NCBI GenBank assembly: GCA_020536535.1 | Contig: JAHLWZ010000839.1 | Span: forward strand, 1 to 64,000 | Source: Pelomyxa schiedti | Lineage: Eukaryota > Protista > Evosea | Length of the DNA: 64,000 nt | Direction: 5' to 3' | In this document: in pieces, positions 1 to 64,000 of the stretch | How the letters are laid out: each line of letters begins with the position of its first letter | How positions within the stretch are numbered: position 1 is the stretch's first letter | Made by a program: the position numbers and the translations under genes | The notes under the pieces: model-generated | The model's input: only the letters and a program-made list of their open reading frames with translations | Database searches by the model: none | What the model was told of the DNA's origin: nothing

Positions 1-589
1 CCCCCGAAGTGAAAAAAAAAAAGAAACTTTTTGTGAAGCTTGGGTTTTGCATTTTTTTTTCAGTGTATGGAGCTGTTAAGTGTAGACAAAAGTCAGCCCC
101 TGTTTCTATGACCCTATCTTCAGGAGGGGATCCGGAAGCGGAGGTAGAACGGGATGAAGTGGGGCTGTGAGAGTGGAGCTCAGTGACCTTGGCGGTGCTT
201 CTGTGGCTCTTGCTCGTACTTATTCCTCTATCTGCACTCCTGTCTCTATGCACGCTTCCTTCTTGCTCTCCTCAGTCTTGGCACTCCTACTGGTATCCTG
301 CCCCTGTCCCTGCGGAATCAGCTTCAACAGGGTTTTGGGAACAGTGGCTGTTCCCCACAGTACTATCCCGGATCAGTTGTGGGTTTGACAAGTGACATGG
401 GTTGGTGTTACTTGGGTGAGCTGACGCTGTCCAAGTGGAAGTGAAAGCGGAAGTGGAAGTCGAAGAAGCCGTGGTGCTTGTGAGATTGGAGGTTGTGTTG
501 GAAGTGGATGTGCCATTGCATTCGAAATTGTAATTGCAATTGCGACTGCGAGCATGGGATGTGAGGGACGCAACGGCCCCGTCCCTCAC

Positions 590-895
590 CACCACCACCA
601 CCACCACAGCCACCGCGCACAGCATACACGCCGTCGACGAGCTCCTGGCCCAGCTACAGGCCGCCGGCGGCGCACAGGCCCCACAGCACAGCCGCGCACT
701 CCCTTTCGTTGTTCCTCGTGGCCTTGTGGCTGGCTACCCACTTGTCGCACCTCATGCCCTTCCATCCACTCGGCCCTGCACAGGACAGGGGCGGCGAGGG
801 CCTCGCGGCACACCTTGGGGACGAGGGGGAACAGCGCCTCCGCCACGCCCAGCAGCCACACCACGCCGTCGTTGGGTCCCGCGTCCAGTTCCTTG
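590..895 (-). pseudogene. Probable disrupted fragment of a lineage-expanded helical/ankyrin-like protein family
   Basis: GC-rich, coding-like sequence reads GVVWLLGVAEALFPLVPKVCREAL in one frame, then RCDKWVASHKATRNNERECAAVLWGLCAAGGL*LGQELVDG in another. There is an apparent frameshift near 770 and an in-frame TAG at 656-654, with no intron found to repair either. Confidence 0.4.
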
Positions 896-1115
896 TTTTT
901 TGGCCAATCTGTCTTGGTTGCAGGCCCCAATTCCCGGCCTCCATCTCAACCAATTTCTTTGGAAGAAACTTCCAACAGAGAATAAAAAAAAAAAGGATGT
1001 TGACGGACTCTTCCTGATATTGTTTTGTAAGTTACAAAGGATGGTGCACAGCCAGCACACAGGGGACTGTTTGTGAGGTGGATGCATTATCCGCATCCAC
1101 CAACCATCGAGCCAA

Positions 1116-4100
1116 TCAAAGCTGAGAAGCTGAGGAGCCACCACCAGGAGGGTGCAGAGGGGTCGATGGGGCAGTTGTTGGCTGGCGAGGAGGCGCTGCC
1201 CCCTTGGTTCCAGGGTTGCTGGTGCCTGTGGAGTGCCGCAATGCTGGATTGCTTGATACTGGCGCTGCTGTTGTTGATGATGATGCCGCCGGCGTGGGTG
1301 ACGTGGGCGGCGGGGGCTTCGTGCCCGGCGGCGGCGGGAGCGGCCGCTTCTTCATGGCTGCCGCTGATGAACCCTTCGAAGAGCCCAGCGCAATGGAGTC
1401 GAATGCTTCGGCCACAACTTTGACTGAGGCGGATTCTGTTGTGTGGGAATTCATTTAGTTAGGTGTGTGATGGTGTAGGTAGGTTGTTTGAGATTGTGGG
1501 GAATGCACATTACCTGGGGCGACTATGTGGGAATCAGATAGTGCAGAGCGGTGGTCTGTGGATGCCAGCTGGGTTTTGGCGGGGGTGCGTGTGGGTGTGT
1601 CAGGTGCAGGGCCAAGCGGGCCGCGCCTCAGAGTTGTCTGAGGGGACTGCACCGCCACCTGGGCCAAAGGCTGCGTGGTGACCGGTGCCGGGTGCGTGGG
1701 AGGCTGAGTGGGAGGGTGCGACGGGGGCTGCGTGGCAGGGGGGTGGGCCGGGTGAGCCGGCGGCTGCGTCGTGGGGTGCGAGGGAGGCGGCGAGGCCGGG
1801 TGTATCGGGCGAGTCGGCGCCTGCGTGGTAGGCGGCGGCTGGGTGGCCGCGTGCACCGCGGGCTGGGCCTGCGTGGCTGGCTGCGTTTGCGGGGGCACTT
1901 GGGGGTGATCGGGCCTCCGCTTGAGGAAGTCGACTTGCTGCGAGAGTGTGGCGCACTTCTCCTCCAGCTGTTGTTTTGATCGGTTGCTCTCCTCCAGCTG
2001 CTTCTTGAGGCTTTCCATCTCATCATTGCGGGCGTTCAATCTTTGTTGGAGCTCACCAAAACGCAAGTCGCCATCCTTGAGTTTGGTTAGGTGATCCTGT
2101 TGTTTAGTGGATTCAGCATCAAGGCTCTTTTTTAATTCGTCAATCTGGGTCTCCAAGGTATGAACTTGGGCGGAATTCTGGTCCTTCAAAGTTTGGAACC
2201 TTGCTTCTTCCATTGATGTGGCTTTGGCTTGTTCATCCAACCGTTTGTTGGCAGCCTCGAGCTCGTTGCGCAAATCATTGCACTGCTTCTCTGAGTCTCT
2301 GTGTCTCTGAATGATTTGCTCATAGACTTGCTGATCTGTGCTGGATCCTTTATTGACTTGGGCTAAATGCAATTGATCTGTAGTATGTTGAAGCTCGGAC
2401 TGTGCAGACTTGAGACTAGTTTGCAAAGAAGAAAGACTTTCGTCAAAGGATGAAGTCTTCTCTGTAAGAACTTTGTTCTCTGCTTCTAGCTTTTCTTTTA
2501 TTTGCTTTAGCTGTTGCAATTCCGTCTTAGTACAGTGAACGGAGATGCACTGCTTATGTAATTCTTCGATCATATGGGTTAATTGTTCTTTTTCTGCAGC
2601 ACTTCTCGCTTTTTCTTGTGATGATTTTGTTTGCAGATCAGCCACAAGTGCATTAGCTTGCGCTTTTTCTTCAGCAGCAGTGTTCAGCATAGCTCTCAAC
2701 TGTGGAATTTCTGCGATTTGCGGTTCAGCTGCCTTCAAACGAACTTCGAGAGATGCATTGGTGTTCTCTAATCCCCTTGCAACGACCTCAAGTTTATGAA
2801 GGTCGTTTTGGGCCTGGGTGAGTGCTTGTAAGCCCTCTTGGTGTTTGCTGAAGAGTGTAGAGTATCGGTTTTCTGCCTCCTCACACTTACAGGTTGCAAA
2901 GTCAAGTAGTTGCTTTACTCTTTGAAGCTCCATGGCACTTTGATCAGAAAGATGTTTGTACTTGTTTGCATCTTCAAGTTCCTTGGTTAATTCGGAAATT
3001 TGCTTTTCATGCTGCAATTTTTCCTGTCTCGCTCTTCCCATTTCTTGCTGGGTTTGTTCAGCGATTGATGCACAACGTTGGGCATCTTGTTTTGCCTCAG
3101 CGAGTGCGGCGGAGAACCCTTTTTCTCGCTCTGCAGCTTCTCTCAACTGCCCAGATAAGGCTTCTCTCTGTGTCAGGGCGTTGTCTCTTTCATCTCTCTG
3201 TAACTTGACAGTCTCCAGGGCTTTTTCTTTTGCAGAGATAGCCGCCGCCAGGTCAGCTTTCAGGGTGCTGATTTCTTTTTCATTTGCTAATTTTTCTTCT
3301 CTGAGTTTTGCGTGGATGGCATGGAGTTCTGACTCCTTCGTTTTCCAGTCTGCTTCTTTCTTGAGCCAGTGACTGCTGTTTATAGACTGCAAAGTCGAGT
3401 CTGGCTGGTTGCCTTGCTGAAGAGAAGGCTCGGAGCGGGAAGGGAATTGTTGAGCAAGTGACAACCTGGACTCCAGGTCTCTGATTCTTTGATCTGGAAA
3501 GGAAAATGTGAACAAAGTTTTTTCCTGATTCATCTTGCCTTTAATTTCTTCATACTGTTTTGACATAGCTATCTCATTGCTCAGGGACTCCGTGAGTTGG
3601 GTTATCAACTGTCGGATTGGTTCTTCCGATGTCTGGGTATCCACAGACAAAATTTCTTCTCTGACGTGAGCAAGTTCAGTGTCCCAACTCTCTTCTAGGT
3701 GGGAAATAGTTTCCTCGAGCTCTGCAATTTTTTCTTGTTGTTTGCTGTCGCGAAGAGAAACTAGAAGAGAATCAAAGGAGGGCTGGAAATTGGTCTTACA
3801 AACTCGTTTCCATTGCAGTATTCAATGAGTCAAGGCACCCCAAAATAAGTTCGTGCCTGGCAAAAAAAAAAAAATGCTTTAACAACCTCCCTAAAAAAAT
3901 GAAACGTACGGATCGTTGCTGTAACCATCTGAAGTTTGCTCTTGCAATGCAGCCTGCACCAAAGTAAAAAATGAGTGTAAAATCTTGAGGATTTTTCATA
4001 CTTGGCATAGAGTCCAATTTTGGGAGAATGCTACCACAAATTGGTTTGCCAGCTGTTGCCAAGTGAGCAGTGGAGAATTTGGTTGAGATGATTGAGTTGT

Positions 4101-5619
4101 TGGTTGAGTAAGCGGTTGCGGTGATGCTGGCTGTGGTGTATCTTGTACAACTGGTTTGCTCGACGTTATTGGCACTGGGCTAATGTGCGCTGCGGGTTGC
4201 GTGGGGGTTGCTGCTTTTGAATCGGAAGGCTCGACAACAACTTTAGGTTCGGGAGTTGCTTGAACGGGCTCAACCTCCGCGGTGGGATGAGCAGTGGCTG
4301 AAGGTGGCACTGGAGTTTTTGTGGGAACGACAACAGTGGGTTTCTTCTCGTCTTTATGTGGAAGTTTATCTTTAGGTTCCTCTTTGTGAGGCTTCTTCTG
4401 TCCCTGCGGAAATATTAGATTTTGTCGGGTGAGTTCGTTGGCACACAAATAGGGTCCACTTCCTCCCAGGCTTTTCCTTTTTCTTGTCGTCATCTTCTGA
4501 GCAGGGTTTAGAAGCACAACTCGACTGGAAATTTAATATACTTACTGTTAATGGGGGGGTGAGACACTAGAGTGGCAGATGGCTGTGTGGGTGTGTGCTG
4601 TGACGGGGGAGGTTGCGGAGTGTGGAGAACTGGAGCAGACACTGACGCCGCATTGGCAGAACCAGTGGAAGCAGGAGTTGCTTTGGGGCCTGTTTCGGAT
4701 GGGGAAGAAACTGAGTCGCCCTGAGTTGAGTCCTGGGAAGGAGTATCTAATTGTAGAAGAGTGTCAACGATAGAAAGGTTAAACAAAACATACTTGCTGG
4801 TGCTACTTCTGTTGCAGAATGTGTACCTGGTGCACTTTCTAAATGGGTTTTAAGGTATAATAAAGAAACAACGATAAAGGACCTGAAAGCATTTCTTCAC
4901 TCACAGGCTCCAAGTAGTCTTTTGGAAAGTAGCCAACACTTGTTTTTTGCTTGACAAGCCACCAGTCGGGGTCATCTGTTTCAAGAACAGAAACTATGTC
5001 ATTGGCCTGGAGGGCAATGCGTCCTTCGCCTGGTATCACCTTGAGTTTACATACATATCCTGAGTATGTACCTGGTTCCGAGAAACTATATAAAACTTTA
5101 GCCACCTTGACTACAGGTTCGGCAATAATTTCGACATAGGCACATGGAAAGAACCCCACCTATCACAAAGTTTATCAGGAACATTCATAGTAATATTCTA
5201 ATATAAGCAACGGATTATTCTTCAAAGGATAATTTTGCAGTGATAGAATTTGCGGGATGACATACGAGGCCATTCAATTCACCTTGCCACCATTCATCGT
5301 CAACCTAAACACAGTGTGTTATACACGCCATTTTTAGGACCTTTGAAACGTGCCTTGTGGTGTAGGACAATAATATCGTCGGGTTTTATCGACAATTGAT
5401 TAGGTCCATCAGACGTGTATTCATACAATACTCTGCATTTTTCACAAGCTATGTGATTTTTTTTTTTGTTAAAAAAAAAGATAAAAAGTGGGGGGAAAAA
5501 AATCCCCGTGCGGTGTACGTGGTCGTAATGTGGAGGGATGGTGTAATTCTAAGAATTTTAGAGTTATGGGATGTACAGGGCTCGACTTCGTCGGGTTTGG
5601 GTTGCCCTTCCCCCGACAT
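1116..5619 (-). CDS. Multi-exon adaptor protein: two N-terminal SH3 domains, Pro/Ser/Thr-rich linker, long coiled coil, Pro-rich tail
   Basis: Spliced SH3-1 CRVLYEYTSDGPNQLSIKPDDIIVLHHK|VDDEWWQGELNGL|VGFFPCAYVE; SH3-2 AKVLYSF...IALQANDIVSVLETDDPDWWLVKQKTSVGYFPKDYLE; coiled-coil exon 1515-3650; last intron GTAATG...CTAAC...CAG (1514-1437) joins the KKRPLPPPP tail; ATG 5619, TGA 1118-1116. Confidence 0.85.
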
Positions 5620-5830
5620 CGTTTATTTTTTTTCTTTTTTTCACCCTTTCGTTGGTTTCGTCTTTAGTGGAATCCGCACAATCTGTTGTCTTTACTGGGA
5701 GTGCGATTTCGTTGCCTCAAAGAACCCAATGGGTGATGTGCCACGTCTCTTCGTTTACGAACCAACACTCCTCGAGTGGGTTTTTTAAAATTTGTTGTTT
5801 CAAAATAGGACTATCAGGGAGGTGAGGCCA

Positions 5831-7982
5831 TCAAAGTCCAGTCTGGAAGGTGTGGTTAACTGGTGTTCCGTAATGGGGTGTCCTACCTTCCAAGTCACCA
5901 TTTTCCCTTGAGGAATGTGATGCATTATGGCAACAGGGCAAATTGAGTGGCAAGAGGTGTTTCACTGACTGTGGCTTCTTTCTCTTGCTGTAACTGGATA
6001 CCGCCTGGGATATTGATGATAGCATGCCCGTTTTGGGTGGTGGTGTACCGCATAACTTGGTGAACCGGGCCTGCAACGCTGTGCGCGATAAGGTATCGAA
6101 AGCTTCTCTGATATTGGTTTCTGCTTTGGCGCTAGTCTATTTCTGGTTTGCACGCGTTAATTGGGTGAAGAAAAAGAACCTCAATTAATGGGCAGTTCCA
6201 CTTTCTGGCTAGTGCAAGGCCCTCATCGAGCGAGACTTCCCTTTTGGCTTCAAGATCACACTTACAACCAATGAGAACGACGGCACAGGCTCCTTTAATT
6301 CGACATATCTGCTCGTGGATGGCCACAAGCTCATCAAATGAGTGGTGATATGCTATTGAATAACTTGCAAGTGGTTATTTGAATCAAGGCCAAAATGACA
6401 TTACCAGAGTGCAAATACTTCACCAGGCACTATGTACCTGTATTGGGTCTCTTGAAATAGGAATATGTGGGAGGGGAAGTCCATACGAGTCTCTCGTTGA
6501 AGAATATCTTTCTTTAATTAGGAGAAATATATTAAAGTCTTGCGCAACTTACCCAGAATTATCAACTTTTAATTTGGAGTGGTTTAGTAAAGAAAAACAG
6601 ACATCAATAGTTACCTGTATCTAGGATATCAAGCACCACGGGGACAGAGTCGACAATGTGTTGCCGCCTGGAGGACTGTAGAAGTAAGGGTTTTTTCTGT
6701 TGTTACTGGGAAGACACACATCCTCAAGGGTTGGATCATAATCTGGAACAAACTGATTCTGTTTTTGTTTTTATTTTTTAAAGTTTCTTTTTACTTGGAG
6801 AGTATTACATGAGTAAAGCGGATTATAAAGTTAGATTTGCCCACGCCATCCTCACCCATACATATTATGCGCACTGGGTCTTCTGCAACCAACTCTAACA
6901 CTGAGACCTGTTGATATTTGGCAATCTCTCGTAGTGCATACTCTCCCATAACATTTCTGCAGCAGTGAAGTTTTTTAGGTCTTCCTCCCTTTGATAAGGC
7001 TTTCGATAAGGCTAATCCACCACTCTCGCCAAGAGAGCAGTTTTTGACTGACAGAACACGTAGCGGCGGAAGCCCCTTTACAGATGCACGTTCCACCATT
7101 GCCCTGGCGATGTGTGATATACCAACGTCGCCTATTGGATTCTCATCAAGGGTCAACTCCACTAGTGACTTGCTCATGGCTAGGGCTGAAGCTATAAGCT
7201 TCGCCCCACTAGAGTCTATGACACACCTACACAGTCTCAATTTATGCAGGGTGTTGCTGACAGAAATGTGAGGTGCAAGTTCCTCTATTGACGAATATGG
7301 CAGACTTCCATTTTCTATATTCAAAGTTGACAAGTGCTGCAAATGTGGAGCAAGTTCGTGTGCATTCTTTCTGGATATGACCCCGCTGCCCAATATTGAC
7401 ATCGCCCCCTTGAAATGGCCACATACATTCCCCATGCCCACAGCGAAATCTTTGGAAGTGCCTCCTCGAAACACAACATTCTCAAGCACTGCAAAGTGAC
7501 AGTGGCCGCTGTCAGACCCAACTGCGCAGTGATCACAGTTCTCACAGATTGCTGGGCAGTGCTCATCAGAACTTGGGTCTATTCTCACTGACGAAAATTC
7601 AGCCAAGAGTGTGAATAGCACTCGAGCTAATGATTCATTGAACAGCAAGTAGTCGTACGATCTTACTGGAAGAGAGAATTTACGTCCAGTGGTGAGCACG
7701 CCCCTAATAAAATCCGCAGGTGTTGCGTTCTCACCACACCCGAAATACTTGCACAGTGAGTCACAACTACATATCATATATTGTTGTTGTCAAAAAAGAA
7801 AAAAAGGGAAAAAAGTGGACAGTAAGTTGCCTTGTGCGATCGTGAAGAAGAAGTATAGTGGGGTTTATTTCGGCCTGCAGACCCTTGTGCACCAACAACA
7901 TAGCCATCTCTTGCACACACTCAGGGTCTGGATCCACATCAGGGGCTCTGCCCTCTCGCAACAACCGACCTACTCCCTCCAT
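5831..7982 (-). CDS. RNI-like leucine-rich-repeat protein fused to a C-terminal Ras-family GTPase domain
   Basis: LRRs (LHKLRLCRCVIDSSGAKLIASAL, LVELTLDENPIGDVGISHIA, LRVLSVKNCSLGESGGLAL), then G1 GEDGVGKS, effector loop YDPTLED, LDILDT, G4 CKCD and G5 ETSAK across several short introns. Start (7982 or 7777) is uncertain. Confidence 0.85.
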
Positions 7983-8121
7983 CTTGTTTGTTTTGTAAAT
8001 GTTTGTTCTCTGAACTGGGTTCGGCACAACACGGGATCTACAGTTTACCCTTTGGCTATCGGTGTGTTGGGCATGAAGAAAAGGATTCTTTTCTGAAACA
8101 ACTATGGGAGTTTGGGTTTGT

Positions 8122-9618
8122 TTAAGCAAGAACGATGAGAACGACGCCGGTGACAAGGTCTTTGATGGTATAGCGTTGAAACATTCGGTCCTTCTTAGAG
8201 AGGGATTTCCAAACCACAAGCCCACTCTGGAATGGAATCATGCACGGATATTGTACTGCCGGTGTTGGATCTGCTATCTGAAGAGGTTCGAGTGTGAGGC
8301 ACGGCGTATCAAGGTCCTTAATATGGTAAATCACAAGGCTCTTTGTTCCGTTATCTAGCACAGAGACGTGAGTTGCACCGATTGCGTCAACAAAGCAGTT
8401 TGAGCTGCCAAAGGTGCGTTGGGTTTCCACGTTGTAAATTCCATTGGGTGAAAGAACTACTTCCCTGGAAGGATCGTCCACGAACTGCGGGAATTCAGCA
8501 ATGATCGAGAACAAGGATCCAGAACCAACTGAAGTGACGGGAGCGGTGTCATCAAGTAGAATTTCCTTTGTGATGCATAGTGCCTGGGTTTCATAGGTTT
8601 TTTGCAAGTCTGCCCACTGGATACTGTACTGATCTCTCACCCGTCTGCCGAATAAAAGCAAGTAATCGAGGCTTGAATCACAGAACTTAACCCTTCTGTA
8701 GTCACATGTCAGTAGTAGGGGTGGTTCGAGCGGAAGACCATCCTTCACTTTCCACAGTTCGATACAATAAGTACCAGCAAGTACAATCCAGTTCTTATTG
8801 CAGTGGGGAGTCGGACGATGCATTCCATTACGATCACTTGTACAACTAGAAATGCACTTAACAACATGGCCACAGTTATCAACCACTTCCACGGCATTGC
8901 CGGCACCCATCATGTGGGTCTCCAACAAAAGCCTATCACCATGAGAACCAGTACTGCCGGAAATAAAACGTCCTTTTTCAGCTGATGTTGAAGTTGTTGG
9001 CTCTGCTTTTTTTTCGGTTCCAAACCACCCCAGAAGCCGGCCCGGGAATACTGAGGAAGTGTAGAATGAGTTATATCTTACAATGCCAAGAGTAAATGAG
9101 ATTGTAACAAAGATATGAGGGCCGTTGCTGTAATGGCTCCATGAGTTTGGGCAGTATTCCCACTCAGTGCCCTCCAGCGTAAATGCGGCCCTCCTTTCCT
9201 CTCCCACAATCCATTCCTGTCCAAGCAGACTCAAGGCACCATAACATTTCGACAGAACCCACACCGGGCTACCTCTTCTTCCCATAATTGCACGTGATGC
9301 AGGCTTACCGGTCCCGCCACTACTAAGTGCTGCCGCCCTAGGCTTGTCGAAGCCGGAGCCGCACCTCGCAATTATGGCCCCGACAGCAAAAGCAACAAAC
9401 TGAGCCCTGGCCGAAAGGCACACAGTGAGGCCACTGGGGCGATAGCTTCGGCCATTAACTACGTTCTCTGACGAGAGGACGCTGGGGCTCCTAGATGGGA
9501 TCCGCAGTTCCTGTTTCTTCACGGAGAAAGTAGGTGGGTCAAGGGGGTTGGGTTCGTGTGTTTGTTGAACTCTGACTCGGGCTTTCTTCGTGTGTGGCTC
9601 TGGGGCAGCGTCACCCAT
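8122..9618 (-). CDS. Intronless hypothetical protein of about 498 aa, beta-rich C-terminal half
   Basis: Uninterrupted 1.5 kb ORF; first ATG at 9618 (MGDAAPEP); motifs SARAQFVAFAVGAIIARCG and HCNKNWIV; no recognised enzyme motif. Confidence 0.7.
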   Translation of the reverse strand: MGDAAPEPHTKKARVRVQQTHEPNPLDPPTFSVKKQELRIPSRSPSVLSSENVVNGRSYRPSGLTVCLSARAQFVAFAVGAIIARCGSGFDKPRAAALSSGGTGKPASRAIMGRRGSPVWVLSKCYGALSLLGQEWIVGEERRAAFTLEGTEWEYCPNSWSHYSNGPHIFVTISFTLGIVRYNSFYTSSVFPGRLLGWFGTEKKAEPTTSTSAEKGRFISGSTGSHGDRLLLETHMMGAGNAVEVVDNCGHVVKCISSCTSDRNGMHRPTPHCNKNWIVLAGTYCIELWKVKDGLPLEPPLLLTCDYRRVKFCDSSLDYLLLFGRRVRDQYSIQWADLQKTYETQALCITKEILLDDTAPVTSVGSGSLFSIIAEFPQFVDDPSREVVLSPNGIYNVETQRTFGSSNCFVDAIGATHVSVLDNGTKSLVIYHIKDLDTPCLTLEPLQIADPTPAVQYPCMIPFQSGLVVWKSLSKKDRMFQRYTIKDLVTGVVLIVLA

Positions 9619-9992
9619 TAAAAGTATTCGCGAACGTACACGAAAAGTTTCGGTTGCTGATTGGAAAAAGTGCACATCCCCAAAAAATCTCTCAGTTCCA
9701 ACTGAAACTGCTTGTGTGAAGCTTGAATACCTGCTACACCAGTGATAAGCGAATCTCCTGGGGGAGTGGCCAGCTCACTCCAAGCATCCTTTGAAACCTT
9801 GCCTTTTCAGCACTCTGAACAATTTCCTCCCCCGGATATGAAAGTTACACGGCAGATCAACGGAAAAAAAAACCAAAAGGGACGAAGCAACGAACCAGCC
9901 CCGACAACTCCCAACCTCTGGGCTCCCCAACCGCAACCAAACCCGAGCGCACCCCTCCTATTCCCATAATACCTGCCCCACAACGTTAAAGG

Positions 9993-12900
9993 ATGCCGTT
10001 CTGGAGCCGCAACAAGAACAAGGACAAGGACAAGGCTCCCTTCCCGCTCACAAAGTCGGCCGTCGTGCCCCCGTCCTCTGGCGACCTGGACCCCAGCGAG
10101 GACGTCTCGTCCGTGGTCGCGAGCGCCATCCAGGGGTCCGTCATCCCCGACAAGGCCACGAAGCACGCCCGCCGCCTCAGGAGCGTGAGCACCCTGCCGC
10201 TCCAAAAGTCGCAGTCCGTCGCCTCCATCAGCCGCACGACCGACGACGTAGAGTCGCTGCTGAGGAAGAACAGGGAGGCGTCCAAGGCCACCAAGGACGT
10301 CGACGCCGGTGCTCACGCGCACCGCCACCGCCACGACGACGACGAGGGGGCAGCCGCCGATCCCACAATCGAGGCGGCGGCGACTGCCACCACGACGACT
10401 ACGACGTCGCCCAAAACCAAGAAGCGGACCCATAAGTCGTCCAAGAGCGTGAGTGCTGCTTTGCACGTGATGGAGAAACGTGACTCTGAAGGTGAGGACG
10501 AGGAGCGTGCCAAAGTTGCAGTTGCGGATGGTGACGCCACTGCGGCCGCTGGACTTTCCGACCTCGGAACGGCGTCGTCGCACCAGCCCGACGGCGGCAA
10601 ATCGTCGCGCCAAGATCTGGACGAAACGGCGGCATCACTTTTGGAGAACGCCACGATTGCAACAGCCCTCACCGCAGTTGCAGAAGTTGGCCAACCGACT
10701 GTGGTTTCGCATAAACACAAGCAACACAGCTCGGCTGCGCTTTCGCCGAATGCTAGCCCACATCACAGCCGCAGGTCTCGGCAGGCAAATGCAACTGCAA
10801 ACGGAGATGAGGTTAGTCAGGGTGAGAGCTCTGATTCCATTTCTGGGCAGATAAATTCCTCAACTATTTCTGCGGCGCTTGCTATGGGCACTTCTACTGT
10901 TGATAACAATAACACACTTCCTAGCACATCAGAGCACAGCAAAGAGGAAACACTTCGGTCTTCACGGAGAGACTCACCACACAACATCCGCCGGGAAACA
11001 AGCCCGGGACACAAATCACATTCCCACAGAAACCTACACTCACATAAAGGAGAGTCAGTTTCTGCAATTGCAGCACAGATAGCTGCAATTTCAAATTCAC
11101 AATCCACAGAAGATAAAACCACAAAATCCAAACTACCATCCGCAAGCAGTGGATCCTCAGAAAAGCAACCCTCCAGGATAGCGACTGCAAATCTTGTAAA
11201 AGCTTTCACAACAGCAGCTGCTGCTTCTTCTCTTACAACGTCATCAACATCAGAAACTGATGTCAAACCAAGGAAACACCACCATCACAACACTAACGCC
11301 CCTGCGATTGAGACTATCCCTGTAAACAAGTCCGAACCCACTTCCAGCACGGTACAGTTCCAAACAAAAAATATTATAGAAAAATGGTGCTAGTGCTATT
11401 ATTAATTACTGTGAATATAAAAGAGGAAGACTCTTATCTGATTTCGTTCTCAGACAATGACTGAAATGGAAGCTCAATATAAAAATGCTCTAATCGAAAA
11501 GACGAATGAAGTATTTCATGAACAATTTCTCCCCGATAATGACAATCTTCCCTTTGCAGATAGCCCGCTTAAAAGCTATGCTTGAATCATCACAAAAAGA
11601 TCTCCAAGTTAAAGAAGCTCAAATTTCCATGCTTCGGCAAATTAAAGAAAAAGAGGGGGAGAGAGAAAAAGAGACAGGAAAAAACAAGGTCAGTTCTTCA
11701 CACTTTTGTCTTTGTCATTGATAGATCCTGAATATTCTCTGTGGAGAAAGAGTATTGCTAGCAACCACAAGAAATTCACCAAAGACAAGCTTGTCCTGGC
11801 ATTGAGAGGTGAAAATTCATCTGAGACAACAGACACCACACCAAAAACTGTAAGTCCACCTCCAAGTGGACTCCGAGACAGCTCCATTGGCTTGCGTGAT
11901 AGCACAATACATGGCGAGAGTCGATGGAAGATACTACATTCAAAACAGAAGCTTCTAGTGAAATACACTCTACCAGAAACCCCAACAGAGGTTATACAGG
12001 TTCTTGCTGAGAGAAAAGAAAAAATCCCCTCGAATTTAGTTCTTCAGTTAAAATCACGTATTGCTTCAGCAACAAAGTACTTCCAAATGCTGGCAATGGG
12101 AGACTGACACAACTTTTTTTTAGAGAGTGGATTTGTGAATTTATTGAAAGCAAGGGCATTTCTGTTCTTGTCTCTGCTATTCATAATTACGAACTATCTA
12201 AGAGGTTAAAAGTAAAGCAGTACAAACCTATTTAATCCCAAATAGATCCTTCCAATTTACCGAAGTTGTGTGCCAGTGCATGCTAGTTCTGTGCATTAAA
12301 AGCTTAATGCGGTATAAGGTACAGAACATTCGATTGTTGAAACTATACCAAATGATGCCAAAGGAAGGAATTGAATCCATTATTGAGGGAGACATGACTC
12401 CAATGGTTGAAATGTTGAAACTTGTTCAAGCTTCAAAAAATCTCTTGATGAGGATGCAAGTTTTGATGCTTCTCTCTGCCGTAGCTCTCTATTCCAGTGC
12501 TGGGCATAAGTACAATAAATATGTTGAAACCCGGCATCTAAACTGAACTAGGGCAATTTTGCATTCGATATGCGGTAATGCAACTGGAACTATGAAGAGA
12601 AAAAACTTCCAATTTCTTGTCATGTGGGTCAATGACTTAGACTCTGATGAGCAATCAACAGTTTGTCTCATTACCTTTTTCCAATATCATTGGAAGCCAA
12701 TGCTCCTAGGCAGCATGTCTTGCCTTCATCAATGCACTTGTCAATTCACCAAAACGAATTGAAGAACGAATGGAAATTAGAAGCCACTTTACCGATTTGG
12801 ATTTTGTCAAAACACTCCAAGTAAGCTTCCCATAAACACAACTAAGTATTGGTTGAGCAATTTGTCCTCAGGTTTTACGACTAAGAGAAGATGGGGCCAT

Positions 12901-15900
12901 TCAAGTTCAAATCGATGCATTTCTTGAAGAAATGCAAGCTGATACAAATAAAATGGCTGAGATGAAATCAGCTGTTGGTTTCGATTTGAAGTACCACTTC
13001 GTACACCCTTGGTTTTTCTGATTTTTCTGTATTATAGCGACCCAAAGGAACTTTTCTCAGCCCTTTATGCTAGAGTTGAGGATACTCCTCTATCAGAAAA
13101 CTTCCTCACAGTGATGCAGCATCTCTTACTGATAACTGATCATAAAAATAAGTAATATTCTGGTAATTATCACAATTTCTCTAAATTTGAAAAATAGATC
13201 CCTGATGTGGGAGTTCGTAGAAAAGATCATGTACAAAGCACTAGCTATAAAAAATCCTGCACAAGTTGATATCAGTGAGCACCCTTTATCGAAAAAATAA
13301 CAACTTATAAATCAAGATACGAAGTTCTCACTCTCCGAGTTGTCCAATATGTTTCTGGCAGCAGGTCCTCTCATTCTACTTTTTCACCTTCTTAATTTCT
13401 CCAAGAGGAAGCGGCGAAAAAAGAAGCAGAAGCCAAAGCGGCAGCAGACCGAATTAAAGCACAAGTGAAAGCAACCAAAAAAGCTGCCAAAAAAATTGCC
13501 GCGGAAAAGGCTGAAAAGGAAGCAGCAGAGAAGGCTGCTAAAGCAGAAGCTGAAAAACAACAGAAAAAGCTTACAGCCGTTGCCTCCATTGTCACAACAT
13601 CGACTTCCACTTCCATTACAAGTTCCTCTACACCTATAGAGCCCATCTCAGCCCCACCACCAGCTCCACCCCCTCCGCCACCCCCGAAATCATTCAAAGG
13701 GATAATAGAAGATGAACCTGCAGAAATCGTATCATCAATACCACCCGCACCCCCACCTCCACCCCCTCCGAAAGGAGCTCAAGTTGTTGAAGCTGAGCAG
13801 CCCGCTTCTACTGAATCTGCGCCAGCGCCTCCGCCACCTCCGCCACCACCACCCCCACCTCCAATGAGAGGCGGAACTAATTCCCAACAAGAGCAGACTT
13901 CAGATATACCTTCAGTCCCACCTCCGCCTCCGCCACCTCCTCCCATGAAAGGTGCCCTGGCTAGCGATTCAGATTCTTCTGTGCCTGCAGCTCCACCTCC
14001 ACCGCCGCCACCCCCAGGCTGTGGTCCGCCGCCTCCTCCACCTCCTCCAGGAATCGGTGGACCTCCTCCACCACCTCCCCCAGGTGGGCTTAGAAGACCT
14101 GGCGCCGGAAGAGGTAACTCCCCTTCAAGTCTGTTTCCAGTGATATTCATTGCAACACACAGGTGCTGCTGCCCCATCGAATTATAAGGGACCCGTGCCA
14201 AAAGTCAAAATGAGACAATTTTTCGTATGCTGTGTATCTTAGTATTTAACTCTCACTCTGCTAGTGGATTAAACTACCAAATGTGCAAAACACTCTCTGG
14301 GTCAAAAAAACGATGACTGAAACGGTGAATAACTTGTTTCTGTAGTTACCCTAATTAACAAGGATAGAGCCTCTCAATTGAAGATCTCGAGGATCTATTC
14401 CCACAACAAGCGAAAAAGGCCGCCGATACTGCAGCTCCAAAAGCCAAAAAAGAAGAAAAGCCAAAAGCAGTTGTACTTCTTGATGGGAAAAAGAGCAACA
14501 ATGTGTCTATCGCCCTCGCTCAATTCCGAAAAATGTCGTTCGAGGAGTTGGTCAACGCTATAGGAGAAGCTTCTAATGCATTGACATTAGAAAACCTACA
14601 GATGCTGGCATCCTTTGCACCAACAACTGAGGAGGTGTGTTTTATCTTCACTCTTTATCTTTTAGTTTACCTGTTTCTAGTTTGAAATTGTCAAGTCGTT
14701 TGCAGGAGATCGAAGCCTTTTGCCTAAGGCGGAGCAATACTTCCTAGAAGTATGAAAAACTCTATTAAACGATGTACCTAACAACATCAGGCTGCTCGTC
14801 TTCCCATGATAAATGAGAAAGTTGCTGCCTTGCTTTATCGAGCCCAGTTTCCAACATCTATGGAAGATTTAGTGAATGTACATGAAATAACAGTGTACAA
14901 CACGAAATAAACACCACTCTTAGAAAGTCAACATTTTTGAATCTGCTATTGACGAACTTCTAGGGTGCCAAAATTTGCGCTACATTATGGAGGTTGGCTT
15001 GATAGTCTCTAAATTGAAACCTAACTCTCAGCAGACAGTGTTGTTTGTTGGCAACTTTATGAATTACGGGACTTCACAAGGAAATGCCAATGGTTTTAAA
15101 ATAGAGACTCTAAAGAAGGTTGCTAAACTGAAGTTTTGGATGAGTAGTAACTTCTTTCTTTCTCCCAAAAGCTCGGGGACCTTCGCTCGCCGATAAAGGG
15201 AACACTGACACTTCTCCAGTATGTTGTTGCACTTGTAGACAAGCACAAGCCTGAAGCAAGTCACTTCCCCGATGAACTGAAGCACATTGCAGAGGCATCA
15301 AAATGTATGGCAGATACTCTTATTTGGTAAAAGTTTTTGTTTGACAACTCCTCCAGATATGCTTTCAGACCTGTTAGCCAATGGAACAACACTCTGGAAT
15401 GAACTTCAAGACAACATTGCAGCAACAAGAAAGCAACCAGAGCCTAATTTCATTGCGGCCTTGGAGGTAATCAGCCCATTATGAGAACACCCCCAATCCC
15501 ACTGAAACCAACTCACAGTCAACCATTACAGGCACAGTTAGGAAAATTCGAATCTGACATGAAAATACTGCGAACTCGTTTGGACAACCTTCAAGGAAAG
15601 GCACAGGGCTTGGTATCATCATTCGGAGAAGATGGTTCATCACCCTCAGCCATTCCCGACTTCCTTAATACTATGACATTCTTCAGCAAGTCTTGGACGG
15701 TTTGGCTAAAAGAGGTTTTTTTTTGCCTAACCTTCAAAATGTACCAACAGGAGGCAGCCAAAAAACTAATTGCCGAGAAAGAGGCAGAAGCAAAGAGGAT
15801 CAAAAGAGAGCAAGTGTGCAAAAACATGAAATACTCTAGAAGATTCCTGACATGTCTACACAGATGGCCGCTAGTAAAAGTGCTGCAGGCCCAGCACCCA

Positions 15901-15998
15901 AGAAAGGAATTCCAGTCAAGGAGGAGAACGTTGTGGATGCTTTATTCAATCAAATAACCGCTGGTAATTTCAAGCTGAGAAGGGCTGCAAAATCCTAA
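9993..15998 (+). CDS. Diaphanous-related formin (GBD/FH3, FH1, FH2, C-terminal DAD/WH2-like motif)
   Basis: GBD/FH3 ([10 protein letters not shown]|[22 protein letters not shown]...RMEIRSHF); poly-Pro FH1 13650-14100; FH2 (KMRQFF|[43 protein letters not shown]); C-terminal [18 protein letters not shown]; TAA 15996-15998. Confidence 0.93.
13650..14090 (+). repeat. Poly-proline (CCN)n tracts of the formin FH1 domain
   Basis: About seven runs of CCN codons encoding poly-Pro tracts separated by short spacers. Confidence 0.9.
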
Positions 15999-16129
15999 GC
16001 CTGTAGAGATAACCACACCCACCACCAAAATTTTGTAAGAACACTACTGAAAAAACTTAGCCCTTCTCCAGGGGAATTTTATGTTGTTACTTTTTTTTTC
16101 TGTTTTGTTGTGGGGATTAGGCCAATTCA

Positions 16130-17073
16130 CTAAAATCCATCAAAAACATCCTCGGTTGATTCCACAGAGGCTGTGTGTTGTGCAAGTACTTCTCGGCACT
16201 CCTTTATTTTTTCTTCCAGCTTTGTGTTATCAACAATAAGCTCGCCAACATCACGCAAGGACATTGATTCGAGCAGCATTCCAGTCATTTTGCCGGTAAG
16301 AGCAGAGTCCTTTGTAGACATTACAACATAGAGCTTCTCGCCCTCTATTTGCTTCAGTTCTTCGCTCAATTGCCCGGAGTTTTCCGTAAGGCGTTTCATT
16401 TCGGCCTGGCCTTTTGCTGAGAGGGTCTGGAGGGCAGATTCCACGCTGTCTGGGTACAGCTCTGCTTCCACCATGGTTCTCAGTTTGGCTAGAGTGTCCT
16501 CGGGCAGAGAGTCGTGCTCCGGCTCAGTGGGGCCTATTCCACCCTTGGTGGGGCAAGAGCGGGCCATGTGGCCTGTCTTCCCACAGTTGTAGCAGCATAC
16601 TTCCCGGCGCTTTTGTCTGTCTGGGCACTCACGTGTAAAATGGCCAACTTTGCCGCAAGTGTAACACCTAAATAGGACTTAAGTATATATATTACACAAA
16701 AAACAAAAACCCAAAGGAGCAGGTGGCAGGTGGCTGTTTTTTTTTTTGTTTTTTTGATTTGTTTTGATTGTTGGCAGATTCTACGTCGATATTGTACACA
16801 CTTTCCGTCGAATGGGCGGGCGACCTTGGGCTTGTCCTTGTCGGGGCACGTCTCGGCAAAGTGGCCCTTGCCGTTGCAGTGGAAGCACGTGGCGTCGCTG
16901 GGCACGGCGGCGGGGCACCGCCTGGCGACGTGGTCGTGGGCCCCGCACACGTGGCAGGCCATGGGGTCCGGCGACGAGAGCGTGCCCTCGGACGACTTGA
17001 TGGGGCACTCTTTGGAGAAGTGACCTGGCTGGTTGCACGTGTTGCAGCCAAAGTTGCGGTGTGGTTGGCTCAT
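16130..17073 (-). CDS. Five CCHC zinc knuckles (CNBP/GIS2-like) fused to a C-terminal MLLE (PABC) domain
   Basis: CNTCNQPGHFSKEC, CHVCGAHDHVARRC, CFHCNGKGHFAETC, CYTCGKVGHFTREC, CYNCGKTGHMARSC; one intron 16668-16801; C-terminal KQIEGEKLY...TGKMTGMLLES matches the MLLE signature K(I/M)TGMLLE. Confidence 0.88.
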
Positions 17074-17558
17074 GTGATGGTGTTGTTTGTTACACAAAGA
17101 AAAACAAAGCAAAACCACGAACGGAAATGATGGGGTTGCATCAAACCGTTTTCTGTTACGAATCCAGAAGGTTGATTTTGTTGGAGGACTGGAATTGACT
17201 GCAATCCCAGAGAGTGGAGGAGAGGAGGAGACAATGGAACTTGAGTTCCTGAGTGGCAAGAGGCTGGGAGTGAAGGATGGGACAATTGAGGCAGTTTTGC
17301 GGATTTCCCGGAATGGACCTTGATTCCGTCGTGGAATGGGAAACGCACCTCGTTTCGTTGACGCTGAATTCCCGATTCAACATCCAGCGATGTTAAAACA
17401 ACTTCTCTGCCAGAAACCTCAATTCTCCTCTGCATTCCCGAAATCCTTAGGAGCAGGAACAAATCCTATAAAAAAAAAGCCGCCTTCCCACCAACAAGAC
17501 CCGACGGCACCTACGAGGTCCCCGGTCATACGACTGCGTTGCGTAGTTCAATCCAAAA

Positions 17559-20500
17559 ATGAGCAAAGTGAGGCCAATGAATGAAGATGAGGAGGCCCAG
17601 GACGCTGGAGCAGCCGCTATAGCTGATACTGCGGCTGCTTCTGCACCGCGAGATTATGGGACTGCCCACGACGGTGACGACGACGAAGACGACGTCGAGG
17701 CTGGCCGCGCCGACTGCGACTCCTCGTCCTTCGCCAGCGTCACGGCGTCGCGTCGCGCCCGTGGCGGCGGCGGCTCCAACTTGGCCGCGGTCGTTCCTAT
17801 AACCGAGGCGAGCTCGGCCACCGAGGCGTCTTCGCGGAACCTAACCGACGGTTCGTCGTCCAAGCGGCGCCTTTCGCTGACCGGCGAGCGCAACATGCTG
17901 ATCGACGTGCTTTGGTTTGTGATGTCAAAGTCCTGGCGGCTGGACAATTTCAAAAACTGGAGGGTGCCTCTGTACTGCCTGGAATTGATTCAGTTGGCAA
18001 GCTTCGCGCTTGATGACAGGTACATGTTTCCGAGACTGAACGCAAGTAGCAGCGGCTCTGGTTTGGATGGAGAAACACCTTCTGAACGAACTGAGAACGC
18101 TTTCTACTACATATTTTTTGGTTTGAGGCACTTGAGAGACCCAACTGCATCCACGGGCGTTAGCACTGGTGGTTGCACTGCTGCGGTTGTGGTTTCGGCA
18201 GTTGCTGTCACTATCCATATGATACTCATGGCTGTGCAGATGAAAAATGTGGCAATGGGCGGGATAGGTGCACAATATTTTTTTTCCCGCTCTCACTCCC
18301 TCTTCTTCTTAATCCTGGTTCTTGGACTATATTCTTGCAACTTGGCAGTAATGTATTAATACCAACTAGGTTGGCATAAAGTTTCTGTAGCTTTGCGAAC
18401 AATGCATGTATTTACACAATCCCTGATCATTCCCCTGGGATACATGCTACTCCATCCACTGATATCCGTCATAGAAGCCAATACGTTCTCCTTGTCTGTT
18501 GGCTGCATATGGTTTTTATTATTGTTCTGTGACTCTGGATACTCAGCTTTTTTGTATGCATCTCAGCAATTAATTCCTTTCATTCACCTTCTGAAGTTGT
18601 AACGACTTCAGACCAAGCAGTTCTGTATTTGCAGTAGCTCAGCTTCGTTATTCTTGCTTCGTGCATCTAATGAAAATGATTCTTATCCTAAATGACGTTA
18701 TCTTGGCAAATGGATTTTTCAGTCTCAAGTTTGGTGATATAACAACGGACATCTATCCCTTCACGCTAAGCACCCTTTTACTTTCTATTTTTATGGCCTT
18801 CTTGATTTCTCTGGTATACCCATAGCCCAAAAACAAAACCGACCCCTCACTTTTTAAAGCCGTTCTACAACAAGTATCTGAATAACCTATCGGGAATGTT
18901 TTTCAGTGGTACGTTGGCCTCATCCTGTGCATTGTATGCTGGATTGTATTCCTCTCATCACGAATTTCCCTGGTATGCAATATCTCTGGCATTGTTTGTA
19001 TTTGGCCTCCTTTTTGGGTTCCTATTTGTCCAGGTAATAAAAGCTACCTGACCTACCGTAATGTTCATTATGATCAGATCAGAATATTACTTCTGAATGT
19101 GAAATTTCACCGTTTGCATAAGCACAGAACATATTTATTCCCTTTCCAATGTGAACTGGAGACCAGGTATACCTTATTTCTGAATTTCATCTGATTCTTG
19201 GCACAGATTCATTTATCATAAAGCAGGTCCGTCTCAAGCAGATATTCAACGTGTTGAGGATATTTTTGCAGCTGGATTGCAGTTACTATCTAACCAAGCC
19301 TTTGCTTTCGTAACTTCAATCAGGGATTTTCCTGGAAGTCAATATCTGACTGTCATGCATGCAATTTTTCTTATAGAGAAGAAGCTCAGCTGGTCTGAAG
19401 GACTCTCACAGGTTGTTTCGTCGTTTTGAATGAATTGTATCTGATTTATTTAGTTAAATGCTATTGACCCTTCATCATTTGTTCGTGAATTTCAATATAT
19501 GCGGTACTGGCCAAGTGTTGCTAGCAAAACTCTCACGAAATCATCAGGTATAGTGTTAGTCTCTCGAAGGACAAATCTCTTAATGAGAGAAAAGTTGAAG
19601 AGCAAATAGCGGCTGCCCACTGCTTGTAAGTTCTCCCTTTGTAGATGCTTTTATCAATAAGAAAAAGAGCCACAAAGCAAGCACTATGCACATTTTGGCT
19701 ACAACTGACCAAGTCCAAAAACAAGATAGAACCAAATGGACTTCTATCGGTTCTATCTGCAATGCATGAGCACTCAAGTTCAGCTGAAAATTTGTATCGC
19801 AAACTGTTGTGTGTGCTCAAGTAGATAGACAACATAATTAAATGCTTTGCAGAAGAGACAATCCCCATTCACCACAGTGCATGAGAAATCTGGCCAAATT
19901 TCTTGAAGAAATAAAGGACGACAGAGAAGAATCCGAGATTTTACAGCAAATGGCAGAGGAGCATGACAACTTTCGGAAAAATCCACCTCGCAGCATCAAA
20001 AAGTTGTATTGATAGTTACAGCACATCCCTTACCTCCTCCCTCTAGGGGACAACTTCGTTTTGCGGAGCAATTTTCTCCAGATAACCTTATGAACCCGAG
20101 TTCTCATGAAGAGATTGGAAAAAAACTAGATTCTCGACTGAGTGTACCAGGATCCCTTATTTCTAGTAGGCGTTCGAGCTTTGATCATGTGAGTGCGTCT
20201 GGCTCAGTTTACTCCAGTTCTTCTGGAGAAAGAGGCATTTTGCTCTCATATCGCCAACGCATAGAATCAAAGAAGTTTGCAATAACCTGTATAAGTGCCT
20301 GTTAACTTTAATACTAGGTCCTACCCACTGCTTCTAATGAGAATATTTGGAATTTTTGTCCTTATTGCTGGCTTTTTTAATGTCGTTATATTGTGCATCG
20401 TTGCAACATATACAACAAGTGACCTGATCGATTATACCAAAGCAATATCATACCCAAGTAAATTTGACTTAGCAATAAGTTATATCAACATTATCTAGAT

Positions 20501-23500
20501 AGGTTTTCCTCAGACATGACCAGTCTCCTTCATGACTTGCGACTTTGTGAAACAGATGCAAAAACCATTACAACTCCATACGACATTGAAGAAGTGAAAC
20601 TCCAACTCCCTGGGCTGCTTAGAGATAGCCGACTGATGCTTGAGACAGCAATCACAAGTGATGGTTCTAGTTCAGAAAGATATCCATGGGACCTGCCAAA
20701 TATAAGAATCAAGCACTATTTTGGGTACTCCTGTACTTATTTATTCCTCATTGAGACCAGTCTTACAGGAAGAATAATGTTACAGAAGATAATTTTTGGT
20801 TTCGAAATGAAAGCTTGTACCAGGCCTCCACCCAAGCTCTTGCCTTTGCTGAGCAAATTCTAGCTCAAACGAGTGTGCTTTCCTTGGAAATACTTTGAGG
20901 TCTCATCTGTTTTCGTTAGATGACAGTGATGTACTTAGTGACCTAGATACCAACATCGAATTTCGTTTTCTTCTAGATAATCTCATCCAAACGATTATTG
21001 AGCCAATGTACAAATACTCTTGTTTTCCCTCTGTTTAAACATTATTTAGGCACGACGTATCTGCCAAACAGGCCGACATAAATCGCAATTTTTACCAACT
21101 TCTCACTCGCCGAGTCTATTATTGTTAGTATTTTCAACTATCTTTGTCCTAATTTGTTTAGATATCCCTTTGGCTTTACTGCAAGGCATTCTGTTGGCTG
21201 TCTTTATTTATCTCCCTTTAGAGTATGCAATTAAAAAGGAGAGAGCGGTATACAGCTCAATTGATGTTTGTATTATTTAACACCTCACAGGTAATGGTCT
21301 CTCTGTTTGCCGAAATTCCAACAGTAAGTTTTTTAATCCTATTCAACATTCTTGACCATTTTCCATCGGCACTGTAGGCTACAGCTTTGAATATGCTTGG
21401 AAAAGTATCATCAAACTTGATAACCACTGATGTTTTATCTCCCCTCGTAGAATCAACAGTTTGCCTTTCTTCCTTTACATTTGTCTGTCCAACTTTCCTT
21501 GAGGTTCATGCAATATCTCAATTGCGTACGTTTCTTGTGTGTACTTTGGCGATATTTCTATCCCAAGTTTTGACAATTTCCCTCATCATTCTTTTTTACA
21601 CCACGGGCGATCAAGGAAATGGTATCCTATTCTCTTTGTTAAGATAACTTTGTAAGCTTTTCTCCCAGATGTGAGTATTGAGGCAGGAGAAAAAATTCTC
21701 CAAACAACCCAGGGAATGCTTTATTTAAGTGAAGAAATGATTCGCAACGACATTGTAACCTGGGCGCCTGGTTCTCTCAACTCTACATTTTGGATGTACG
21801 AAAATGAATACCAGCAGAGCTACACAAACCTTAATTTTGCTTCGGGGTATTTTCTGTAAGTGCTGCTTGTGTCTAACAAATCCAAGGCAAATTTATAGTA
21901 TTGATGATGACTGGTTCCTCGTTTTCACCACCGAATGCCCAACCTTCGGAAATTTCTCTATCAAGTGCACTGGACTCGATGGGATGATGAATATCTTCCT
22001 GGAGAATCTACGGGCATTTTCATTTCAGCCTCCCTGGTTTGTGAGAGTACTATTGACCAGATCCAACACAACGCAGGCTTCAGACCTGGGATAGTGATTA
22101 CATACAAATTCCGATTGCCATCTCTGAAACAATGTTTTCGTGGGTAGAAGGACTCGTTGAAGAAGTTTCGGGTATATTGTGTGCGATTGATGTTTTTCAC
22201 TCTACCTAAAAAAATAGAGGAGGCAACAGCCTCTCTTGAAGTTTCCTCAGTCATCTTCAAGGCCATAATGGGCATTACGTATGTCACGAATAAGTATAAA
22301 ATTCAAAGTTAACTTTACTCTTTAGGCTGCCTATATGCCTTGTTTTATTCTACGCGTTCAATTACTCAATAAATCGACTAGACGTCGAGTTTCGAGAGTT
22401 GCTTTTCACGTTTTTATATCAATTCTTATTATCGTGTAGGACTCTCAAGATATTACTTAGCTTACCACTCGATATTATTCAAGGGACTGTTCTAATAAAT
22501 CGATTTCTAGAGACGGGATCAATACACAGTCTCAGTTTAAAACACTCTGTGGTGCGTAAGATATTACATTGCCATTCCTAACCCAAGGTAGGAAGAGAAG
22601 GAGAAAAAGACACGTCTCCTAGATGGATCAAAAGATGCTGTGATAGTACTCAATGAAAGGTCGCACTCGTAATCCACTCATTTGTGACACATGAATAGAG
22701 GGACAATAGAATCCTTTAATCCAAGTGCCGAGAGTCTTTTTGAATGCACTTCAAAAGAAGTGCTTGGCAGACATGCAAGTATAATCCTGCCAGACACTGT
22801 TATCCACCCATTTAGCGTGAGAATGGAAATGCTGATGAACAATACATTGAAGCAACAAAAAAATAAGGCGGAAGGCAACGACGAACCGCCTGCATTGGAC
22901 GGTATGGAACTGATCATTTCCAACAAAGGTATATATTTCCAAATGTGATTGTGGCTGTTTATGACTAAAAATAGAGGAGAAAGAAGTCCCAGTACTACTT
23001 TCTGTAACTGAAATTGTTACCAAAGACGGTTGTTACCTCACCGCCCATTCAATCTTTAACTGAGTATTACTAGGCGTGACTGTCGCCATGTTCCTGAAGG
23101 ACATCAGCAACCTGAAAGCACAGCAAGCAATAATAGAAAACCAAAAAAAACACACGGAATCTCTTCTCGAAAATATACTGCCCAAAATGATAAAAGAAAA
23201 GCTTGAGATAAATCCTGACAAACTTATTGCTGAGAAATACAAGAATGTTACTGTTGCCTTTGCTGACATTGTGGAGTGAGTACTGCTTTCTCCTTTCTTC
23301 ATTGCTAAGTTGTGGAGGTTTACTCCAATGGCTTCCAAGATGAGACCTTGGGAGTTAGTAAGCATGCTGAATTCTTTATTTTCTGCCTGGGACGGACTCC
23401 TGGATAGTTACCATGTTGAAAAGATAAAAACAATTGGAGATTGGTTGTTCAATGAATTTTATAACCAAAAATTGACAATCACTCAGTTACATGGTTACTG

Positions 23501-24068
23501 GAGGGATGCCAGAGGAATCCAATACCCACGCAGAAGACGTGCTTGAACTTGTGATTGCCATGTTTTCCACCCTTGAAAGGTACAATACACTTCATGACAC
23601 AAGTCTTCATATTAGAGTTGGTATGCCCCTTCTCCCTTCGCCAAAGTTAAGGGAAAAACAAAAAAAAAAAGGCATAAACACTGGACCAGTAGTTGCTGGT
23701 GTCATAGGGAAAAAAAAGTGGGCATTCGATATTTGGGGAGATACTGTAAACACAGCAAGCCGGTACAATTCCCTCTTCACTCCCTATTGGTCCCAATTCT
23801 TTGCAGGCTTGAGAGCTCTGGTGTACCTGACCGCATTCAAGTCTCTGAAATTACCAAAGACCTTTTGGTCTCCAAGGGCTATCAATTTGAGTCCAGGGGA
23901 GTAATTCAAATCAAAGGCAAGGGTGAAACTGAGTGCTTCCTATTGTATGGGATCCACAACAACTTCGGAGATGTTTACAAATCCTTTAGGGCAGAACCAA
24001 AACTACATCAAGCAAAAAGACCCATTCCTGAGGTAATGGACAGCAAATCTATGACGAGCGCCTATTAA
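17559..24068 (+). CDS. Multi-pass membrane class III adenylyl cyclase with a PAS domain
   Basis: Many hydrophobic exons; PAS (SKDAVIVLNE|GTIESFNPSAESLFECTSKEVLGRHASIILP); cyclase [60 protein letters not shown]. The K in KIKT and D in FDIW are the ATP-specifying pair. Confidence 0.92.
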
Positions 24069-24169
24069 GAAAATATTAACTAGCGGTGTAAAAAAAAACC
24101 TGTGTCAATAAGAGACTTGAAAAAACCCAAATTTTGGCACTGCCAAAACAAAAACCACTCTTTCTTAGT

Positions 24170-27100
24170 TTATACATTATCAGGATTAGACTTAGAAGAG
24201 CTGGGCTTTAGAACATCCAGCTGTACTTCCATTTCAGAGCCATCATTTTCGTAATGTCCAGCCTCCATCTTCTGTTCTTTTAGTTCCTGTTCCTCCCTCT
24301 CCTTTGCCTCAATAATGGCGTGATATCTCTTCTCTTTGAGGTTCCTGTTACAAGAAAGTGTTGCTAGTAGTGCCCATTTGTTTTGTGCATGGAGTCTGGA
24401 TGTGGGCTTATCTTTGGCTGCGGAGCCTGGATCGCCTCTCGTTTCTTTTTCTTTTTCTTTGTGTTGCTGATTGGCTAGTGTTTTGGTATTTGTTAGTGTT
24501 TTAATTTGGGGTTTTTTGAGTGTAGAACCTTGTGATAATACATGCAGAAATACATTTGTGGCTGGGTTGTTATAAATGTTATCTGTGATGAACATACTGG
24601 CAAAGGCACTGTAGCCTAAATACCGTTAAGAGGGGAAGACTTTTGGAAGAGTGAAGGAACCTTTGTCCATGAAAACCAAATCCTGCATTCCAATTAGAGG
24701 GTAGTCCATTCGGAAGAAGAACAAAAATGTCATTCCTCTTTTTGCAAAAGATTAGAGAAGAATAGGAAAAAAGGATACAACATCGCGGTAGCAAGACGGA
24801 TTATTGAAGATGTAATGCCAGCAAGGCTACTCATATTTTAGGACCCCGAAGAGGAAAGAAAGGTTAAAATACATTCCAACAAAGGTATTGGCAAAGTCAT
24901 ATAAAGCAAACAGTCTTCGATGTATGATGACAAGGTGATCCAGCCAAAACATATCCACGACACTTTTTTGTTGCTTGTTAGATCAATTTGGAACAGGAAG
25001 CTTACAGAGTGACAAATAGCATTCGCACAATGGTAGTTATAATGGATATAATAAGTGTATAATTGAAGCGTCTGTGTATATTCTTGATGATATCAATCAT
25101 TAAACCAGTATAACCTTCCTTGGGTTAGCTCAAATACTTTGATTACACTAAACATACCAAAGATAAAGAATATGACCCACAGAACGGCAAAAACTACAAA
25201 ATAGGCAATAGCTGTATGACTGGAAGAAGAATTAGCGCTGGAAAGAATATGGAAGCACCTGCCTCACTTGCATCCCGACATAGTTACTTGCTGTAGAGAG
25301 AGATACCGATCTTGGGTCGACGACAACTTTTCCTTGTCTAACAAGCATCACCTAGGAAACATGGGTACAGAAACTAGCAAAAAGGAAGATATACATTGTT
25401 TCTGTAACTGTAAAAAAGGAGAAGCCACATGAGTAGACCAATGACTAACGTCACCTAAATAGAGTTAGTTGTTCACTTTTTCGTTGAACATTGTGAGATA
25501 CAGCAGCAGCAGCTTGACCAGAAGAGATTACTTTTTCCCCTATAGCATCTAAAACCCCACCTGGGCCACTTTCAGATGTTATGGCATACAACTTTTGGGC
25601 AAGCAGTAAAATGATGTTTCCTCCATTGCCAAGATCCTACAGGATATAAACTGAAGAAGACAGTATGCAAGAGAACCTGTGACGATAAGGAGTTTATCAT
25701 TTCACTGACTATCTGGGAACCAAAGCCAATAGCACTTGGAATATCAACATCAAGGCCAAGTTTGTTAGCCACAGACACAGCACTGTCGATTGCCTTAATC
25801 TGTGAAGAGTCAATTAGCACTGTGATTACTGAGTAGATTCTTGTCTCAACCTCAAGATCAATCATTCCGTTTTTAGCCACTTGGATAGAATAGGAAATCC
25901 AATATTCCACCCAAAATGTGGCCAGATAACAGTATAACAGACACAGAAAAGAAAGGCCCGCGGCTAAAAGGAAACGTTGGGGGAAGGTAAAGGAGCTCCA
26001 AGATTCAAGCCATTTATGCTGGTTAGGAGCTACTGTAGTCAGTATTTGATGGGAAGAAGGAATGATTACCAGGAGAGAAAAAGTAGTATCGGATCTTGAA
26101 AATTGCTTTTTCAATAAGGGAAGCTTCAGGAGAGAGGGAGGGCATTGGTATGGCCGGTGGAGGCCTTTCCACTAATTTGGAGCAGTGCTCTTTCCAGTTG
26201 GTCATCCTGTGCAGCCACAAAATAAGTGCTGATAGAAAATTAAGCTGATAGAAAACCTTGCAACTTCCCTTGTAAGATGGTTGTGCCCACTAATTGCAAG
26301 GTATACAATCACTCCTAAAGTTACTGCCAAAAATGCATATACAGAGAAAAAAATCTGGAAAGATGAATTTCAGGGATGTTGTGTTGTTAATCGTACAGTT
26401 GCAAGGCATATAGAAAAGGGATCAGGCTCCCCTTGAAGTACAATTGCCAGAGCCGTCACAACAGCCCCAAAAAGAAGTAGTATAATAGCAACAATTATGG
26501 ACAGTATGACCTAGGGAACACCTCAGGTGCAAATAATTAGAAATGGGACTACAGATAGCCTAAAAACAAAGCGTGTGGATGCCCAAGTGCTGTTCGCAAA
26601 AAACTGGATAAAGTGAGCTTGATAGCTAGGAGCACTTAATATTTACCATGGGGATTACAAGTATCATTAAAACATAGACCAAATTTTTAATTAGGCCTAA
26701 GTGTGAGTGAGAAGGTTCAGTGGCGAAAAGAGATTACTGAAAGATGAGACATCTGGAGACTGCAGGTTATACAAGTGGAACCTATCGCTTTCAATGAAAA
26801 TTCCATCACAGAAGAACTAGGTTTGGGGTAGTGTGCATTTAACTTTCTACAGTGGTACCACAAATGAATAAAATCCGGATGAACCAGAAACAAAATGTAG
26901 ATCAGAAAATATGTAGACACCATTCTCATTTGTAAGTTGTCCAGTCTGAAAAAAAGATTAGTCGAGAAAAGCATATCTTGGAAATTGCATTGTAAGATAT
27001 GGTAGTCTCAGGAGAGAGTCTCTCTTGTAATGATTTTTCTTCCTTCGAAACATCCTCATACTCCCGTCGTGCTACAAATACCTGTACTCTTCTCCCAAAA

Positions 27101-30100
27101 GAAGGGGTTCCTGAAGGAGCAGTGAGGTGTAGACATGTAACATCAATATCAACCATAGAGGTCATAGATAATGAGCTGTGGTTGTCTCAAAGAGGATATT
27201 TCTGCAGCTTCATCATCTCCAACAACGACACACTTTTCAACTAGAACCGTTGGGGTTGTAAGCCCAGCAGGTTGAGTCTTGAAAAAGAAAGTCACATTAC
27301 AGGAAAAGGAATAGAGTGCAACCGTTGTTTCAACAATAGATAGATCATTGAGAATTTCAAAAGTATCAGAAACATCGCTTTTCCGTTCGTCATTTAACCC
27401 GACAAATTGCACACTATAGTTACCTGCCCAATATGTCAATGCAGCTTTATGTATACCTATGGAAACCTGCTGGAGCATCTATTAAACGGAAGCAAAACTC
27501 CACAAAACCACCAGATCCTGTTGTAGCCTGGCTGGTTTCATCACTGGCTCGTGCAATTTGCATTTCACTGTCTGGTTGCTTTAACGGAAAGAGTTAGAAA
27601 CGGTGCAGATAAAAAGTTCAACCTGTGCAACCACCACTTTCATGTCGTATTCCTCAAGCCCAGAATCCCCAGCAATTCTTGCTTGAAGTGTGAAGCACAT
27701 TACACCACCCAAAAACATCCGAGTTGGCCTGGGACCACTGACAATTTCAATTGTGGAAGCCATGGCCGTCAAATCGAACTCCCGTGTACAAATTGAGTCT
27801 TCACTGTTTCTTTTGTTAGCATCTAAGTTTCAAAATTGAGATCCTCTACTCACTCGGTACTTAGAGTCAAGAAACACATTTTGTAAGATTTGCCTGCCAC
27901 ACCCAGTGAGATTATCCATGACTCAAAAGTGATTTCAGTGCTTGGTAGGTTAGGAAGGGCATCAGCCAAGGGAAAAAGTACTTGGAACCGATTTGCACTG
28001 GGTATTGTGGAACAGCAACCCCTGTACCATCAACAGATTTCACAGTTGTTAAAACTACTGGAAATGGAATGTAACATGATACTCGACCATCCTCTGAGGC
28101 CTATTTTGAGGAAAGAAATGGAAAATGTAGAGGAGTAGCTACTCGCTCAGCCAGCATTTTAATTATAGGGGGCTGTGAAAATGGTTGTTGTGGGGCAATC
28201 ACTGCTGAGGGTTGTCTCAGCAATTCCAAGGTGATCTGAATTTCTGTCAATAGAAGAGAATAGGAAAAAAAGGAGAAAAACCGTCCACAAAGAGAGGTCA
28301 ATTTCAGAAACAGGTTCCAGAATAGTACCATCAAGGACAAAACAGATTTTGAGTTTCCCACTCCCAAGGGAAATTACTCCAATATCTAAGGGAGATTATT
28401 GTTAGGTGTTATTGCTCATGTATACCATTAAAAACTGCAAGGCCAGTATTGTCCACAGGCGTACTCCACCCCCATATTTCACTTTGAGGTGACACTGATG
28501 ACAGACTTGCCACAACAGCTTCATCAAATGAGAAATCCAAATCAAGGGTGTCACAGTTAATGGCAAGCATCCGTGTTCCTTTGATGGATTATTGAAAAAA
28601 GAGAAAAAAGACTCGTGCCTGTAAGATTTCCCCCAGTGGAGGGAGTCAGCAGCACAATAGGTTGAATAGAAAACGGTTCACATAAGGAGCCGTTCCTGAG
28701 GGCAGCTTCTACAATGATAACAGCATTTTGCACTGGAGCCTGTGCGACCACGTGAATATATTCTTCAGATTGAATTCCATCTAGCTGAAGATAAAACCAA
28801 TAAGAGCCAGGGTAAATCAGCGTAACACCAAGTGTTTCTATGTCAAGTGAGTAAGTCAATTTATTCAAAAAAAAGAATTTGGTACCTTTGTTGAAACTCA
28901 CACAGGGGTTGGAAGTTGTGCACAATGTTGCATATACTGGTGGGCACGCCTGTTGTCTAAGATAGGCATAGTTCCAACTGACGCTATTATTGCTAGAGTC
29001 AAGTGCCAGTGCCTACCCCACAAATAAGCTAAATTTGAGAAAATAGCTGAAACACTTGAATGTAAAATTCTTCATTTATGTTGATAGTGGCAACAGAGGA
29101 AATATGGACCTTGACAACTGAAACGGTGATGTTTTATGAGAGGAAGAAAATGAACTTACTTGGGTTGTCGATTTTAATCATGAAGAAAGCGCTTGAGCAG
29201 TCCTGCACCACTGTTTCAGTAAAACTAGAATATGTCTGTACCAAATAGAGTTCGCCCCAATATTCCCCAGGATAACCTGAGACACAAACAAGGTAAATGT
29301 ATAGAAAAGACAGAGTGTGCACCACCATCATCAATTTGGAAATGAGCATCAAAAATCCAGCCATTAGCGCCGCTTGTTAGAATAACATCATCACTTGATG
29401 TTATTTGGCGGTATTCTTGTGAGGCAGTATAAATAATCATATCTGAGAGTAAGTTGTAGTCCAAGTTGTTGTTATAGTATGATGTCATTGGTTCACTCTC
29501 TCCATTGAAAACCTGTAGACTATTACACAGAATACAGAATACAGAAGCATAGATAGAGCCTACCCTAATGCCAATGGTAAAGGGTTGCCCGATTTGTACT
29601 TGGCAATAAGACTCTTCATTCAGGATAACCTCAATATCCGAGCATAAATGAGAATTTTCCTTCGAGATGTAATTGGCTCACTATGCAATAATTGGAGACT
29701 CACCTGAGGGTCAGACACACCCCACTGAAAGGGAGCAGCTATTCCATCTACTGAGATGATAGCAGAATATGTTCTATTCTCCCAGTCAGCATCAACTCGT
29801 GCAGTGAGAAGATCTCCAAATAAAGCTAGTCCCTGATTACTAGAAAGAATAAAAAAACAACACCATGTTAAGAAGGCACAGAGGCATACTCAGAAGCAAC
29901 TGGATAATAGTGGAAGGCAGTGCCAACCTCGGATTCTAGGAACGCAATTTTCCCAGGAATACCTGTCCAGGCTTCAAAATCTGGAGTAAGCATTATCAAT
30001 ACCCACCTTGCCCACTTTCATCAAAGATGAGAATAACAGGGGACTGTAATGTAACACCAATTTGGTTTTTAGCATTGAGTGAATAAACTGACACAAATCC

Positions 30101-32112
30101 AGCCACAGTCGTGGTAACATTTATAATGTCTGATTCAAGAGATTCAACACCCTCACAGAAGAATGTGATCCTGTGAGGACCAGGGGGTCCACGAACTAAG
30201 AAACTCATTGACATGGTGGCACTGTAGAAAGCTGAGCGAAATCATTAAGATAGATATTGCACACAATCCAGAAGAGTTTGTTGGAGGAGACACAGGATTG
30301 TCCAGATATTTAATAGGTATCCATGACTCATAGCTTGCTTCATATGGTCCCCGTCTTCGCCCATCTGCAATACCTATTTACTACATAGGGAAAAAAAGTG
30401 GAAGGATACTCCATTCAGTTATCATGGCAATCACAACTTTTCCCTGCAAAGCGTGTCCATCACCATCAACTACCTTTAGAACCATATCAAATTGAGATCC
30501 TTCCTTTACAGATGAAGGTGGGTCACTGATAATGATTACAGACGCAACTAATAGTGTGTCAAAAAAGACAAAGAGAGTGGGGGCAACCATCAGTTTTAAC
30601 TTTTGGAATGAGACCCTCTGAAGTAAAGAGAAACTTGAATGCCTGCTCACAGACCTTTTTTTTGTATAAAAAAGCATTGGGTGAAATGAGTGAGATTTTT
30701 CATACAGCCATAATATAAAGTTCTCCAAAATTTGATGCATTTAACGTTAAACCCTTAAATGTAGCCTTTCCTGTAATGGTAGAGTACGCTTCAATTGGAC
30801 TGACAATTGCTACAATAAAAATGTTATGAGATGTAAACAATATGATGAACTAAACCAAATTTTGGTGTACGAAGATCTTCAGTGAGCATGTATTGTGTGT
30901 AATAGTCTGCAGGATTTGAAAAAAGTAACACCCGTTTTCCTGAAAGTGGTTCCCCATTTGTATCAATAACCTTCACTTCGAGGTCAATGGGTGTCCTACT
31001 TCATATTAGAAACTTGGGAACTAAGATGAAAGGGTCAGAGGCACACACGCGGTATCCCACTCTGTAGGAATAGCTGTTAATTGTAAAATATTCCCCACTT
31101 TTGATTCTACAGATACAGTTGCAGTCTGGCTCAATGATGAAAGGGATTCGTCAGCAAATGAAAATCTCAGTGTGTATCTCCCTATAATTCCAGATTGTAT
31201 CACAAAATCATTGAACATAGCATCTCCATTTGCTGAGGTTGTATCTGTTTGTTGGTGAGTGTCATCTTTAGCCCCCAAAGTGCTAATCAAACGTGCATAC
31301 TGCTGAAACCAGCAAGTACTGGGGTACACATTGGTGTAAATTGAATTATTTTGAGGGGATTAACGATTCCAATACAATCCAGTGAGGTTATATTAGTAGC
31401 AATCTGTTCCACTAGCATCATATATCAGATTTCAAAAAGGAGGAAGTGCAGGAGAACCTGACACCACAATGTCCCATCCATCAGCAGGGAACCCTTCCAA
31501 GTTTTTCACATACAGCCAAGGAACCTGCTCTAGTGGTTCCCCTATAACGACATAAACAGGAGGCTGCACAAACATATTCATCTGATACACAAAGAGCCTG
31601 AATAAAATAGCAATAGTAAAAAAAGAAACAAACCTTATTGGGTGTGTTTTCACCAAGTGCATTTCGTGGGTCCCTAAAAACAGAAAACAACAACAAAGTG
31701 GCACTAAAAAAAAAAAAGGAACCGTTAGTGAGACACAAGACCATAACTTTTACGTTTCTTCTTTTGTTGGGTTATTATGGGAGAGAGACATAGACGTACA
31801 CCATGCAGAACACGATCATCAACGTGGCAATTGTGAAAAAATTGTCCCTGACTCGGTCATTGATCAAATCATAGAACACAGGGATCCGAATCTCGCGCGG
31901 GTATTTCCCAGGTGCCTTGTCGACGTACATTTGTCAAACGCGTGCGACGACACCGGACGTCAAGCGCTACACGAATACGAGAAAAAAAACCTGAGAAAAT
32001 ACAAACCGTTGATTCCGAGAACTTTTTTCGGAAGTTTGAAGATCGCTCCTTTGATGGTAGTGGAACTTCTCCTTGGGCAAGGTTGCTTCCCCGGGTTCTC
32101 TTGGCTCCTCAT
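24170..32112 (-). CDS. Very large membrane protein: N-terminal Ig-like (invasin/Big-like) repeats plus C-terminal STRA6/RBP-receptor-like multi-TM domain
   Basis: Repeated beta-sandwich-like motifs (PFSQPPIIKML, PFSIQPIVLL, VLKVVDGDGHALQGK, TTSANGDAMFNDFVI); TM region with FTFPQRFLLA, YSYRNN|VMLVRQG, ASNYVGMQ, GYSAFASMFITDNIYNNPATNVFLHVL, HAQNKWALLATLSCNRNL. The 5' end is uncertain (32112 or 31930). Confidence 0.72.
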
Positions 32113-32283
32113 AAATCACAAGATGGAACAGCATCCAGAAGTCCCACTCGCGCACTCCAGCGGTAGCCCTTTTAGAGTTTTAGGAAACACCATCACACGT
32201 TTTGGCTTTCTTTATTGAGCATCATCACTCTCCGAGGGTCGGTGCAGCAGCAGGGGAGTGGTGTCACGCGTGAGAAGTGAGAA

Positions 32284-35200
32284 ATGAGTTTTTGTTTTCT
32301 GAGCGTTACGCACCGTGCCACTTCGGTGCATCACTGTGTGTCGGGGCACCTCACGTCCGACCAAGATTCCAACTTGGTTTTGGCTCGCGCAAACATTTTG
32401 CAGATCTACTCCCTGTCTACGTCCCACCCTTTGGAAGAGGCATTTTATTTTTTTTTTTTTTTTTTTTTTTCTTTCTTCCCCCTTTTTTCTTTTCTTTCTT
32501 TCTTGCTTTCTTACTTTTGTTTTTCCTCCCCTTTGTATCTTCCTTTCTTGTTGTCATTGGATTTCATCACATTTGTTTTAATTAATCACGGCTATTTGAC
32601 AGGACCCGAGTAGTGGAGTGGATGGGAAATCTCACCGTCTAGATCTGCTTCATGAATGGGAGTTGTGCGGAAACATCGAATCTTTGTCACTCGTTCAGTT
32701 TCCACGAGAGAGCTGTGATTCTCTGGTTGTTTCATTTGCTGATGCAAAAGTGTCTGTTTTGAAGTATAACAGAAGTTCTGCTTCCCTGGACATTTGTTCA
32801 ATGCACTGCTACGAGCAAGCAGATTTAAGGGTATTCCTAGTTTCCTTCCTATCCCTCATGTAACGAATTTATTTTCATGTTTTTTTTTTTTATCTTTTTA
32901 TTTTATTTTTTTCTCTAGGAAGGTAGGGAAAGAGTTTCATTTCCCCCACTTGTTAGAATAGATTCCCAGCAGAGATGTGCCGCTGTACTTGTGTATGACC
33001 ACAATATAGCTATAATTCCATTTGCGGACACTAACTCGTTGGATGAGATGTAAGTCCGTTTCTCTACAGCATAGTGAGTTCCTTATTGTTTCCATAAGGG
33101 AGCAGGATTCTAAGCTGTCTATCTTGAACACCTTGAGCTCCTTTACTTTCAGCCTTTCAGCCATTAATGTTTCGAATGTGAGGGACTTCTGTTTTCTCAC
33201 TGGCTATTTTGAGCCCACTCTTGTTGTACTGCATGAAAGTCCCATCACGACTTGGGCTGGGTAGATCTCTTCTGTTCCCACAAAAGTTTTCATTCCTCAA
33301 AAAGACGTCTACCAGCAGTCAAGGACACCTGCAGTGCAACAGTTGTTTCCCTTCAAATGTCTAAGCACACCAGAACGATTTTATGGACAGCTGATAAACT
33401 GCCACATAATTGCTTTTTGTCTCTTCCCGTCCCTGATCCATTAGGTAAAAGAGGCTTCCACGTAAATTTGTGGATAAATCCTTCATCCAGGTGGAATATT
33501 GGTTTTGTCCCCAAATTCTGCATTATACCTGAACCAGAATTACCGATTTGCCTTCTTGTTCAATGACTTTGGCGATGTCAATTCCGTTTTTATTGCCAGA
33601 GGTGTCTTCCTTTATGTGCATTCCTTCATGTGTAATTTTGTGGCCAAAAGACCAGTCTAAAGACCCCATTGTCGCCGACGCTGCAAAGGCCCTGTTTGTA
33701 ACGAAAGATACCCTCCTGATATCTCTTCGAGGAGGAGAATTGTATCTCCTTCTACCCCTTTTGAACTACTCACTATTAATAAGGTATGTGCTGCATCTTA
33801 TTCATGACGGGCGAAGTGTTACTGGTATGACACTTGTAAAAGCCGGGACAACTGCAATTGCCTCTTGCGTAAGCCTTTATTCTTCCGGCTCAAACATCAG
33901 CTGTAATTTTTACTGTTTTCAGATGTGTCTCTTACCAATTCCGAAGTATATGTTTATTGGGTCTTACCATGGAGATTCTCTTCTTTTATCCTATAGTGAA
34001 AACGCTTCGGTGGATATTGGTTTAAGGGTTTGTTCTACAGTGCACTCTACTGTTTTAAAACAGAAATGCAGCCCCCTGCCCCTAAACGTTCAAAAGTGGT
34101 GAAGGGTGAGTCACCATCATTCTTGGATGAGATTGACGACCTGCAACTTTACAGTAATTCGGAACCCCAAGTCGCAACCACTGGGCCATTTCCTACTGTG
34201 TGCCACCTTAACTAGTTTTTTAAGCATTTCTATTTACTTTCACAGTCAGGATATAAATTTTCAGTTGTTGATCAACTTCCTTGTCTGAGTCCGATAAGAG
34301 ACCTCGCTGTTGGTGAGTCATATGATATTTACAGCACTTCTATAGCGGTGAGTTGCTTCCCCGCCGTGCCATTCTGACTGCGACCCAGGAGGGAAACCCA
34401 CGGAAGTTCCTTGAGATGGTTGCATGCTCTGGTCATGGAAGAAATGGCAGTCTTTTTATTCTTCAAGTATCGACTTGCTCTTCTCATTTGGGAGATTTAC
34501 TTTGAAAAAGAATGGAATCCGTCCTGACGTTGTCTCCTCCAGCACCGATTTACTTGGCTGTGTGTCTATGTGGTCCCTGCATGGGTGGAAAGAGAGCGAC
34601 TCACATGAACACCACAGTGGCCTAAAGGAGCATGCCACACTTGTTGTCAGTAAGGCTGATGCAACTTTGGTGTGTTCGTTTTAAGGAGGACCTATTATCA
34701 CCTCATACTTGCCAAAAAGATTTTTGCTTCTGGTGAGCAAATACAAGAAATCTCCGATAGAGTCGAGTTTTTTACTACTGGAGCAACGATATTGGCCTCA
34801 AACATTCTTTCTGATAAGTTAATTGTACAAGTTTATCAGTCAGGGATCAAACTCATTAACACAAGTAAGCTTGTATTTCGACCAACATGAAAATACTTAC
34901 AATTTCTAATAGCAACCTTGAAACAAATTCACAAACTTTCTCCACCACCTGGAGGAACCATCACATTCGCCTGCTGTGAGGATCCATATGTAGGCATTCT
35001 CCTTTCCAACGGTTCCTTTTATCTTTATGTGGTCACAGAGAGCTCAAGGCTCCAACAGTTGCCCAACCAACTGGTTCTTTCCTTTTTTAAAATAAATCAT
35101 AAACCTGATATTCTTATAGGTGGATTCCAGCATCAGGGCTATAAACCTTTTCAGCACTTGCACATGCACCACTCCTACACAGCCACCCACTTTTCATGAG

Positions 35201-37865
35201 CCAGATCCATTGGAAGCTGAGCTCTATGGCACAGGCGGCGTTAAACCGGAAGAGAAGCCCAATAAAGAACCAGTCGTTGCGAGAACTTACTATTGCGTAA
35301 TTGGAAGACAGTCTGGATCCCTTGAAGTATTGGCACTTTAAGTGGCTTTGTTTTTACTTACATTTATAGGTGGTCACTGTACCAGATTTCCAGCGTGTTC
35401 TTTTTACTCCCGACTTCGCTCTGGGACCATATCTCCTCAATTCAACAACCACCAGACCCAGCTCTTTAGCAGCACCCACAAATTCCAGTGACTCCTCGAC
35501 TACCACTTCAGCTTCCACAAGCACCTCAACCTCAACCTCAACCTCAACTTCAACCTCAACTTCAACCAGCAACTTACCTTCACCAAGTACCACACCACTA
35601 TATCCTGTGGAGGTGAGTGTTATTCACCTCTCTCCCCACAAAGTAGCTTACCCACATCTTGTCTCCATTCTAAGCAATGGAGATATCCTCTTTTATCGTG
35701 GTTTTATTTCGTCATCACCAAGTCAAAATTTCCCTCTGGGATTCCATCGCATTAGCCACACCACTCTTCCACGTGACACTCACCCAGCAAGTACCCATGA
35801 TTCTGCCACTGCCCCACACTATCCTAGAATAGCTTTTCTGCCCATTGTGGGAAATGGCAATTGTGCCTTGTTTATTTCTGGGTCCAGGTTCTCACTTAAT
35901 TTAATTTTGTCATGAGTCTCATCTCGTCTATAGACCACTTTGGGGTTTTTGTGACAGAGGATTTCTACGAACATACCCCATGCTACATGATGGAAAAATT
36001 CAGTGCCTGACATCATTCCATAACGAAAACTGTCATAATGGGTTTATTTATTATACTTCAAAGGTTTACTTCTGCTTCTTTTTTTTTTGGTTAAAAACCT
36101 TTGGGCAGTCAGCACTCAAGTTTTGTCAACTTCCTGCATACATGCAATACCAAGGAGACTGGCCAACAAAAAAAATCCCCTTACGTTGCACTCCACATAA
36201 AATCACTTTTCACACGGAATCAAAAATGTATATTTTAGCTGTGTCGTACTCCGTACTTGTTCATTTTGGGGTCACTCCACCTCCCAGTAAGGAACATGTT
36301 ACTACATTCTTTTACCTTACCGAAATACAGCTCCGTATGGCCTGGAAAAACAGGCAACCACTCCTGACCGACCACCGCCTCTACCAATGTTTGTGGAACA
36401 CCACGAACTTCGCCTTATTTCCCCAGCCACATGGGAACAAATGGACCGGTGCAACACCCCACTTTTTGCTTGTCTGGCACCTAACTCATTTTTCCAGTTT
36501 CTCATTGATAGAACGAGAAGTGGTTATAACATTGAGGGTTGTAAACCTCCGGGTCCAACTTCCCGGCACAGCTGATCCTGTCATCAAACCCTATGTCATT
36601 GTTGGAACTGCCATTACAATTCATGAAGATGCAGCCTGCCGTGGAAGGGTATTACTTTTCTCTTCAATCCCTTATCAACATCTTTTCCAGGTGATGGTAT
36701 TTGATATCCAAAAAAAGTCCAACCCAGGGGAATCACCAAAAGCAGTCCTCAATGAAATCTATAGTAAAGAACACAAGGGTCCTGTTTCAGCTGTGGCACA
36801 ACTTGAGGGGTTCTTGATTGTTTCTGTTAACCCGAAGGTACCAGAGCTTCACCACTTTCCAGGTTTTGATATTACTGTAGGTCATTGTGTTCAGTTTTCA
36901 GGATGGGAAGGAGCTTGTGCCAAAAGCCTTCTACGATTTACTTTATATAGTGAGCATTAATACTGTGAAAAATTGGGTTTTACTTGGGGATGCCTACAAA
37001 GGAATTCACTTTTTGAGGTGGAAGGTAATAGAATTCAAGTCAACCCCCTTTGTTAGAAAGCTCACGCGCAACCTTTTTCAGGAACAAGGGAACCAGCTAA
37101 CCCTTCTTGCCAAAGACTTTATTCCCATGTCTGTTTCCTCCACTGATTTCGTCATTGATCAACTTAACTTGGGACTTGTGGTTTCTGATGAAGAGAGGAA
37201 TATATATGTATTTAATTACGCACCGCAAAGTAAGTCTAATTGAAGAGAGACATGGGGTTTGTTTTTTTTCCTAAAACCAAGCAACAAGGTGTGGAAAGTA
37301 GAGGAGGCCAAATGCTTATTGAAAAAGCAAACTTGCATTTGGGTACACGAGTGTCAAAGTTTGTACGACTTCCTCTGCTTGCATCAGCCGATCCCTCATC
37401 AGGCAAACCGACTAGCAGCCGTCATGGAGTATTTTTCAGTATGGAACTCTGTTGAACAAGATGTACACTAACAACCCACCCACAGGCACCATTGATGGCG
37501 GGATAATGTCTCTGCGGCCAGTGGATGAGCGGCTATACAAGGTTCTTCAAGCACTTCAGGTGAAAATGTCCACCGAGGTACAGACTGTTGCCGGTCTGCA
37601 TCCATTAGCTTGGAGGTGAATGGGCCTTACTCTTTAATAGCATTAGCAACCAAAACCCCGAACTGACTCAAACACATAAAGGCACCTTAAAGTTAAAGAC
37701 CCCCAACGCCGGAGTCAGAAGAACATTGCTGATGGCACAATGGTGCGGAATTTCCTCATGTTGCCCTACAATGATCAAGTGTCCCTCTCTGCCCGAATCG
37801 GCACAACTCCCGAAGCCATCTACAACGCCGTACTTGACATTGAAACATCCCTCAACTTTTTCTAA
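32284..37865 (+). CDS. CPSF1: Cleavage and polyadenylation specificity factor subunit 1 (CPSF160)
   Basis: HRATSVHHCVSGHL...NLVLARANILQIY, DSLVVSFADAKVSV, VRDFCFLTGYFEPTLVVLHE...TWAG, CSGHGRNGSL, CLTSFHNENCHNGFIY, WPTKKIPLRCTPH, KEHKGPVSAV, LLGDAYKGIHFLRW, ESRGGQML; ends IGTTPEAIYNAVLDIETSLNFF*. Confidence 0.95.
35523..35567 (+). repeat. (ACYTCA)n hexamer repeat encoding a Thr-Ser tract in a CPSF1 insertion
   Basis: acctcaacctcaacctcaacctcaacttcaacctcaacttcaacc. Confidence 0.85.
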
Positions 37866-37940
37866 ACACCCAGAAAACAAAAAAAACTTGGACATTTGCA
37901 ATCATTGTTTTTCAAGGGAGTACCTTGTAGCACCTGTTTA

Positions 37941-39430
37941 TCAAGACAAATTCTTTGAAATGATCCATCCAACTGCACCACCTATGTCACCTTCTGACCG
38001 CAGGAGAGCAGGAACAATTGTTCTGGGAGGAAAGCCCATGTTATAGAGCTTTGTATGTGAGTTAGTGCAGAGCATTGATGTAGTTATTAGTAGCACCATT
38101 AAGGTGTGGGAGAGGAAAACACCTCTTTTATCTTGTCATCAATTTCCGGTATACTATCCAGCCAAGTGAGAACCTTATCAGCAACTTCCTGAGGGTTCGG
38201 AATCGCTTCACAACGGGGAGGGTATGGCCCCGGTGGTTCAGGCTCCAATGGTGGCTCAGCAACTGGGGTCGCTTCTGTGATAATTGGCCGAGCGCGGACA
38301 ATGAACTCGGAATCGAGGTCAGTGACTGGAACGGAGCCCGTGCAATTTGATGCTATCGATGACACAAGCCAGATAATGCCGGCTTCTGTGCCACTGTTTT
38401 GAAGGCAGCTGCAAGGTTGTATATACCACTTCCGTGCATCGAGCTGGATATGTGACTGTCTGATGAACTGAATGATGGTCCATGTTTTTACACAATTGTC
38501 CATATCCTGCTTGTTGGCGAGAATCAGAACGGGAACTGGAGCAGTCTTGCTGGCTGCTGCTTCCAAGTCCATGTCACGTAGTACCTCCTTCAGCTCTAAA
38601 ATTGAATCTTGCAGACGAGTTCGGTCCGAGGCATCAATAACCCAAATTAGGCCATTTGTACCAGAATAATAGTGCTTCCATAGCTGTCTAATCTTGGTTT
38701 ATATTTCCGTTTGAATAGAATAACTTTGGAAGTGAGGGATACCAGGGGTTGGCCACCAACATCCCAGAGAACAACCTCCCCACCAACGGTGTACATGGTC
38801 TCGACATTGAATCTAAATAAGTGTTATTCAGAGAAAAAGAAAAAAAAAGTGAAAACGTACCCAATTGTTGGTATTGTAGTTATAAATTCATTTAGCTTGA
38901 GAGTGTACAAAATTTGTGTCTTGCCAGCTTGCTCGATACCAAGAATTAGTACCCTCATTGTTCCAGATACTTGTGTCTTGGTTGCCACCGTACTAAAGTC
39001 ATCATATTAGCTTCCTACCTTACCCACATAGCATCAGTCAATTATCCAATTACACATAAAGCACAAGGGCTGGTGTAACATCTTCAAACAAGGAGCTGCT
39101 ATTATTAAACCACAACCATAGAGCAGAATAGAAACATAAGAAAGAACAATAGAAGCAAACAAACCCAAAGCCGCTGTTCTGGGCGGCGCTAAACTGCCTC
39201 CACGCAGGCACCAAGTTGGGCGCGAGGGGCAAATCGACCAAGAAAGAGGATCTGTAGAGGGCCGACCACAGGTCGTCGTCGAGGCACGCGGCCCTGAGCC
39301 TCTTGGACGCCGTGCCGACGCGGACGACGTGGCGGACGCCGTCGGGGCCGCCGGAGCAGAAGACGATGCGCAAGATGCGGTGCAGGATGGCCGTGGGCAG
39401 CTGCTCCAGATTATGGGAGGCACCACTCAT
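37941..39430 (-). CDS. F-box / Arf-family GTPase / UBA three-domain protein
   Basis: N-terminal F-box-like [16 protein letters not shown]...[18 protein letters not shown]; Arf [33 protein letters not shown]|FNVET...WDVGGQ...[27 protein letters not shown]...LANKQD...WYIQPCSC; last exon IKE|[30 protein letters not shown] (UBA MGF motif); TGA 37943-37941. Confidence 0.82.
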
Positions 39431-39630
39431 TGCGGACGAGAAACGACGGTTCGTAGTTTACGTTCGTTGTTATTCGAAATTGATGGATCTTCCGGAACGG
39501 TGGAGAGACTAACAGGCTCAGGAGTAATGGGAGAATGATCGGAATTAGACTGGGTGTTCTCAATTTGGAAAGGGCAGGGCAAGAATGCCAGTACGGAGCG
39601 GAAGTAGAAAGTTACCGAAATTAATCGAGG

Positions 39631-41676
39631 ATGGGAGACAAGGACTACTTTGTTGTCATTGACTTCGAGGCCACATGCGAGGATGGGGTGAAAGTAGTCC
39701 CACAAGTACTTCTCTTCCCTTTGCCCCGTCCCAGCGAAAATGCCCACACATTCCCTGTTTCTATTGCCAGGAGATAATTGAATTCACGTCAGTGCTGATC
39801 AATGCACGTAGTCTTGCAACTGAGGGGGAATTTCACACATTCGTTAGGCCTCAAGTGCACCCTGTTCTGACCCCGTTTTGCCAGCAACTGACTGGAATTA
39901 CCCAACAAAATGTTGACTCTGGTATCCCTATTGATGAGGTTTTTTTTTTTTTTTACACTTTTGGTGGTTGCCTATTGAGAACAACATTTAGGTACTGCAG
40001 AGACACAGAGAATGGATGGAGCAACACCAATTGATACAATCACAAACTGGGGTTCCTGCCAAATTCTCGTGAGTTACCATTGACACAACTCGATTCTTAG
40101 AGCTTCTTGCTTGGGGTGTTTTCCTAACAAGTCTATTCAGATTCAAATTTGTAACTTGTGGGTTTTGGCCTCTGGGAGTGTGCCTGCCTCATCTGTGTAA
40201 AGACTTGAACATTCATCTGCCTCCTTACTTCGCCGAGAGTGTCATGAATGTGAAAGAAGAGTTCACGCGACACTACCACAAGCAGGCGAACGGCGGTATA
40301 CCTGATATGATGGCCGCCCTTGAAATGCAACTTCAGGGTCGCCATCACTGTGGCATTGACGATGCGAGAAATGTGGCGCGGATCCTTGTGAGAATGATCA
40401 ATGATGGTTACCATCACACTCCGGTGTCTGCGCCAACCACTACATCCAGTACCTCCGCTGCAGAGGCACCTACTTCTCGGTACAAATAATCATCCCTGCT
40501 TCAAACACCAACAAGCATATAATGGAATGCCATTCATTTCCCTGATCTTGCCCAGTGCCTGCCTGTTCAATTACCTTGTGGTTGTGGATCTAGAAGCCAC
40601 TTGTGACGAAGGAAATCCTCCGTTGGTCACCCAAGAGACCCAGGAAGTTATTGAGTTTCCTTGGGTTGTTGTGGAAACCACACACTGGACTGTGGTTGAT
40701 GAACAAAGATTTTTTGTAAAACCAACAAGTATGCAACGTTTCTTTTTTGACCCTGGGTTGTTTCCAGTATTTCCCCTGATTCCATTACACAGTGATACCT
40801 ATGGTTACCCCATTCTGCACTCATCTGACAGGAATAACTGAGACCGATTTGGTTGATGCCAAGCCTCTTGCTGCTGTGTTAGAAGCATTCGCACAGTATT
40901 GCTTGACGAATTTCACTGCTAAAAATCTGTCTTACTGTCTCCTTTGCGATGGAAAATGGGACTTGGAAGTCATGCTCCGCGGTGAGTGCTTTAGGAAGGG
41001 GCTAGTGCCAATCGCACCCCACTTCAACAAATACTTTGATCTCAAGACAGAGTTCTCCCTACTCACCGGAAACCCCAAGACGCCCCTCCACAAGATGCTC
41101 TACTTCTTCAAACTTTCACACATAGGAAAACCTCACAGCGGAATTGATGACTGCAAGACCATCGCTTCCGTAGTTTCTGCCATTGCCAATTCCACCCTCG
41201 AAGGCAGGACCAGAACATTCCAGAGCCCAACTGAAATCCCCCCCACATACGATCCCAGAACTGACACTACACTGAAAGACTTCAACCTAACCCGCCCCTC
41301 AACCGGTTCTTTTCATAAACTTCCCACCCAAACCACTACCACATCTTCCTCTGCTTGTGCTTCTACTGCCACAGCTACAGCTACTTCCACTTCTGCCGCT
41401 TCTCCTGCTTCTGCCAGTGGCCCATCTCCATTCCTAGTACTGAGAGGACTCCCATGGGCCGCCACTGAGGACCAAGTTAGGGGCTTCCTCTCAGAATTCG
41501 ACATAGTCCGCATGCAAATACTCATGAACGCGGCTGGTCGCCCCAGTGGATTGTGCCATGTCCAATTGAAAACCCCCGAACAAGCAGTGCAAGCAATTGC
41601 CACACGTCACAGGGCCAACATGGGTCACAGATACATTGAAGTAATGCCCATACCCTCCTGTACCTTCACAAACTAA
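39631..41676 (+). CDS. Tandem ERI1/3'hExo-like DEDDh exonuclease domains plus C-terminal hnRNP F/H-type (q)RRM
   Basis: Domain 1 VVIDFEATC...EIIEF...FHTFVRP...LTPFCQQLTGITQ...GRHHCGIDDARN; a GT-AG intron (about 40480-40555) joins in frame to domain 2 VVVDLEATCD...EVIEFP...CDGKWDL...GKPHSGIDDCKT; RRM LVLRGLPWAATEDQV...GRPSG...MGHRYIEV. Confidence 0.88.
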
Positions 41677-41784
41677 AAGAAAACCCAATTTGCAAACAAA
41701 ATATTCTTTCAGTTTGGGTTTTTTTTTTTTTTACAGTATTGTGGCACAGGGGAAGTTACAGGTCTCACTGGCCACAATTAATCA

Positions 41785-44700
41785 CTATTGTTGTTTTGGT
41801 GCTACTGAGATGGCAGTGAAGTCACTAAACTGGTCATCAACAAGAAGGGTGAACATGGCAGGAAAAGCCACTGTCGAAAGGGAAGTGAACTGGACTTCTT
41901 TGTGTGGTGTTGTGACCAAGGCAGAACCTGCAAAGTACCCGTTTAAAAGTACACATACTGGTGTGTTTATATCTCCAAAGTTTTCTCCATGCAGAATGAA
42001 TGTGTCTCCAACAGCCCTCTCTGTGCGGGAAAGTGAACTGTTTGAAAAAGGAGAAGTGACGCCACTGATACGCTCTATGCTGGTAATAACAGGGGCTTGA
42101 GTATTATTAGAAGCGGGAGTGGAATAAAGGTTGAAAGGTACGTTGATAAGAAAAAGTCTGGCTGGTTACAACTTGACCATTGGCAGTGATTTCGATCAGG
42201 TGACCGGAACCGACTCCTGGCGGCATCGTGACAAGAATCTGTTTTGTGGGGATGCTAACCTATTGTTCCATTTATGGTGTTAAGCCCCCTGTTGCAGTAT
42301 TGGACTACAGACCTTAATATGGAGAGGAGTCCTTCCAGCAATTTGTATCTGAAACGCTCCGAATTCAGAATTCAAGTTGTCTCCATCAATTTGGCAGACA
42401 CCTCCACTCGTGGGAACGCTTGTTACACTTTTTACTACAGGTTTTCCTTTGTGGAGTTACATTTGCAGCGGTATCCAAGTATTTACCAAGGAGATATCCA
42501 TCCCAGCCTGGTATCAGCTGCCACCATGTACCATCTTCAATACTCTCGACAACTTGCCACTGTCGCACCATAATGCCATAGCAGATGACACTACGCAAGT
42601 TCACGGTGGAAAATTTTCTCAAAGGAGTTACCTTTCTCCTAGTACAGTCATGTGATTCTTAGTAGGTGGCTTCACTGTCCATTCTAGTTCGTTATTGTTG
42701 AAGTTTGTATCAATGGTGGCCTAAAAACTTTGATTAAAACTGAAGAATACTGTTAAAAAAACCTGTCGATGTACACCTAGACTTTCAGGCCCAATGGAAT
42801 GTATGTGAGCCGGATTGACACGGCACATCAGTACCATCTGAGACCAGTGACCCTCTTGAATCGGAAACGGCCTCGTTTTCCTGTAGATCAATGTGAATCG
42901 CAGCGAAGGAAATGCCATTAGCAAAGCTGGATCTTCATCCAGCTTGCTCACCTCTTGCTTACATTGGATGTCCTGTGTATACGATACTGGGAGAGAAGTA
43001 AAGGGTTAAACTCTCCTCTTCAAAAATAACGTCATCAGGTTGAAATGCTGTCTTCAAGATTCTGGGAAGATAAGAATTTCATTCACCACTGAAATAAACT
43101 TACAGCACAGATTCAGTAGGAGTAGAACTGAAGTATGCGATTGGCCAAGTACCATATTTTTCATCAAAATTGTTGATCCCAATGGCATAACGCTTCCATC
43201 CTTTGTATGTGATAAATATAATCTACATTAAGTTCCATAAGAACCCCTCAACTTTTTCTACCTATTGGACAAAAGTATGGCCGCATTCCAGTGTACCGTT
43301 TATTAGATTGTGGCCCACTCCAAATCGTGCGCCCCCTTCCTTTGCCGTACTCTCTATTCCATTTGGGATTCATCACTGCCTCAACTGTCTTATTGGAAAA
43401 GTCACCCAGAGTTAGAGCCTTTATGCCGTAGGGTGAATCTCTTTGCTCTATGAAAACAGTTAATGCAAGTTTTCCGTAAATTCCAACGAACGGCATGTTT
43501 TTTGCCCTAGTAGAAAGAGTGCCTTTGGCCCTCCCGATAAAACTCCCTCAACAGCAGTTTCTGCTCCAAGTTCAGTGCACTGGGTACTGTAAGAATTAAG
43601 TAATCTGATGGAAATCTACTGTTAATTGGTTTGGAACGACTCCTATCAACTCACTAATATAAGTACTGAAATCAATTAGGTTTACTGAAGCCCAGCATCG
43701 TGACAATAAGAATTGAAAAGGTTGTGCTAAAAAAGTGACCAATAGAATACACACAAAAAAAGAACCTTCTTGCAATATTTTCATTGAACCCCCAAGAACT
43801 ATTGGGGATTGAGTGAGGAAAGCTTTCCAGTCTTTGGAAACAGGAGCCCGTGTAAGCATTTGCTTCAGGCGGCTAATACACTATTAAACTTGAGAGAGTA
43901 GTTTTTTACGGACTTGTGAGGTTCTGTGTCCTTTATGAATTGTTTGTAGCGATTCTGAGGAGGTCTTAGGTTCATGAATTGCGTAAGGAAGGGTGAGGCT
44001 CGACAAAGCGCTGAGACACTGTGAAAACAAAGAGCAAGAAAAGCGGAAATTACCTTCCATTATGCTTGACAGAAAGAAAGAGTGGACAATTTGACAAGAA
44101 GAGGGTGCCTCTTTCACAGGAAGACACAACCTGCACATGTCAAAGCAGGCACAGACAATGATTTCCTAGCTAAAGTAAGAAAACGCCAGCTTTAGTTGGG
44201 TTCTGTCAATACTTGTATCGATTTCTCTCCAGCATCAATTTGCAGAAGTAGCTCTGAATATAGTTCAAATCTCTTCAATTTTGGCGCTGTTACAAATTCC
44301 AAGTTCTTAAACATCAAGTCTTGGAAATTGGATAACGATTCATCAAGCTGGCATCTGGCATCGACTTGCTTTTCCAACGAAAGTATAACTTGTTAAATAG
44401 GAGCATGCGGAAGTTACAAGGAGTCACCTGTCCTTGGAGTGTTTGCAGCCGTTCAATAGTAGCGCCATGTACTTTTGACGCCGTTATCTCGTGGGTTGTC
44501 TGGGAGCAGTAGGTTCTTAAAGACAGTTCCTTTTTTTCTCTGAGCTGTTCTCTCAGTGTTTCACTGGCCTCTTCGTGAACTTTTTTTATCTCCACAATGG
44601 CAAGACTAACCCGCTTGAGTAGATGAGGAATGATCGACTGAGGGGAGGTGATAGCAGACAACTGTGGCTGAGGTGTCGTGGTGTTTGGTGTAGTGTAGGG

Positions 44701-45371
44701 GAAAATACTGGGAGACATAGCGTTTGGTAGAGATGCGGGCTTGGAAATGGTGATATTATTGGAAAGTGAGAAGATGTAGCTCGTCGACAGAGCCTGTTGT
44801 GCGGGATCACAAGTGTAGGAGGGTCTGAAAGTGGTTGGTGTGGCCTTTGGGGTTGGCACATAGCTGGAGCAAGTAGTTGCTGAGGAGGACGTGGAAAACG
44901 CGGTAAATCGGGGATTAGCCAAACTATTGGATGTTGGACTTGTCGGGGAAGCACTGGGCGGAGTCCCGTCGGAAGCGGAAGAAGACGCGCCACATGACCC
45001 AGAGTGTGTCGTCGGCAGTGACGGTGAACTCGAGAAAGATTGGGCCGTCTTCAGGTCCCGCACAAATTCCGCGGCCCAGGCAAAGTCTACGCGAGAATTT
45101 GCGGCTGTCTGTTTTTTTTTTTGTTGTTGTTGTTGTTTGTTGTGTGTTTGTTCGATATGGCGTGAGGACCCCAGGAGGCGGCAGTGGGCACGTGAAAAGC
45201 GGAACACCCAAAAAGGCGATTACGGGAACCCCACGCTGAGACAATATATCGACACGCACGACAACACACCCTAGTGCGTAGGTCTTGCGCCTCCCTTTGG
45301 TGCTGCACAGACTCCGTCCGGGCAACGTGGTCGCAGTATGCAAGCAGAACTTGGCACAACACCGCGTCCAT
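41785..45371 (-). CDS. Protein with a NEURL4-type ADP-ribosyltransferase-like domain (degenerate) and two C-terminal IPT/TIG domains
   Basis: Spliced PYFCPIG|WKRYAIGINNFDEKYGTWPIAYFSS...LYFSPSIVYTGHP...QMVLMCRVNP...IDTNFNNNELEWTVK...VICYGIMVR; TIG-like VTSVPTSGGVCQIDGDNL...VTMPPGVG and PVITSI...GDTFILHGENFG; TAG 41787-41785. Start approximate. Confidence 0.68.
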
Positions 45372-45593
45372 CTCCACCAACTCGCGTTTTATAAACCGAA
45401 CACCAACGACCCTCGAGGCTTTCTTTTTCCCCTTCACAAACACCAAGTTGGGGTGGTCCCCTTTTCGAAAGATTCCAAGGGTTGCCAGCATGTTAACTTA
45501 TTGTTGATTACTAAGTCAAGCTGTGGCGGTCTCGTTGAAGCCACCAATGTTAGTGCACAGCTCAGATCTCACTTATTACCTGCCAAGAGATAG

Positions 45594-46979
45594 ATGACTA
45601 GCCAGCGGGTGCTAGCGGAGGACGAGAGGGGAAGATTCGCTGTGTTGAGTGGATCTGGGGGCAAGATGCCGTTGTTGGGGCTGGGTACGTGGGTGCCCCC
45701 TGGTGTGTCTATGTCGGATCTGGCCTCGGCTGTGCAACACGCGATCCTGAATTGTGGCTACAGGTTTGTTTTTTTTTTTTTCTTTTCGCAAATTGCAATT
45801 TGTGTGGCCTTCTTATAGTCTCGGATTGCTTGAAATACTGGTTTGTATACTTCCACTGATTTGATGCCGAAGGCACTTGGATTGTGCTTCTGTGTACAAG
45901 AATGAGGATGTTATTGGAGGTGTATTGGAGAATGTGTTTGCAAGTGGCGTGGGGAGGGAGGAGTTGTGGCTTACATCGAAGCTATGGTAGAGTCTCTGTA
46001 TTGCATGACTTGGGCTTCACGTTCACATTAAAATTCCAGGTGTACGGCGATGATGCCTGATGAAGTTCGTCCTGCTTGCGTGGATACCCTAAAAAATCTT
46101 CGGGTGTCTTACTTGGACCTGTATCTCAGTATGACTGGTTTATTCCAAGTGCTTCTTACCGATAAGGCACATAGTACACTGGCCTGCCTGTTTGAGGAAG
46201 GGCCATGCGTGGCCTCCACGTCCTGAAGATTTTTTACATGTTCCAGGAATTGAGGGAACATGGCGTGAAATGGAGAAACTTGTAGAAGACGGCCTCGTCA
46301 AAAACATTGGAGGTACCTTTAACGCTGCATGAATACTGTTCTAACAGTGACACCCGAAGTCTCCAACTTCAGTTCCGTCAAGCTAGAAAACCTGTGGAGG
46401 GTAGCTCGTATTAAACCTGCAGTGAATCAGGTTGAACTTCACCCGCTTCTACAGCAATCAAAGCTACGAGAATATTGCTCTTTCCGGGGAATTCACGTTT
46501 CAGCCTACAGTCCACTTGGGGGAAATGATCAGTGTGTTAATTCCACCTTCGGTGCCTATCTTCTGACTCCTCCCAATATGTCGTATAGTCGAGCAAGACC
46601 TCCTGAAATACCAAATGTGATTACCTTGCCTTCTGTTGTCAGAATCGGTAGAAAATACAACAAGACGGCAGGTACAGGGCGCCCCTTTCAATACAAATTC
46701 TGAACAAAACCAGCACAAATTGTACTGAGGTGGGCTACCCAGCTCGGGGTATCTGTGGTTCCAAAATCTACAAACCATGGGCGGGTCCTAGAAAACAGTC
46801 AACTTTTTGATTTTGAGCTTGACCAGGATGGTAGCACAAAACCACCTCTGCTTACATAGTTACTCTTTTTAGACTTGGCCTCCATATCAGCTGAGGATAG
46901 ACACTTGAGAACAAATGCTTCCAAAATGCATAACCCCTTCACTGGCGCTACTGAAGAGGCCTTTTGGGATCACGAATAG
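45594..46979 (+). CDS. Aldo-keto reductase (AKR1/AKR4-like NADPH-dependent aldehyde reductase)
   Basis: [12 protein letters not shown]|[66 protein letters not shown]; the D-Y-K-H catalytic tetrad is present. Confidence 0.95.
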
Positions 46980-47061
46980 AGACTCTGTATTGGGCAAAAC
47001 AACGAACTCTAAAGCTGAAAAATAGAAAACGTTTGTTTGTGTCTCCACGAAAATCCGTGCA

Positions 47062-50000
47062 TTATGACGAACTTTTTGGTGCTGGAGATGCACTAGCCAT
47101 CAAGGCATTGATCTGTGCAATACGTGCAGTGGTGTCGCTAAGCAGTTGTTTCTTCTTCTCCACAAACTGTGGATCCTTTGTTGTTTCCTCCACCCATTTG
47201 TCATGGCCCTTCTTTTTGGAGTCATACAGCTTCTGTAGCTTTGAGCGGCGGGACTTTGGAAGCAGCACGCCAGCCGCGTCGTGGGTCGGAACGGCTTCTC
47301 CCGGTGGTGGAGCCTTGTACTCCGTGGCCGGGAAGAGCTCGGAGAGCGGCGTTGACCAGGAATCAAGCTGTTCTAGCTCCTTCTCAAGCATAGTCTTCCT
47401 GTGGTTGTGTAAGTGGCAGATGATGTGTAACGGCAGCTCCTAACCTGCTGTTCAATTTTTTCAGTTCTACGGAAAGCTCTTGTGCTTTCCTCTCCCGTAT
47501 CGATCGCATGACCTCCTCAGGGGTCTCAATCTTCCAAGGGAACTTCGCAGCGTCTTCTATTCGGACGCCAAGTTTGGGAAGTACCTGCAGTAATGTTAAT
47601 GTTCAAGTGGGATATGTCTAGTTGCTGACCTCATCCCTCAAAGAGTCTGTCATGTTCAGTAAGCTTTCATCTTTTAAAGCACAGCCCCTCTGGCGAACGT
47701 TCTTGCGGAATTCGGCAAGAACATCCAAAATAGGTGCAATAGCAGCCTCGCCAGATGAAGTAGAGGAGATTTCTCTTTCTTTCTCAAAGAGGTCATTCCC
47801 AAGCCCATTAATACCGAAGACTCGCAGTATGCGAGCAATATAACGGGCAATGGTGTGCACAATCAGGGGACGAGAATTCGTGGGATTGATGTAGTCATTG
47901 GCCTTGTGAACTACGTCAAGCATGTGGCTGATGGCATCCGGTGTGTTGAAATTATTGAGCAAGTCGGCGTGCACTTTGTTTTGCATGTCCACAAAGGCCG
48001 CGTGAAGGGCCCTCTCGGCAACACCTGCAAAAAATAAGTTCATGAAGAAATAGATTGGTACAATAATACCCCACGTTTGCTCTCGTGTTACACCATAACC
48101 ATCTCGGCACATGTTATTGACCGCATGGAAAAACTCCTGAAATTGCTTCTCCTTTTTCTTCACCAACTCCATGGCAGCATCTGAGAAATTCATTGTGGCA
48201 TCCCACTGCTGTGACAGAACCATAAAACGAAGCTGTAGTGACGACTTATTAGTGATGAAACTCACTGTGAAAGAAGACCTGGCGTGGTGTGTATTTAACC
48301 AGTGCCTCTCGAATGGTGATAAAATTCTTAAGTGACTTCGACATTTTAAGGCCGTTGATGTGAAGATGTCCACAGTGGAAGAAATAGTTTACCCATTGCT
48401 TATTCCCAAAGTATGCCTCAGACTGTGCAGTTTATAAGAAAAGAAGACGAGAAACTACTGCAACCTGTGCCAGTTCATTGTCGTGATGTGGGAACTTCAG
48501 GTCCTCACCACCCATATGAACGTCCAATGTAGGTCCTATAAGGTCAGAAGCCATTGCAGAGCACTCAATGTGCCATCCCGGGCGCCCGTGCCCCCAAGGA
48601 GATTCCCACCAGGGTTCTCCCTCCTTTTTCAGAAATTAAGGAAATGGAATGGAAAAGAAAGAGGAAAGCGTGCACCTTTGATTTTTTCCACAGTGCGAAA
48701 TCGTTTTTGTTGTGCTTCTCCGACTTAGCTGCACTCAAAGCACCTTTGCTGCAATTCAAAAAGGAAAACACCTAACCAAAAAAAAATACCATCTCCATCA
48801 TCTGTTTTTTCTTGATCTCCCACAGACCAAGGCTCGAGTCTGGCATAGAAATGGTCGGGGTGTGCAGAAAAAGCAACAGTGTCGAAGTAAATACTCTCGT
48901 TCTCTTCATATGCAAATTTATTGTCGATTATCTTCTGGATGAATTTGATGACCTTGTCAACATACTCTGTGACCCTTGAAATTACATCAGGTTGTATGAT
49001 GCCAAGTTGTGTCATGTCTGAAGATACACAATTATTACAAACTCAGGGATAAAGATTAAAAACCTTCCATAAACTCGGCCTCATACTTTGAAGCATGTTT
49101 CTGGCACAATTCGCGCATATTGGGAACAGAAGCACCCAATGTGGAATCGAGGACCTGCCCTAGTGCATCATATGCTTGCTTTGGAGACAACAAAACTTCA
49201 ATGGGTGGGAGTGGTTCATTCAACTTGTGCATTGTAAGTTCTACATTGGCTGATCAGAAGCATACAGTCTGAAGAGTGGCAATTGCTTCTTTGGCAACAA
49301 CGACATCTTTATCCAAAAGAACAATGGTGGCCTTGCTTTCTTCAACTTTCAAGTTTTTATCAATATTCGCTTGGAGCTCTTTGGATAGCCATTAGACACA
49401 AAGGAAGGAGAAAAGTTGTCTTGTTACTTGTTTTTTTCTGTTCTATCCCTGCAATGTAAAGCTTCCACGAATCTATCATAAGGGTCACTTCAGCAGTTGT
49501 GACTTTCGGATGAGTCTTGGTTTTTTGAGAAAGTTAATGGTGGGAGGTGGGTGTCATGGTGGGGACCTTGATGAACTCGGAAATGAGGTGGTTACGCCTT
49601 GACTTGAGAATAATTTTATCATCAATGTCGGTGACATTCATGACAGCAAAGATAGAATAACCAAAGTAGTCTTCCATGATCCGTCTTATTACATCTATGG
49701 TAATATAGTTCCTGTTTTTGTAGAAGTCGTTTTACATAGTTAACAAACAAAAACCACGAATCTCAAGGTAACAACAAACCTAGCATGTCCCAAGTGAGAT
49801 GAGTCGTACACGGTTGGTCCGCAGCTATACCACGACACGATTCGTCCCTGACTTGCACCAAACGGAACCAAACGGTCACAAGCCAAACTGTTCCTTACCA
49901 TCAGTGTGTTTGAAGGTCCTTTACAAAAAAGAAAAAGTAAACAACTCGTGGGGAAAAAGGAACAAAGAAAGAGGGGGAAGAAAAGGAGAAAGAAAGTGAA

Positions 50001-50150
50001 AAAGAAAATGGAAGAACCAGTAGTTATTGTGGGTTGAATCCACGGTGGCTGGGGCACATTTTTCTTCGACTTCGGTGCAGCCGAAGACGAAGCAGGTGCT
50101 GTTGTCGTAATAGCGGTCGTCTCGCTTGTCGCGTTTCCGGTGCTACTCAT
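47062..50150 (-). CDS. CARS1: Cytoplasmic cysteinyl-tRNA synthetase
   Basis: [93 protein letters not shown]. Confidence 0.97.
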
Positions 50151-50392
50151 CGCCGTGATGTGTGTTGTTACGATTATTTATTTAAATTGTTTTGTACCTT
50201 TCCGGGTAAAGTGTTCTGATCAGAGATCGTTGCAAAAAATCTAATTCGCGATACTGATACCAAATGAGACACCAACCCTAGGGCCAGTGGGTTGTTTGTG
50301 AGTGTTAAATGCACCAGTGATTTGCTCAGAGAAATAGATAGGGTTTGGTTTATATCTTGTTTTACCCCCAAGTTTGGGTTGATAGTATTTAT

Positions 50393-53300
50393 TTAGGATT
50401 GTTGCACAGTGCACTCCATTTGCCGTTGACAGGACTTGATGTCAGTGGACCACTGCTGAATGACTTGTGGGTTCTTGTTCTCGAGTATCCACAACCAACC
50501 CTCTGCTCCGGGCTTCATGTGAAGTTCGAGTTTGGTGTTATTACACACAACCTAAGCATTTTAAATCAAAGGTGAGTGACAGGAAACTGGAAATGTGTGG
50601 GTTTGAGAAGCGGGGGAATTACATTGTGAATTCTATCAAGCTTCAAGGAAGTAAGCACCGAAAATGGTCTTCCATCCTGGATGTTGTAAGCCGATGGAAT
50701 TCACTTCGAATTCACAATATACCTTGGGGTTCTTGATTTGATCACAGTACAATAATAAATCAGAGAAAAGATAGAGGTATGGTGCATTTTTGTGCCGTGG
50801 TGGTTTGCTTTTACTTGTTGCACCTTCCATCTTTTGTAGTTTTGTTGATACGTTTCCTTCCCTATTGACAGTGAGTTCCTTGAGAGTTAAGGGAGTTGGA
50901 ACTCACCTCACAAGTTTTCTTCCCGCAACAACGAGGGCCTAGTTGCATGTGAGAAAAAGGGTGCTTAAGAAAAGGGACGGAATGGAGCGGAACTTACTTC
51001 GGTTTCTTCTCCAGTTAGAGTTTGAGCAATAGAAACCAATTTACGGGCATGTGTTGCCACAGAGGGATCAATTCCCGCGTTTAGAGTGTTTGTTGTATCA
51101 AGCACAAATTGATGTGCCTCGGCCAGAAGTGTATGGTCAGGGTGCAATTTACCTGTGTACTTCTGCATGTTTTCCAGCAGAAGCTGTGAAGATGTAATTA
51201 AACAGGAGTAGCCAAATTAAGCAAGAAACCAAGTAACGAGGCAACCGTTGCACTACAAGAAGGAAAGTTAGTATGGATATCAATAAATCCATGTAATAAA
51301 ATCTGACCTGGCATTATCAGAAAAGCACCGAGATCAAAGTGAGTCTCCGTTTGCCTTCTCTCAAACTCCTAATATTATGTTGAGCAACAAACATTACTGA
51401 AGGAAGTACAAAGTACAGCCAACTGTGTTGCAAACTTTGCGTTCTTCTTTTTTAAATAGTGAAGAGATACTGTAGCAGCGCAATAATTTTTGAGATATGC
51501 CCCATAGGTCAGAAAGTTCTTGCCCTTTGTGGGAGAAAAAATAAATGGTAAATACTGACATATTTTTTTTTTTTTTTGGCATTGCATACGTGTATTAAGA
51601 ATACATCTCCAATTGTAGTTGTTGGAGACCAGGAACTCAATTTGTCTGACAGTGCAGTAAGCAGCTGTTTATGGACACCAACAATCTCTGACCAGTTCGC
51701 AAATAAGCTGTACACTTCCTTTGATGTGAGTGTGGTGGTGGCTTCAGGCAGGAGAGTTTCAGCCACTGTGCAGAGATGAGTCAAGTAACTCTTTTCTGTT
51801 TGCATCAATTCAGTTGCAATGCATTGTCTAACGGCAGATTGCGCATTGAGCATCCTCTCTCTATCTGCCTCGTCTTGTTGCTGTTGCAGAGTACCCAACT
51901 GTGAGGGTGGTGGAACTGTTTGGGCGCTGTTGCGCAAACGCGGGAACTCTTTAGGAGCCAAACTGCCTGTCCTGTGCAGGCCACTTGGGCGGTGATGTTC
52001 CTTTCCCTCTTTAGCACACATTGTTTTATGCCTTTGGTGAGTTAGTTTTTGGTTTGGAACTTCACTTGATGGCTGTGTGTTGGGTGATTCTTGTTGGGTA
52101 TTGGAGTGTAGAGCCAGTGATGGTTGGCTTGCAGGCGATTGTTCGGCAATATTTACAACTTCTTTTGCTCTCGTGTTAATTGTGTCTTCCGGCTCTTTTA
52201 TTTCACTTTCTCCGGTCATTGGGGAGGGTAGTTCTTTTGCTGCAACATGCACTTCCTCGATTTTTTGCCTTGAACCTTCTTGCTGTACTGCCAAGGCCTC
52301 AGCTACAACTTTAGGTTTGGATGTAGATTCTTCCTGGTGCCTTACTTGCACTACAGTCTCTTGCTCACTCTGTCTGGCTTCAGTTTCTTGCCGTATTCCT
52401 GATACTTCAGTTTCTGGCTGTATTCCTGGGATTTCAGCTTCTTGCTTCTTTACTTCCTCTTCTCTCTTAGCTTCTTCTATCCTCTTCTCTTCTTCCCTTT
52501 TCCCATTTTCTTCCTCTCGCCGTGCTTCTACCTCACCACAACTGGAGTCTTGCCTTTCAACTTCCGGTATTTGAGGAGCACCACTTTCTAAATTGGTTTT
52601 TTGTTCCATTTCCACTTCTGTCTTGCTCCGGGATTCGGCTTCTGCCTTGCGCCGTGCTCTTCTTTCTGCTCGTCTTCTCTCTTTTTCTTCACGTTTGGTG
52701 TGCTCGGCGTCCTCCTGTACTTTTTGCTCAGGTTCAAGCAAAACTTCCTTCACTGGTGAGTTGACTTCAGTCTCCTCTTGGGCTTTTCTTTTTGCTTCTC
52801 TGGCTGCCCGCCGCTTAGCTTTCCTCTCCGCCTTCTTCACTTCCTCTTCTCTCTTTGCTTCTTCTATCCTCTTCTCTTCTTCCCTTTTCCTATTTTCTTC
52901 CTCTTCTTTTTCTAGCTTCCATCTTTGTTCTTCTTCTTGCCTTTGAACATCTTTTGGGTGAATTTCCTCCACCTGTTGATTTGCACACTCTGATTCCTGC
53001 TGCTTGGTAAATTCTGTATGTTTTAGTGAAGCCAGCTCTGCTTCTTGTTGTTTGGCGAGTTCCAATTCACGTTGCTTAGCAAGCTCCGCATCCCTTTGTC
53101 TCGTAAGCTCTGCTTCCCTTTGTCTGGCACGCTCTTCTTCCCGTTGCCTTAACAGTCTTGCCTCCCTTTGCTTTTCAACCTCTTCTTCCCTTTGTTTCAG
53201 TTCTGCTTCCTGTTGCCTTAAAAGTGCCTGCCTTTGGTTTGCAAGCTCTTCTTCCCGTTGCCTTAACAGTCTTGCCTCCCTTTGCTTTTCAACCTCTTCT

Positions 53301-56300
53301 TCCCTTCGTCTCATTTCTGCTTCCTGTTGCCTTTGCTTTGAAATTTGTTCTTCAAGCTCCGCTTGCCTTTGTCTTGCAAGCTCTGCTTCCTTTTGTCTGG
53401 CAACCTCGGCTTCCTGTTGCTTTGCAAGCTCTGCTTCCTGCTGTGATAGTTCTTCTTTGAGCTTTACAGCTTGCTGATGTTCTTCAGCTCTTTTTGCTTC
53501 TTCCTCCTTTAATTTAGCTTGCTCGACGGATTCAGGTGTTTCCTCCGCCATGCCTTCTGAGCTGTTTCTTCTTTCCTCCTCAACCCTCTGTACTTCCTCA
53601 GAGTTACTTGGAGTAGTCATATCCACATCTTAAAAGTGATTACTTGGTGACGACAGCATGAAGCATTTACTTGGGACGTCATCTTCAGAATAATCAGATT
53701 CTGAACTTGAGTACTCATCGGTGTCTGGTTGGGACTCTCTCCACATTGTACAAATTAGAGGATAAAAAAAGAAGAGAAGAGGTGGTACTCAATCTTCTGC
53801 AGCCTTTCAATTTCTACTGCAGACAGCTTTTTTGATTGTCCTTCATTGAGTAACTTTTTTTGTTTGTTTTGTTGTGTTAATTGTAGGGATTTGTGATTTT
53901 GGTTGGAAACTTTGAAGAAAAGGTATTCCATATCATACTTATCACGGAGTAACTCAAGTAAGTGCATTATATTCTCCGTATTCCCCATAACAACATCTTT
54001 TGCCAGATAAGGACTTTCCAATGGGCAAAAACATTGGGGTCAAAAGTAACCTTGTGCAGTGCAGCAAGTAATTTCACAAAATGTATGCTGCTCTATAATT
54101 CTCATCACTAGAGAAGCATTCTGCATGCATTGCCATAAGTTTCGTGGCTTCTCGTCATACAAAAAAGAAAAGGACTCCTTGGTGAGAACCTGATACAGGA
54201 ATGGTCAATTGAAGAATAAGAACATCAGAAAACAGACTTCAAATAGTTTAAGCAACTTGACTCCTGTACGAAAATCGTTGGACAGATTAAACAGTTTACG
54301 CGGAGGCTCCAGTCTGCCAAGATATTTATTTGCCTGTTTGCTTTATTTTACTCTTGATGGTGGTGATGTCTGTGGGTTTGTCAGGTACCCATTCCAGTAA
54401 TTCACATGTATCGAAAGTGACGTCGGCACTTGTATCATCTTCTTGTTCATCGAAGTCCTCAAAGGTCGACTCATTCAATGAGGCAGAAAACAGGGTTCGA
54501 ATGTGTGAAGAATCTTTTATTGCAAGCTTAGTGAGACCTTGCTTATATACGAACTTGGCCAGTACATGTACGTTGTTGATGACCTTCGTTGTTTGAGGTT
54601 TGGTTATTTTGGGGGAAAAAAAGGCACAATGCAAACGATGCACAAAAATTTCTGGTAAAGATAAAGACTTACCACATTCATGTTCTTCCCTTCAAATAGT
54701 TCAACAGTGGTAAATAAATCACCACGTGGAAGACCCAATAAAGAACAGGCTCGCAAGTACGAATTAATATTTTCCTTGTGGACGGCACGTTAACAAACTT
54801 AAACTGGGGGGCGGGGGGAAGGAATAGGCTTACCATCTGAAGATAGTTAACATTAGAAGTGCTGATCTTTGGAATAAGGTCTGGCTTCAATTTGTTCATG
54901 AGACTTGGATAAAATAGTGTTAGTGGAATAAATATGTGTTGGGGATTGTTACTTGCACAGTATCACTCCAGATTTCAGTGCCGGCGCAAAAGGTTTGTTC
55001 AGAAATAAGTTGGGCTCATCAAGAACCTCGCATATCCAATTCTTTGCTTGTACTTCCAGCTCTGCACTATAGAGCAAGGTTACAATTCAGACTGTGGTTT
55101 TGGAAAGATTACCAGTATTTAAATTCTTCCTTCACTCTAATATCGTCCTCCAAGCTACTAACGCTTGGACGAACTGCAGCCAGAGCAGCTGGTTGAGAGG
55201 CTGGAGGGCTTGGGGTGACAGGAGGAACAACCGTTTGCACAATTGGTGGATTTGGGGGGACTGTGAGTTTTGAAGAGACTGGGGGAGTTGAAGTTGTGGG
55301 GGTGGTCAAAGGTGCAGAAGAAGACCCCCGCAGGGAAGAGGCGGTATTATTTTTTGGCAAAGGGATGCTTGGTGAAAGCGGTGCAGGTGCTGGTGCTGGG
55401 GACATGCTGCCAATAAGTTTTCCACTGCTTCCCTTACTTGGTGTCCTTTGTTTATTTATTAGTGGGTAATTAATTCCAACCATCTTACAGTGGAATGGTT
55501 GTCGGTATTTTATTCCCATGTTTCACTGCAAGTTGTTTCAGATAATCGAGGTTTGCCATGACCTAAGCCCTTATTACTGGAGGGAATGATGGGTACTGCA
55601 AACCATGAAGATGTCTTTATTTTCAAAGAGGTCAAGAGTGCTGGAAACTAACAGTTAGTTTCTCTGGTCCCCCATCACCAAACTTTTTTTTTATTGTTCT
55701 CCAACCCCTAGCCCACCATACTTGAACAAACTGGAGTTTGGGATCCCCATTCTCCTGCAAGCACCAAGGTATGCCTCAATGTTTTCCATTTGTTTGAAAG
55801 CAAGGTTGTTATAATTGACTTTGGGAATAATTCCAGGAGACAAAATGTTCACCAAACTAGGATATGAAAAGAACAGCCAAGGTGAGATAGTTCTAAAATT
55901 AATATTGCAAGAATAATTATTATGTTTCACAGTAAACTAACCCAAGCAGTCAATTCAACTAGTAGGTAGAACTCAAAAAAATCAATAAGCTCACAACACC
56001 CATCCCATAATTCTCAACAACAACAACAACATACTCGCACAGCACAGCCCCGGACTTGAGCAAAGTCTGCAACGACGCCGTAGCTGGCGTCCCACAACCA
56101 GAATTCGTCGACTCAGCACTAGCACTAGCACCAGTTGCCGCATTTGCAGCTCCACCACCACAACCACAGGCACTGAGCGCGGCGGCGTGCCTGGACGCGA
56201 CGGCCGGCGACGCGGCGATCACCGACGCCACCCACGACAGCAGCTCGGCCTCCCGCGTGGCATCGACCTTGAGGCGCTTCTTGGACTCCAGCGTCTCGTT

Positions 56301-56327
56301 GAGCGACTCGACGGATCCACGTGACAT
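50393..56327 (-). CDS. RhoGEF with three calponin-homology domains, a long E/R/Q-rich charged helical region and DH-PH
   Basis: CH1 LKSGAVLCE|LVN...FKQMENIEAYLGAC; CH2 LKSGVILCK|LMNKLKP; CH3 LLEW|ANKYL...LSNDFRTGVKLLKLFE; DH IATELMQTEKSYLTHL...LIMP|VQRLPRYL|LLL; PH YLYLFSDLLLYC; TAA 50395-50393. Confidence 0.88.
52445..53310 (-). repeat. Internal near-identical duplications in the RhoGEF charged region
   Basis: KREEEKRIEEAKREEEVKK encoded twice (about 52445-52517 and 52832-52904); REEEVEKQREARLLRQREEE encoded twice (about 53132-53191 and 53246-53306). Both pairs are near-identical at the DNA level. Confidence 0.85.
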
Positions 56328-56555
56328 CCCTGTCTCTCGTTTGCGTGCGTGAATACGGTTGCTCCCACAAGTGGGTGGTGTATTTTGTGGTTGTTTGGGC
56401 GCCTGTGTCCCTTGGATTTTCGTTGGGTGTGATCGCTGATCTTCGAGGAAATCATGTATCGGTTCATCTTTCGGATCTGAATGAACAGATGCAGGTTTGT
56501 GTTCTGCCCACACAAACAAATGGTAGCATAGACACTAATGGAACTTTAGGTTTTT

Positions 56556-57980
56556 TTATTGATAAACTTTGAGGTAGTTTATGGTGAAGTATGATTCAGT
56601 GAATGCTGAGGGATTGTTCTGGACATAACTATCACAAGTGCCCATGTTGGGACAATCCTGGAAACAAAGTCAAATTTGGAGTGTGTGCAGTAGGAACGGA
56701 AAAGAATAGATATTGGAGAAAGTACTCACATAAGGAAAGTTGGAGCCAGCCCAGTCCCCACAAAATGTGAGGTTGATGATGATACTTTGATCATAGAAAT
56801 GATTGGAAGCACAATTGCTCCCCAGCATGAAGTATGCGTAAGGAGTCCCCCACGAATTAGGATTTGGTTGGTCACTCTTCAAGTCAGAGGGTACTACAAA
56901 TATTGTTGTGGCTGGATTAGTGAAAACTTATGGTAGCGATTTATTAGCACCTGAATTGTGCAACCAGAAATATGAGGCAATCCCAGTTGAATTCCAGACT
57001 AGCGCATAAACACCACCACCCTTCTGGTTGAATGGTGTACCAAACGTGTAAGACTCAGAGGTAACTATACCACATCCCTGCAACTTTCAGATCAAGAGAA
57101 ATTTAGCGGGAGCACCTGCCTGGTTGCTGTACTGATCCGAGGCATAAACATAGCAGTTATCAGCATTATTCCCAGAAGGCCCGGTTCCCCAGTTCCCCGT
57201 GAACATGTAAGAAGGTTCAGCACTCATATCACAACCATCATTGGTGTGGAGAGTTGTTTGATCTGAAACCTGCACATTCACACCTTCTATGATATCAATT
57301 TCACCACCATTTGGCCAATTTGGTCCACACTGTAGGAATATGAGATTTTACACATCAAGAAAGAAGTACAACAAGCCAAAATGCAGGCCAAGTTCCACAG
57401 CCTGAAGTTCACTTATCAGATGAAGTTTTTTTTTAGGTATATTTACCAGCAGGCATGTGGTCCAAGTCAATGGCGAAAATCCCCTGGTTCCATGTCTTGG
57501 TTGATTCAATTCTAACAGAAGCCCTGTTTAAAAATGAATCCGTACATCTCAGCAACGTAAAAAAGTGAAACCTGCCACTTCCACTGGAGACTGACCATGA
57601 ATCTGCCTTGATTGTAGCTTGACTAGAAGTGGTTGAAACGAGACCCCAAGACCAAGCCTTTAAAGTTACACTCATTAGTCTATTTTACAAGGATAACTGC
57701 TGCCACAATGATACCTCCTGAGCTGTGGTGTAATAGACATATCCATTTGTCTTGTAAAATGAGACACAAAGAATGTCGGTGAGGAAAAAAAAAAAGAAGC
57801 ACACTGGATCATCGTCAGAGTAAAAAGAAAATCCATCAAAGAAATTGTTCCCTATGTGCGAGTCCACAAGAGAATAACTTCATTGGCATTAAAAAAAGAA
57901 CAACAGGAGCGAAATCCCGTAAGTTTGTTTCACCTTGCGGCGCCCACAACCATCACCAACCCCAGAAGACACCGCTTCAT
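56556..57980 (-). CDS. Secreted GH16 endo-1,3(4)-beta-glucanase (fungal Lam16A-like subgroup)
   Basis: Signal peptide MKRCLLGLVMVVGAA; FFDGFSFYSDDDP|TNGYVYY, RASVRIES, GCGTWPAFWL|CGPNWPNGGEIDIIEGVN (catalytic EIDIIE), IIINLTFCGDWAG; ends YLKVYQ*. Confidence 0.93.
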
Positions 57981-58302
57981 TTTCGGTTTTTGTGCAGGAA
58001 AGCCCAAGTCAGAAATTAAAGATCGATCTGCACAACACTGTGTGACTCCTGAGCAGACAATTCTCTGATGGGGAATCAACCCACCACCAGAGAACCCTTT
58101 TGTCCCTGTTTCCAGTCCAATCTCGAATGATCGCTTCCAGAAATTCCAGTATGTTCCACGAGAACGAAATAAACCTCCAGTGAGAGAAGCCAACAAAAAA
58201 AAACCGAGGACCACTTTCCACGATCAACCAGCACAGCCAGGGCAGCGGATTGAGGGGCCAAAGCGGGAAATAATAATAATAATATCAGCAAAACCGAAGA
58301 AG

Positions 58303-61300
58303 ATGACAGGGGCTCGGAGGCAGTTGGCGGTGATGCTGCGTAAAAACATGTGGCTGCAAAGACGGCAGATCGTGGGCACTGTGTGCGAGTGCGCGTGTCC
58401 GGTTTTGGTTGTGTTTCTCGCTGCCTTTTATTTCTTCTGGTTTGCGTGGCTGGCTGAGCTCACTTCAAACACTGGTTCGTTTATTGGGGGGGTTTTTTTT
58501 TTTTTTTTTTTTTTCTCTTCTTTTTTTTGTCCCCCAAAAAAGATGGAGGTTTATTTAACATGGTTTGTAGTGTTGGATTACCCTCTGGAACCAGTTGAGA
58601 AACTGGGGACCTCCACGTCTTACATTAGCTGTTATTCATATGGATGCGTGATGGGGATTGTTCCAGACGATAATGAAACAAGAAGAATAGGGACCTTGGT
58701 CTATGAAAGAATAATGGCAGTATGGGCACCAGTTTAAGATTACATGAACATTGTTGGTGGTTACTCACTCACGATTCCCAGACATCACCTCAGGCATCAA
58801 TGGAGCTGGTCTTTTTCTCCACTGTTGACGAGTTTGAAAAATATAATCAGGACAACAATGGAACAGTTTTTGGAGGTAAGTTCTGTACTTAAGTGCTTGC
58901 AATCTCACTTTCTATAACAGGAATTGTATTCACTGACACCGTGACCTACAACAACTATTCCATCCGGCTTCCATCATCTTTTCTACCTGCAGATACCAGC
59001 ACCACATCAGAGTCTGCTGCCAATCGTATCGTCCCTATTCTTGAAGTTGAATGCTGATTTTTTTTTCATAGCCTTTAATTCAATGTATACATACCTCTCC
59101 AACGCGACCTTGTATGACTCTTCTGGTTTCATGTTGATGCAATCTACACTTGAGCAGACCCTCCTTGAAAAGCAATTCAATACAAGTGGGATGACATTAT
59201 TTTCTCCTAAATCACGGGAGACTGTTTCAGCTGTTGCTTTTTCTCTTTCTGTTATGACCAAATTACTCCCTAGTGACCAGCCCATTGTGGTATGGATACC
59301 AAAATGTCTAATACTGAAGCTAAATAATTTTCAGGATATAATGTCACTCTTGCCAATGATTATCCCTTCATTTTTCTTGATTGCCTTTATCCCTCTTGTA
59401 GTTGTTGCACTTACAAACCTGGTAAATTTGAGCATCTTATTCCCCACAAATTTCTTTACCCTTGAATAACCTTGGGCAGGTTGGAGAAAAATCATCTAAA
59501 GTTCGAGACTATCTGCGAATGATGGGGTTAAAGCTCCATGTGAGTTTGTGCAGTCCACATCTATGACCATTTTTTTGACTTAGGGCAGGTGTACTGGCTA
59601 AGTTGGGCAATTACTCTTATTATTCCTCTATTACTTTCAGCGTTTGTTATGGTAATTCTTGGAATTGTATCAGGAATGTTTAAATACAGGTTAGGAAAAA
59701 GTTGGTTTTGGGAAATTAAGTAAATTCTAGTTCATGGCTCCTTGTCTTGTTATTATTTCTGGAGTTTGCTTGTAGTATTATGACATTCTGCTTCATGGCA
59801 CAAGCTTTTTTGAATAACAGATCGTATTGTCTGATTTCCCACTGCCCATTTCATTTTCTTGCAGAGTTGCCATTGTGGTGGGAGTTGTTTGGATTTACTT
59901 GATTGGTGGCCTGATGGCGTACATCCCCGTCAACCGGGGACTATATGCAATTCTCAGCTTAATCGCACCTGTTGATTTTTATCTTGGTACGATATTGTTC
60001 TTTCCGATTTGGTTAACTAAGTGGTTTGTAGGACTTTATCAAATAGTCCTTGTGTGTAGCTATTTTTTCAATTAGTTTCATTTCCTTACATTCACAAAAA
60101 GTGTGAAGTAGAGAAAACTGGGTAAGGCGCCGAAATCTACAAATTATCTGACTCTCTCAAAGAATGACCTTTTCTGTTGCCCAGACAGCACCCCCCGATG
60201 GTTTATCCGTTTCTGTCCTACTAGCCATGATTTTTGTTGATACCCTTCTATATATGGTCTCTCCTTCATAGAGTGTACAGCCTTACTAACTATTATCACC
60301 AGGCTATCGCCTGGTATCTCAACGAAGTCAACCCTGGAGAGTATGGGGTACCAAAGCCCTATTACTTTCCATTTATGAAGTCGTACTGGTTTCCAACTAA
60401 GCGCAGGCCGGTACTCTTGGGTACAACTAGTGCACCCTCAAAGTTTGGTTAAAGGTACATAGACGCCGAAGTTGAAGAATTGCAGCAACCTCATTATGAA
60501 GATGCTACTGCTTTTGAAACATGTTCTACGCATATTAACATTCACCAGGTAAAAAGGGGGAGTAGAAACATGCTCAACAATTTTGTTAGGGTGTGCATTT
60601 GCAATTCTTGACCAAGACATTCCCCGGCATGGCATCAGCAGATCCTGTCCACGCCGTTGACGGGATCACTGCCTCTTTACATCCAGGTCTGTTAGGCAGT
60701 ATCTCCTTTCTCTCCCACATGAATTAAGGGCAAATTTTCTGCTTGTTGGGGCATAACGGTGCCGGAAAAACCACAACTATATCAATGTTAACAGGCCTTT
60801 TACCACCCACTTCTGGAGTTCGTTCCCTTCACTCACTTTTTATTTAGTTATTAAATTTTAACTTTGTACAACTCTCAGGATGCAATTATAGAGGGTTTAA
60901 GTATCCGTTCTTCCATGGATCTGATTAGAGAGCGAATTGGGGTCTGCCCTCAGGTTCATTTAAATAAGAAAAATCGAAAGATTGCTCATAAGTATGTTAA
61001 GCATGACTTACTTTATGAGACTCTCACTGCCCGCGAACATCTCATTTTATTTGGTTCTCTAAAAGGCATACCATCATCACAGATAAACACTGCAGTAATT
61101 CTCAACAAAGTATCAATCTGTCTTTAACTGGCAACTTTCAGGTCACTGAAATGCTGGAAGCTGTTGATCTACAGACCTCCCCCAAGCAAGTTGTGAAAAC
61201 TTTCAGTGGAGGAATGAAACGCAAGCTATCGCTTGCAATTGCACTTATTGGAGACCCGAAAGGTTTAACTTGATCTCGATTTAGGAATTTTCCTTATTTG

Positions 61301-64000
61301 TACACACCGAGATTAAAACAATACAGTTGTGTTCCTTGATGAACCCAGCAGGTTATGAGTCTTTGTTTCATCAAGTAAGTTAACATATTCAAGTGGTGTA
61401 GACACACTTTCAAGGAGTAAAATATGGAAGCTTCTGAAGACCACAAAAGAAAATAAAACTGTTGTTCTCACCACTCATAGCATGGAAGGTGAATTTACTT
61501 TACCTGTTTCACAATATGCTCAAAACAAACAACCACAGAGGCTGACTTTTTAAGCGATCAGATCTTCATAATGGCAAACGGAAAGGTGAGTTCCCAAACC
61601 AAATTAGAGAAATTTTTCCCCTTAAAAACCCAACAACAGCTTCGATGTGGAGGGACTCCTCAATTCCTCAAACAAAGGTAGTTACACCAACAAGACACTT
61701 GACTACATTACCACTAAACACTAGATACGGAATTGGATATTATCTTCACATCAACAAAACCTCCTCATGCGTAACAGCTGATGTAATGTCTTTTCTATCC
61801 AAAATCATTTCTGAACCAAAGCTGTGCAATGAATCACATAGTAATTTGGATATTCTCCTTCCACGCGCAGAAACTCACCACTTCAGCTCTCTTTTTGAAG
61901 TATAGATCTCTTTCTATACTTAAAATTGACTGGGTACCAGCAATTAGAAGCACTAAAGGATGGACTACAAATAGAAAGCTATGGGCTATCAAACACTTCT
62001 CTAGAAGATGTGTTTCTTCGCATAACTAGCACAGCCACAGCACCAGAAATCTCTGGTGAATCCCCTGGTATCCAACCCAAACTGGGTGTTCAAACACCAG
62101 ACGAGCCAGAGGAAGAAGCTCCATTGATGAATGAAGAGGCATCTCCTTTTCTTTTGCATTCCACTGTGCCTTACGCATTCTTCTCCTTATAGCATATTGA
62201 TGTTGCAGCAACTATGTTTGACCAATTATATGCTTTATGTAAGCAAAGGTTTCTGTTAAATTGGGCAAGTATTCGGGAATATAACCTTCGAAAATGGCTG
62301 ACCGCAACCTTTTTCATGTAGCGTAATTGGAAACAACTTATATTTGCTATCATTGCTCCAGCCATCATTGTTTTGATTATTCTTATCCCACTTGAGGTTA
62401 CTTTTATCTGCCCTTGTTTTTGTTATAAAAAAAACAAACAAAAAAAAAAAAAGCTCACTGCATACGCTATGCCTCAAGCTAAAGTGGAAAATCAAGAAGT
62501 TTCCCTTTCTGATTTTGCTCCATTAGAAATTCCTTATCTTGTATATCCAGGTTTGGAAGAGTTATTTCTTACACCCAGATCTAAAATATGATTTCAGGAT
62601 GTAATCCACTAGATGTCTCGCATTTCATAAATGTTTCAAGCGCGGTTGGCTTTGATGTAAACTTCACCCAGATGACAGATTTGGGTACACTGGAAAACTA
62701 TACAATGGACAAACAGGGCTTTATCCTTGCGTTGCTATTCAATAGCTTCAGTATTCAAAATTTAGTTTTCAATGTCACTGTATTTTTTCCCCTCTAAACA
62801 ATCCCAACATTACTTATGTTTACCTTAAGCTGATGTATAATCAAAGTGAACCAAACTCCCCGGTAGCTTCACTCAATTTCTTATCCAACTCTCTGGCTTC
62901 ATCTCTCGATTTAAATTATTACGTGACTGCAAATAGCTATCCTCTCCCTAGTGCTACTTATGGTATTCCAGAGAATTTCCTTGCGTTTCTCCCAAACTTC
63001 CTTCCAGAGTCGACTGCAGCAATCTCCTCTTATGTTTATTTCATGTTTTTGCTCGGGTTGATGGTAGTAAGTGCCTTGGGGGCAAAACACCTTGTTTTCC
63101 AGAGAGAAACTATGCTACGCTCACAGATGTATTTGTCTGGCCTACGGTTACCACCCTATTTCTCTTTTTTTCTCTTACCATTCTAGAATCTCTGTCTATA
63201 TCATGACAAACTGGTTGGCTGACATTCTCATTTTACTTCCTGGTGTAGTCCTTGTGTGGGCTACTTTTTGGGCCTTCCAAGTATCCTTCTTTTTCTGTTC
63301 TCATACCTTACGCGTTTCAGGTCCCTGGATTGACGGGAATTTTATTTATTCCCTTCATGCTGTTGTGCATTCTATTTATCATTTCCCTGGTGATAATGAA
63401 CCACGCCATTTCTAATTTATTCTCTAAATCAGAGTTTTGCCTAAGTAAGAGTTCCGTACAAATTCTGGTTCTAATGTTAGCCATGTAGAATGGATTGTAA
63501 TAATCAATTTCTGCATCACACTCATACCAATTGCTGTTATGTGTGCCTCACTCTCCCTAGTATTTTTCTTATGAGCTTCTTTTTTGCAACAGATCTTTAC
63601 TTCTCATTTTTAATCAAACTGGGCAACTAGGGGAGGTTATTACTGAAGTTTCTCCTTATATTGCCAACTGCCTTCCTTCCTCTGCATTCGTTTCTGGAAT
63701 GAGGTCCTATAAAGATTGTATGCCCCAACTGTCTTATATCCAGCAGTTATCTTGCGGCTTTGACAAATTCTGTCAAGAAGCCCACAATCTCGGATGCTTT
63801 CACTTGGGACAGCAAATTTCCACTGAGCTTACTGGCCATATCCCTTGAAACATTAATACTTGCCACTATTTTGGTTTTATTCGAGTATTTGTCACAAAGG
63901 GTAAATATGTCAAAGAAACCATTCACGTATGCTCTTAAGATTTGCTTATTAGTTTGTTTCACATATCTAATAGCCGTCTTCTCCACGAGAACCCACTTGA
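58303..64000 (+). CDS. ABC transporter subfamily A (3' end beyond the window)
   Basis: [53 protein letters not shown], Walker [16 protein letters not shown]|[59 protein letters not shown]. Confidence 0.95.

Follow-up and report, generated by a model that had tools for sequence, protein, structure and literature searches.

Among the main switching systems of eukaryotic cells are small GTPases and cullin-RING ligases; proteins that fuse the two directly are rare and have hardly been studied. FBXO4 (Fbx4) is the sole F-box protein with a GTPase fold that has been characterised; its crystal structure was reportedly described by Zeng et al. in 2010, and its GTPase-fold domain is not known to act as a switch. 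In this animal SCF receptor, the F-box is combined with a small GTPase domain that is described as atypical and that binds the substrate (PMC7086354). A second point of comparison is TRIM23 (ARD1), in which an E3 ligase module made of RING, B-box and coiled coil is fused to a near-canonical, C-terminal Arf domain, so that the protein is itself the ligase. An earlier, sequence-only reading of the locus described here had named RING-type TRIM23 as the characterised E3–Arf fusion; catalogued F-box–ARF proteins and FBXO4 show that it does not stand alone.

Amoebozoan F-box–ARF fusions are known only as survey-table entries. Vargova et al. 2021, in a survey of ARF proteins, report F-box–Arf fusions from Acanthamoeba, Physarum, Mastigamoeba and Thecamonas (PMC8358228). 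The F-box entries of the survey's table comprise AcaArf1i, AcaArf1l, AcaArlX2 and AcaArf1g of Acanthamoeba and PpoArlX5 of Physarum, together with MbaArf1e/f of Mastigamoeba, which combine F-box and RCC1, and Thecamonas, also with F-box; in the part of this table that was covered, none of the F-box–ARF entries is listed with a UBA (PMC8358228). Its authors interpret the joining of ARF to F-box or BTB domains as repeated recruitment into ubiquitin circuits (PMC8358228).

The window analysed here is a stretch of 64,000 nucleotides. It contains, on the minus strand between 39430 and 37941, a gene of five exons and four introns with a single ORF, the borders of which were derived from the sequence before RNA data were considered. 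The gene belongs to Pelomyxa schiedti, an anaerobic amoeba. A phmmer search with exon 4 retrieved its product as GenBank record KAH3755906.1, "ADP ribosylation factor 6 [Pelomyxa schiedti]", of 381 aa, identical over the whole exon; F-box and UBA are unannotated in this record. Every exon piece of the window maps into KAH3755906.1 without mismatch, and the depositors' PASA/EVM annotation gives the same gene model. We analysed the window sequence exon by exon and used the public record for all whole-protein analyses. Genome searches covered 52.4 Mb in 5337 scaffolds, figures that agree with the published single-cell assembly, which had been annotated with Augustus, PASA and EVM. The features of the gene are as follows.

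39165 to 39430, minus strand: exon 1, with the ATG (39430–39428), the F-box and the beginning of the linker, ending in phase 2; from ORF and sequence, mapping to KAH3755906.1 residues 1–88, with the split codon GG/T giving Gly89.
39251 to 39406, minus strand: F-box, residues 9–60, with a 7-residue insertion in the helix 1/2 loop.
38993 to 39164, minus strand: intron 1, 172 nt, GT..AG; skipped in an RNA contig and present in the DNA contig.
38861 to 38992, minus strand: exon 2, with the hydrophilic Arf N-terminal remnant, strand 1, the P-loop (G1) and switch I as far as TIG; Pfam Arf 36.6 bits, Arf6 alignment from residue 2, KAH3755906.1 residues 90–132.
38813 to 38860, minus strand: intron 2, 48 nt, GT..AG; absent from the RNA contigs of runs X1 and X2.
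38743 to 38812, minus strand: exon 3, with the interswitch hairpin and G3 (WDVGGQ, catalytic Gln154); Pfam Arf positions 48–68 at 12.5 bits, without gaps against Arf6.
38693 to 38742, minus strand: intron 3, 50 nt, GT..AG; absent from the RNA contigs of runs X1, X2 and X3.
38123 to 38692, minus strand: exon 4, with the remaining Arf domain (to 38357; NKQD and the G5 motif C-S-C), a proline-rich linker with predicted disorder, an extra helix and UBA helix 1; Pfam Arf 87.2 bits, KAH3755906.1 residues 157–346.
38049 to 38122, minus strand: intron 4, 74 nt, GT..AG; interrupts the UBA domain and is skipped in all three RNA runs.
37941 to 38048, minus strand: exon 5, with the UBA MGF loop, helices 2 and 3 and the stop TGA (37943–37941).
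37895 to 37940, minus strand: 3′ untranslated end, a minimum extent given by an RNA contig of run X1 that starts at 37895, since the contigs give no true transcript end.

Eight codons upstream of the ATG at 39430 lies an in-frame stop, with no earlier start codon between the two, and the codons split across introns encode Gly89 and Gly133. Along the 381 residues, the order of domains is F-box (9–60), short linker, Arf-type G domain (~96–268), proline-rich predicted-disordered linker and UBA (~341–375). With FBXO4 the protein shares the combination of an F-box and a domain of small-GTPase fold; whereas the FBXO4 domain is described as atypical and FBXO4 has no UBA, KAH3755906.1 carries all G motifs together with a UBA. 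With TRIM23 it shares the fusion of a ubiquitin ligase module to a near-canonical Arf domain, and TRIM23 Arf domains are among its best sequence matches (40–47% identity). A Pfam scan at E values up to 0.1 found neither RING nor B-box in KAH3755906.1 and, in contrast to TRIM23, the protein would need Skp1-Cul1-Rbx1. The amoebozoan F-box–ARF fusions resemble it in having an N-terminal F-box followed by an ARF-family G domain and in being lineage-specific, as far as the survey describes them (PMC8358228).

We placed assembled contigs from three single-cell RNA-seq runs (X1–X3) and one DNA run (X4) of a single study on positions 37500–40000 of the window. The RNA contigs join 38048 to 38123 in three runs, 38692 to 38743 in three, 38812 to 38861 in two and 38992 to 39165 in one, and the DNA contig runs colinear with the window. 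To the base, the five-exon minus-strand model matches that of the sequence-only reading, and all four introns are removed in RNA contigs. A single RNA contig of 1019 nt covers 37967–39329 across all four joints, which links the F-box, Arf and UBA exons in one transcript. Separate transcription of the F-box exon, which that reading had named among the outcomes that would speak against its proposal, is at odds with the exon 1/2 joint (39165/38992); this joint occurs in one RNA contig only (run X2), with 132 and 165 nt on its flanks. The further claim that the UBA appears only once the intron 38122/38049 is spliced out is borne out in all three RNA runs, and among the RNA contigs of these runs none retains intron 4. 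Toward the 5′ side, the RNA evidence ends with the assembled contigs, none of which extends to the start codon. The locus is one expressed gene that encodes F-box, Arf and UBA, in that order, in one ORF.

The whole protein scores 164.9 bits with Pfam Arf (PF00025), and its best solved relatives are human Arf6 (145 bits), followed by Arf5 and Arf1. The G domain is of near-canonical Arf1/6 type, with 42–43% identity to Arf6. All Arf motifs named by the sequence-only reading, the P-loop, the catalytic Gln and NKQD included, are present: G1–G5 align with Arf6 as P-loop GKT, switch I Thr131, DVGGQ154 with the catalytic Gln, NKQD219 and C-S-C. The interswitch is ungapped against Arf6, and the domain is longer than Arf6 at two places only, by 7 residues before strand 5 and by 2 residues further on. 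AlphaFold2 models residues ~100–270 with pLDDT >90 and the proline-rich linker (276–301) with pLDDT <50, and Foldseek returns Arf6, Arf1 and Arl1 at TM 0.86–0.89. With all nucleotide-binding motifs and the catalytic Gln kept, the GTPase is apparently working, as judged by motif. In a tree of 113 Arf domains, KAH3755906.1 sits on a long branch (0.8) inside no supported clade.

The Arf6 alignment opens at Arf6 Gly2, which corresponds to Gly89, the residue whose codon is split by intron 1; the F-box exon is therefore grafted exactly onto the start of the Arf reading frame. Exon 2 opens at Arf position 2 and offers no start codon upstream of Met101. Since the equivalent of Arf6 Gly2 is internal, it cannot be myristoylated, and the protein itself starts with Met-Ser and ends without a lipidation motif. 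The region of the Arf N-terminal helix is represented by an 11-residue hydrophilic remnant that lacks a hydrophobic face. Sequence and Arf6 alignment thus give no myristoylated amphipathic N-terminal helix of the ARF family, and neither myristoylation nor helix-mediated membrane binding is to be expected. The proposed lack of a myristoylated helix stands in this respect, but the region has been reduced to a remnant and not deleted.

We examined the F-box by domain profiles (PF12937 / PF00646), profile–profile comparison and complex prediction. Exon 1 alone reaches 25.5 bits with Pfam F-box-like, above the cut-off of 24.3, whereas the whole protein stays below it at 20.2 bits. Comparison of residues 9–59 by hhalign with a profile of 16 F-box pieces from the same genome gives 92% at E 6.5e-7 over 44 columns. 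We recovered the Skp1 of P. schiedti (P0261, matching exons of locus C76) and predicted its complex with the F-box segment (residues 1–95), for which the score is 0.83 and the best of three controls 0.00; in the benchmark of this score, 51 of 78 solved complexes attain the mark, as do 2 of 108 mismatched pairs. At least 87% of contacts agree between runs, the partner pLDDT is at least 82, and the predicted interface places residues 100–165 of Skp1, its canonical C-terminal helices, against F-box residues 5–46. Because many Skp1–F-box complexes have already been solved, this pass shows likeness to an F-box and not binding. In the whole-protein AlphaFold2 model, the F-box has a pLDDT <50, since the underlying alignment covers almost only Arf and the F-box is covered by two near-identical Acanthamoeba sequences alone. 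Pfam, profile comparison and the predicted Skp1 complex together support the assignment of an F-box to exon 1, in agreement with its initial description as F-box-like.

The C-terminal tail was examined by domain profiles, profile–profile comparison and fold search. Pfam (PF00627 / PF22562) gives 19.4 bits for UBA_7 and 16.3 bits for UBA with exon 5 alone, both under the cut-off because UBA helix 1 sits in exon 4; with the whole protein, the scores are 14.7 bits for UBA (cut-off 22.4) and 18.1 bits for UBA_7 (cut-off 27), again below both. Sensitive profile comparison recognises the helix, MGF loop, helix, helix pattern of a UBA: residues 341–375 match a profile built from 16 of the genome's own UBA pieces, by hhalign at 93% and E 3.2e-7 over 35 columns. 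Among the weak sequence matches in the PDB, five of six are UBA domains (Mud1, Ddi1, ubiquilin-4, Rad23A and USP13; E 0.09–0.9). AlphaFold2 predicts tail helices at 338–349, 354–363 and 367–380, and a single-sequence model of residues 318–381 has a pLDDT of 78. With this small model, the fold searches were of little information: Foldseek found no UBA and nothing under E 3, and VIA-align found generic helical matches only (best Z 5.5), none of them a UBA. The description of the last exon as UBA-type is thus upheld by the MGF loop and the profile match, but neither Pfam at its cut-offs nor the fold searches return a UBA.

We searched for orthologues and for similar architectures at several levels of sensitivity. 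With exon 4 as the phmmer query against 1.84 billion representative proteins, only KAH3755906.1 itself was found below 1e-30; the next matches are tandem-Arf proteins, in which the two Arf domains inflate the score. The F-box, tail and UBA segments gave no phmmer match at E values up to 10 among 226 fetched relatives. Among 59 relatives extended at the N- or C-terminus, a Pfam scan found an F-box in one, an Acanthamoeba cluster, and no UBA among the 25 of 30 families listed. Other extensions of Arf relatives are BTB, TM2, an ion channel, RING and a 2OG oxygenase. A profile word search built on KAH3755906.1 and AcaArf1l found, among the best 8000 candidates by shared words, no further F-box–Arf protein and none with a UBA. 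The searches that were run returned no orthologue and no other Arf protein with a UBA, and so no conservation argues for function. The earlier reading's statement that it knew of no described F-box–Arf–UBA architecture needs dividing: the F-box–Arf combination is already catalogued in the survey's table (PMC8358228), but we found no other three-part form with a UBA. The gene is likewise already deposited; what is new is the UBA tail, the intact switch and the absence of RCC1.

The Acanthamoeba protein of the Pfam scan, XP_004352785.1 (AcaArf1l), lies in the cluster of the retrieved relative P0117 and carries an F-box-like match of 47 bits followed by Arf. It aligns with KAH3755906.1 across F-box and G domain at 34% identity. 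It differs in a long disordered N-terminus, a linker of ~70 residues, a Leu that replaces the catalytic Gln and a tail of 20 residues, and the G-domain tree does not join the two proteins. The F-box of FBXO4 matches this Acanthamoeba fusion marginally (E 1.6).

The genome of P. schiedti contains dozens of Arf loci and at least 148 F-box-like matches. By cross-matching Pfam hits, we located at least 10 loci with an F-box-like match on the same strand as an Arf match and 1.1–1.3 kb upstream of it (C524, C782, C3, C567, C952, C912, C82, C875, C183 and C824), against a rough chance expectation of ~0.2. At these loci, tblastn shows the exons with P-loop, switch I and NKQD following one another in that order between the F-box and Arf matches. 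RCC1 repeats occur further upstream at 8 of the 10 loci and at the similar locus C881; among the scored matches, C875 and C952 have none. The P. schiedti copies thereby fall in with the RCC1–F-box–Arf family of MbaArf1e/f and AcaArf1g, which shares with KAH3755906.1 the order F-box then Arf and, for these copies, the genome. They differ in having mostly RCC1 upstream, a more diverged Arf and no UBA match nearby, whereas KAH3755906.1 is without RCC1, has a less degenerate G domain and alone has a detectable UBA; among the matches scored on its contig (C839), none is to RCC1 (PF00415), which sets the gene apart from that family. Its ORF opens eight codons after a stop and ~200 bp from a divergent neighbour gene, which starts at 39631. 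No Pfam UBA match was found near the other F-box–Arf loci in a genome scan whose threshold lies above the score of KAH3755906.1's own UBA, so that weak UBAs could be missed at sister loci. The Arf parts of the sister loci match exon 4 at E 1e-4 to 1e-12, behind the top plain-Arf-like loci (best 1e-13). A close copy of the F-box exon was found nowhere else in the P. schiedti genome, and the gene is without close paralogue there.

We consider it about an even bet (~50%) that the protein serves an SCF (Skp1-Cul1) ubiquitin ligase as a soluble adaptor or substrate receptor, with the F-box on Skp1, the Arf domain as a GTP switch that binds partners and the UBA on ubiquitin. The F-box would dock on Skp1 and thereby on Cul1-Rbx1. 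The Arf domain would serve as the partner-binding module and cycle between GDP and GTP; as all G1–G5 motifs and the catalytic Gln are intact, it may be expected to bind and hydrolyse GTP, and a domain that does so would recruit partners through its switch and interswitch surfaces in one nucleotide state only. The UBA would bind ubiquitin carried by the substrate, the ligase or the receptor itself, and could either keep modified substrates near the ligase or shield the receptor from its own turnover. As precedents for the SCF-receptor reading we counted the ubiquitin-circuit reading of the 2021 ARF survey and the binding of substrate by the small-GTPase fold of FBXO4. Counted against it were the whole-protein Pfam scores of F-box and UBA below cut-off, the AlphaFold2 pLDDT of the F-box (<50) and the fold searches that returned no UBA, and also the single-contig exon 1/2 joint, the absence of an orthologue and the atypical character of the FBXO4 domain.

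Gating by nucleotide, taken as an element on its own, seems unlikely. The complete version, in which an effector surface is exposed only in the GTP state, partners are ubiquitinated via Skp1-Cul1 while the switch is on and the UBA then holds the product or the ligase, is improbable as a whole. Should it hold, the protein would be the working-switch counterpart of the GTPase-fold receptor FBXO4 and would point to an old link between amoeba F-box–Arf fusions and animal FBXO4. Judged by its motifs, KAH3755906.1 is the cleanest case of an F-box–Arf protein with a seemingly competent GTPase, to which a domain of ubiquitin-binding type is attached, and it offers a small natural construct with which to ask whether delivery of substrates to an SCF ligase can be gated by nucleotide state. 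Its weight is limited by the lack of a close paralogue and of any orthologue found, by an organism that is hard to grow and by functions that are predicted.

Three alternatives have to be weighed against the SCF receptor or adaptor. The Arf domain could be the working end, with F-box and UBA governing the protein's own fate or location, for example by (i) Skp1 binding outside a full SCF, (ii) self-ubiquitination with the UBA slowing degradation or (iii) recruitment to ubiquitinated cargo. A G domain this close to Arf1/6 is compatible with such a role, and precedents exist for both flanking domains: some F-box proteins act with Skp1 outside SCF, as yeast Rcy1 does in recycling, and a UBA domain can make the protein that carries it more stable, as in Rad23. 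Against it stands the missing membrane anchor (Ser at position 2, an internal equivalent of Arf6 Gly2, a hydrophilic helix remnant and a C-terminus without lipidation motif), which makes classic Arf action on membranes unlikely, and we regard this alternative as unlikely overall.

Slightly behind it, the protein could be an SCF substrate receptor of FBXO4 type, in which the Arf fold is a fixed surface and nucleotide state is irrelevant to substrate choice. FBXO4 clusters are the nearest neighbours of KAH3755906.1 in the ESM Atlas (score 0.80, a language-model lead only), and in one mollusc FBXO4-like cluster, likewise as a lead only, 65% of members carry Pfam Arf. Motif loss in another amoeba F-box–Arf protein, the Leu of XP_004352785.1 in place of the catalytic Gln, points the same way. 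The retention of G1–G5, the switch I Thr and the catalytic Gln, with an ungapped interswitch, is however the pattern expected from purifying selection on nucleotide binding and hydrolysis, and a static receptor of this kind appears improbable to us.

An artefact, in which the F-box exon and Arf–UBA belong to separate genes or form a mis-assembled chimera, or in which the UBA exon is unused, could appeal to the single RNA contig across intron 1 and to the deviant composition of exon 1 (GC 0.66; GC3 0.89 vs 0.47 in the rest of the gene), but is scarcely credible given an exon 1/2 joint that is an in-frame GT..AG splice with flanks of 165 and 132 nt, such as assembly error does not create, a colinear DNA contig, the UBA splice in three runs without a retained-intron contig, the identical PASA/EVM model and an exon 2 that opens exactly at Arf position 2 with no start codon before Met101.

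In the minus-strand gene that encodes the F-box–Arf–UBA protein, base composition changes abruptly at the domain border between two segments of the window:

39165-39430, minus strand: exon 1, the F-box exon
37941-38992, minus strand: exons 2 to 5, encoding the Arf and UBA domains

Exon 1 has a GC content of 0.66 and a GC3 of 0.89, while GC3 is 0.47 in exon 4 and 0.37 in exon 5 and the mean GC of the whole window is 0.44. F-box pieces from ten sister loci of the same genome span a GC range of 0.39-0.61. The shift may be the sign of a recently grafted exon, or else may reflect a local 5′ effect.

These sister loci belong to a large P. schiedti family, in which RCC1 repeats, an F-box-like match and a diverged Arf domain follow one another in this order on the same strand. 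The DxxGQ motif was not recognisable in the tblastn pieces from several of these loci.

Contigs carrying the RCC1–F-box–Arf family
Loci L016-L026: C524, C782, C3, C567, C952, C912, C82, C875, C183, C824, C881 (no RCC1 repeat scored at C952 or C875)
Further contigs: C896, C987, C924, C120, C860, C744, C843

The Skp1 C-terminal domain was matched at at least five P. schiedti loci (contigs C76, C911, C832, C165 and C1244; L012-L015), and each matching gene contains many short exons. Different F-box families could be paired with different Skp1 paralogues of this organism.

Three of the closest Arf relatives outside P. schiedti (protein records P0113, P0089 and P0085) comprise one ion-channel–Arf and two BTB–Arf fusions, adding further cases to the picture of Arf domains fused to cullin-adaptor modules. 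P. schiedti itself encodes other uncommon Arf architectures: in P0118 (405 aa; deposited in GenBank as 'ADP-ribosylation factor 1 [Pelomyxa schiedti]') the Arf domain comes after a TM2 transmembrane domain, and P0358 (798 aa) carries two tandem Arf domains and then a long C-terminal extension.

A neighbouring transcript runs convergent to the F-box–Arf–UBA gene, and one RNA contig shows an intron in it:

37500-37867, plus strand: stretch with the convergent transcript
37614-37679, plus strand: GT..AG intron of 66 nt

At 37867 there are twenty loose letters, which resemble a library adapter more than biological sequence.
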